From assembly GCA_951406725.2 (NCBI GenBank), contig OX597831.1:3534001-3598000 (forward strand): a DNA stretch of 64,000 nt, given 5' to 3'. The notes under the pieces are model-generated. The model was not told the DNA's origin and made no database searches. It saw only the letters and a list, made by a program, of their open reading frames with translations. The translations under genes and the position numbers were made by a program. Below are positions 1-64,000 of this stretch, piece after piece (positions within the stretch are counted from its first letter, which is position 1; each line of letters begins with the position of its first letter). This DNA comes from Octopus vulgaris (taxonomy: Eukaryota).

Positions 1-357
1 ATGGTGATCTCATTCTTGCTCACAACATCATAAGCGGAAAGTGTAACCTCTCGAAAGAGCTGTTCTTCACTCCTGCTCCAGAGCGTCGGCTGCGGGGTCA
101 CTCCGAAATGCTCTATCTGCGACGATTTCATCTCAGTCGAAGGAGAGGGAGCTTTCTCCGTCCGGGTTGCGGATCCGTGGAATAAGCTGCCGGACGAGAT
201 AGTGAAGATGCCGACGACCGCTCAGCTCAAAGTCTCTCTTGACCAGAAATAGCCTGAACTCTTTGCATGAACACCACCCTGTACATAACTCCATGTCCCC
301 CTACATGGCCTTGCTTTTTGCTTTTTGAGCCAAAAAATTAACTTAACTTAACTTAAC
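1..357 (+). mobile_element. CR1-clade LINE 3' end (decayed)
   Basis: Translates with one frameshift to LRGHSEMLYLRRFHLSRRR/AFSVRVADPWNKLPDEIVKMPTTAQLKVSLDQK*, the RGH..KL..R..FS.RV...WN.LP C-terminal signature of CR1 ORF2. Ends in a (TTAAC)n tail at ~338-357. Confidence 0.8.
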
Positions 358-455
358 ACTCCATTGTACCCAGAAAAACAAAGGTGACATTGGGTAATAG
401 AATCTTAGATATACAAAGTAATAATAATGATGATAATAATAATAATGATAATAAA

Positions 456-751
456 TGCCCTGATGCAGTACCAGGCAGTAGCTCTCATGGCTTCTGATCT
501 TAACTGATTGGAAGTGTTATCATGTACAGATGGGCTACAGCAAATATTCTGCTCAATACCACAGATTTGCTTGTCAGTTGTTTGACCGTAACCAGTTGAG
601 CATGTCCCTTAGTGGCTGAAGGTATGTGCATCTCTGACCGTGAGCAGAAGTAGTTGGGGGGAGCATCATAGCCATGTGTTGAGAGGGATTCTTTGGGGTT
701 TGAATAATTCACCTCTGGAAACATGGGTGTTCTGTTCAACATCCTTAAACA
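456..751 (+). mobile_element. (TAA)n-embedded non-coding element, copy 1 (5' part)
   Basis: Near-identical to 37056-37340 and flanked on both sides by (TAA)n arrays. Confidence 0.75.
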
Positions 752-753
752 TG

Positions 754-787
<34 letters not shown>

Positions 788-812
788 GCCTTTCTGCTAA
801 AGGCACAAGGGG

Positions 813-912
813 GATAGTCAATCACATTGACCCAGTGTTTGACTGGTACTTAATTTATCGACCCTGAAAGGATGAAAGACAAAGTCAACCTCAGCAGAAT
901 TTGAACTCAGAA
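813..912 (-). mobile_element. Nin-domain-like SINE fragment (family B)
   Basis: Reverse complement of the family B core GTTCAAATTC..GAGGTCGACTTTGCCTTTCATCCTTTCGGGGTCGATAAATTAAGTACC seen in many copies in the window. Confidence 0.7.
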
Positions 913-1098
913 CATTAAAAGAAATTACCCTGAAAGATTTTAACAAATAAATAGAGGAAACAGGCATAATACCTAGTTTAGTGCAACCCCAGGAAATAGT
1001 ATTATTACAGACGGCTAAGATACTTAGGAAGGTTCTTGGCATCTAAAGCTACTTGTTGTAGCCTGATGTGAGGAATTTTTCTATTATGCATATATGAA
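913..1098 (+). mobile_element. R4/Dong-clade LINE extreme 3' end
   Basis: Encodes ...PQEIVLLQTAKILRKVLGI*, typical of the RLE-LINE C-terminus, then a short UTR and a (TAA)n tail. Confidence 0.6.
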
Positions 1099-1116
1099 AT
1101 GATAATAATAATAATG

Positions 1117-1151
<35 letters not shown>

Positions 1152-1153
<2 letters not shown>

Positions 1154-1295
1154 GGCACTGCACACATCCTATGCAGAACACTTTCCATACAATAACCATC
1201 AGAGCATCACAACAAATCACAGCACATACCCAAGGCACACAGAGCTGCGCTCGGTAGTGAAGTGAAAGCACACTATAAAAATAAAACTACTGAAT
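1152..1295 (+). mobile_element. R4/Dong-clade LINE extreme 3' end (second family)
   Basis: Encodes GTAHILCRTLSIQ*, followed by a 3' UTR running into (TAA)n. Sits between two TAA arrays. Confidence 0.6.
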
Positions 1296-1302
1296 AATGA
1301 TG

Positions 1303-1403
<101 letters not shown>

Positions 1404-1409
1404 TAATAA

Positions 1410-2226
1410 CGAGGAGAGCAAATGGAGGAAAAGGACTGATAAGTGTGGAAGATTGCATGTGTATCAAACTCAAGAGCTTAAGCCCAAAGTAAGGAAACCT
1501 TTCTAGTGACGAGGGAGTATTGAAAGCATTGAAAAAAGGGGAAAACAAAGGAAGAAATGCAGAAAGGACGTGAAGAAGAATTACACAAGAAGGGACTACA
1601 CAATCAATTCCATGCAACCACAACAGAAGTTGCTGGAAAAAATAGGTGGGATTGGCAGCGCTAGACCAAACTTTGGCCATGAACTGGGGGATCAATCTTA
1701 GGAATAAGCAAGCATCTCTGCTGTGTTGCATCTGCAATAGAGTGGATGAAACAATTGCCCTTATCACGAACGAATGCTCTAGACTTGCCCAAAACCACTA
1801 CAAGTTGTGGTGACATGATCAAGTAGTGAAAGTGCTACATTGGAAACTGTGCAAAAAGTGGGGGCTAGAGAAAGGCAGATTCGGAGACTAGCAAAATCCT
1901 CTGGGATTTCCCAATCCAAATAGATCAGGTGCTAGTGGTGGTGGACAAGATGCACCACATATGGTTGTTAATGTTGCATGCCCCTTTGACCTGTGAATAG
2001 TCAAGAAGAAAGGTGAAAAGATAGATAAACACAACCCTCTTAAATACAAAATAGTCTGGCTATGGAAAATGAAGAAGGTGAGGATAGTGCCAATTGATGT
2101 TGGGTCCTTGAGAACAGTACCAGAAGGCATCAAGAGCAATATAAAGGAAATTGGAATATAATGACCAGGAGTACTGTTACAAAAGGTTTGTCTCCTTGGC
2201 ATGGCCAGAATAATCAAGAAACATTA
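1410..2226 (+). pseudogene. R4/Dong-like non-LTR retrotransposon ORF remnant (CCHC knuckle plus restriction-like endonuclease)
   Basis: Broken frames read CCICNRVDETIALITNECSRLAQNHYKLW*HDQVVKVLHWKLCKKWG, ILWDFPIQ, VVVDK..NVACPFD, KYKIVWLWKMKKVRIVPIDVGSL and LLQKVCLLGMARII. These are RLE-clade C-terminal motifs with stops and frameshifts. Confidence 0.8.
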
Positions 2227-2239
2227 AGGATGGAGACTA

Positions 2240-2408
2240 GTTGATTACATTGACCCCAGTACTCAACTGGTACTTAATTTATCAGCCCTGAAGGGATGAA
2301 AGGCAAAGTCAACCTTGGCAGAATTTGAACTCAGAACATAACACCAGACAAAATACCGTTAAGAATTTAGCCCGGTGTGCTAATGAGTCTGTCAGCTTGC
2401 TGGCGTTT
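2240..2408 (-). mobile_element. Nin-domain-like SINE (family B)
   Basis: Matches the family B head and core. Confidence 0.7.
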
Positions 2409-2423
2409 AAATAATGATAATGA

Positions 2424-2457
<34 letters not shown>

Positions 2458-2485
2458 GGTGGTGGTGGTGATGATGATGATGATC

Positions 2486-2600
2486 TTTTACTCTTTTACT
2501 TGTTTCAGTCATTTGAATGTGGCCATGCTTGAGCAAATCGACCCCCAGGACTTATTCTTTGTAAGCCTAGTACTTATTCTATCGGTCTCTTTTTTGCATC
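2486..2600 (-). mobile_element. Family A SINE 3' tail fragment
   Basis: Reverse complement of GAGACCGATAGAATAAGTACT...CAGCATGGCC...TGACTGAAACAAGTAAAAGAG. Confidence 0.75.
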
Positions 2601-2602
2601 AG

Positions 2603-2708
<106 letters not shown>

Positions 2709-4215
2709 CAATAATAATAATGAATAAACATCAACAACAATAACAACAAAACATAACACCATGCCACATTTGAATATTAACAAGATTTGATAAAAAATGG
2801 TATGGAAGTCTTGTAAGAAAGGAAGAATTGTTCACACACTGTTGGATGTTTCTAAAGATAACAGAATGCATATAAAATGTCAAGAATGAAATCCCCATAA
2901 AGGAATAAATATACAAATCTAAATAAATAAATGAATTATAAAAAATATATATAATGAATAAGTAAAGAGATAGATTTTTAAAATTTATATAACTGGAGGT
3001 AGGTGTAATGGTTGTAAATGTGTAAAATAGTGGCACTGAGCTCTTGGAGAGAATGGAGAGGATGGAGAGAATGGCACCGACTGGGAACATGAGTTGAAGA
3101 GGGTAGGTAAGAAGTCAGAGAGTGGGAAATGGTTAATGGAAGGATAAAGCAGGATGAGATCCATTTTAAAAAAAGCACCTACAATTGTGTGTGTGTGTGT
3201 GTGTGTGTGTGCATGTGTGTGTGCATGTGCGTGTGCATGTGTGTGTGTGCATGTGTGTGTGAGTATATATAAACACAGGGAGAGAGGGAGAGAGATATAG
3301 ATACATATACACACACATATATATACATACCATACATACACACATACATATACATTTATATGTATATACATATGTATACGTATATTTGCACATACAAACA
3401 TATACACACATACGTACACACATACATGCATACATATATACATGCAACATCCATACATACATGCACACATGCATACACACATACATGAACACATACATAT
3501 ATCATATATACACATACATACATACACATAGATACATACACATAGATACATATACACACATGCATACAACATACATACACATACATATGCACACATACAT
3601 ACATATGCACACATACATACATATATATATGCACACACATGCATGCATACATGCTGTCATCAACGACAGGCATGTAGACATAGAGGATACTCAAACATGT
3701 ATTTTTGAACATTTCCTTCCGCATTTATGCCAAGGTAATCAATCCTAATTGAATTTCATTCCTCATTATAAATAAAAGAAACATCTTTTCCTCACCCACT
3801 TCGAGTCATCCGGGTTGGATTGTACAAAATGCTTTACACTACATGGAAATTCTCTAATTCCATCATAACAATACCACTATTAATGGTACCAAGATTATAA
3901 TGTGTAAATAGAACAGGAGAAATATGTAAGACTTTATTGAAGTTCACTAATCCCTTTTGTTATGTGTGTGTGTATATGTATGTATATATATATGTATATA
4001 TGTATGTATATATATATTTGAGTAGTTGAATGAATTATCTTATTAAGGATAATTCGAATTAACCGATACCTGGGTAGCAAATTCACATCAGAAAAAACAC
4101 AGTTGAAGCTACGTGCCTAGGGCATAGATTACGTGTCTTCGTGCGGAAATTTGTATGTTTATTTTTAAAATATAAATATATGAAAGAATGGAGCTGAACG
4201 ACGAATTAACAAAAT

Positions 4216-4312
4216 TCCTTTATTTTCGACATATGTTTCGAAGGCTGCATATTCCTAATTGCGAAGGAATAAGGAGTACATTATGCCGCTTTCTCATCAG
4301 GAAAAGCAAGGA
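4216..4312 (-). ncRNA. Type I hammerhead ribozyme (minus strand)
   Basis: Minus strand reads UCCUUGCUUUUC-CUGAUGA-GAA...UUC-GAAA-C-AUAU-G-UC-GAAAAUAAAGGA: complete catalytic core, stem I, long stem II and minimal stem III. Confidence 0.85.
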
Positions 4313-4390
4313 ACTTATGTCAACATCAAAATGCACAAAAAACTTTTAGCTGACCGCTCTCAAGGAGCCCATTTTGATGTCGACATAAGT

Positions 4391-4487
4391 TCCTTGATTT
4401 TCCTGATGAGAAATCTGCATAATGTACTCCTTATTCCTTCGGAATTAGGAATATGCAGCCTTCGAAACATATGTCGAGAATAAAGGA
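4391..4487 (+). ncRNA. Type I hammerhead ribozyme (plus strand)
   Basis: Stem I 4391-4402 pairs with 4476-4487. CTGATGA 4403-4409, stem II 4410-4463, GAAA 4464-4467, C-ATAT-G stem III, GUC triplet with predicted cleavage after 4475. Confidence 0.88.
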
Positions 4488-4685
4488 TATTTGTTAACTA
4501 GTCGTTCAACTCCATTACTTTCATATACTTATAATTTTAAAATAAACATACAAATTTCCGCACGAAGACACGTAGTCTAAGCCCTAGTGACGTAGCTTCA
4601 ACCATGTTCTTTCTGATGTGAATTTGCTACCCAGGTATCGGTTATCTTTCGAATTATCCTTAATAAGATAATTCATTCAATTACT

Positions 4686-4748
<63 letters not shown>

Positions 4749-4860
4749 TTAAAATAATAAGGGTGAAAAATTGAATATTAATTAGATTAATATGAATTTA
4801 AAACCAGTGGTCTAGCATATAGAAAAATCTGAAGATTCAGAAAAATTGTGTTACATACTT

Positions 4861-5036
4861 ATAAGAGGGATGACCACTAAGTGGACATCCATATGCTAGA
4901 AGTCGATCCCTTATAGTCTTATCACTAAGAAAGGAATGTTCTCAAGAAAAATTTAGCAAATGCCAGAATGTAAGCACACAGGGGGGAGGGGCGACTTCTA
5001 GCATATGGATGTCCACTTAGTGGTCATCCCTCTTAT
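4861..5036. repeat. Inverted repeat, 45-bp perfect arms, inside a (TA)n-flanked insert
   Basis: 4861-4905 is the reverse complement of 4992-5036. The enclosing insert (~4750-5036) is bounded by (TA)n. Confidence 0.9.
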
Positions 5037-5049
5037 ATGTATACATATG

Positions 5050-5099
<50 letters not shown>

Positions 5100-5113
5100 C
5101 ACGCACACACATA

Positions 5114-5586
5114 AGGGAATTAAAAAAGGCAATGAAGCTGAGCATTGCATACTAACAACACCAAAGGAAAAAATTAATGAACACACAATACCATTTATTA
5201 ATACGCATAATCCTGGGGTAACCAGCATCTTTCATGCCATAAAATCAAACCTGAAAGATCTGATTGATAAAAACCCCTTACAAAACAGTAGACGCCAACC
5301 AAAAAATCTCAAAAAATACCTCATAGGAGCAAAATTCACATCAGAGAATGAATTAGAATTCTCTGTAAAAGAATGTGAAGACAGCAGATGTGGAACATGC
5401 AACAACAACAACAACTTTAAATACTTAGAAAATGGTTCCCACTTAAAATTCAAGAGCAGATTCTCGTTCAAAAGTAAATGCATACATGAACTGCAAGATT
5501 GCAGAATCTCATATACTGTATTACTTGCCCCAACTGCAAGAAAGATTGCATTGGCAAGACAAACAATACCCTCTACCAATGTGTAA
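5114..5586 (+). pseudogene. Penelope-like element ORF remnant (thumb/linker, Cys motif, start of GIY-YIG)
   Basis: IPFINTHNP...RRQPKNLKKYLIGAKF...CEDSRCGTC, then after a frameshift NLIYCITCPNCKKDCIGKT. Confidence 0.8.
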
Positions 5587-5799
5587 GAATACACACACAC
5601 ACACACACACACAGAAAATAAAAACAAAAAGCATATGCATATATAACAGCTTCTTTGTTTTTCAAAATATTAACATGTACACGCAGACATAAAATATATG
5701 AATGATGATATGTTTTGTCTGTTGAGAAATATTCAATCAATTAAGATGTAATTTCTTTTTGTGTCAATTTTTCGTCCTGCAGAAATTTTTTTCGCCCTC

Positions 5800-6253
5800 A
5801 GAGACTACTAACAAATGCGAAGCTTTACAAAACAACCACGAAACCAACGGTTGAAAAATGTGGATGCCCAAGCTGTGGAACCTGCCCCAACCTGATTGAT
5901 GGCTTGGATTTCCTTTTCAAAGAAGGACAGAGGTTCACAATCAAAACTAGCTTCACTTGTGCCTCTGAGAACCTAATTTATGTAATAACTTGCTCGGGTT
6001 GCAGATACCACTATATTGGACAAACGAGTATGACCTTGAGAAAGAGAACCACTCTACATAAAGAGTAAATTCGTTTCCCGCAATACAGACATATTCCTCT
6101 CAGTGAACATATAGAAAAATGTGCAGATAACATCAAACCAAATTTCACAGTCTTCCCTTTCTACCAGTGCAAAGACAATCTCTCAAATAGAACGTTTAAA
6201 TAAAGAAATTTTTTAATTGAAAAATACAAAACACGTCTTAATGTGCACGAATA
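5800..6253 (+). pseudogene. Penelope-like element GIY-YIG endonuclease remnant (Neptune-type Cys linker)
   Basis: KCGCPSCGTCPNL...FTCASENLIYVITCSGCRYHYIGQTSMTLRKRTTLHKE*IRFPQ...LSEHIEKC...RLNKEIFLIEKYKTRLN, with one internal stop and a frameshift. Confidence 0.88.
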
Positions 6254-6511
6254 ACCAACTTTTATCTTTTTACATATTTCAATTCACGATTACATCACTG
6301 TACATAAATCTCCTCATTAAACAAGCTTTTTGAAACTTGTCTCTGTCTGTAAACATATATATTACCCGCCCATTACCGAAAGCTGAACAGTTATCTCCCT
6401 TACCCACAACAATAACAATAATAACGACAACCAATTACCTCCCTTTATTTATCTACTTGTGAAGTCATTCACTTGTGACTTTCATCACACACAACATGGA
6501 CAAAATTTCTT

Positions 6512-6580
6512 CTTAAGAAAAAATATATATTCAAATAAGTAAAACATAATATCGTGAATAGTGATAGTGAAACCGGTCGA
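6512..6580 (+). ncRNA. Degenerate minimal hammerhead in the PLE 3' region
   Basis: GAAACCGGTC at 6569-6578 is an intact 3' half. CTTAAGA at 6512-6518 is one change from CTGAAGA. Lies ~260 nt downstream of the GIY-YIG stop, and stem I is decayed. Confidence 0.45.
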
Positions 6581-6702
6581 TATATTAAAAATTATATTAA
6601 AACTATGTAAGTGTGCATATTTTCCTTTTTTAATTTCTTATATACATTACAACTCACCATGTGGGGATAACCGGAATTCCTCTTTTCTGTTACTACTACT
6701 AC

Positions 6703-6731
<29 letters not shown>

Positions 6732-6734
<3 letters not shown>

Positions 6735-6898
6735 TATAGTATATTGTGAAATTTGATTTAGAATTGCTAAATTGAGTTTCTCCCTGTAAGTTTGGAATTA
6801 TATTCCCTACTATTATGATATATATAATATAATTCCAAACTTACAGGGAAAAATTCAATTTAGCAATTCTAAATCAAATTTCACAATATACTATATAT
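6732..6898. repeat. Inverted repeat, ~72-bp arms, in (TA)n
   Basis: 6732-6804 is the reverse complement of 6826-6898 with about 2 mismatches. Confidence 0.9.
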
Positions 6899-7234
6899 GT
6901 AACTATCTATTAGTTATTGTTTTTGTACTTTATTGATTTATATATTAAGGTCTTTATAGTATATGTTTTCTATATGGTGTGAATAACATCTTCCATTACT
7001 GAATTGTTTAAGGGAAAGAAAATTAAAAACATTTACCATCTAATTTAGTTCCTAGACCATGGTTTCTGACTTATTTCAGTAAAAAAAGATTTACTGAGGC
7101 CAGTCTTCATCAGAGAATTTATCCCTAATTAGTGCTTTGAGTTGTGTACTGCTCTTTCTAGCACAAGGCTTTCCTACGATGGAAGCCTCTTAATGTGTTT
7201 TAATGTACATGATATTTTATATGAATAATATATA

Positions 7235-7553
7235 GTGAAGGCGCATGGCTCAGTGGTTAAAGCATCGAGCTTACGATCGTGAGGTTGTCAGCTCGAATCC
7301 CATACCGGGCTGCGTGTTGTGTTCTTGAGCAAGACACTTTACTTCACGTTGCTCCAGTTAACTCAGCTGTAGAAATGAGTTGCGACGTCACGGGTGCCAA
7401 GCTGTATTGGCCCCCTTGCCTTTCCCTGGGATAACACTGGTGGCGTGGAGAGGTGAGACTGGTATGCATGGGCGACTGCTGGTCTTCCATAAACCACCTT
7501 GCCCAGACTTGTGACTAGGAGGGTAACTTTCTAGGTGCAATCCCATGGTCAGT
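7235..7553 (+). mobile_element. tRNA-derived SINE with CORE-like domain (family C)
   Basis: A box TGGCTCAGTGG, B-box-like CTCGAATCC, then GTGTTCTTGAGCAAGACACTTTAC..CAGCTGTAGAAATGAG resembling the CORE domain. Second copy at 16533. Confidence 0.8.
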
Positions 7554-7786
7554 GTTTTTTGTGCTAGGCCACTGGTAATAAAAATTTCTATGATTCTTAT
7601 TACCCTAATATTACTTATTATGTGTAAATGATTTTTGATAAATTTATTCGAGGTTTTACTGGCATCCTCTCTGTTGCCGGAAATAAACTGCGTCTGTGCA
7701 GTGGATTTGAAAAGTTAGAATATGCAAATAATGAGTTTACATGCGGAATCACTCTCGTTGTGTATATATTTGAAATCTAAAGGCTA

Positions 7787-7853
7787 CCTACTGATGAAGA
7801 CTGGCCTCAGTAAATCTTTTTTTACTGAAATAAGTCAGAAACCATGGTCTAGG
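7787..7853 (+). ncRNA. Type I hammerhead ribozyme (variant stem II base)
   Basis: CCTA-CTGATGA-A-GACT..TCAGTAAA/TTTACTGA..AGTC-A-GAAA-C-CATG-G-TC-TAGG, predicted cleavage after 7849. Confidence 0.75.
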
Positions 7854-8002
7854 AACTAAATTAGATGGTAAATGTTTTTAATTTTCTTTCCCTTCGAGAA
7901 TTTATCCCTAATTAGTGGTTTGAGTTGTTTACTGCTCTTTCTAGTGCAAGGCTTTCCTATGATGGAAGCCTCTTAATGTGTTTTAATATACATGATATTT
8001 TA

Positions 8003-8155
8003 CACACACACACACACACACACATAAGACAGGCTTCTTTAAGTTTCCGTCTGCCAAATCCACTCACAAGGCTTTGGTTGGCCTGAGGCTATAGTAGAAG
8101 ACACTTGCCCAAGGTGCCATGCAGTGGGACTGAACCTAGAACCCTGTGGTTGGCA
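8003..8155 (-). mobile_element. Family A SINE head fragment
   Basis: Matches the family A 5' half (GGTTCAGTCCCACTGC..CTTGGGCAAGTGTCTTCTACTATAG). Confidence 0.75.
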
Positions 8156-8281
8156 CATTTTTTATTTATAATCATTGCAAGAGTAGACTCATCTTTTGAG
8201 TTCTGTTTTCCTGTTTGCATCATCAAACCTCTGTGTGTGTGTATGCGTGTGTGTGTGTGTTGTGTGTGTGTGTGTGTGGGG

Positions 8282-8315
<34 letters not shown>

Positions 8316-8383
8316 AATGTATATGTATATGTATGTATATATGTATATATATATATGTATATATGTATATATGTATATATATG

Positions 8384-8428
<45 letters not shown>

Positions 8429-8709
8429 GTATATATATATATGCATATATACACACACACACACACTTATATATGTATGTATATGTATGGGTGTGTGTAT
8501 GTATGTAGGATGGTTGGTTGGATGTATATAAGTTTATGCACGTGCATATGTACAGATGTAGAAATGTTTGCGTGTTCGTAGCATAAACACACCTCACACC
8601 TATACATTCGCATCACTCCAGTATAAGCTCCGACTGGAACGATAAGCTTCCTTGACAAAACTAACAAGGAAGTGCTTCCTCCGAGAACTCAAACCCCCAC
8701 CCCTACAAC

Positions 8710-9058
8710 AACAACTCCTACGCTCCCAAACACCACCACTGCCGTCACCACCGCCGCCACCACCACTGCCACCACCACCACCACTGCTACCACCACCACC
8801 ACCACTGCCACCACCACTGCCGCCACCACCACCACCACTACCACCACCACTGCCACCACCATCACTGCCACCGCCGCCGCCGCCTCCACCACCACCACCA
8901 CCACCACTGCCACCACCACCACCACCACCACTGCCACCACCACCACCACCACCACTGCCACCACCACTGCTGCCACCACCACCACCACTGCCACCACCAT
9001 CACTGCCACCACCATCACTGCCGCCGCAGCCTCCACCACCACCACCACCACCACCACA
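8710..9058. repeat. (CCA)n/(CCACTG) compound microsatellite
   Basis: Triplet repeat open in several frames (polyP/polyT/polyG/polyV). Confidence 0.9.
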
Positions 9059-9479
9059 CTCTCTTAGCACCACTTACTTCTATCGCAGTATATTTATCTC
9101 AACAGGAATTAAACGAGATAAGCCGTTGACAAACTCCCAGCCGAGGAATTAAACATTATTATTGAAATTATATATGCCTGAGATATAATGTAACTCCATT
9201 GTTCACCGACTAATCCATTGTTTGTTGGGAAATTCCAGCGTGGAAGCTGTTGGCAAGAAACAGGCAGCACACATATCTTCATTAAGCTCTCATATCTCTG
9301 CCATAAAAAGGTGATATCCCCAGATTTATTACACAACCCAATGTTTATGTCTCATACACTACAACACATCGTCAATTGATGGTCATCTCCAATGCTCCAA
9401 TAGCAAGCTCCATGGCAAAACTGAACAGTGAAATCCTAACCCCCCTTCCCCCGCTGTCCCCACCATCTGTGTTCTCTGT

Positions 9480-10540
9480 ACGTCTCTCTCTCTCTCTCTC
9501 TCTCCCTCTCTCTTTCTCTCTGTTTGTTATCTTTGTCTGTGTCTGTTTCTGCCTGTCTCTCTCTCTCTCTCTCTCTCACTCTGGCTTTGTCTTTCTGCAT
9601 CTTTGTTGCTTTCTTGAAACTACGATGCTGTACAGAGCTATGTTGGATTTGTCTTGTTACCAAACCACGTTTCTCTCCCTTTCTTCAGCTCTCCCTCTCC
9701 CTCTCTTATGCTCTTTTTCTTCAGCTCTCCCCCTCCCACTCAAATGCTCTCTTTCTCTCTTATTCTCTCTCTCTTTTATACTCTCTCTCCTGCTCTCCCT
9801 CTCTGTTATCCTATCTCTGTCTATCTTATGTTCTCTCGCATGCTCTCCCTCTCTCTCTTTCATGCTCTCTCCTACTCTCCCTCTCTGTTATTCTCTCTTC
9901 CTCTTTTATACTCTCTCTTTGGCTCTCCTTCTCTGTTATTCTCTTTCTGTCTATCTTATGTTCTCTTGCATGCTCTCCCCCTCTCTCTCTCTTTTATGCC
10001 CTCTCTCCTGCTCTCCCTCTCTCTTATTCTCTCTCTCTTTTATACTCTCTCTTTGGCACTCCTTCTCTGTTATTCTCTTTCTGTCTATCTTATGTTTTCT
10101 TGCATGCTCTCCCTCTCTCTCTCTTTTATGCTCTCTCTCTCATGCTTTTCTCTCTCTGTTATCCTATATTTGTCTATCTTATGCTCTCTCATGCTCTCTC
10201 TCTCTTTTATGTTCTCTCTCTCCCTCTCCCTTATGCTCTCTGTCACTCTCATTAGTTCTCTCACATTTTCTCTCTCATTCTTCCTCTCTTATTCACTCTC
10301 TATTTTCTGTCATTCTCTCTTTTATACCTTATCTCTAATTCTTTCTTCCCTTTCTCTCTCTCTCCCCTTCCTCTCTCATTAACCCTCTCTCTTTCTCTAT
10401 ACCTCTCACCCTTCTTCTCTCACTCATTAACTTTCACTTTTTCTCTACCACTCAGTCTCCCTCACATTCTCTCTTTCTCTTATTGTCTCTCTCTCTCTCT
10501 TTCTCATTGTCCCTCTCTCTCTTTCTCTCATTGTCTCCCC
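9480..10540. repeat. CT-rich polypyrimidine low-complexity tract with ~120-bp higher-order units
   Basis: Recurrent CTCTGTTATTCTCT..CTGTCTATCTTATG..TGCATGCTCTCCC blocks. Confidence 0.8.
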
Positions 10541-10559
10541 CTATTGATCACTATTTTTG

Positions 10560-10798
10560 CCCTGATGGACCCCAACAGCCATCTGATGCTTAAAAACTAG
10601 TTCTATAGAACCTTCTTTCAAAATTCCTATTTTGCTTTTCATACATTAACTTGTGTAGGTTGATCTATGTAAAACATTAGCAAAAGAAACCCAAAATTAT
10701 TTCATGGACCCTTAATATACTACTGTGGGTTCCCAATTTACTATTTTGCTTACATGGAATCCCAAATATCTTATATGGACCCCAGCTGAGAATCACTG
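10560..10798. mobile_element. hAT/Charlie-like MITE end (decayed)
   Basis: Ends ...GGACCCCAGCTGAGAATCACTG, similar to the CAGTGGTTCTCAAC terminal repeat of Charlie-type elements, with repeated GGACCC subterminal motifs. Confidence 0.4.
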
Positions 10799-11629
10799 CT
10801 CTAGGCTGTCACTAAACATGTTAGAACTAGCAGTCAGATCTCTCCTAAATCACATCTTATCATTTTAAAAAAGGACATGTTAGGTAATGTGATCCTGGCT
10901 TCTCTACAAAAAGAAAAATGATATGATGGTCATGACTGGAATGTCTTTGATTATAGGTGTATTCAGTCAAAGCTGACCAGTGATTAAGCAAAATTAAAAA
11001 CAAAAATTCAACCCTGAAAATTCTCAGGCCATCTAGCTGTAAACATGTACAACATCTTAAGAATAATTCACTACAGTGTTTCATTTGTGGATCAATGAAA
11101 GGCTTTTGACTTAACAAGGAATTGCTGCTGTGAAATATTCTCAGAAAGTGTGGTAATGTGGTTACTCATCCAAATTTATTACCTTTTACGCTACTTCCAT
11201 ACAGGAACGATGCACCATGTTGTTATTGGTGAGCTGAAAGCAGGAATTCAGTTCCTAGATAAGTTTGTGTCTTTGGGCAAGCTACTTCGTATTACATTGT
11301 TCTGGTCTACTTAGCCAAAATGAGAATCAGCTGAGTGCTGGTGCAAAACATTTGCCTCACCAGCTGCCGTATCCTCGATGTTCTGCTGGATAAAGAGTGG
11401 GAAGGACAGAGAAGATGTCAGTGCTTGTGAGCAACTACATAAGGGGCTAAAACAATTAGCAAAAGTATGGTTTATGATCCCAAGTCATCCTCAGTTCCAA
11501 GTGATGGCCATAGATATACAGAGTCTTTGGACTAAATTTGACAGTTTGCATGAAAGGAAAAGTAAACACTGTATCCCATTCAAAAATAAGTCATTTTAAA
11601 AAATCAAAACATATCAACTAGATTATGGC

Positions 11630-12370
11630 TGAGAGATAATAGTTCACTTAAAGTGGCTGTCCTCAGCTTCCGCCACAGTCCCAAGACAGCTCGGAAATCT
11701 GGTGCATGCGTTTCCCACTGTATCCCTGGGAAGATCTTTAAACACCTCATTGATCTAAGCCACTGGATCAGCCTTGGTGTTGCAGACAGAGTGGTTGGTC
11801 TCTTTCTCAACCATGCCCCACATATAGTAATTCATGAGATTGCAGTTGGGGGAATTAGGGATCCAGAAATTGGTGCTAGTGGTGTCATAGAAATCTCCTG
11901 GCAACCACTTCTGATTCTTTCTGAAGGTATGGCAAGGAGTCACTCCTGCTGTTACACATATGGTCTTCCGGCAGCAATTCTCTCCAGCCAGGATTTGACC
12001 AGTTTCCAGTAGTTTCACATAGCCATCCAAATTGAGCCTGAGTCCCTTTTCAAATATGAAATATGCAAGGATGAATTCCAGCATGCAAATGCAGTCAGAA
12101 TGTCTGCTGTGTCCCTTCCTGCTGGCCATGGCTTCATAGTCTCTGTTGCTGTTGTCCATGTCAAGTCTCACAGAACATTGAACAGCAGTCATGATGTCAA
12201 CATTTTGAGTAGCGGTCACGGTGTCAGCATTTTGATACCCAGCACAAATCCTCATGATACAGGCAATTCTTTTCCAATATTTAGCTGGCTTCCAGTCCTC
12301 CATGTCAGCAAACTTTTTCTCATTTACAACTTTAACCTTTATATTCTCCAATGCCATTGACGGTCCACCG
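11630..12370 (-). pseudogene. Tc1/mariner superfamily (maT-like) transposase remnant
   Basis: FIFEKGLRLNLDGYVKLL...TPCHTFRKNQKWL...FWIPNSPNCNLMNYYMWGMVE is a degenerate (Q)DSAPxH and WPPNSPDxNPxDYxxW catalytic region. Confidence 0.8.
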
Positions 12371-13649
12371 ATACATCTAGCTGTTCCTGAAAAAAACAGA
12401 CATAAAAATCACCAAGTTTAGCCCAAACTCCCAGCACTGTGATCATAATACTAGATAATACTGTGTGCTCTTATAGACTTGCTGTCCCAGTAAACAGTGT
12501 CTTAATGTATTTAGTGATACACAGTTTGGTTGGTAGAATGTGTAATTACTATGTCCAGTAGCATCTAAACTGACATCATATAAATCCTACAGCTTATATC
12601 CTTCATATTGCTATTTACTGAACAAAAGGATGAATTCTCCATTGCCTCAGATGCAACACTACACAAACATTCAGCTACTTCGCTCAAAGCATAGACTACT
12701 GGTCGAAAATGTTGCCATATTGCAACATTTTGCCGAGATTCTATTGAACAAGTTGTTCCACAGCTATACACACGTCACATAAACGGAATGCAATAGAAAA
12801 TGGAATAAAGTAAATCCTGTTCTGAGAAAGAAGGAATTGGAAAATGTATGTGTTAGCACAAATGGATTGCAGTGCGGTTGGTGGTGTTGGTGTTGATGGT
12901 GGTAATTCTTTGAAAATCAGTATTGGAAACCAAGGCTGAGTAATTGGAGAATGGCAGCTAAATGTAAAGGAACTGGATGAAGCTGATAGCATTTAGATGA
13001 ATGCCCCAAGAAAAATAAAGAGAAAAAAAGAGAGAGGCTGGAGAGAAAAATATTAATAAAATTGGAGTTGTCATTGGTGAAATATTCATCGGGAAAGATG
13101 ACAAGTTTTCTACTCTGGAGATCAAGATAGAGAGAGATTTCAAATTCAATAACATAGAGTAACAAAAAAAAAAAGAAAAAAAGAAGAAGAAAAAGAACAA
13201 AAGCAAAAACAAATAACAACCCCCACCCCCACCAAGAAACAAAACAAAACAAAAACAAAAAGACACAAAAAAGCAAACAAAAAAACATATGCTACAGGAA
13301 GTTCCAGAATGGCATTGCATCTGTCAAATACAATGTAGCAGCAGTATTGGATCCCTTTAGTAATAAAAAGCTCAGATCAGATCCTTTAGCAATATTTGAA
13401 AAAAAATATCAGAAGTCTGCTAGGTGAGTTGGAAGTCGAATAATGGTAAAAATAGTTTCTCCATTTCTTCAGTCGTAAACCATCTCTTAATTGAGTGAGA
13501 CAGAAAAAAAAAAAGAAATGGAAAAAAAATAAGTCAATAAAAACTCGACTGGTACTGATTAAATTTATGTGATTGCTTGGTATTTGGTAAAGAGACAGAA
13601 GCAGTAGACTGGATATTTTGTAATTTTCTAGTTCAGTGCCAAGTGACTT

Positions 13650-15505
13650 GCTATTCAAATTCTATTGAAGATGATTTAACTTTTCAAAAGGTTTTAGTAT
13701 TTATAAAATAACTACACTTTAATATCTGGGTGTAGCTGTGTGGTAAATGAGGTTGTTTTCAAAGCATGGAGTTCTGAGTTCGATTCCATTGCTTTCTGTC
13801 ACGGGAAGGTGTTTTCTACTTCTGTAGTTCCAAGTTGATTATAATGTCTTGTGAAGGGAATTTGGTAAGTGGATATGGTACAGAAGCTTGTCATGACACA
13901 GGTGTGGCTGTGTAGGAGCAAGTGAGGCTTTGGGGTCAACAGTTTGCTTCCCAATCCTGAAACCTTGGGAAAGTATTTTCTGCTATAGCTTTAATATCTA
14001 GGCGTAGCTGTGTGGTAAATGAGGTTGCTTTGAAAGCATGGAGTTCTGGGTTCAATTCCATTGCTTTCTATCTTGGGAAGTGGGAAGGCGTTTTCTACTA
14101 CTGTAGTTCCAAGTTGATTATAATGTCTTATGAAGGGAATTTGGTAAGTGGATATGGTACAGAAGCTTGTCATGACACAGGTGTGGCTGCGTAGGAGCAA
14201 GTGAGGCTGTGGGGTTAACAGTTTGCTTCCCAATCCTGAAACCATGGGCAAGTATTTTCTGCTACAGCTTTAATATCTAGGTGTAGCTGTGTGGTAAATG
14301 AGGTTGTTTTGAAAGCATGGAGTTCTGAGTTCGATTCCATTGCTTTCTATCTTGGGAAGGTGTTTTCTACTTCTGTAGTTCCAAGTTGATTATAATGTCC
14401 TGTGAAGGGAATTTGGTAATTGGATATGGTACAGAAGCTTGTCATGACACAGGTGTGGCTGTGTAGGAGCAAGTGAGGCTGTGGGGTCAACAGTTTGCTT
14501 CCCAATCCTGAAACCTTGGGAAAGTATTTTCTGCTATAGCTTTAATATCTAGGCGTAGCTGTGTGGTAAATGAGGTTGCTTTGAAAGCCTGGAGTTCTGG
14601 GTTCGATTCCATTGCTTTCTATCTTGGGAAGGTGTTTTCTACTACTGTAGTTCCAAGTTGATTATAATGTCCTGTGAAGGGAATTTGGTAAGTGGATATG
14701 GTACAGAAGCTTGTCATGACACAGGTGTGGCTGTGTAGGTGCAAGTGAGGCTGTGGGGTTAACAGTTTGCTTCCCAATCCTGAAACCTTGGGCAAGTATT
14801 TTCTGCTATAGCTTTAATATCTAGGTGTAGCTGTGGGTCATCATCATCATCATCTTCATCATTGTTTAATGCCTGCTTTCCATGCTGGCATGGGTTGGAT
14901 GGTTTGACTGAGGACTGGCGAACCAGATGGCTGCACCAGGCTCCAATCTGATCTGGCAGAGTTTCTACAGCTGGATGCCCTTCCTAATGCCAACCACTCT
15001 GAGAATGTAGCGGGTGCTTTTATATGCCACCGGCACTAGGGCCAGTCAGGCGGTACTGGTGACAGCCATGCTAAAATGGTGTTTTTTACGTGCCACCTGC
15101 GCTATTCAAAATCTATTGAAGATGATTTAACTTTTCAAAAGGTTTTAGTATTTATAAAATAACTACACTTTAATATCTAGGTGTAGCTGTGTGGTAAATG
15201 AGGTTGTTTTGAAAGCATGGAGTTCTGAGTTCAATTCCATTGCTTTCTATCGTGGGGAGGTGTTTTCTACTACTGTAGTTCCAAGTTGATTATAATGTCT
15301 TTTGAAGGGAATTTGGTAAGTGGATATGGTACAGAAGCTTGTCATGACACAGGTGTGACCGTGTAGGTGCAAGTGAGGCTGTGGGGTTAAGAGTTTGCTT
15401 TCCAGTCACATGGCTTCAGGTTCAGTCCTGAAACCATGGGCAAGTATTTTCTGCTATAGCTTCAGGTTGACCAAAGCTTTGTGAGAGGGTTTGGCTGATG
15501 GAAAC
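13650..15505 (+). repeat. 272-bp tandem array built from two decayed family A SINE heads
   Basis: Unit starts at 13721, 13993, 14272, 14544, 14816 (partial) and 15172, with spacing 272/279/272/272. Confidence 0.92.
14839..15100 (-). mobile_element. RTE-clade LINE 3' UTR/tail (family R)
   Basis: Reverse complement of GTGGTTGGCATTAGGAAGGGCATCCAGCTGTAGAAAC...CCAACCCATGCCAGCATGGAAA(GAT)n. The same tail follows RTE ORF sequence at 29922-30535. Confidence 0.8.
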
Positions 15506-15507
15506 TA

Positions 15508-15706
15508 AAATGCTTAGCAGTATTTCATCTGCCGTTATGTTCTGAGCTCAAATTCCACCGAGGCCGACTTTGCCTTTCATCCTTTCAGAGTCGATAAATT
15601 AAGTACCAGTTATGCACTGGGGTCAATGTAATCAACTTAATCTCTTTGTCTGTCCTTGTTTGTCCCCTCTGTGTTTAGTCCCTTTTGGGCAATAAAGAAA
15701 TAAGAA
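15508..15706 (+). mobile_element. Nin-domain-like SINE (family B)
   Basis: Family B core plus TTTGTCTGTCCTTGTTTGTCCCCTCTG..AATAAAGAAATAAG tail. Confidence 0.8.
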
Positions 15707-16044
15707 AACTAAAAGAAATCTATCATACACACACATATACATATATACATATGTGTGTGTGTGCGCGTGCATTCATGTGTGTGTGCATATGTGTTAGTGT
15801 TGCATTGCCTTGGCATCATGTGATAGTTGTAAACAAGTGTCACCATGATGCAAGTAGTGTCTTTTATTGTCAACCTTTCATGAGAACATGCCTGGCCCTA
15901 GAGAAATATTATCTTGCTTGGAAACAGGTGAGGGTTGGTGACAGGAAGGGCATCCAGCTGTAGGAAATCTGCTTCAGCAAATTTCGTATGACCCATGCAA
16001 GCATGGAAAAGTAAGCATAGAAACAATGATGACATGTGTGTCTC

Positions 16045-16103
<59 letters not shown>

Positions 16104-16532
16104 CTGCATGTGCCTCTGTGTGTGTGTGTGTGTGTGCGTGCGTGTGATTGTTTTATTGTGTAAACTGAAATTTTGAATTGCAGTCCTATACTTCAAAAAT
16201 GGAACTTATAAGTTCAATAAATTGTAATCAATGAAATAATGGATTCAATATGATTCCTATAGAAAAAAAAAAACTTTTGAAGATGGTTTAACCCTTTGTT
16301 GGTGGCCTCAACTCACTGACTGAAACCAATAAAAGAATAACAGAATCAAAGAAATATGATTTTAGATATTATAAGCACCAATTTGAAACCACATAAAAAG
16401 CACTGGTGCTGATACCATTTAAAAAGCACCCGGTACACTCTGTAAAGTGGTTGGCATTAGGAAGGGCATCCAGCTGTGAGTGGATGCAGATGACAAAAAC
16501 TGTGAGGGAAGTCCATTGTGTGTGTGTGTGTG

Positions 16533-16870
16533 GTGGGGGTATTGCTCAGTGATTAGAGCATTGGGCTTGCAATCATGAGGTAGTAAGCTCGATTCCTGGA
16601 CCAGGCTGTACATTATGTTCTTGAGCAAGACACTCTACTTCACGTTGCTCCAGTCACTCATTTGTGGAAATGAGCTCTGACGTCACTGGTGCGAAGCTGT
16701 ATCGGCCTTTGCCTTTCCCTTGGATAACATCAGTGAATGAAGAGGGGAGGCTGGTATGCATGGCCAACTGCTGGTCTTCCATAAACAACCTTGCCTGGAC
16801 TTGTGCTTCAGAAGGGGACTTTCTAGGAGCAATCCCTCCCATGGTCATTCATGACCAAAGAGGTTCTTTA
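16533..16870 (+). mobile_element. CORE-like tRNA SINE (family C)
   Basis: Colinear with 7235-7553. Confidence 0.8.
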
Positions 16871-16970
<100 letters not shown>

Positions 16971-16977
16971 CATGTAT

Positions 16978-17170
16978 AATGAGAATTTACAAAAAAACTA
17001 AAGACGAAGATGGGTGTGTAAACAATAAACAGATGTATTAGTTTAACGCTCAGGAAGTGAGAAGGTCTTTTATGTTTCGAGCCTCTGCTCTTCGACAGAA
17101 AGGAACACAGAAATAAACAGGGAGAGAAAATAGAAAAAGGTTTAGTGGCTAGTGATCTATCATGGCGAAT
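16978..17170 (-). mobile_element. Short (TA)n-embedded PLE-type repeat with degenerate minimal hammerhead (17067-17102)
   Basis: Minus strand CTTT-CTGTCGA-A-GAGC-agag-GCTC-GAAAC-A-TA-AAAG. Flanked by (TA)n on both sides. Confidence 0.55.
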
Positions 17171-17721
17171 GTATATATATATATATATATATATGAATGT
17201 GAGTGTGTGAGTGTGTGAGTGTGTGTGTGTGTGTGTACATGTATGACTTTGTGTTTGTTTGACAACTGATGTTAGTATGTTCATGTTCTTGTAACTCAAC
17301 AGTTGAGTGAAAGAGGCTGATAGAATAATAAGTACCTGACTTCAAAAGAAGCATGGTGTTTATTTGTATGGCAGAACCCTTCAAGATGCTGCCCCAGCAT
17401 GGTCACAGTTCAATGACTGTAACAGTCAAAAATTTTTGTAAAATAGGCATAAAGCAGAAATTTTGAATTTGGAAGCAGTTGATTTTTTGATAATATTTTA
17501 TTGACCTTGAAAGGGTGAAAGTTAAAGTTGACTTCAAGAGTATTTGAACCTGGAGAACCCATTGCTCAGAAGATGGAGATGGAGCTCAGTTACTCATATT
17601 GACCCTAGAACTTGACTGGTAGACTGGTACTTGATTATTATCAGCTCTGTACAGATGAAAGACAATTGATCTCCATGTAGTCTGAACTCAGAACATAAAG
17701 CTTTGTAACTAAAACATAGTC

Positions 17722-18165
17722 ACAGGTGCGACTGTGTAATAAGAAACTTGCTTCCCAACCACATGGTTCCAAGTTCAGTCCCACTTCATAGCACTTTAGT
17801 TAAGTGTCTTCTACTATAGCCTTGAACTGACCAAAACTTTGTAAGTGAATTTGGTCAATGGAAACTGAAAGAAACCAGTTGTATACACACACATACACAC
17901 ACACACATGTATACACACATATATCTTTATATATATATGTGTGTGTGTGTATGTCTTTGTGTTTGTGTCCCCCACCATTGCTTGACAACCGGTGTTGGTG
18001 TGTTTACATTCCTGTAATCTAACAGTTTGACAAAATAGACGGATAGAATTAAGTACCAGATTTAAAAAGAGTACTGGGGTCAACTCAATCGACTAGAAAT
18101 TCTTGAAGGCAGTGACCCAGCATGGCCACAGTCTAATAACTGGAACAAGTAAAAAAGATAGAAGA
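17722..18165 (+). mobile_element. Family A SINE (older copy)
   Basis: tRNA-like head, internal (CA)/(TA)/(TG) microsatellite, conserved 3' tail. Confidence 0.8.
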
Positions 18166-18456
18166 TAGTGTCAGAACCTCAGATTTTTAGGGGAGAGGAG
18201 GACATTTATGTCAATCCTGACCCCATCCTGCTCAATAATTGACTTACACCTTATATAATTAACCCTGGTGAGATGGCAGACCAAGTCAACTTAGGTGGGA
18301 TTTGAACTCAAAATGTCAAGCGAACTACAAGATTTTGCCCATTTTTGTCCACCATTCTGTCAGTTCCCTTTCCCCACCCTTCTTTGGGGATAATAATCAC
18401 TTGAAACTGAGAACCTCCTTTATAAAATTCCTTTTCAATAAATAAATATCATTTGT

Positions 18457-18668
18457 CTTTTATCTTTTACCTGTTTCAGTCATTTGACTGAGGCCATGCT
18501 GGGGCACCACCATGAAGGGTTTTAGCCAAAGAAATCGACTCCAGGACTTATTTTTTTTAAAGCCTAGTACTTATTCTATTGGTCTCTTTGTGCCAACTTG
18601 ATAAGTTATGAGGACATAAACACACCAACACTGGTTGTCAAGTACTGGTAGGGGACAAAGACAGAAGC

Positions 18669-18743
<75 letters not shown>

Positions 18744-18885
18744 TATGATGGACTTCTTTCAGTTTCCATCTACCCAATCCGCTCACAAGGCTTTGGTCAG
18801 CCCAAGGCTATAGTAAAAGACACTTCTTGCTCAAGGTGCCACACAGTGGGACTGAACCTGGAACCATGTAGTTGGGAAGCAAGCT
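18457..18885 (-). mobile_element. Family A SINE
   Basis: Reverse-complement copy with internal (TA)n. Confidence 0.8.
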
Positions 18886-19236
18886 TAAATAAATAAGCCA
18901 AAACTTAATTCTCATTTTATTAAAACACTTGAAAATATTTTTTAAAATTGTTTTTTTTTCCCATTTTTCTTTCATTAATTTACTATTTTAGTGTAAACCA
19001 TGACAGTCTGTCTGTCTGTCTGTTTGTCTGTCCGTCTGTCTGTCCTACAAAGGACAAGAAAAATGAAACAAGTAAAAAAAAAAAATATAAATTAAAAAAA
19101 AAAAGAAAACAACAAAACAAAATTTATAATAAAAAAAAACAACATAAAAAAGATAAGGGCGAATTTGTGGCATCGATGATGACTTAATTATAGTTTAAAA
19201 TCTAGTTCATTAGTCTACTAGCCAAGAGGTTCTGTG

Positions 19237-19250
19237 GTTGCTATGGTTAC
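19237..19250. promoter_or_regulatory. Candidate RFX X-box
   Basis: GTTGCTATGGTTAC fits the RFX imperfect-palindrome consensus and lies in non-repetitive, relatively CpG-retaining sequence. Confidence 0.3.
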
Positions 19251-22127
19251 AGGATATTATCGGGTCTAGCAAGCACAAAATGGGGAAAATAAATAAATAA
19301 ATAAATAAATGAATAAATAAATAAAATTAAAAAAAAAAGTCTTCGGTGCTATTAGTGTCCGAATAAGCAAATTAAGTGCAACATTCTCTTTCATGTTGTC
19401 GTAAATAACGGTTGTTATAGCTGTTGGTTTACGATGCTCAGTTAAGCAACATTGCAACATTGATTCTGCTGCCAAAACCAAACCACAGTCAAAGATTTGG
19501 GTGCAGAGGGAAAATCTTTGGCTAATTTCTTCGTTTTTTTTTTTTTGGGTTTTTTTATTGCTACTTTTATTCAATTTATTATTATTATTATTATTTTATT
19601 TTTTTTTTTAATATTTTGGGTGTTTTAAATAATTTTTTTCAAGACATGAAAGGACAACTGTCTGTATCTCTAAGGTTTGGTCTGTTGGTATACACACACA
19701 CACATACGCACACACACGCACACACACATACACACACACACAGACATACATATACACACGCACACACACACACAGACACACAGACATACATATACACACG
19801 CACGCACACACACACACAGACATACATATACACATGCACACACACACAGACATACATGTACACATGCACACACACACACACACATACATGTACACATGCA
19901 CACACACACACAGACATACATATACACACACACACGCACACAGACATACATGTACACACGCACACACACACACACACAGACACAGACACAGACATACATG
20001 TACACACGCACACACACACACACACATATATATAATGTATTATATATTTATAGGCACATATATAATGTATTATATATATATTATATATATATGCATATAT
20101 GCATGTACACACATACATATAAATATATATGTATATATGCATATATATATATGCATATATGTACATACACATGCTGGAGTAAAAATTTATGTGTGTGAAT
20201 ATGGAAGACAACTAAGGAGAAAAAACCCCATTCTGCTCCATTGAACCAGGAAGCTGTGTTAGAGAAATTATAAACCTCTCTGTTCTCCACCTTTTTTTTT
20301 TTTTTAATGAAAAGAAAACTCCGAAAAATAACAAAAAAAAAAAATAATAAAAAATATTCCGCTTAGTTGTGTTTTCTTTTTCCTTTTCTTTTTGTTTTTC
20401 TTCTCATTTATTATCTTTTATTGTTTTTTTTTTCTCCTTCCTTTTTTTTAAAAAAAAAAAAAAATTTTTGTTTTATTACAGCTTTTATAGAAATTTTCTT
20501 CTTTCTTTTTCTTTTTCCTTTTTTGTTTTTGTTTTTGTTCTGGCGGCTGGTTTTAATTACTTCTCTATTTAAAAACATCGCTAAAAAAATACACAGCATC
20601 GTCTCTTGTTTTAGTTTCAGGTTCAACCAAAAACAACAACAACAGCAACAACAAGAGCAACAATAATGATAAAAACAACAATTATTATTGTTATCATTAT
20701 ACACCTCTTCCTCTTCATTATCATCATTACCACTATCATCCTCCTCCTCCTCATCATCATCATCACCATGATCATGATCATCATCATCATCATCATCACC
20801 ATCATCATCATTATCATCATCATCATTATCATCCTCATCATCATCATCATCAATATCATCGTCATATTATCAGTGGCCCCCTTTTCCTCATCAACAGCAT
20901 CATTTTATGCATATATATATATATATGCATACACACACACACACACATACATGTATATATGCAAATATATATATATATATATATATACGCACACACTTTT
21001 ATATATAAATCATTATCATCATCGTCATCATCGTCATCATCATCATCATCGTTGTCGTCGTTGTAATTATCATTATCATCATTATCATCATCACCACCAC
21101 CACCACTACAACTACCATCACCACAACAACCATAAGCAGCCCCCATCATCGCTATAACTTCCACCCCCACATCACCAAAACTACCACCACCACAACCACC
21201 ACTACTATCATCATCATCATCATCATTATCATCATTGTTATTAATGAGCTAATTAAAGAGATAATACAGACAGAGATAGGTTCCAGTTGGGTAACAACAG
21301 GGTGGATATAGACAGAGATTTAAATGGGTAAAGATAATAATATTGAAGATAGGGGAGGTAGGAGCGGTAGTGGTGGGGGTGGGGTGTTTCAGTGGAAGTG
21401 GCGGGGCGACGGTGGTGGTGGTAGAACTAGTTGATGATGGTGATTATGATTGGGGTAGTGAGATAGTAATAGCGATAGTAGTAATGGTGGTGGTGGTGGT
21501 GGTGGTGGTGGTAGTGAAGGTGTTGCCGGTAGTAGTGGTGAGGGCAGTGGTGTTGATGGTGGTAGGGATGGTAGTGGCAGTGTTGATGGTGTTGGTGGTG
21601 GGGATAACAGCACTATTGATGGTGGTGGTGTTGGTGGTAGTGGTTGTGGCAGTGGTGTTGATGGTGGTAGTGGTGAGTATGGTGGTACAAGTTGTGGTGG
21701 TAGCAGTGGTAGCACTGATGGTGGTGATGGTGATGGTGATATTGGTGGTGGTGGTGGTGGTTGTGGTGGTGGTGGCTGTAGTGGTGGTGGTAGTTGTAGT
21801 GGTGATGGTGGCAGTAACTGTTGTGTTATCCTGATTCCAATGGTAGCAGTAGCTGTGACAACGGTGCTGTTGCCTAATTCGAGCCTACTCTAAGCTACTA
21901 AGAATGCGTGTGGCAACTTGAAGATCCACCCACGACATGTGATAGATTTGTGGTTGCACGGGCGTGAAAGCTATGTTGTTATCCTCATTCCATAAACAGT
22001 GGCTTTTAATGGGTGTAGAGCCGAACCATCTTGGGGTACAGAGGATTCGCAATTTAGACTAAGATCTGAAAGTTTACCACACCATAGTGGGTAACACCAT
22101 GGTTCCTCTGCTTTGTGGTCAAAGTAG

Positions 22128-22308
22128 GAAGAAAGAGTGAGAGAAAGTAGTGGTAAAAGAGTACAGCGGGGTTCCCCGCACCCCCACCGGAGCCTCATGG
22201 ACCTTAGGTGCTTTTGCTCAATAAACACTCACAGTGACCGGTCTGGGAATCGAAACCACGTTCTTACGACTGTCCACTGTCCTAACCACTGGGCCATCAC
22301 ACCTCCAC
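22128..22308 (-). mobile_element. tRNA-derived SINE head (family D)
   Basis: Colinear with the 5' half of 42753-43141. Confidence 0.7.
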
Positions 22309-22507
22309 TGGTGCTGTTGTTGGCAATGTTTGGTCAGTTATATTACGAAATAAGAAATTAACAGTTCCTATCACAGATGTTATATCATATTTGGACTCAA
22401 ACCAGTTAAATCTTGATGATCAAATCTATTTAGGTATACATCAGTACCACTGTACTATGTTGAGTGTTTCATAGTGATTGGCAAGAACAGGAATGTGGAA
22501 TTGATAT

Positions 22508-22926
22508 GCAGGAGTGGCTGTGTGGTAAGTAGCTTGCTTACCAACCACATGGTTCTGGGTTCAGTCCCACTGCGTGGCATCTTGGGCAAGTGTCTTCTGC
22601 TATAGCCCCGGGCTGACCAATGCCTTGTGAGTGGATTTGTTTGATGGAAACTGAAAGAAACCTGTCGAATATATGTATATATAAATATATGTATGTGTGT
22701 GTATATGTTTGTATGTCTGTTTGTCCCCCTAGCATTGTTTGACAACTGATGCTGGTGTGTTTACATCCCCGTCACTTAGCGGTTCGGCAAAAGAGACCGA
22801 TAGAATAAGTACTGGGCTTACAAAGAATAAGTCCCGGGGTCGATTTGCTCGACTAAAGGCGGTGCTCCAGCATGGCCGCAGTCAAATGACTGAAACAAGT
22901 AAAAGAGTAAAAGAGAGTAAAGAGTA
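22508..22926 (+). mobile_element. Family A SINE, full length
   Basis: A box TGGCTGTGTGG, B-box-like GGTTCAGTCCC, internal microsatellite, (GTAAAAGA)n tail. Confidence 0.88.
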
Positions 22927-23092
22927 ACGTATGCCATTGGTTTTATCTCGTATCCAAGAATTTAGCTTCTTCTTTGCTGAACATTTCCTTTATGGTGATG
23001 GCGTTGATGATTCTGTAGACCAATTCTTGCATAGAAGAGTCAATGGCATTGACTACATGGCAATGTTGGTGGCAGTCGAGATTGATTTTGTT

Positions 23093-23185
23093 ACACTGAT
23101 TCTCATCCAATCACCGATGTTAAGCAATGTTGAGCCTAGCTAGTTCTTAGATGGTGACCACTTGGAAAGCCTAGGTGCTGTAAGC
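23093..23185 (+). pseudogene. 5S rRNA pseudogene, 5'-truncated
   Basis: ACACTGATTCTCATCCAATCACCGATGTTAAGCAATGTTGAGCCTAGCTAGTTCTTAGATGGTGACCACTTGGAAAGCCTAGGTGCTGTAAGC aligns with the 3' ~95 nt of metazoan 5S rRNA. Many differences are CpG-type transitions. Confidence 0.8.
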
Positions 23186-23214
23186 ACCACTGACATTTTT
23201 TTCTTTTTTCTTTT

Positions 23215-23815
23215 TTCCTTATTGCCCACAGGGAGCTAAACACAGAGGAGACAAACAAGGACAGACTAAAGGGATTAAGTCGATCACATCAACCCCAGTG
23301 TGTCACTGGTACTTATTTTATCGACCCCGAAAGGATGAAAGGCAAAGTCGACCTCGGTGGAATTTGAACTCAGAATGTAACGGCAGACAAAATACCTATT
23401 TCTTTACTACCCACAAGGGGCTAAACACAGAGAGGACAAACAAGGACAGACAAAGGGATTAAGTCGATTACATCAACCCCAGTGCGTAACTGGTACTTAA
23501 TTTATCGACCCTGAAAGGATGAAAGGCAAAGTTGACCTCGGTGGAATTTGAACTCAGAATGTAACGGCAGACAAAATACCTATTTCTTTACTACCCACAA
23601 GGGGCTAAACACAGAGAGGACAAACAAGGACAGACAAAGGGATTAAGTCGATTACATCGACCCCAGTGCATAACTGGTACTTAATTTATCGACCCCGAAA
23701 GGATGAAAGGCAAAGTCGACCTCGGCGGAATTTGAACTCAGAACATAATGGCAGACGAAATACCACAAAGCATTTTGCCCGGCATGCTAACGTTTCTGCC
23801 AGCTTGCCGCCTTAG
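23215..23815 (-). mobile_element. Family B SINE trimer (184-bp internal unit)
   Basis: One head plus three tandem core+tail units. Equivalent positions 23281, 23465 and 23649. Confidence 0.9.
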
Positions 23816-24147
23816 GTTCCACTGAGTTACAGTGAGGAAGTAAAGGCATGTAACCTAGAGGTTAATGTGTTCAGCTTAGAATCCTAAGGACATCAGTTCA
23901 ATTCCTGGGCAAATTGTGTCCTTCGGTAATACTTCAATAATAATGTGTATATGTATAAGGAGTATATATAGTAGTGCTATCATCGTTATTCTACTTCTCC
24001 TCTTCATTATCACCATCGTCATCATCATCACCATCATCACCATCACCACTGCCGCCATTGCCATCGTTGCTGCCGCTGCCACTGCTGCCATCATTGCCAC
24101 TGCTTTCGCCACCTCCGCTGCCGGTACCGCCTCTGCTACCGCTGTCG

Positions 24148-24184
<37 letters not shown>

Positions 24185-24299
24185 TGCCATCATCGTTCTG
24201 TCTTGTCATTATCATCAATATTATCCTCACATTATCAGCAGCCTCCTTTTCTTCATCATCAGTGAGCATCATTTTATACATACATACATAAATATATAT

Positions 24300-24346
<47 letters not shown>

Positions 24347-24430
24347 CATACAAAATACTCTGTTATATCTTGAGATAGCTAGTAATAACAATACACAAAA
24401 TAAAATACAGAATCAGTGTTACATACAAAA

Positions 24431-24555
24431 CACAGGGAATTTATGCTTAAAGTTATAAAACATTGGTAAATTAAAAATTTAGTTATAAAACATTGGTAAT
24501 TAAAATTTTTTTAATTTACCAATGTTTTATAACTTTAAGCATAAATTCACTGTGA
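24431..24555. repeat. Inverted repeat, ~47-bp arms with internal direct duplication
   Basis: 24431-24477 is the reverse complement of ~24509-24555. The spacer repeats AGTTATAAAACATTGGTAA. Lies ~90 bp downstream of a (TA)n run. Confidence 0.85.
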
Positions 24556-25111
24556 ATATATGAATGTATGTATTTGGTCTTTGTGTGTGGATCTTAGAAA
24601 TGTTCCTTTAGTTCCTGCTCGCATTGCCTCCGCTCAAATTAAGAAGTGGTATATATATATACACATATACATACACACACATTGTTTCAGTGTTCTCAAC
24701 TGTAAAGAGTCTTGCGTAGTGGATTTCAGCTGTCAAATCCTGGATGAGCCACTGGGTCAAATTTGAGCAGACCCAGAAGTATATCTATGGTGGTCCACGA
24801 CCACATAGGTACCTAAAAAATGATGAGTGACAGCATGGCAAGAGTTACCAGGCCATACTAGTCTGCAAGCGATGGCTCATGTTACTACTGTACTTATAGA
24901 GATGAGTTAGACTCTTCAGCAAGAAATACATCCGTGATAGACCAGTGCCGCCCTATTTGTGGTGAGCTGTATCACCTTTCTGTTTGCTGTTATGGGGGAC
25001 ATAGAATCTGAGTGGGTTTGAAATGCGGAAAAAAAGAAAGTGAAAGAGAGGAATAGAGAGAGTATTTAAATACATATGCATTTATATATATGTATGTGTG
25101 TGTGTGTGTAT

Positions 25112-25143
<32 letters not shown>

Positions 25144-25161
25144 GTGTGTGCATGTGTATGT

Positions 25162-25201
<40 letters not shown>

Positions 25202-26328
25202 GTGTGTGTGTGTGCATGTGTATGTGTAAATATATATATATATACCTATATATCTATATCTATATATATATATATGTGTATATATATATGTGTGTGTGTA
25301 TATATACAGATATATATATATATATGTATGTATACACATACATACATGCATACACATACATATACATACATATATAAATAGAGAGTAAATGAAAGAGAGA
25401 GAATAAGAGAGAGAGAAAAGTAAGAGTAAGAGAGATGAGAATAATAAGAGTAAGAGAGTGAGAAAGTGAAGTGGGGAGAGAGAGAGAGAGAGAGAGAGAA
25501 TGAGAGAGAAATGAAGTGTATGTGAGTGTTGTTGATAGGTTTACCTGTCTCAGCTCTGTAATTTAGCGTGATGGAAATTCGAAAGAGGAGGATGTGAGCA
25601 TGTGAACTGCAGAATCTGGAAAGCAGCAACTGTCTTCAATAATTGCACCTCTTGTGCAATAAAAACCCGCAATGAAGATTCCCTATTGCATTTGCTCATG
25701 GCAGTTTATGATGGGGAAGCATTTATGATAACAGGAATGATGGATCTAAAGTTTGGGATGGATATATTCAGAAGCCATAGAAACGGCAGGTAGAGTTTAG
25801 GATCGTTTGCAAGACATTACCAGAAAAGAATAATGGGCACCAGATATGGTGTCCGCTCTGTATGAGACCGTTGTTATTCCATATCTGCAAATTGGGTTGA
25901 ATGGCATCGGATGATGGGGGGGGGGGGGAAAGGAAGTGATAAAACAAAGTAACAATACGAAAGGGGAAAAAGAGAAATATGAAAGCAAAGAAAATGCAAT
26001 GAAAATGTTTTGGGTTCAGTTCTTGGTGTAGGCAGCATTTTGTGTTCTTGAAAGATAGGGTCCGTGGACAGAAATGTGGTAGTGTGGGTGGGGTGGATAG
26101 GGAGAGGGAGATAGAAGGGGGGAGAGGAAGAGAGAGAAATAGGAGAGAGAGGAAGAGAGAGAAATAGGAGAGAGAGGGAAAGAAGGAGAAAGATAGAAGG
26201 CAAGAGAGAGAGAGAGAGAGCAGGAGAGAGAAGGAGAGAGGGAGGGAGAGAGAAGAAAGAGGGAGAGAGGGAGAGAAAGAAAGAGACAGAGACAGAGAGG
26301 GACAGAGAAGAAGAGAGAGAGAGTGGGT

Positions 26329-26360
<32 letters not shown>

Positions 26361-26557
26361 CGCGAAGGAGAAAGATAGAAGGCAAGAGGTAGAGAGAGGG
26401 AGAGAAGGAGAAAGATAGAAGATAAGAGGGAGAGAGAGAGAGGGACAGAGAAGGATAGAGGAAAAGAGGGAGAGGGGAGAGAAAAGGATAGAGGGAGGGA
26501 GGGAAAGAAAGAGACAGAGACAGAGAGAGACAGAGAAAAAGAGAGAGAGGAAGGAAT

Positions 26558-26614
<57 letters not shown>

Positions 26615-27552
26615 TTTGAAGAAGGGCCAAGTGAATTTAAATGTCTAGTTACTGTGGGTTTGGAGATTGTTTGGTTGTTATTCTAAATGTCATGAAGGTA
26701 CTTGAGGAAGGAATCCCCTGAACAAGGTGCGATGCTTCAACCATGTGAAAGGAATTCCAGAATTTACTCTTGAAACAAAAGTGCAAAACAGGTTGCAGTA
26801 TCATTGAAATGGTCAGTGGGGGTGGGGGTGGGGGGAATGGACATAGGATGATGGTGAGGAGGAAGAAGGAAGAGAGGGGGAAGAGATGAAGAGAAGAAGG
26901 AAGAGAGGAGGAGGAGGAGGAGGACAAGAGAAGGCGGAGAAAGACAAAGGGAGGAAGAATCAAGAAAAAGAAGGAAAAGGAGAAGGAGGAGGAAGAGGAA
27001 GGAAGGAGGAGGAAGAAGGGAAGAAGGGAAGAAGAGCAGGAGAATGGGAGAAGGAAGAGAAAGAAGAGAAAGTGCAGGAGAAGGGGAGAGGAGGAGAAGG
27101 AGGAGGAAGAGTAGGGAAAGGGGAGGAGAAAAAGAGAAAGAGTAGGAGAAGAAAGAGAAAGGAGGAGAAGGAAAATGGCAGAAGAGGACATTTACTAGGC
27201 ATTGACATCTCTTAAGGACAAAAGAAAAATCTTTAGAATATTTATGTAGCAACACCATTTCTACAGCTGACAATTTGTTTCACCTTTTATCTTTGTCATG
27301 TGAGCTATTTTAACCAAACCAGGGATTTTGGCCATTCAAAGAGTTTAGCCAATCAGAAACTTGCTAGACTGAGAGCCATCCTCTTAGGCATTGATAAAGA
27401 AGTTAAATTTTTCACAGACTTCCATCCAGATCTCACTTCATTCATTCATTTGATACCAGACGAATTATTAGCAGAATTTTCCAGAGTCGTTGCCCAAAGA
27501 CATTGAGTTAGAAATGACACAGAACAAAATTGATTCTTTTTTTTCAACTCTC

Positions 27553-27760
27553 TCTTTTACTCTTTTACTTGTTTCAGTCATTTGACTGCTGCCATCCTGG
27601 AGCACCGCTTTTAGTCGAGCAAATCGACCCCGGGACTTATTCTTTGTAAGCCCAGTACTTATTCTATCGGTCTCTTTGGCCGAACCGCTAAGTGACGGGG
27701 ATGTAAACACACCAGCATCAGTTGTCAAGCAATGCTAGGGGGACAAACACAGACGCACAA

Positions 27761-27823
<63 letters not shown>

Positions 27824-27989
27824 TACGACAGGCTTCTTTCAGTTTCCGTCTACCAAATCCACTCACAAGACATTGGTTGGCCCGGGGCTATAGCAGAAGA
27901 CACTTGCCCAAGATGCCATGCAGTGGGACTGAACCCGGAACCATGTGGTTGGTTAGCAAGCTACTTACCACACAGCCACTCCTGCGCCT
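27553..27989 (-). mobile_element. Family A SINE, full length
   Basis: Near-identical to 22508-22926 and 47750-48156. Confidence 0.88.
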
Positions 27990-28682
27990 ATACTGTCTCA
28001 AATCATATAATTTAAGCTGAATGAGAAATCTTTGGCACTATTTATTTTGAAAAAGTTTGAAAAAAGTACATTAACTTCTCTTTCTTCTATTTTGGTGCCA
28101 TGGTCTGCTAGCATGCATGAAAATGAAACTGTTCTCATCTACGACACATTGTTTAATTGATTTTGTAAAACAACATTATCTGAATGATTTGGTGAAACAT
28201 GGATGTGTGACATGGTCTCTACGGCTGGATGCTCTTCCTAATGCCAGCCACTTTTTACATGCTTTTTACATGTCATTTACTTTTTATGTGCATTTACTCA
28301 GCACTGGCTCAGGTGCTTTAACACAGCACTGGCATGAGTGCTTTTTAAGTGGCACTGGCACCTGAAAGAACAAGCCTGTATGTGTGAAAGACATAATTTT
28401 TTCTTAGCTTGATGCATCTTATCATGTACAGCAAATCACCACATCTCCTGGTGCCTTGTCATTTCCTCAGTGAAGTCCATTGTCTGAAGATTCTTTCTCA
28501 CTACTCTGTCCTATGTGTCTGTGAGTATTTTTGTATCTGTGTTTGTCCTCCTGCCACCTCTACTTCACAACCATTGTTTTGATTTCTTTACAACCCTGTA
28601 ACTTAGTAAGTTCTCCCCCCCCCCACCACCAAATAAAAAAGATTGATAGAATAAGTCCCAGATTAAAAAAAAAGTATAGGTA

Positions 28683-28823
28683 CAGGCATGGCTATGTGGT
28701 AAGAAGCTTGCTTCCTTCCTAACCACATGGTTCTGGGTTCAGTCTTGCTGCATGGCACCTTGGGCAAGTATCTTCTACTATAGCCTTGACAATGGATTTG
28801 GTAGACTGAAACTGAAAGACGTC

Positions 28824-28894
<71 letters not shown>

Positions 28895-29555
28895 CATATA
28901 TATATATATATATATCAAGTAAAGGTAATAAATCTCATTAAGGGTTGATAAATTCAATGAAAATACTGGTTAGTTATCAATCTATAGATGGATCAACTAT
29001 AAGGTAACCATATGAACCGTGGTCTGTATATATATATATTTAAAGAATGAGGCGAAAATGAGGAGATAATTTATAAAATTATTTATTAATTATAAAATAG
29101 GACAACATCACTGACAGCTGTTTCGATTTAGAAATCTTTGGATAATTAATTTATAACACTAAAATCATTATAAGATGAATATGAAGAGATAATGACTTTA
29201 ATTTTATAAATTAATTATCTAAAGATTTCTGAATTGAAACAGCTGTCAGAGATGTTGTCATAATTTATAATTGATAAATAATTTTATTAATTACCTCTCC
29301 ATTTTCTCCTTATTCTTTATGTGTGTGTGTGTGTGTGTTTGTATCTGCGTTTGTCCCCCACTATTGCTTAACAATTGGTGTTGGAACGTTTATGTCCCCA
29401 TAACTTTGTGGTTTGGCAAAAGAGATCAATAGAATAAATAGCAGACTTAAATGAAAAAAAAGTAGTGGAGTTGATTCATTCAAGTAAAAATCCTCCAAGG
29501 TGGTGCTCCAGCATAGCCATAGCCTAATGACTGAAACAAGTGAGACATAAAAGAT
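28683..29555 (+). mobile_element. Family A SINE interrupted in its internal (TA)n
   Basis: Head 28683-28830 and tail 29320-29555, with foreign inserts 28916-29026 and 29041-29319 inside the microsatellite. Confidence 0.75.
29041..29319. repeat. Inverted repeat (~115-130-bp arms) carrying hammerhead 3' halves
   Basis: Arms 29041-29170 and 29190-29319. GAAACAGCTGTC at 29236-29247 (+) and its complement at 29113-29124. Confidence 0.88.
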
Positions 29556-29659
29556 ATTGGGGTTGATTTATTTGATTAAACCCTTCAGGGAAGTGCTGCA
29601 GCATGGCCACAGTCAGATGACAGTCACAAATAAAAAAGAAAGAAAAGAAAGAAAGGAGA

Positions 29660-29900
29660 AAGGCAGCAAGCTGGCAGAAATGTTAGCACGCTGGGCGAAA
29701 TGCTTAGCGGTATTTCATCTGCTGTTACGTTCTGAGTTCAAATTCCGCCGAGGTCAACTTTGCCTTCCATCCTTTTGCGGGGGTCAATAAATTAAGTACC
29801 AGTTATGCACTGGAGTCGATGTAATCAACTTAATCCCTTTGTCTGTCCTTGTTTGTCCCCTCTATGTTTAGCCCCTTGTGGGCAATAAAGAAATAAGAAA
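29660..29900 (+). mobile_element. Family B SINE monomer
   Basis: Full head (GCTGGCAGAAATGTTAGCAC), core and tail. Confidence 0.85.
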
Positions 29901-29921
29901 GGAGAAATCTCAGGTAATATT

Positions 29922-30535
29922 ATCTAAGAGGCATCAGATGTGGGGTGCAAGAGAGACAAATGCACTGGTATGGTCATGTGATGCACATGGACAAGGACTG
30001 CTGTGTGAAGAAGTGCTGATCCCTAACTGTGGAGGGATCCTGTGGAAGAGGTAGACTCAGGAAGACATTGGATCAAGTGGTGAAGCATGATCTTCAAATG
30101 CTGGGCCTCATGGAGGCAATGACAGGTAACTAAGACCTTTGGCAATATGCTGTGCTTGAGAAGCCTCATCAAGCTAATTGACCATTGCCAGTGGCATGTA
30201 AATGGCACCCATGAATTGTAGTTGTGGCTGTTGCTGGTGCCATATAAATGGCACCTGTGGAATTGTAGTCATGGCCATTGCTAGTGTCATGTAAATGGTA
30301 ACCAAGAAATCGTTGTCACAGCTGTTGCCAGTGTCATGTGAATGGCAGCCATGCCAGTGACACATAAAAAACACCCATAACACTCTTGGAGTGGTTGGCA
30401 TTAGGAAGGGCATCCATCCATAGAAACCATGCGATATCAGACTGGAACCTGGTGCACCTCCTTAGCTTACCAGTTTTCAGTCAAACCGTCCAACCCATGC
30501 CAGCATGGAAAGCAGACGTTAATCGAGGATGATGA
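29922..30535 (+). mobile_element. RTE-clade LINE 3' end (ORF C-terminus plus repetitive 3' UTR)
   Basis: LRGIRCGVQERQMHWYGHVMHMDKDCCVKKC*SLTVEGSCGRGRLRKTLDQVVKHDL...DLW contains the W.GHV.R and GRGRP..W motifs, followed by the family R tail. Confidence 0.82.
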
Positions 30536-31070
30536 AAAGGGTGTGATTTAAGCGAGATTCGGTTGCTGTTTCTACCAAGCTCAATGACTACACAGTGGCC
30601 ACCCTTGTCAGTCCAACTAATCTTTTGTTTATTCACTTTAGTGGTGAACTGAAGAATTTCATACGTACATTATCCGTTAGTTTTCATAGCATCTTGTTTC
30701 ATCTGTCAACATCTTCTCTCAGCCAACTTCATTTCATCCAAGAATTACCACAGATCAATAATTCTTTCTATCTATTTCCATCTCACACACTTTAAATGTT
30801 TCATTTTGACATTTCTTATTCACTGTTTACCTGCTTACAAGGGATATCCACTAGATTGGAGCTTGTCATATCTACTGAAGAGAACAGCATAACACACACA
30901 CACGCACACGCACACACACACACACGCACACGCACACACACATGCACACGTACACACACGTGCATACACAGACGTACACAGAGCACTGTGCTGAACTCAA
31001 ATCATGTAATAAATGCATCAATATACAGAAAAACAACATACATATGCCCACTTACACTTATACATATGTA

Positions 31071-31115
<45 letters not shown>

Positions 31116-31185
31116 ATAAACATACATACCTATATATGTATATGTATACATATACGTACATACACATATACACACACATATATAA

Positions 31186-31340
<155 letters not shown>

Positions 31341-31639
31341 TATATATATTATATACATACACATACTTACATATATATATTATTTATATATACATATATA
31401 TATGTATGTATACACACACATATACATGTCTACATCTATCTATCCATTTATGTAATATATATATATATATGCATGTGTGTATGTGTGTGTGTATAAACCA
31501 AACCGTATGCATATACAAATATCAATACACATACACGCATAGTAATAGCTGTAAAGACATAGTATACACCAACTAATCTGTTCTACACGAACACAGTAAT
31601 AGAAAAAGCAAAAACAAAACAAAACAAAGCACTATACAC

Positions 31640-31682
<43 letters not shown>

Positions 31683-31860
31683 CATGTACACACACACACA
31701 CATACACATGTACACACAACACACTAAGTAGATAATGTATTCTCACCAATATTTTTGCATGAAAAATATAATGCCGACAACAACAGCAGCAACAATAACA
31801 ACAACAACATCAATAATATCAGGAATAATAACAATAATCATAATAAATAATAATGATAAC

Positions 31861-31898
<38 letters not shown>

Positions 31899-32056
31899 TA
31901 ATAATAATGATAATAAATATGAAAATCAATGGAGAAAATTGTAGAAGAGAACGCAAGACTATGCAGACCCATCAGCACATCAAAGATTATGAAATGTATA
32001 TATACATGCATATACATTCGTATATACATACATATATTTATATACATACACACACG

Positions 32057-32096
<40 letters not shown>

Positions 32097-32297
32097 TACA
32101 TACTTACATATATATGCATACATATATATATATATATTAATACATATAAATATATTTACAAATATATGTATGTGTGTGTTTATATGTATATATATGTGTG
32201 TGTGTATATATATTTTGTGTGATATATGTATGTGTGTGTATTTTCATATATATACATATGTATGAAATATATGTATGTATATACGAATGTATATGCA

Positions 32298-32355
<58 letters not shown>

Positions 32356-32374
32356 TGTATGTATATATATATAT

Positions 32375-32439
<65 letters not shown>

Positions 32440-32776
32440 TGTATATATGTATATGTATACACACACACACACATATGTGTGTATGTTTGTGTATATATAC
32501 ATATTTTTGCCTGACAGATTCAGGAAGAATTCCTGAAAAAAAAAAAAGAAAAGTTTCCTAACAATACAAAAGTGATCAAAGTAAGAGGAAGAAAAAATTA
32601 AATGGTATTCTCTAAGAAATGGATTTAGGAATTTTTGGCTATAAATCAAAGACAGTTCCATATTGTAGATTTTTACCAGGTTCCTGTTGTAGGTCTGCGA
32701 ATGTTTTTTTTTAATGTGCTTTTTTTTTTTAGTGATTCATTATAAGTTGTGTCTGGTTTTCATATTTTTTGTGTAA

Positions 32777-32843
<67 letters not shown>

Positions 32844-34094
32844 TGTGTGTGTGTTTCTATGAAGTTTTTGCTTGAACGTATAGGTTTTCTGTGGTTCTCT
32901 GTGTTTGGTTCTGTTACAGCTTAATATTCTTCTTCTTATATGGATGGTTTCATATTTTTTTCGGTGCTTCTTATGATGTTCTGAAGAGTTTGGAATTGTT
33001 TTGTTGCTATTTTATACGTTCCTTTTTTTATGGTTGCGTACACCTAGAAATGATTCTGTCAAGTGTGTGTATGTGTGTGTGTGTGTGTGTGAGCGTGTGT
33101 GCGTGCATGACTGCATGCATGTGTATGTGTGTGTGCATGTATGTGTGCATGTGTGTGTGTATGTGTGTGTATGTGTGTGAGTGTGTGTGTGGTATGTGTG
33201 TGTGTGAGTGTGTGTGTGCGTGCATGACTGCATGCATGTGTGCATGTGTGTGCATGTATGTGTGCATGTGTGTGTATGTGTGTGTGTAGTATGTGTGTGT
33301 CTGTGTGTGTGTGTGTGTGGTGTGTGTATGTGTGTGTGTGCGTGTGTGTGTATGTGTGTGTGTGCGTGCGTGTGTGTGTGTGTGTGTGGTGTGTGGTGTG
33401 TGTGTGTGTGTGTATGTGATTTTCTCTGGTGATTTTACTGTAGTTCTGAAATAATATTGTTGTTGTTGTTTCGGTTATTGTTGGAGAGTTCCAAGCAGCC
33501 TTGACCTCATCTTCCTGGAAAGAAGGGAAGAAAGGATTCACTATATTAAATATGCAAACCCCTACAGTATGCCTATTTGGTATGCAGAACGCTCCCCCTG
33601 GTTTCTTTACACTCAGCCTTATTGTTGGTATTCATAATCAGTGTCACAGCATTCTCTCTTCTCTTCTCTCTCTCTCACTCTTTCCTTCTAGGTGCAGGCA
33701 TGGTGCTGCCCCCTCCAACTGCAGCTTTTCCTTCATTCCAGTAACCTTACTCACAGCATGCAACCATTTCACTTAATATCTACCCTTCATCCTTATACTG
33801 TCCTCTCCACCTGCATTTTACATTGATCACTCCACTGATCCACAAAGTTATCTCTCCTTCTCCACCACCCTGTCTCTCACTTTCCCCACACTTTCCCCAC
33901 ACTCTATGCTTACTTCTTACTCCCACCCACACTCTGGCAACAACATTTTCTCTCTTTCTCTTTCTATCTCTCTCTCCCACTCTCTTTCCATATCTACTGC
34001 ATCGGCATTAGTATTCTCCTACTCTTCACTCTGCTGCCTCATTTGACACTCCAGTTGTATCCACCCCTTCAGCACTTGCTCCTCATTCGTTATA

Positions 34095-34165
34095 TTCATA
34101 CCCTCTTCATCCATTTCCCATCTATCACACTGTGATAGATGGGGAATGGATGAAGCGCGTATGAA
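34095..34165. repeat. Short near-perfect palindrome (35-bp arms, 1-nt centre)
   Basis: TTCATACCCTCTTCATCCATTTCCCATCTATCACA-C-TGTGATAGATGGGGAATGGATGAAGCGCGTATGAA. Confidence 0.85.
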
Positions 34166-34661
34166 CTTAATGCAACCTCTACCTACTTATACTCCCGCTT
34201 CCTCACTTCTTTATCACTTCTACTCACCTCATACACCGAGGGTCCATCCTGGGTCTATTATCTCTTCCTGACTCCACCTCCACACATCCCCACCTTCTGC
34301 TTTACAATATGAGTGACCGTGCAGCTTCTCTATGACAAACAACCTGTTCTACTCTGATCCCTTTTCATATACTTTAACTCCTTGTCTCCTAGCATAAAAC
34401 CTGCATCACTTGGGGTCCATAGTCTTGCAAACTGCATGGTGACCTCACTAGTGATGGAGCTACAGAAAAAAGCACCCAGTATACACTGCAAAGTTGTTGA
34501 CATTACAAAGGGCTTCTAACCATAGAAACCATGCCAGAGCAGACATTGGAGTACAATGCAATCCTTGGACCCACTTGATCCAGCCAAACCATCCAACCCA
34601 TGCTCATATAGAGCATGGATGTTGAATGACAATGATGAGAATAATGATTATGATGATAATG

Positions 34662-34708
<47 letters not shown>

Positions 34709-34714
34709 TGTGTG

Positions 34715-34988
34715 AGGTCGACTTTGCCTTTCATCCTTTCAGGGTCGATTAAGAAGGCGGTGAGGTGGAAGAAGCGTTAGCATGCCGGGCGAAATGCTTA
34801 GTGGTATTTTGTCTGCTGTTAAGTTCTGAGTTCAAATTCCACCGAGGTCGACTTTGTCTTTCATCCTTTCGGGGTCGATGAATTAAGTACCAGTTATGCA
34901 CTGGGGTCGATGTAATCGACTAAATCCCTTTGTCTGTCCTTGTTTGTCCCTTCTATGTTTAGCCTCTTGTGGGTAGTAAAGAAATAAG
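34715..34988 (+). mobile_element. Family B SINE with a short upstream core duplication
   Basis: Core fragment 34715-34752 precedes a full monomer. Confidence 0.8.
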
Positions 34989-35179
34989 TAATTGGTATTC
35001 TGTCGGTTACGAGGATGAGGGTTCCGGTTGATCTGATCAACAGAATAAACCTCCTCCCCCCCTTCCTCCTCCCCCCTTCATCCTCCCCCTCCCTCCCCCC
35101 TTCATCCTCCCCCTCCCTCCTCCCTTTTCCTGCCCCTCCCTCCTCCCTTTTCCTGCCCCCTCCTCCACTGGCCACGATT

Positions 35180-35600
35180 TCACTTACCTTGACATGTTTT
35201 CTCAAGCACAGCAAATTGCTAGAAGTCTCAGCCACTTGTCGTTGCCTCTGCGAGACTCAACAACCAAAGATTACATTTCACCACCTTGACCCATATCTTC
35301 CAGGTTCCCTCCACAGTTAGATAGAGATTGGTAACTTCTTTACGCAGCTGTCCTCATCCATATGCTGCACATGACCCTACCGACACAGTCATCTCTCTTG
35401 CACACTACATCTCAATGCCTTTCATACTCAATTTTTCTCTTAAAACACATATACTCTATTGTACATGCACACTGACATTACCCATCCAGTGGAGCATGCT
35501 GGCTTCATTTCTTTCAAGCCTTTGCATATCCCCTGTAGTCACAGCCCATATTTCACTGCCATGTAGCATTGCTGTTCATGCACAAGCATGGCTGTTCATA
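35180..35600 (-). mobile_element. RTE-clade LINE ORF C-terminal remnant
   Basis: Reverse complement is homologous to 29922-30170 (..LREKL..RCSVQER...GHVQHMDEDSCVKK..). Confidence 0.7.
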
Positions 35601-35892
35601 TGCAAGCATGTGTATGAGCCGCCAATAATAAAATAAACAGCACTCGTAAACTGATTATGTATCTAATCTTTAGGAAAGGAGATTTTATTCTATGTGTACC
35701 GTTTTAAACTTTTATAGCAATCTACAGCAGTGCATGGAAGAAGATGCTAAGAATCATCTGACGCAGCATCGGATTTTAAAAAGTGTTATTATATAATAAA
35801 TGTGTATTATAAATGATTTGATATAGAGTTGGGTGTACATTAGCACCAGTGAGAAGCATTAAAAATACTCAGGTTTTCTAAACGTGACTGGT

Positions 35893-36051
35893 GCAGGCAT
35901 GGCTGTGTGGTGAGAAATTTGCTTCCCAGCCACATGGTTTTGGGTTCAGTCCCACTGCATGGCACCTTGGGCAAATGTGTTCTACTATAGCCATAGGCTG
36001 ATCAAAACCTTGTGATTGGACTTGGTAGACAGAAACTGAAAAAAGCTTCTC

Positions 36052-36082
<31 letters not shown>

Positions 36083-36250
36083 GGCGCAGGAGTGGCTGTG
36101 TGGTAAGTAGCTTGCTTACCAACCACATGGTTCTGGGTTCAGTCCCACTGCGTGACACCTTGGGCAAGTGTCTTCTACTATAGCCTTAAGCCGACCAAAG
36201 CCTTGTGAGCGGATTTGGTAGATGGAAACTGAAAGAAGCCTGTCATAGAT

Positions 36251-36318
<68 letters not shown>

Positions 36319-36502
36319 GTGCATATGTTTATGTGTCTGTGTTTGTCCCCCCAACAATGCTTGACAACTGATGCCGGTGTGTTTACGTCCCCATAACCTA
36401 GCGGTTCGGCAAAAGAGACCGATAGAATAAGTACTAGGCTTACAAAGAATAAGTCCTGGGGTCAATTTGCTTGACTAAAGGCAGTGCCCCAGCATGGCCA
36501 CA
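35893..36502 (+). mobile_element. Family A SINE head followed by a near-full-length family A SINE
   Basis: Head 35893-36055, (TA)n, then copy 36082-36502. Confidence 0.82.
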
Positions 36503-36974
36503 GATTTACACACTGTTTCTGTTCCCCAAATTGATGGTTATAGTAACTGACACATGTCATATGCCTACAAGGCCATTCAGTGGAATCAAACCTGTGATCT
36601 CATGATTGAAAAGCAAAGTCTTTGACCATTGAGCCATGTTGTCTCTATCATAAGATCAAACTGACTCAGCCTCACATGATACTGATCTCTCATCTGTCTC
36701 TATATTCCACAGTATTTTATAGTCCTTCTCAGTTACATTCAGTGTTATCTCTTGACTGATGTCTTAGTGAGATGACTAATACAATTTTCAATTGTTTCAC
36801 TGAGTCCAAAGCAAGGTGTCACTAATCAGCTCCTCTTTACTTCGCCAGTGGTGTCCAGAAACATGAACCTTTCTTGGTTGTGAAGAAGTGTTGTGGCTCC
36901 TGCAGCCATATCTCATATTAGGATGAAGTCATCAACATTATGTGTTTTTAATAATAATAATAATAATAATAATG

Positions 36975-37050
<76 letters not shown>

Positions 37051-37055
37051 TAATA

Positions 37056-37581
37056 TCATAGCTTCTGATCTTAACTGATTGGAAGTGTTATCATGTACAT
37101 TGTTTTGTCTTGGTATAAAAGATGGGCTACAGCAAATATTCTGCTCAATACCACAGATTTGCTTGTCAGTTGTTTGACCATAACCAGTTGAGCATGTCCC
37201 TTAGTGGCTGACGATATGTGCATCTCTGATCACGAGTAGAAGTAGTGGGGGAGCATCATAGCCATGTGTTGAGAGGGATTCTTTGGGGTTTGAATAATTC
37301 ACCTCTGGAAACATGGGTGGTTCTTTCAACATCCTTAAACAATCCTTATTCAGGGACCTTTTGAGCAGGATGGGCTACTCATCCTGAAGAAAATTCTAAC
37401 TAGGCCCCACCTGCAAGGTCATGTGCTGTTTATCTTGATATGAGATCACCATGTCGCGCACATATGGTTGTGATGCATGTGCCTGGTGTACCCTTATCAG
37501 ACGGGTAGTCATGATGGGTATATTGGGCTTCGTATATTTTACCCCAGTGTCACTTTGATGGCATGAACTGCTCTCTCACTC
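37056..37581 (+). mobile_element. (TAA)n-embedded non-coding element, copy 2 (complete 3' end)
   Basis: Homologous to 456-751 and bounded by long (TAA)n arrays. No Pol III A/B boxes or credible ORF seen. Confidence 0.78.
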
Positions 37582-37603
37582 AATAATAATAATAATAATA
37601 ATG

Positions 37604-37629
<26 letters not shown>

Positions 37630-37646
<17 letters not shown>

Positions 37647-38005
37647 AATTATTGTATACAGTGCTCAGGTGCACCACAATTTGTCAAAAGTGCATATAAA
37701 GCATATGCAGTAATGTACAAATGTCTGGGAAGTAAACAGTGTATGAGCCAGATACATGCTTGCGTGTGTATGGAGGGGAGAAAATCAGGTGTAGTGTTGG
37801 CGAATCTCAGGAAGCATGGAAGTTTTGAAGGATGCAGTGCTCCGACAACTAACAACTGATGCCGGCAGTTTGTTCCATACTCCAGGAACTCTTAGCGTGA
37901 AAAAATGTTTCCGAAAGTCATGGGAGCTGTGCTGTTTTCTGACTTTGCAAACATGTCCACGGGTGTTAGACAGGTGGAGTTTGAAAAGGTTCTCTGAGTT
38001 ATTGT
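37630..38005 (-). mobile_element. CR1-clade LINE 3' end
   Basis: SENLFKLHLSNTRGHVCKVRKQHSSHDFRKHFFTLRVPGVWNKLPASVVSCRSTASFKTSML, then a 3' UTR and an (ATT)n tail. Confidence 0.85.
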
Positions 38006-39181
38006 TTTGTTATTGTAGAGGCTGAGTATCTGGATAGGGTATGAATAAGAAAAGTGCAAAGACGTCTCCTTGTACAACACCAGTAATAAAGCTGAAAAAT
38101 TCTGTCTCTTCGTTGAGTGAATTTTAATCAGCATGTATATTTTTTTTTAGAGCATCAGTATTTCATCTGCTTTTTCTTCAGGGATTCCATAGGTCAAAGA
38201 ATTTGTTGCATCTTACTTTGGTGAACCGAATCAAAGACTTTTAAGAAATCTATGAATGACAAAATGACAGGAAGATTCATTGCTCAACAACACTCTGACA
38301 GTTAATATTCGACCAGTTGTGATTCCCTATGAACCGATTTTTATTCCTTTGAAGAATTTTTCTCAAGCTCCAGCACAATGTGGTGGTGTATCATTATGTC
38401 ATACAGTTTTAGCAGTTAAGGTAATATTCCTGTAATCCTGCACTAAACCAAAGCCATATTTTTTTTTTTTTTTAGGATAAAAGGGGTTATGACTTTGTGT
38501 TCGTTTATTGACTGAACTTTGTTGACCATCAAAGAATTATTTCCTTAAATGCCTCAGTTCTTTAGTCTTCAAAAACACTCTACAGTTTGTCTGACAATTA
38601 ATTTTTGACCAGTTGTTGAGTGATTCTTTGCGAACCGATTCTTATTCCTTTGAAGAATTTTTCTCAAGCTCCAGCTGAATGCGATGGTTTATCATTATGT
38701 CATACGGTTTTAGCCGCAGTAGCTGTTACGTTAATATTCCTGTAATTCTGTACCAAGCCAAAGTCATCTTTTTGCTGGGGGTGAGGGGTGGGATTAGCGG
38801 GATTGTAAAAGAGGTTGCAGCATTGAGTTCATTTATTGATTGAACTTTGTTGACCACCAGAGAATTATGTCTTTAAATACCTCGGTTCCTCAGTCTTCAG
38901 TGTGTATGCTATTTGCCCACGCTATGAGAATTCCTGTTTTGAATTTTCAGAGCCTCTGTTAATTCATCTGCTGTGAAACTATCCTCTTTGATATTCAATT
39001 TGTAGTTTACAATGGTTTCTACAAGTTCGTCAGTAAATGGTAGGAAGTTTCCTAATACGATTCTGAAAGTGGTCTCTCTATTGGTTGAAGTAACCCATAG
39101 TGGTCTGAGGCTTTTAATTTTACATAATATGTCTTTTTCTGGCAACTAATTTCACTAACAGTCTGCCATACTAAGCAGGAC

Positions 39182-39554
39182 TCTTTTACTCTCTTACTCT
39201 TTTACTTGTTTCAGTCATTTGGCTGTGACCATGCTGGAGCACCACCTTTAGTCAAAGAAATCAGCTCTAGGACTTATTCTTTGTAAGCCTTGTACTTATT
39301 CTATCAGTTTCTTTTGCCGAACTGCTAAGTTACGGGGACGTAAACAAACCAGCATTGGTTGTTAAGCGATGTTGGGGGACAAACACACACACACACACAC
39401 ACACATATACATATATACGATGGGCTTCTTTCAGTTTCCGTCTACCAAATCCACTCACAAGGCTTTGGTTGGCCCGAAGCTATAGTAGAAGACACTTGCC
39501 CAAGGTGCCACTCAGTGGCTGGTAAGCAAGCTACTTACCACACAGCCACTCCTG
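39182..39554 (-). mobile_element. Family A SINE
   Basis: Reverse-complement copy with a small deletion in the head. Confidence 0.85.
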
Positions 39555-39974
39555 CTGTTGATTATCAGTAGAATATACCATGAGACCAGTTCCACTTTCA
39601 TACATTTCAATAAATTCTTAATCTGCTTCTTTTGCTGTAGTTCCTTCTTTTGGTAAGTTGCATGTTATCCATATCGGCTTTCATGTTTCCTTGATAGTTT
39701 CATGTTTCTTAATGACCGTCTCCTCAAATTGCTCATCTCTTGATTTTGGGTTCTAGTCGAATACTGCTTGTAGCAACATCACTATGGGATGAAAAAATTT
39801 TCAAAGGTAGTATTCGGAGAATTATTACCATTGTCTTTGAATTTGTTTTTGATCTCTTTGATGTATTGATTCCATTATTATATTTTCCCTTCATTGTTAA
39901 TCAATGTAAACCAGCCTCGTTGTAGATTGCCAATGATTTTGAATTCAGGAGGGTATACAGACTGAAATGAAATG

Positions 39975-40300
39975 TAACAGATACTGCAACAGATACTGCA
40001 ACAGCTTGGGTTTCAGAGGACCACAGCTCTTTAACATCCTCCCTAAATGCCTGAGAGACTTACTTGGTGTGGATGTGGGTTTCTTTAAAACTAAACTGGA
40101 TCTCTTCTTGTCGGGAGTCCCAGATGAACCTACCTCACGACAGGAGATGCGGATGCGGGCAGCAGCATCGAACTCCCTTGTTGATCAAGTGCCACGTATC
40201 AGAGGTGGATTCACAAATTAGTGTAGCTCATTCAGCGGTGGTGCCCCAGCATGGCCGCGGCCTTCGGGCTAAAACATTTTTAAGGATTTTAAGGATTTAA
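39975..40300 (+). mobile_element. CR1/L2-group LINE 3' end (young-looking)
   Basis: Open frame RYCNSLGFRGPQLFNILPKCLRDLLGVDVGFFKTKLDLFLSGVPDEP..AASNSLVDQ, short 3' UTR, (TTTTAAGGA)n tail. Confidence 0.85.
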
Positions 40301-40339
40301 GATATGATTTTATCATCAGAATGAATCTTGAAAAACATT

Positions 40340-40719
40340 TACTCTCATTTACTCATTTGACTGTGGCCATGCTGGAGCACCACCTTTAGTCGAGGAAATC
40401 GACCCCAGAACTTATTCTTTGTAAGCCTAGTACTTATTCTATCAGTTTCTTTTGCCGAACCGCTAAGTTATGGGGACATAAACACACCAGCATCGGTTGT
40501 CAAGCGATGTCAGTGGGGACAAACACAACACACAAACATATACACACATACATATACATATACACGACGGGCTTCTTTCAGTTTCCGTCTACCAAATCCA
40601 CTCGCAAGGCTTTGGCCGGCCTGAGGCTATAGTAGAAGACACTTGTCCAAGGTGCCGCACAGTGGGACTGAACCCGGAACCATGTGGTTCGTAAGCAAGC
40701 TACTTACCACACAGCCACA
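40340..40719 (-). mobile_element. Family A SINE
   Basis: Reverse-complement copy. Confidence 0.85.
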
Positions 40720-41334
40720 GTTAACCACATTATTTATCCACTTTTGGTTGAGCTTTTGTACCATTTGGGTAAGTGTATATTCATAATTAGCCATTCCTTT
40801 TCTGGAAATCAGTCTTATGAAGGAGAGAATAAGTTATGTCTGTGTTAACTTAACTATGGTTTTTTTTCTATGGTAAATTTGTGAAGTTGTTTAGTTTCCT
40901 GTGTAATCACTCTGTAATATTGCATCATGTCAGAATATCGGAGGAAATTCCAGAATTATGTTATAAATGATATGTCTCATATTGTCAGGGGGTGTATATA
41001 GGGGTGGATGGGAATGGGGTGTTTGTGAAACTTACCTAGTGGCCAGTAAGCTGATTGGTCAAGAATGAAGTTCTGGAAGTTATGAAGTCACATAATTATT
41101 TAGAAAATTCTAAATTAATGCATGAGTATATAAGGAGGGCTTAGTCTCCATGTATAGGTGAATGGTAAGCTGGTGTCAGTCAGTGTGAAACCAATTAAGA
41201 AAAACCTACATTCCACAAGATGTGTGTTTTGAAGACACCTAGCTGTGCACAACTTCTTCTCTGTACAACACTTTTGCTGTTGGAGCTGTTCTGGTGCAGA
41301 AGGAAGGTCACATTTTGCAACATTAATATAAAAT

Positions 41335-41752
41335 CCAGCGCCGCCTCAACTGGCTTCTGTGCCAGTGGCACATAAAAAGCACCATCCGAACGTAGCCGAT
41401 GCCAGCGCTGCCTCGACTGGCTCCAGTGCCGGTGGCACATAAAAAGCACCATCCGAACGTGGCCGTTGCCAGCGCCGCCTTGGCTGGCTTCCATGCTGGT
41501 GGCACGTTAAAAGCTCCAACCGATCGTGGCCGATGCCAGACACCCCTGGCACCTGTGCAGGTGGCACGTAAAAAGCACCCACTACACTCGCGGAGTGGTT
41601 GGCGTTAGGAAGGGCATCCAGCTGTAGAAACTCTGCCAGATCAGACTGGAGCCTGGTGCAGCCCCTGGCTTCCCAGACCCCAGTTGAACCGTCCAACCCA
41701 TGCTAGCATGGAAAACGGACGTTAAACGATGATGATGATAATGATGATGATG
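41335..41752 (+). mobile_element. RTE-clade 3' UTR/tail with ~59-bp tandem subrepeats
   Basis: Four GGTGGCAC(A/G)TAAAAAGCACC-type units, then the family R tail and (GAT)n. Confidence 0.82.
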
Positions 41753-41789
41753 AACCATTGAAAATGTTGATAAGCTGATTTGTTATATG

Positions 41790-42139
41790 TGTAAGGGGGT
41801 ACTGCAAAGTTCCTGGCCTTGGGTAAAAGAAAATACAGGAGGGTCAGTTAATTAGGATTTTATTCATAAACCTTGCCAAAACTGACCTTGCCTGTGCTTG
41901 TGCCATGTAAAAAGCGCTAAGTCCACTCTGCTGAGTGGTTGGTGTTAGGAAGGGCATCCAGCTGTAAAAGTCCTGCCAAAACAGTCACAGAAGCCTGATT
42001 CAGTCTTCTGCCTGGCTGGCTCCTGTCAAACCAACCCACCCATGCCAGCATGGAAGGTGGACGCTAAACGATGATGATGATGATGATGATGACGACGACG
42101 ACGACGACGACGATGATGATGAAGATGATGATGATGATA

Positions 42140-42172
<33 letters not shown>

Positions 42173-42303
42173 CCCCTCTCAAATTCACACACTTATTGCT
42201 GCAGTCCTTCTGTTTTTCAAAACCCTATAAAAGGACTTGGCCTCCAGCCAGGCCTTTCACAACGTCCTTAAAGCCAGGAACTTTTCAGCACCCCCTCCCA
42301 TAC
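41790..42303. mobile_element. mariner-type MITE with a nested RTE tail (41870-42170)
   Basis: Imperfect TIRs AGGGGGTACTGCAAAGTTCCTGGCCTT and AAAGCCAGGAACTTTTCAGCACCCCCT. Confidence 0.6.
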
Positions 42304-42752
42304 GTTCGTTATTTTGATTACATACAGTTTATTTCTTCATGTCTCCATCTACGAACAAGACTTTGTGTCTCAGTATTTATTGAGCGAGTGTTGAGAGTTT
42401 CTGATCGAAGCCACCAACTTCATTTTCTTGACATTACATGAGATGGATTGCAGCACTTGATCATAGTTGTGAAAGAATTTCCATTCAAAGTGGTAATTAC
42501 TATTCTTAGGAGGATCTGTTTAATGACTTGTGTTCTTGTCGGTCGAGAAATATATCTACTCCAATGATTATTGCATTAATAAAATTTTTTCCATGTGGAG
42601 GTTGACACACAAGTCCAGCCATTACAGACATCATGATGCTTGAGATGTTACTTATCATGAAAGAGTCAGTATTCTTAAATATATATGACATCCGTTTTAA
42701 AGGCAAATGTTCTGACTACTAGTTCAGAAAGGTAACTTATAATATTTAGAGT

Positions 42753-43141
42753 TGTGGAGGCGCAATGGCCCAGTGGTTAGGGCAGCGGACTCGCAGTCAT
42801 AGGATCGTGGTTTCGATTCCCAGACCGGGCGTTGTGAGTGTTTATTGAGCGAAAACACCTAAAGCTCCACGAGGCTCCGGCAGGGGATGGTGGTGATCCC
42901 TGCTGTACTCTTTCACCACAACTTTCTCTCACTCCTACTTCCTGTTTCTGTTGTACCTATATTTCAAGAGGCCGGCAAGGTCACTCTCTGTGTCATGCTG
43001 AATACCCCTGAGAACTACGTTAAGGGTACACGTGTCTGTGGAGTGCTCAGACACTTACACGTTAATTTCATGAGCAGGCTGTTCTGTTGATTCGGATCAA
43101 CCGGAACCCTCGTCGTCGTAACCGACGGAGTGCTTCCATCC
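42753..43141 (+). mobile_element. tRNA-derived SINE (family D), full length with TSD
   Basis: A box TGGCCCAGTGG, B box GTTTCGATTCC. 12-bp TSD AATATTTAGAGT at 42741-42752 and 43142-43153. Confidence 0.9.
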
Positions 43142-43668
43142 AATATTTAGAGTGCTTGCATTAAAAGTAAAAAAAATACCAAGGGACATTTACATTGAAG
43201 ACATCTAGTTTTACTCGAGACATTTTTGTTCTGAAGCTGATTTCCAGAACACTTTAGAAGCTAATTTTTTAAACATCTTAGACATCAAACCCTCTGTTGA
43301 ATACTGTCTTTGTTTGACTGCTTAACAAGTGATATAAGATGAACATGGAGACAGTATTAAAATTATGTTTAATCCCCTATTGGTTGAATGGTATTTATGA
43401 TTATCAATTCTAGAGATGTCAGTACTGGTTCCCTTTCAGAATTATATGTCTCTAGTTAATGTCATTGATGTTATTCCATCATATAACATCATATAAGCAT
43501 CACCATTCATCATTGCTCAATTGATTCTTCCTCCAAAATTATACATCTGCTATGTTGCTTCCTAAAGCTTCTGGTGGCGATCTTCATTTAGTCTAATCCT
43601 TCACTTTAGACTTGATGGACTTGGTTAGTCCTATCAGGGACAAAACTGCCATTGGTGCAGCTCTTTGG

Positions 43669-43975
43669 GTTGTTGTTTGTTCCTTCTCGAGCCATACCTG
43701 GCTCATAAGGGCTGGCTTCCCGGTTTCGTTGGTGCATAGGTTCCCCACTTGGATGGCACGCCAGTCCATTGCAGGTGAGCTGCAAGATGCAGGGGGAAAG
43801 AGTGAGAGAAGGTTGTGGCAAAAGAGTCAGCAGAAGTTCGCCATTACCTTCTGCTGGAGCTGTGTGGAGCTTAGGTGTTTCGCTCATAAACACACACATC
43901 GCCCGGTCTGAATTTCGAACCCGCGATTCCTCGACCATGAGTCCACTGCTTTAACCACTAAGCCATGTGCCTCCA
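43669..43975 (-). mobile_element. tRNA-derived SINE (family D head, different tail) with TSD
   Basis: 11-bp TSD CAGCTCTTTGG at 43658-43668 and 43976-43986. A/B boxes present. Confidence 0.88.
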
Positions 43976-44317
43976 CAGCTCTTTGGATCATAAGGATCAA
44001 GGTAAAAACCATTTGTGGCATTGGCCTGTGTCTATGGTGGTAAGCAACATTTACCCAAATGCCATTCAATATCAACCTGAAAGACTCCATGGTTGTAAAG
44101 CAAACTTCTTAAAGCTTTCATCCATGCTGCATCTGCATTACTGAAGAATTAAGATCAAAGCATACTGTAAATATAATTATTGTAAATTCATGATCTAAAG
44201 TTGGGGGTTAATTATTTGGGAAATTAACTAACATAAGTTGTTCAAATGGCACATGTTGGTAGGGTAATTCTTTTTCTGTACAAAGCTCATGGTATAGCCA
44301 CATTCAAGAAAATATAT

Positions 44318-44545
44318 TTCTTTACTGCCCACAAGGGGCTAAACATAGAGGGGACAAACAAGGACAGACAAAGGGATTAAGTCGATTACATTGACCCCCC
44401 AGTGCATAACTGGTACTTAATTTATCGACCCCGAAAGGATGAAAGGCAAAGTCGACCTCGGCAGAATTTGAACTCGGAACGTAACGACAGACGGAATACG
44501 GCTACGCATTTCGTCCGGCGTGCTAACGGTTCTGCTAGCTCGCCG
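44318..44545 (-). mobile_element. Family B SINE monomer
   Basis: Inserted into the mariner remnant. Confidence 0.85.
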
Positions 44546-45581
44546 AAAATAAAAGAGAACAACACCATTGTCAGATAAATGGAAGAAAAAAAAAAATTCA
44601 AAAACAGCCACCATGACTTCCTGTGCCAATTACTGGCCCTTAAATTTGAAGAAGGGATGTGACTCTGTTCCATGACTTGAGCCTTTTTTCTGAATCAGAA
44701 AGATACACAACTCAACATAGTTTCCATTTCAAGCGTTGCATTTGAAGGAATCAACAGTTAGATTCTTTGCGTATTGTTGTAAGTACTTCTTCATAGCCAC
44801 TTCAACCTATTTCTGTCATCAAATTGTTGTCCTCCAAAGACTGTGTTTTATTGGACTGAACAGGTAGCAGTGAGCAGACACATGAACTGAGCTGCATGGT
44901 GGGTGGGGCATAGTGATCAGCCCAGTTTGCCCATTGACTGATTTGTTGCCAAAGATCTACGTGGTCATACATTCTGAAGGTGAATGTTGATTGTTTCCAG
45001 TACCATGTTTGGCCTTTTTTTTTTTTTTATAATGGCTTCTATATGCTTTTTGAGTGACTTGAACACTTTGCTTGGAGCTAGCAAACCTGGCACTTCCTCT
45101 GCAAAGGAGCTGCACACTTTGGACTAATCTGATGTGAGAAACTTGAGGAAAAGAGGCATGAATGTCATCTTAAACTCACCAATAACATAATGGGCAACTT
45201 CCCTTGTCATCTGTGTTCAAGGACGTGCCATTCTAGGATCGAATTATTTTCACATCTATCAACTCACAAAATGTAGGATAAGATTCCTAGAGGACAACAA
45301 CTTCATCAGCATTGACAGACGACTACAAAGCAAGCAAGTGAGTGTCTCAATACACTGTTGCTGCTCATGATATAGCCACATTCAAGAAAATAAAAGAGAA
45401 CAACACCATTGTCAGAAAAAGAAAAAAAAAAAAAAACAGCCACCAGGACTTCCTGTGCCAATTACTGGCTCTTAAATTTGGAGAAGGGATGTGTCACCAT
45501 TCCATGAATTGTGCCTTTGTTTCTGAGTCAGAAATTACACTCAGATTTCATTTCCTCTCACCAGATCAGAAATTATTTTTT

Positions 45582-45617
<36 letters not shown>

Positions 45618-45676
45618 GTCATCATCGTCATCATCATCATCATCATCACCATCACCATCACCATCATCACCATCAC

Positions 45677-46330
<654 letters not shown>

Positions 46331-46786
46331 CATTATTATTATTATTATTATCATTATTATTATTGTTATTGCCAGGTTCCAACCAGGGCCACAGTAACAA
46401 AGTCTACCCCCCCCACATTCTTCGATCCTATATCACTGTCTCAAGGTCCAGGATACATTCAAGGACAGTGTCTGCAATCAAGTTGTCCATGTAAGTGTGA
46501 TGACATTTTCCTCTTTTTACATCACTCTGAAGTGGGTTGCACAAGACTAATTTGGATGCTTCTAGTTCAGGGTCAAGATCAGTGATCTGAGAATGGCTTG
46601 ATAGGAATCCCAAAGTCAGATCAGAAAACATATCTTAATCGGCTTCAAATCCTTCCAGAGTAGATTCTTACATTTCTCAGAAGTTAAGGAACCCATTTTG
46701 TATGCATTTTCTGAAATCCAAAGTCTTTCACCATCTTCTGTAATGTATTGTGAATACAGTCAGTTATGCAGCAAGCTCACATCATA

Positions 46787-47200
46787 TAAGGCAGCGAACT
46801 GGCAGAAATGTTAGCACGCCGGGCGAAATGCTTAGCGGTATTTTGTCTGCCGTTACGTTCTGAGTTCAAATTCTGCCGAGGTCGACTTTGCCTTTCATCA
46901 TTTCGGGGTCGATAAATTAAGTACCACTTACGCACTGGGGTCGATGTAATTGACTTAATCCCTTTGTCTGTCCTTGTTTGTCCTCTCTGTGTTTAGCCCC
47001 TTGTGGGTAGTAAAGAAATAGGTATTTCGTCTGCCGTTACGTTCTGTGTTCAAATTCCGTCTAGGTCGACTTTGCCTTTCATCCTTTCGGGGTTGATAAC
47101 TTAAGTACCAGTTTCGCACTGGGGTCGATGTAATCGACTTAATTCCTTTGTCTGTCCTTGTTTGTCCCCGCTATGTTTAGCCCCTTGTGGGTAATAAAGA
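46787..47200 (+). mobile_element. Family B SINE dimer (184-bp unit)
   Basis: GGTATTT(T/C)GTCTGCCG at 46837 and 47021. Confidence 0.9.
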
Positions 47201-47326
47201 CATAAAAATATGTCACATCTGTCCACATGAAACAAATTGTCCACTTTCTGATCGTAACTGTCAATGGTTGCATTGGATTGTTTCCCTTTGTGAGGCTTGT
47301 CTTCAATGCTGTTTTCTCTCCTTCAA

Positions 47327-47530
47327 CTCTTTAGCATTTAAATTGGCTACATCTGGCCAAATTATTCTACTTGCTTTATGTTCAAACTGGCCAGATCTGA
47401 CATCTTACACCAACTTTAGAAAGTCATTTTGAACATAAACAATCACATCATCAGAAATCTCAAAGTTACAAGCAAAAGCCAGATAAATTCAAAACAATGA
47501 ATATGACAGAATAATCTGAATGCTAAAATG
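47327..47530. mobile_element. piggyBac-type (TTAA) MITE
   Basis: Degenerate TIRs CTCTTTAGCATT / AATGCTAAAATG with T(C)AA/TTAA flanks. Removing it rejoins the mariner remnant. Confidence 0.6.
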
Positions 47531-47749
47531 TTAAACTTCTTTATCCATCTGTGCATATAATTTCTCTTGCCAATGGTGTCATCTCTGTAACCAAACCACA
47601 GCCTTCTGTTGCTGCCAGACAGCCTGCACCCCTCCTTCATCAAGAACCCAATGACAGCATTTTGTTTCTGCTTAGAATCCATTATTTGCTGGCAATGAAG
47701 AAGACCTAGAAGATGAGTTACTACATGGGAAAAATTTCTCTGCTAACAT

Positions 47750-47880
47750 AACCAACCACATGGTTCCGGGTTCAGTCCCACTGCGTGGCATCTTGGGCAA
47801 GTGTCTTCTGCTATAGCCCCGGGCCGACCAATGCCTTGTGAGTGGATTTGGTAGATGGAGACTGAAAGAAGCCTGTCGTA

Positions 47881-47935
<55 letters not shown>

Positions 47936-48156
47936 TTGTGTGTCTGTGTTTGTTCCCCTAGCATTACTTGACAACTGATGCTGGTGTGTTTACGTCCCCG
48001 TCACTTAGCGGTTCGGCAAAAGAGACCGATAGAATAAGTACTGGGCTTACAACGAATAAGTTCCAGGGTCGATTTGCTCAACTAAAGGTGGTGCTCCAGC
48101 ATGGCCTCAGTCAAATGACTGAAACAAGTAAAAGAGTAAAAGAGTAAAAAAGAGTA
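47750..48156 (+). mobile_element. Family A SINE (5'-truncated)
   Basis: Matches 22508-22926. Confidence 0.85.
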
Positions 48157-48983
48157 ATCTATGTCAGTTAATAAAGAAGTTTTGCTTACATTTGCATTAC
48201 TTTTGGTATAATACTCAATTTTTATAAAAAAAAACTTTAGCTGTATTATTCTTTTTTTTAAGATGGCCTTGTCCAGATAGTAGTTAATTTCAGTGCAGTT
48301 CTCTCCAACATGAAACGGTTCCCCATTCTGATGTAGTCTTACTTACTTGTAAGAATGTTGGCAGGCCTTTGATTGTAGTTCTGCTCAACGAAGGTTGAAC
48401 ATGTGCTGAACCACAACAATCACAACAACCACCACAACAACAGTAATGGTAATGGCAGCAACAGCAACAACAGCAGCAGCAGTAAAAACAATAACAACAA
48501 CAACAACAACAACGACAACGGCAACGACAACGACAACAGCAACAATAACAACCACGAAAATACCAGAAAGCAATAAAAGAAAGATTGTAATTCCAGAAGA
48601 AATATGATATGACTGTAATAAACGGACCATGTTTCAATGATAATGAGAGCACAGCCATTATATATCGGTAAAAACAAAATAGAGACCATTGATATATTTT
48701 TATCACTTTTGCTAAGACCAATGATTTTGTTTAGTACTTCTAGTAGACGTTTAATCTGTCACTAACAAAGGGTTTTACTCCAAGTTATAGATTTCTTCTC
48801 TTCCTAATGACAATATAAATCATTCCACTTTGAAAACTTTTAATATTTACAATAATGAAGTTGGCAAGTTGGCAGAATCGTTAGCACACCATACAAAATG
48901 CTTAGCAATCATTTCATCTGTTGTTACATTCTGAGTTCAAATGCTGCTGGGGTTGATTTTTGCTTTTCATTTTTTCAGGTTAA

Positions 48984-49203
48984 TCTTTTCATTACCAACC
49001 CGGCTGAAACCAGCTCTGGCTCTGAGTACAAATGTCTTGTTTACATAAGTTTTGAATTAAAATCTTCTACCAAACCTTAGTCACAATTTATGTTCCTAAT
49101 ACTAGCTTAATGGTAACTAAGTTATTTTACTAAATTCTTTATTATATTTAAAGTAATTGAAAGAAACACAGAGCTTATCAAAATAAATACAGTAACGAAA
49201 GAG
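48984..49203. mobile_element. piggyBac-type (TTAA) MITE nested in a family B SINE
   Basis: TTAA at 48980-48983 and 49204-49207. TIRs TCTTTTCATTAC / GTAACGAAAGAG. The SINE core resumes after it. Confidence 0.7.
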
Positions 49204-49397
49204 TTAATTAAATAAGTACCAGCTGAAAACTGAGATCGATGTAATTGACTTATGCCCTCCATCAAAATTGCTGGCCTTGTGCCAAAATTCGAAACCATTA
49301 TTAATAGGTTGAAGAAGGTGAGCTGGCAGGAATTGTAATTGTGCCAGGCAAAATGCTGAATGGCATTTCTTCTGATTTTACATTTTGTGTTCATAGT

Positions 49398-49655
49398 GCC
49401 CCCTGACTGGCTCCTGTGCCAGTGGCATGTAAAAAGGACCATCCAAATGTGGTCGATGCCAGAGTGGCCCCTGACTGGCTCCCATGCCGGTGGCATGTAA
49501 AAAACACCCATTACACTCTTGGAGTGGTTGGCATTAGGAAGGGTATCCAGCTGTAGAAACATTGCTAGATCAAATTGGAGCCTGGTGTGGCCACTGGCTT
49601 TCCAGACCTCAGTCAAACCGTCCAACCCATGCCAGCACGAAAAACGGACGTTAAC
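49398..49655 (+). mobile_element. RTE-clade 3' tail (family R)
   Basis: Same tail as 41335-41752. Confidence 0.78.
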
Positions 49656-50034
49656 ATCATTGTCGCTGTCGACATTCTCCTCAACATCCTAAGCTCAAAT
49701 TTTGACATGTACCCACACAAAAGTTCCAATTATCCAAATCATTAGCAATGCAACCAAATAATCATAATCGTCTATCTACTGCTTGTTAGTTGCGTATCTT
49801 TAATTATGTCTCAATGATTTCAAATTTTAACACAAGGCCAATAATTACAGGTTAAGTCAATTAGGTGCAGGAGTGACTTTGTGGTAAGTAGCTTGCTTAC
49901 CAACCACATGGTTCCAGGTTCACTCCCACTGTGTGGCACCTTGGGTAAGTTGCCTTCTACTACAGCTTCGGGCTGACCAAAGCCTTGTGAGTGGATTTGG
50001 TAGATGGAAACTGAAAGAATCCCGTCGTATATAA

Positions 50035-50119
<85 letters not shown>

Positions 50120-51611
50120 TGTGTCTGTGTTTGCCCTCTCCCTCAACATCTCTTGACAACCGATGCTGGTGTGTTTATGTCCTCATAACTTAGTGGTTAG
50201 GCAAAAGAGACCGATAGAATAAGTACTAGGCTTACAAAGAATAAATCCTGGGGTTGATTTCCTCAACTAAAGGTGGTGCTCCAGCATGGCCAAAGTCATA
50301 TGACTGAAACAAGTAAAAGAGTAAAGAGTAAAGAGTTATCCTAATCACCAGCAATACAACCAAATAATCATAATCGTCCATGCTACCTCATGAAATGCTT
50401 TGCAATATTCATTCATATTTCAGCACCTTGTGCTGTGAGTTCAATCCTGTTGTGGTCAACCTTTCTTTTATTTTTCAGGGACAATAAATACAATGCAGTT
50501 TATGCCAATGGACTAGTAGAATTATTAGAACAAATACCTTCCATCAGTCCCTCTTCTCAGCTCACTATTCCTGGGGGGGGGGTAATGGGGATAGAGCCAT
50601 CAGGTACCACCTCCATAGGGGCCTATCAAAAGCAACCATCATTACACTTTCTGGCTGAATTCCCAAGCATGACTAGCTGAGGCTATAGATATTATCTATC
50701 CATCTTATTCTTGGTCTACCTCTTGATCTTCTACCAGTTGGCTCAGCTTGAAGAATTAGTCTTGTGTCTCTTTCCTGTAACATTCTAATCCAATACCCAT
50801 AGCACTGGAACTGTGATCTCTCAATGCAGAGAAGTAGTGGCTTGGCCTGGGGAAAACCCTTGATCTCCAAGTTATGCACCCTGGGGAGTAATGTCACTCC
50901 AGAGACCCTTTAGAGGAATCCCAGTTTGGATGAGTGCATTCGCAATTGTCCTCTTTTGGTCATTACCAAACATTTATGACCATTGATGAGGACAGGCCCA
51001 GAAACTGAATTGAAGATAGTGAGGTTGCCTTTTTTTTTACCAACCCTGCCTCTTCTGAGGATCAAATGCTTATTGTGTTCTTATTCAAGTCCTAGATGTT
51101 AGATTTAAACTATCAGTTTAACCCCAGCACCAGGTCCTCAGGTACTTTTAGTGGAGTCCTCAATGTATTAAAACCAGTTCTTCAATTTCAGGATATCTTC
51201 CCTCCCTCACTTCCAAATATATCAGAGGCCCTGAGAAGGGTGCTGGGCACTGCTCTTTGCTTTTGAGAAAATGATAGAAATAAGGGAGACAACTTTGAAC
51301 ATGTTTACTGCTACTGTATTTTTCCGGCTTCATCAATGGAGTTATGTTCCTCCTTCCTCTCCCTTGCTTAACTCACCGAATTAGGAGTGAATGAATCACT
51401 AAGAAGATAGATACTAGTGCGTATTTGTTGGTGTGGTGGATAAACAGAATTATTTAGGACTCAGTTAATTAATTAATTAATTAGAAAATATCATCTGCAT
51501 GAAAATAGCAAAAGGTTAGAGAGTAATGGTTTATTTAATGCATGCGCCATTAAAAACCAATCATCATCATCATCATCACCATCACCACCACCATCATCAT
51601 CATCATCATTG

Positions 51612-51642
<31 letters not shown>

Positions 51643-52700
51643 TGTCAACATCATCATCATCATCATCATCATTGTCATTGCTATTGTCATCATCATCATC
51701 TTCTTCATTGTCATTATCATAGTCAACATCATCATCATCATCATCACCACCATCATCATCACCATCATCATCATTATCGTTATCATCATCATCGTCATCA
51801 TCATCGTCATCATCCTCCTCCTCCTCCTCATCATCATCATTGTCATTGCTATTTTCATCATCATCATCTTCTTCATTGTCATCATCATAGTCATCATCAT
51901 CATCATCATCATCATTATCATCATCATCATCATCACCATCCTCCTCCTCATCATCATTGTCATCGTTATCATCGTTATCAATGCTGTTGTCATTGTTATC
52001 ACTGCTGTCATTGTTGTCATTATCATTAACATCATTGTCGCTGTCGACATTCTCCTCAACATCCTAAAGCCCAAATTTTGACATGTATCCACACAAAAGT
52101 TCCAATTATCCAAATCATTAGCAATGCAACCAAATAATCATAATTGTCCATCTAGTGTTCGTTAGTTGCGTATCTTTAATTATGTCTCAATGATTTCAAA
52201 TTTTGGCACAAGGCCAGTAATTACAAGTTCAGTCAATTAGGTGCAGGAGTGGCTGTGTGGTAAGTAGCTTGCTTAACAACCACATGGTTCCGGGTTCAGT
52301 CCCATTGTGTGGCACCTTAGGCAAGTGTCTTCTACTATAGCCTCAGGCCGACCAAAGTCTTGTGAGTGGATTTGGTAGACAGTAACTGAAAGAAGCCTGT
52401 CGTGTATATGTGTATATATATTTGTGTGTGTATGTGTGTGTGTTTGTGTGTGTGTGTGTTTGTGTGTCTGCGTTTGTCCCCCTTGCCCAACATCGCTTGA
52501 CAACCGATGCTGGTGTGTTTACATCCCTGTAACTTAGTGGTTTGGCAAAAGAGACTGATAGAATAAGTACTAGGCTTACAAAGAATTAGTCCTGGGGTCA
52601 AAATCCTCGACTAAAGGCTCCAATGACTGAAATAAGTAAAAGAGTAAAGAGTAAAGAGTTAGCTGAATCACCAGCAATGCAACCAAATAATCGTAATCGT
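49653..52700 (+). repeat. Local duplication (~0.7 kb) containing a family A SINE
   Basis: 49653-50380 matches 52028-52700, including unique flanks on both sides of SINEs 49863-50336 and 52239-52659. Confidence 0.85.
50640..51020 (-). mobile_element. RTE-clade (Expander/Rex3-like) ORF C-terminal remnant
   Basis: GFL*RVSGVTL..RV...PLLLCIERSQ..YG..IRM..ER...TGRRSRGRPRIRWIDNI. Confidence 0.75.
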
Positions 52701-53496
52701 CCACCTGCTGCTCGTTAGTTGTGTATATTTAATTATGTCTCAATGATTTCAAATTTTAGCGCCAGGCCAGTAATTTCAGGCTAAGTCAGTTACAGTATTG
52801 ACACCGAAATTGCTGGCCTTGTGCCAAAATTTGAAACCTGTTATGGTTGAATGAGATGGGGAACAACAATGACTGTGGCCTTGAAAAGGGCCACAAAGAC
52901 TGGTCAGAGAAAAGGCAGAAGTAATCCTCAAACTAAAGCCCTGGTCTGAATACCTACAACAGAAGGGATTATGTTAACCCTTTAGCATTCAGATTAATCC
53001 ATCCCAGCCAGAAAGCTTTGAGGGTTCAAGGCTCCACCATTAGCCACAATGATACACTAAGTATTCATCATTGCGTCCTCCTCTCGAGTGTGTGCGTTAA
53101 AATGCCTCACTTGGGACGTGGGATCGAATGTGAACAAATGTGTCTAATTGCCTTAATTGTCTGGTTGGAGGGTTGTCACCTGAGTGGTGCAAAGGGGTCA
53201 TTCGCCAGGAATGGGGAATCACCAACAAATGGTTACAGTACATGCGGCCATACTACTACTACTACTACTACTACTACCATATCCACCACCACCATCACTA
53301 CCACCACCACTGCCACCACCACTACTGCCACCACCACCACCACCACCAATGCCACTACTACTACCACCACCACCACCACCACCACTGCCACCACTACACC
53401 TCCACTACCACCACCACTACCACCACCACCACCACCACTACTATTATCACTACCACAGCTACCAACACTACCACCACCACCACCACCACCACCATC

Positions 53497-53542
<46 letters not shown>

Positions 53543-54241
53543 AAACTACTACAATCACCACCACCACCACCACTACCACCACCACCACCACCACCACCAC
53601 CACCACTTATTGGTGTCTCACGAAGAATGATAAGCATGAAACTCAGTTTGGAAAAGAAACTCTTTATAAAACTTAAATTAACTCATAAAGCTGTGATATG
53701 CGTACATATATCAGCCCCATGCGTGTGAATGGCAAGGATGGATTTTTCTCACTGAAGAATAGGAGTAGGTTACCTGAAACCATGATAGAAGACACTTGTG
53801 TTGCAGTTGCTGTGTGAAGGGATTGAAACTGGAAACACATTGCTGCAAAGAGAATTTTTCTTTAACCATACGGCCTGCTATATGTCTTGTGGTTTGCATT
53901 GCAGAAAGTTCATTTGACCTCTCCAACAGGTTTGTGGTTTGTTCTGTTTATATGGTCAAAGAAAGTACTTTCTCTGCTCTCTTATTAAACTGGCAAGCAG
54001 AAGAAAATGGCGAGGTGGGGGGAAGAAATGCAAGCCCCAGCCCTCCAGCCCCCACCTCCCATTACTCATACACCCCGTGCATTCACTGTGATCAAAGCAG
54101 TGTGTAACGAAAATCAAGTAGTTACAGCTCTCGGTTAAGAGTATAAAAACAAGCAAGATATGAACTGAAGTTGGGATTGAAGGGGGCTAAGAGAACAAGC
54201 TTTGACTGATTTAGATGAGGCTGAGGAAGAAAAAGAAAGAG

Positions 54242-54282
<41 letters not shown>

Positions 54283-55024
54283 ATAAGGGTAGAAAGTTGT
54301 TAATTATAGCAATGAATTTTCACAATTTTTTCATTAACTTTCGTCAGAGGTTCAGCAAAAACCAAGACATGATAAAAAAAAAAAAGGAAGATAATTGAAG
54401 GAAAAAGTTTCCAATTTCATGCAGCTTAGCCAGAGAAAATTACTTTTCATAGCTTTACTAAGTTGTCATTAATTTTCTCTCTGCGAAAATAGAATTTTAA
54501 ATTTGCTTTTATCTAAGTTCATATGTAAATATTCTAATAATAGCATAAAACGTTTTCTTGACACCTTCAGCATTGATGTTTGCTCCAAAATTGCAATATA
54601 AGCGCACGGCAGACTTTTCAGTATTTGTAACGGTGTTGGAACAGATGAGGAGAAAGTGGCAAGCAATGTTTGATCAAAAAGTTCTCTGAATGAATTTATT
54701 CTACACAACCACGAACATATGGTAGCTTAATTTGATTTTCACTGAAGTGTTCCATTCTTTGTTAGATATTGGAATCGATTGATATTTTTCTTTATTTATT
54801 TATTTATTTTGTTCATTTTTCTTTTGGTCTTTTTTTTTCTTTTCTTTTTTTTTTTTTTAGCTCCTATCTATATTTTAGATGTTCGCTTGCACTCTGTAAC
54901 CATTCCTCTGTTGCTTTCATGTCGGATAGAGAAAATACCATTTAGTTCTAAATTTAGTGGAATGTTATACATGACCTCTGAATGAAGACAGGACAGAGAC
55001 GAGAGTGTGTGTGACAGAGAGAAA

Positions 55025-55091
<67 letters not shown>

Positions 55092-55504
55092 GTTATACTG
55101 CATTATTAAATTTAGAAGAAGGGCAAAGTTACTATAAATGACTAATTTACTAAAAATAATTATTCATCAAATTTGATGCTAGGTTTTTTTTTTTATTCAA
55201 TGGTAAAATATTGAAAAATGTGGCAGCTGTATGAGTTGTCGGCCAATAGATAGACAGACTGTCTGTTGGTCGAGAGGAGAGGAGAGTTGGGGTAGAATCT
55301 ATAACTTGGTCCATGGTTACAGAAATAGTTAACTCTTGCTCACACAGTCTACCTAGCCGCAAATAGGTATGAAGTGGAAATGAACATTGCGATGGAAGAC
55401 GGTGAGAACACAGTGTATGGAGTGAGACTTAGTATAGCATCAAATATACTGATATAGAACTAGTATCTCACTCTCTGTGTATATTTATGAAGAACAAAAA
55501 TACT

Positions 55505-55718
55505 GATTTCAAATTTTAGCACAAGGCCAGCAATTTCGTGGAAGGGGGTAAGTCAATTGCATTGATCCTAGTATTCAACTGGTGCTTATTTTATCGCCTT
55601 CAAAAGGATGAAAGGTAAAGTTGACTGCAGTGGGATTTGAACTCAGAATATGAAGGCAGATGAAATTTCTACTAAGCGTTCTGCGTGGCATGCTAACAAA
55701 CCTGCCAGCTTGCTGCTT
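55505..55718 (-). mobile_element. Family B-related SINE with alternative tail
   Basis: Nin-like core with an AAATTGCTGGCCTTGTGCTAAAATTTGAAA tail, also seen at ~49265-49295 and 61700-61730. Confidence 0.65.
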
Positions 55719-56019
55719 TCATAAATAACTAAAATATTAAGAAATTGTTATCTTCAAAACATATCTTAAAAAAACCGTGATGTCATTATGAGGTAATTCC
55801 TAAAAATGATCCCCTAAGTTTCCTCATTTTGTATTTCAAGCTTATACGAAATTTTCCTCACTTTCAAGCTATGTTTTCAAACGAGAGAATTCAACAGGGT
55901 ATTCCTCTAGACTAGGGGTTTCCTGTCACCAAGCAGTGAGTCAATACCTGACCTTGGAGCCATTTGTACTCGGCTACACAGAAAGAATAAATTTTCAAAT
56001 TTTATTGACCATTTTATTG

Positions 56020-56183
56020 TAGGCGTAGCAGTGGGTGTGTGGTAAGTAGTTTACTTACGAACCGCATGGTTCCGGGTTCAGTTCCACAGCGTGGCACCTT
56101 GGGCAAGTGTCTTCTATTATAGCCTCGTGCTGACCAAAGCCTTGTGAATGGATCTGGTTGATGGAAACTGAAAGAAGCCCTTC

Positions 56184-56241
<58 letters not shown>

Positions 56242-56468
56242 CTGTATATGTTTGTGTGTCTGTGTTTGTCCCCCCAACATCGCTTGACAACCGATGCTGG
56301 TGTGTTTACGTCCCCGTAACTTAGCGGTTCGGCAAAAGAGACAGATAGAATAAGAACTAGGTTTACAAAGAATAAGTCCTGTCGTCGATTTGCCCTGCTA
56401 AAAGCACTGCTCCAGCATGGCCACAGTCAAATGACTGAAACAAGTAAGAGTAAAAAAGAGTAAAAGAG
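56020..56468 (+). mobile_element. Family A SINE, full length
   Basis: Head, (TA)n, tail. Confidence 0.87.
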
Positions 56469-57095
56469 TATATATAGTAGAACGGCTGAGCAAGATAGAT
56501 GCACACAGCACAATTTTTCTGTTCTAAAAGAATTGTTTTGCCCTGTTGAAATATATCTCCTTCCCTCAGTGTCATCTAAATATTCTCAAGTTCTACAATG
56601 AAACCCATAACCGAATTTTAGAAAAGTGCCTTAATATTAAATTCTCAGAGAAAAATTGTTATCACAGTGGTCTTGGAATCAGGGCTATAACAGATGTCTC
56701 TTTGCTCATATTTTTGCCATCAGCATCAGCCACACATATTTCAGTTACCGATGTCATTCCAGACTACTAACCAAGAGAAGTTTGTGGTGTATGTACAAAT
56801 TGCCATTCTTTATGGTCAGAAAAATTGAGAAGCAGTTAAGCTTTCCCCCCATAAACCTCATCACAGATTCTGGTGGTTGCATAGCTTATACGTTGTTTGG
56901 ATAATTCAGCTCTGGCTGTCATTGGTTACATGTGCTCTGTTATATTAATTCTGTTCTGGTGAATGACAGCAAGAAAATGATATAACTCGCCTTCATGAAA
57001 ATCGCTTACTCCTCTGTCCAGGATGATTTGTTGGAGCTTTTTATGGGCAGAGGGTAGGCTCCAGCACAGATTCAGATTAGTTGTTTGAGAATGTA

Positions 57096-57507
57096 TTACT
57101 CTTACTCTTTTACTCTTTTACTTGTTTCAGTCATTTGACTGTGGCCATGCTGGAGCACCACCTTTAGTCGAGCAACTCGACCCCGGGACTTATTCTTTTG
57201 TAAGCCCAGTACTTATTCTATCGGTCTCTTTTGCTGAACCGCTAAGTAACGGGGGACATAAACACACCAGCATCGGTCGTCAAGCAATGCTAGGGGGACA
57301 AACACAGACACACAAACACACACATGCATATATATATATATACATATATACGACGGGCTTCTTTCAGTTTCCGTCTACGAAATCCACTCACAAGGCTTTG
57401 GTCGGCCCGAGGCTATAGTAGAAGACACTTGCCCAAGGTGCCACGCAGTGGGACTGAACCCGGAACCATGTGGTTGGTAAAGAAGCTACTTACCACACAG
57501 CCACTCC
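57096..57507 (-). mobile_element. Family A SINE, full length
   Basis: Reverse-complement copy. Confidence 0.88.
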
Positions 57508-58071
57508 TTGGATCCTTGATCAATATCCAGCACAATAGTCTACCAATCAAAGCATAGGATTCAACAAGTGTTCCAAACACACATGATGAGTCAGATGACC
57601 AATCATTACAGATTAACATAGTGAGCCTATTAGAGGCTAACTGACTTCAATATTCCATAATAGAAATTGGTCTTGCCACAGCCCTTCATCATTAAATAAC
57701 CTTCTTGGAACTACCATCTTCAAAGTTGAATTGATCCAAGCTCTTTGAAGTCACAGTAGAGCACTCGTTGGACAAGTTGAACACAATTCTGATTGTATAA
57801 GGAAAATGTGCACATATAATGTTAGCTAGGAGCATATATGTGAAGGTGCATCACCTAATAGGCTGTTGCACTTACAATCACAAGTTTGTGGTTTTGATTT
57901 CCAGGTGCATTGTATTCTTAAGCAAAACACTTCATTTCACATTGCTCCTGTGTACTTAACTGAATAACCCTGTGATGGCCTGGGATACTTTTGAGGAAGA
58001 AAGATGTGATCTCTGTCACTTACATGCTGCCCGGTGAGCATATGATTAGTTACTAGGAGAAAAAAAAGGTA

Positions 58072-58320
58072 AAGTTACCTTCTCAAGTCATGCTGACTAA
58101 TAAGGGCCATTTTTCTGGTTTCCGTGACATATAAATTCCCCATATGAACAGAGCCCCAGTTCATCGCAGGATTACTCATTTTTGCCAGCTGAGTGGACTG
58201 GAGCAACATGAAATGAAGTGTTTTGCTCAAGAACGCAATGCATCACCTGGTCCAGGAATTGAAACAACAGTCTTACAATCATGAGTCCAACACCCTAACC
58301 ACTAAGCCACGCACTTCCAC
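58072..58320 (-). mobile_element. tRNA SINE with family C CORE-like domain and a 43669-type tail
   Basis: Head TGGCTTAGTGG, core GTTCTTGAGCAAAACACTTCATTTCA, tail CCTGCGATGAACTGG..GAAACCAG..CCCTTAT..GAGAAGG. Confidence 0.7.
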
Positions 58321-58457
58321 ATGATTAGTGGCTGAGCTGGAGCAGACTGAAATAAATAGAGACGTTGGAGTTCAAAAGAGTAGAGTGAATGGATTTATTG
58401 TGTGTGAATACAACACAGACCGTAAGAAGTGTTGTTATTGTAGCCATTATTTAATCT

Positions 58458-58710
58458 CAAGATAAATGTATGACTGAGATAAATGTATGACAAGATAAAT
58501 GTATGACTGATATAAATGTATGACTGATATAAATTTATGACAAGATAAATGTATGACTGATATAAATTTATGACAAGATAAATGTATGACTGAGATAAAT
58601 GTATGACAAGATAAATGTATGACAAGATAAATGTATGACTGAGATAAATGTATGACTGAGATAAATGTATGACTGAGATAAATGTATGACAAGATAAATG
58701 TATGACTGAG
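58458..58710. repeat. 16/17-bp minisatellite
   Basis: About 15 units of GATAAATGTATGAC(TGA|AA). Confidence 0.92.
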
Positions 58711-59209
58711 CAGATGTATAATCAAAAACATTTTTGCATAACCATCCTATTTTTTTTAGACACAGTGTACCATAGATAACATTAACAAATGTCTCTTTCA
58801 GTTTCAAATGACAAAGCAATGAGATTTGAGGGAGTCTTGGTTGCTGTTTCTAGCACGTGTGTTAGCTGTTACTTAGTCCCAAATCAGTTTTGACATTTGT
58901 CCTTTACTGTTAATAATGCAGGGTTGTATTCAATGCAACCCCTGCTGTTTTTAAATGAGAGTGTGTAATTTGAGGGAGATTTGACTGCTGCTTCTTGCAA
59001 CCACATAGAATCTCCCTTGTTGGTTCATGGTATGATCCAGTAATGTGGAAGATGAGTCAGTGATCGGGAAAGAATGTTCGGTGTGTATGTTCTAGTGGGT
59101 GGCTGATGTGAATCTATTTGATATGAAGATGGGTTGAATGTGAACAGAGGAGAATGTGATGAAAAAATGAAATAGAAAAGAAAATGTATGGTTGATGTAT
59201 TGGTGAGAA

Positions 59210-59240
<31 letters not shown>

Positions 59241-60270
59241 TGAGTGGGGAGGGAGAGTGAGTGGGGAGGGAGAGTGAGTGGGGAGGGAGAGTGAGAGAAA
59301 GACAGAGAGAAAGAGGGAGAGGAAGTGGAAACAGTGAGAAAGGGAGTGAGAGAGAAGTGAAAGTGAGGGAGAGCAGAAGTTGAGAGAGAGAGAGAAAGAC
59401 AGGAATAGAGATATTTGAAGAGGGGGAGAGAGAGGGGAAGAAAGAGAGAAAAAGACGGAAAAGAAAGGAAAGAGAAAGAGAAGGAGAGATGTAGAAATAA
59501 GAGAGGGGAGACAGAGGAAGAAGTGGAAAAAGAAATACAGGGACAGAGAGAATTGGAGAGAGAGGGAGAGAGAGAGATAAAGGGAGAGAGAAAGAGAGAA
59601 AAAGAGAGAGAGAAAATAAAACAGAGAAATGGAAACAAGAGAGGGAGTACATAGGAAGAAGTGGAAAGAGAGAGACAGGAACAAAGAAAATTGGAGAGAG
59701 AGAGAGAGAGAGGGGGGAGAGGAAGAGAGAGAAAAGACAAGAAAGAAGTGAAAAGAGGGAGAAAGAAAGAGAGGAAGAAAAAGAAGTGGAAAGGGAGAGA
59801 GAGAGAAAGATAGGAAGAGAAAGAAGTGAAAGAGAGAGAGAGAGGAGAGAGATGTGAGAGAGACTGATGGGAAGGAAAAGAAAGAATAAGAAGAGGTAAT
59901 AAAAATAGGGAGAGAGAGATGAGGTGAGGATAGGGAGAGAATGGGGTGATAAAAAATGTAGAGAGACAGAAGGAAGGAGACAAAATGAGGAGGGAGAGAT
60001 AGAGAAAGATGGAGGGAGAGAGAGTGAGAGAGTGAGAAAGTGTGGGGTGGTAAAAATATATTTGTGGACAGTGAGGGTGGGGGGAGGAGAAAAAGGCAAA
60101 ATGCAGAGAGAAAAGGAGATAGATAGATAGATTAAGAGAGAGGGAGACAAGGAAAGAGAAAGAGAGAGAGAAAGTGTGGGGTGGTAAAAATATATTTGTG
60201 GACAGTGAGGGTGGTGGGGAAAGCAAAAGACAAAATACAGAGAGAAAAATGAAAAATGTAGAAGTGATAG

Positions 60271-60329
<59 letters not shown>

Positions 60330-60429
60330 GAGATAGATAGAGAGATAGATAGAGAGAGATATAGATAGATAGATAGATAGATAGACAGATAGACAGGTAG
60401 ATAGATAGGTAGATAGATAGAAAGAAATT

Positions 60430-60463
<34 letters not shown>

Positions 60464-61027
60464 GAGATAGATAGATAGATAGATAGATAGATAGGGAGAG
60501 AGAGACAGAGAGAGAGAGAGAGAGAAGAAGAAAGCGAAGGAGAGAGAGAGTGGGGAGAGGAAAAATTGAAATAGATACATGTAAGGCTGACAATTCCAGA
60601 ATAGAGGTGTAATGTGAATGGATAATCCATGCATGGATAAGTGACACAAAAAACTGAAAAAAACAAACAGCTATTATCGAGAACTTGGCACGATAGAAGT
60701 TGGTGGCGGTGGTGGTGGTGGTGGGTGGGTGGCGGGGTGGTAGGAAGGGTAGGAGGGGGAAGGGGTGACGAGGAGGCCCTGAGAAGGACTGATTGAACTG
60801 GAAAAGAGATAATAATGACAAAGAGCATCTCTTACAAAGATGGGCTGACGGGGGTGGGGGTGGGGGGAGATAGGAGAGGCAGGGTGGCATGCAGGGTGGT
60901 GGTAGGGGTTGGGGTGTGGGTTTGGGGAATGGGGGGTTGGAGTGCAGATATCACATGGAGCAATGTCAAGTCAGTTAGCCCTGACCAATTGTAGCTTGCA
61001 TTGATACTGCTGCTGCTGCTGCTATCA

Positions 61028-61072
<45 letters not shown>

Positions 61073-61168
61073 GATGAGGATGTAGCTGTTGCTGCTGCTG
61101 ATGATGGTGGTGGTTGCGGGGGGGGGGATGACGAGGATGATGATGAAGATGATGATGAAGATGATGAA

Positions 61169-61240
<72 letters not shown>

Positions 61241-61273
61241 GATGATGATGATGATGATGATGAAGATGATGAC

Positions 61274-61306
<33 letters not shown>

Positions 61307-61363
61307 GATGATGATGATGATGACGATGATGATGAAAATGATGATGATGATGAAGATGATGAC

Positions 61364-61396
<33 letters not shown>

Positions 61397-61762
61397 GATG
61401 ATGACGATGATGATAGCAGTGATGGTGCAGATAAGAATGATGAACACACAGGCACATTTCGACACATACTCACATGCGCACATACACATACGAACACACA
61501 TTAATATTTCCATTCAGATGAAGGTGGAAAGCTGGCAGAATTGTTAGCCCACCAGGCAAACCGCATAGCGGCATTTCATCCATCTTTATGTTCTGTATTA
61601 AAATTCCACCGAGGTCAACTTTGCCTTTCATCCTCTCAGGGTCTATAAAATAGTACCAGTTGGACACTGGGGTTGATGTAAATGACTTAACCCCTTCCCC
61701 AAAATTGCAGGCCTTGTGACAAAGCTTGAAATCAATATTTCTCTTACAATATTTACATTGGA

Positions 61763-62182
61763 CAGCAGCAAGCTGGCAGAAACGTTAGCACACCTGGTGA
61801 AATGCTTAGCGGTATTTTGTCTGCCGTTACGTTCTGAGTTCAAATTATGCCGAGGTCGACTTTGCCTTTCATCCTTTCGGGGTCAATAAATTAAGTACCA
61901 GTTACGCACTGGGGTCGATATAATCGACTTAATCCGTTTGTCTGTCCTTGTTTGTCTTCTCTGTATTTAACCCTTTGTGAGTAGTAAAGAAATAGGTATT
62001 TTGTCTGCTGTTACGTTCTGAGTTCAAATTCCACCGAGGTCGACTTTGCCTTTCATCCTTTCAGGGTCAATAAATTAAGTACCAGTTTTGCACTGGGGTT
62101 GATGTAATCGACTTCATCCCTTTGTCTGTCCTTGTTTGTCTCCCCTGTGTTTAGCCCCTTGTGGGTAATAAAGAAATAAGAA
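61763..62182 (+). mobile_element. Family B SINE dimer (184-bp unit)
   Basis: GGTATTTTGTCTG at 61811 and 61995. Confidence 0.9.
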
Positions 62183-62369
62183 ACATCATCAAAAACAACA
62201 ATAACATTTTTTTCTTCTATTAGGCGCAAGGCTTTAGAATTTTAGGGAAGGAGTTAATCAACTACATTTGAACCCCAAAAGAATGAAAGACAAAGCGGTG
62301 GAATCTATTTGCTCAGAACATAAAGAACCAGAAGAAAAGAATGCTGCTAAGCATTTTGTCCATGATAAT

Positions 62370-62602
62370 TTTTATTTCTTTATTGCCCACGAGGAGCTAT
62401 ACACAGAGGGGACAAACAAGGACAGACAAATGGATTAAGTCACTTACATTGACCCCAGTACATAACTTGTACTTATTTAGTTGACCCCCAGAAGAATGAA
62501 AGGCAAAGTCGACCTCGGTGGAATTTGAACTCAGAACGTAGCGGTAGATGAAATACCGCTAAGCATTTCGCCCGGCGTGCTAACGTTTCTGCCAGCTCGC
62601 CG
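62370..62602 (-). mobile_element. Family B SINE monomer
   Basis: Reverse-complement full copy. Confidence 0.85.
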
Positions 62603-63503
62603 TCTGATAATAATTCTGCTAGCTCCTTGCTTTTGACAGCAACAATAACAACAACAACGACTGGCAACATTGACAAAAACCGGCAACATTGACAGTGACC
62701 AGCAAAATTGACAATAGTGACAATAACAATGAGTGGATGCACAACAGGAAGAGGGTATTTTCAAGTTAAAGGAAAGATGGAGACACATTGTGCAACAAAA
62801 TGGTTCATATTTGGTTGATTAAAAATGTATTTATTGACCTTTTTCTTTCCTTTAAAAATTGGCACAAACTTTCTGGACAACCCAATATTTTATGAAAATA
62901 TTTAATTTTTAATTAAATATTTTGAGGAATTATATAAAAGAAAGCTGTTAAAATATTTTGTGTACTGTTGAGGTATAACCAATTTTTTACACATAACTTT
63001 TGACAACAAAATCTTACTTGGACCCCTCACCCACTCTCCAAGGGCCTTGTGAAACTTCAAGGACCTTATGGACCCAAGTTGAGAGGTACTAGTTTAGTTG
63101 AACAAATCAACCTGAGTACTTAATTCATTAAAAAGTCTGATATTATTTTATCAGTCTCTTTTGCTGGACCACTAAGTTAATATTATGGGGATGTAAAGCA
63201 ACTGACAGTGGTGGGGATGAGCAAACACACTCACACACACTCACACACACACACAAGCACACAAAGTTTACTGTACTCTTATTGGTGGGTTCAACGAAAA
63301 TATACTCCATCTAGTGAGAAATAAATATCATATACAAGATTTACATGCTTCTGATAAGCAAAATAACTTGCCTCTAATCATGAGGAATATAAAATCATAT
63401 ACACACATATACACACACGCTCTTATTATATATAAATATATATATATACATATATAGGTAAAAAAATTAAGGCGTATGTGCATTGCATAAATAATATTTT
63501 CAG

Positions 63504-63880
63504 GATTAAATTAAAAGAAGACAAGAAATGGAAAACATGACATACCTATATATATATATAATTCACAAAAACGTAAGGTAAATAAACAAACGAACATATA
63601 CTAAATACACAGGTGAACAGAAAACACAGAAGGTCAAAAAATCCTCATCAGTTTTTCGGTTGGCGGGGTCAAACACAATTTTGGCTATTATCGATAATGG
63701 CTGAAATTGTGTTTGACCCCCCAACTGAAAAACTGATGAGGATTTTTTGACCTTCTGTGTTTTCTGTTCACCTGTGTATTTAGTATATGTTCGTTTGTTT
63801 ATTTACCTTATGTTTTTGTGAATTATATATATATATAGGTATGTCATGTTTTCGATTTGTTGTCTCTTTTTTATTTAATC
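63504..63880. repeat. Spacer-less palindrome, ~188-bp arms
   Basis: Centre ATTATC|GATAAT at 63692/63693, arms near-perfect reverse complements, (TA)n nearby on both sides. Confidence 0.95.
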
Positions 63881-64000
63881 ATATATATATATATATATGC
63901 AGACACACATATATACACAAACACATATATGTATACATATATTCTCTAAGTTCGTTTATGGGAAACCTTTTTGAATATGCATATAAAAACTCCTATTTTA

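Follow-up and report, generated by a model that had tools for sequence, protein, structure and literature searches.

A head-to-head pair of hammerhead-bearing Penelope-like element ends in Octopus vulgaris, likely built from two subfamily templates

The window analysed here is a 64,000-nucleotide stretch of the Octopus vulgaris genome, positions 3,534,001-3,598,000 of contig OX597831.1. Two inverted arms lie in it between TA-rich microsatellites, joined head to head, and each arm carries a type I hammerhead motif on its own strand. The features of the locus, with sequence-based family and subfamily assignments, are as follows.

3969-4017, no strand: (TA)n/(TATG)n flank, a target-type microsatellite at the 3' end of the left arm
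4018-4372, minus strand: left arm, pseudo-LTR plus tail, the 3' end of a Hydra-like Penelope-like element (PLE); a mosaic with a subfamily L body and subfamily r patches
4136-4144, minus strand: r-type patch in the left-arm tail (sites 4144, 4137 and 4136)
4216-4312, minus strand: type I hammerhead motif, subfamily L (CUGAUGA 4300-4294, GAAA 4239-4236, predicted cut after 4228)
4350-4363, minus strand: r-type 5' tip of the left arm (five sites: 4363, 4360, 4355, 4354 and 4350, one of them common to L2)
4370-4372, no strand: 3-nt overlap (microhomology) of the arm alignments at the head-to-head junction
4370-4688, plus strand: right arm, pseudo-LTR plus tail, the 3' end of the same PLE family, pure subfamily r
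4391-4487, plus strand: type I hammerhead motif, subfamily r (CUGAUGA 4403-4409, GAAA 4464-4467, predicted cut after 4475)
4689-4748, no strand: (TA)n flank at the 3' end of the right arm

When the reverse complement of 4018-4334 was aligned with 4370-4689, 294 of 320 columns were identical, with 23 substitutions and three gap columns, and the outer ends of both arms enter (TA)n. The two inverted arms within (TA)n described by a first-pass annotation of this DNA are therefore real. The spacer it placed between them (4335-4369) is not one, being further 5' sequence of the left arm, which runs on until it overlaps the right. A whole-window inverted-repeat search was dominated by microsatellites, and the arm pair was absent among the 25 longest repeats listed. 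Inspected by eye, the open reading frames of positions 1-24000 comprise repeats and retroelement pieces with no obvious host exon. Contig sets from four sequencing runs gave only short repeat pieces when compared with the locus, none of the matches listed crossing the junction; positions 4112-4134 were covered in one run and in none of the other three, and these sets are uninformative on presence or expression. A search of sequencing runs listed no RNA run containing the locus.

Several other repeats were seen in the window. Short inverted-repeat elements lie at 4855-5042 and 6732-6898, the latter an almost perfect palindrome between TA runs, and a tandem array of a 272-bp unit (4.1 copies, 93% identical) occupies 13717-14835. 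At 23068-23186 on the plus strand there is a lone, diverged 5S rRNA match above the Rfam gathering score (46.4 bits), beside a 184-bp tandem repeat, which is either a pseudogene or a 5S-derived repeat.

Hammerheads were sought with a type I descriptor of our own, comprising the core CUGANGA / GAAA / UH and helices I-III. It matches both arms, with helices obtained from constrained folds, so that the type I motif annotated on each strand is confirmed at this level. In the right arm, 4391-4402 pairs with 4476-4487 as helix I, a long helix II extends over 4410-4463 and helix III is a palindrome at 4467-4474. The descriptor gave one further match in the 64 kb, at 7791 in another family; among 20 block shuffles it gave no match in 18 and one match in each of two. 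Of the two kinds of motif search proposed in the first-pass annotation, the descriptor finds the motif on both strands, whereas the Rfam models match neither: the scan returned no hammerhead at the gathering score or at E<=10, only sub-threshold miRNA-type hairpins. We read this miss as a consequence of the 54-nt helix II and the minimal helix III, which the Rfam models would not accommodate.

The further match at 7791 belongs to a second, unrelated hammerhead-bearing repeat family, present as an inverted pair (7002-7113 on the minus strand and 7791-7902 on the plus strand, arms 97% identical) with a palindromic helix III. The plus-strand copy is a complete type I motif with a predicted cut after 7849, and the minus-strand copy is cut off at the core and lacks helix I. 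This family has 1224 candidates genome-wide, with further opposite-strand neighbours. A direct repeat (94%) is formed by 7113-7219 and 7896-8002.

Folding was modelled with nearest-neighbour predictions, which ignore tertiary contacts and proteins. The 8-nt palindrome of helix III is predicted to form 2 bp as a monomer and 8 bp (-8.4 kcal/mol) as a dimer, and the active fold of the monomer receives a predicted weight of 0.009 in the right arm and 2e-5 in the left. For the two read-through directions the full palindrome is predicted to form a rod with an MFE of -466 and -481 kcal/mol, inside which forcing the active fold would cost +109 and +104 kcal/mol. These predictions agree with the earlier suggestion that a transcript from either direction would bury its ribozyme in a rod. 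If read through, the palindrome would give roughly 320 bp of dsRNA on which ADAR or Dicer could plausibly act; the same holds for the other 88 pairs of its kind described below. In two divergent relatives (L026 and L124, at 76-79% identity) CUGANGA, GAAA and the helix III palindrome are retained, and helix II shows a two-sided change (n=2, by eye).

Searching the 2.8-Gb genome returned 2544 and 2875 candidate copies for the two arms; identity among those scored (40 per arm) was 98-99% for the right arm and 95-98% for the left. Longer copies continue into an ORF with a reverse transcriptase (RT) and, at its C-terminus, a GIY-YIG-type endonuclease (EN), and in partial tandems this ORF starts ~50 nt beyond the point where the window arms end. 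The ORF pieces are 713 and 555 aa long, with RT and EN motifs read by eye. Pfam recognised neither the RT nor the EN of the family, and the ORF has 19 homologues at 35-48% identity, two of which are labelled 'GATA zinc finger domain-containing protein 14-like' by NCBI and are probably mis-annotated PLE ORFs. Long Asn-rich stretches separate the RT from the endonuclease in the family ORF (L132:2717-4855, L122-L135), and an internally deleted inverted copy at L101:6159-6932 has its RT joined in frame to the endonuclease half.

The family has the hallmarks of Penelope-like elements, namely a pseudo-LTR with a hammerhead, partial tandems, an inverted 5' copy and an optional tail. In a sample of 173 segments at least 85% identical, which is biased to full-length matches, 103 stop where the tail does, two internal sites account for 34 and 30, and six stop elsewhere; 167 of the 173 thus stop at three fixed sites, and a TA run follows 147. 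The three end sites and the tail fit the internal RT starts and tail described in the available text of PMC11167929. Homology shows each arm to be a 5'-truncated 3' end, with pseudo-LTR and tail, from a protein-coding PLE that is high-copy and targets (TA)n. The first-pass annotation was thus right to see pseudo-LTR hammerheads of a Penelope-like element in inverted arrangement, family membership being assigned here by sequence. It had also pointed to GIY-YIG remnants nearby. At ~5110-6240 on the plus strand there are indeed two such remnants, in partial tandem and with Cys-rich linkers, and one piece gives a sub-threshold Pfam GIY-YIG match (E 0.017); neither tblastn (E<=10) nor blastn finds a match between them and the arm family, and they were rejected as the parent. 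We take these remnants to be Neptune/Nematis-like.

A reading of the arms as one template that has diverged finds no support: at diagnostic columns they are members of two subfamilies, and their divergence is not decay. The right arm is r-type at 24 of 24 diagnostic columns, its own changes being three substitutions and a 1-nt insertion, and none of the 24 columns lies within the hammerhead core. The left arm is L-type at 13 sites from 4322 to 4170, and again at 4129, 4115, 4095, 4059 and 4025 and at a 2-nt indel, and is interrupted by the r-type tip and tail patch listed above. A single r-type site at 4109 is ambiguous, the same state being found in 2 of 41 L copies. The r tip sits beyond the start of the right arm, where it has no counterpart, and therefore did not arise by conversion from that arm. 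None of the right arm's private alleles is found in the r patches, so the right arm is unproven as their donor.

Compared with two outgroup copies, the left arm holds L-derived states at 4306, 4287, 4261 and 4115 and r-derived states at 4350, 4136 and 4109. Both of its mosaic haplotypes (the tip, and 4112-4145) occur once in the genome, and no other L copy among about 65 segments has such patches. By its alleles, the left arm is a genome-unique recombinant mosaic. It contains two changes beyond the r alleles, against about five expected (P 0.1). In copies picked by pattern, the difference from the subfamily's commonest letters is 1.66% for L1 (13 segments), 1.87% for L2 (17) and 1.36% for r (32). 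The L2 copies carry a 20-nt tail deletion.

Two simpler accounts of the left arm were set aside. A simple intermediate subfamily is disfavoured by the presence of derived alleles of both lineages and by the unique haplotypes. A subfamily between r and L does exist, with its own haplotype (L094 and L131), and its pattern is another one. A-to-I editing was rejected as the origin of the patches, as each change is an r allele and several are not A-to-G.

Head-to-head pairs were searched genome-wide with exact 14+14-base patterns and a gap of 20-200, so that the counts are lower bounds. There are at least 89 tight pairs, comprising 37 r/r loci (38 rows, two overlapping), 50 L/L and 2 mixed. The second mixed match (L061) is an L/L pair with one point change, which leaves the window locus as the only mixed pair among the 89; if arms paired at random, about 49% of pairs would be mixed. 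Typing at all sites covered the leading 15 matches each of r/r and L/L. In the remaining 57 of 87 same-type pairs each arm was typed at a single site, and one of these, counted as L/L (L094), has arms that are both of the intermediate subfamily. Under the typing rule (r, L1 or L2), 29 of the 30 fully typed pairs are same-subfamily, and the last (L092), in which one arm is truncated, looks like L2/L2 by eye. A single tail is found in 28 of these 30 pairs, two tails in one and none in one, whereas both arms of the window locus have a full tail. The arms of the typed pairs differ at 131 of 5369 sites (2.4%), compared with 7.3% at the window locus, and in 13 of the 30 pairs a minor allele is common to both arms (mean 1.6, maximum 6, in 2000 shuffles). 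Given the same-type pairs, the low arm divergence and the common minor alleles, we conclude that paired arms normally share one source, or are homogenised afterwards. Typed in this way, one source is the normal state and the window locus a rare exception with two. Its closest structural twin is an r/r palindrome of about 700 bp with both full tails (L065, G000:C1:166315277-166318447).

In the genome-wide search, which the first-pass annotation had proposed, palindromes of this family thus recur. The junction sequences listed for the pairs vary from locus to locus, so the palindrome is not mobile as a unit. Schistosoma PLEs are reported to have hammerhead pairs on opposite strands, 100-700 bp apart (PMC4209133), and PLEs are described as often including an inverted, 5'-truncated copy (PMC8557442), in the text available of each. 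The palindrome is already known in kind: it is the inverted 5' end of a Penelope-like insertion, a routine product of integration. An ambisense hammerhead pair by itself therefore carries little weight, and the useful part of the locus is what it says of mechanism.

One alternative reading is that the pair is maintained as a functional or mobile ambisense ribozyme unit, be it a self-silenced ribozyme or something retrozyme-like. Both cores are intact despite the divergence of the arms, as the first-pass annotation emphasised, and the core and helix covariation are kept in the relatives at 76-79% identity. Yet with 23-26 differences in about 320 positions a 13-nt core would be intact by chance with P 0.33-0.38, which makes the observation unremarkable and bears out that annotation's own caution that selection is not shown. 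Among copies, change affects 6 of 1045 core cells, 0.99% of helix II and 0.8-1.6% of the flanks, the flank values being inflated by subfamily structure. Core conservation in the family fits selection on the source elements, and nothing points to selection on the window locus. Against a maintained unit stand also the lack of a second copy of the configuration in the genome, the lack of a head-to-tail array at the locus, and the palindromic helix III, which is predicted to need a second same-sense copy that an inverted pair cannot supply in cis. The arms, moreover, are truncated from a protein-coding element, their junctions vary and the mixed configuration occurs once, which speaks against the non-autonomous retrozyme-like or ambisense mobile unit suggested earlier. 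We regard a unit maintained as such as extremely improbable.

The locus is instead very probably a head-to-head pair of 5'-truncated PLE tail ends, likely an inert by-product of integration with its ribozymes predicted to be locked in a hairpin, and two templates are likely to have built it. We propose that the element's endonuclease/RT would open a (TA)n site, that cDNA synthesis would be primed by both DNA ends from start sites internal to the element, and that the two cDNAs would then be joined at a short overlap. The model draws on a PLE protein which, according to the available text of PMC11167929, cleaves and extends both strands, begins reverse transcription internally and, by prediction, forms a dimer. 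In the usual case the arms would copy one source and the tail would be on one arm only. At the window locus the right arm would come from subfamily r and the left from L, switching to r at the 5' tip, and a short r-to-L conversion inside the palindrome would have followed.

As to the exact route, our tentative first choice, held at well under even chances, is one integration using two RNAs, each primed at the tail site, with a final switch to r. In a fuller form, to which we give somewhat less credence, a dimeric RT/endonuclease would have primed the two ends of the (TA)n break using RNAs from two subfamilies that were active together, with a template switch before joining. Close behind the one-integration route comes the possibility, itself doubtful, that an older L copy received a young r element at its 5' end; the r tip would stem from priming or resolution of that element's second cDNA on the homologous L DNA, and the r patches would be residues of heteroduplex repair or of conversion at a later time. 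Two tails and the r tip follow directly from such an insertion, L is slightly older on average than r (1.66% against 1.36%), and (TA)n is found at or near the 5' end of several copies (L004, L007 and L026). The left arm, however, does not look older, with its two unexplained changes set against the right arm's three substitutions and one insertion (P about 0.1). Subfamily ages overlap (L1 against r) and do not decide between the routes, and to account for 4144-4136 the single integration and the insertion onto L would each require, in addition, heteroduplex repair or a short conversion at a later stage.

A different order of events would have an r/r palindrome break through cruciform fragility and its left arm be mostly overwritten by ectopic conversion from an L copy, with r residues left at the tip and tail. 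One patchy conversion would cover all the r residues, and a two-tail r/r palindrome does exist (L065), but pairs with two tails are rare (1 of 30), and from a genomic L donor one would expect about 1.7% private changes, few of which are present; we consider this improbable. Palindromes within repeats are error-prone in assembly, and both mosaic haplotypes are unique in the assembly, so the mosaic, though not the palindrome, might be an assembly or polishing artefact of mis-mapped repeat reads. This we judge very unlikely: unlike those of a fold-back artefact, the arms fall cleanly into two subfamilies and have private changes, the right arm offers no template for the r tip, and the L segments surveyed contain no other copy with such patches. 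The remaining probability goes to an unsampled recombinant source element for the mosaic left arm.

The two-subfamily, two-tail, mosaic state of the window locus is rare and mechanistically informative, and we found no description of it, nor of two-template or chimeric PLE inversions in general, in the literature searched, which lay outside the subscription journals; a search for octopus hammerheads of the same scope returned nothing on point. How PLEs come by their tandem and inverted structures is listed as an open question in the available text of PMC8557442. If two-RNA integration is true, subfamily-typed inverted pairs would be a natural read-out of how PLE inverted ends are built. Tallying such mixed exceptions across the genome would distinguish among one-RNA, two-RNA and insertion-onto-paralogue models with no need for the bench.

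An ambisense viroid-like RNA is a replicating circle with active ribozymes in both polarities; at the window locus the two motifs complement each other within a single chromosomal palindrome. Like the locus, animal non-LTR retrozymes (bioRxiv 10.64898/2026.07.22.740005) are non-coding, PLE-derived and equipped with a type I hammerhead, but as described in the available text they are head-to-tail tandem arrays that spread as units, while the window locus is an inverted pair whose junction occurs once. Head-to-tail units, each with a hammerhead, are absent from the locus, which has no tandem array.

The metazoan PLE hammerheads of Cervera and De la Pena (2014, PMC4209133) have the same type I motif in the pseudo-LTR, with the G10.1-C11.1 pair, the same palindromic helix III and predicted action as a dimer, and opposite-strand pairs are reported among them as well. 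The window motif differs in its much longer helix II (54 nt, multi-bulged) and extended helix I, and the arms are typed here by subfamily, which is not done in the available text of that paper.

Among PLEs, the arm family resembles the Hydra clade of C-terminal EN+ elements, such as Hydra-1_Obim (Craig et al. 2021, PMC8557442). It has in common with the clade, as far as the available text describes it, the DKT motif, YRDD, a hammerhead, (TA)n targets and, at the C-terminus, a GIY-YIG endonuclease that lacks CCHH but has CxxC before a conserved E, and its RT blocks match the Hydra alignment of the supplement by eye. At the place of the clade's RWK it reads RWL. It departs from the clade on both linker and length, in having an Asn-rich linker in place of CxCX5C and about 3.6-3.8 kb where the clade generally has <3 kb; its sequence and hammerhead differ from those of Hydra-1_Obim. 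With RWL for RWK and no CxCX5C linker, and with RT blocks aligned by eye, we call the family Hydra-like without assigning it to the clade. It may be new; a motif search of the PMC8557442 supplement did not find it, a weak negative given that long table entries there are incomplete.

The Penelopes of Adineta vaga and the PAc element (PMC3846280, PMC11167929) have, in the available texts, the same head-to-head inverted pLTR, a tail on one arm and fixed internal 3' ends; Asn-rich inserts are also described in the A. vaga ORFs, like the stretches in the arm family. The tail here is about 135-150 nt long compared with 30-40 and there are three end sites, and the window locus stands apart from both in having two tails and two subfamilies.
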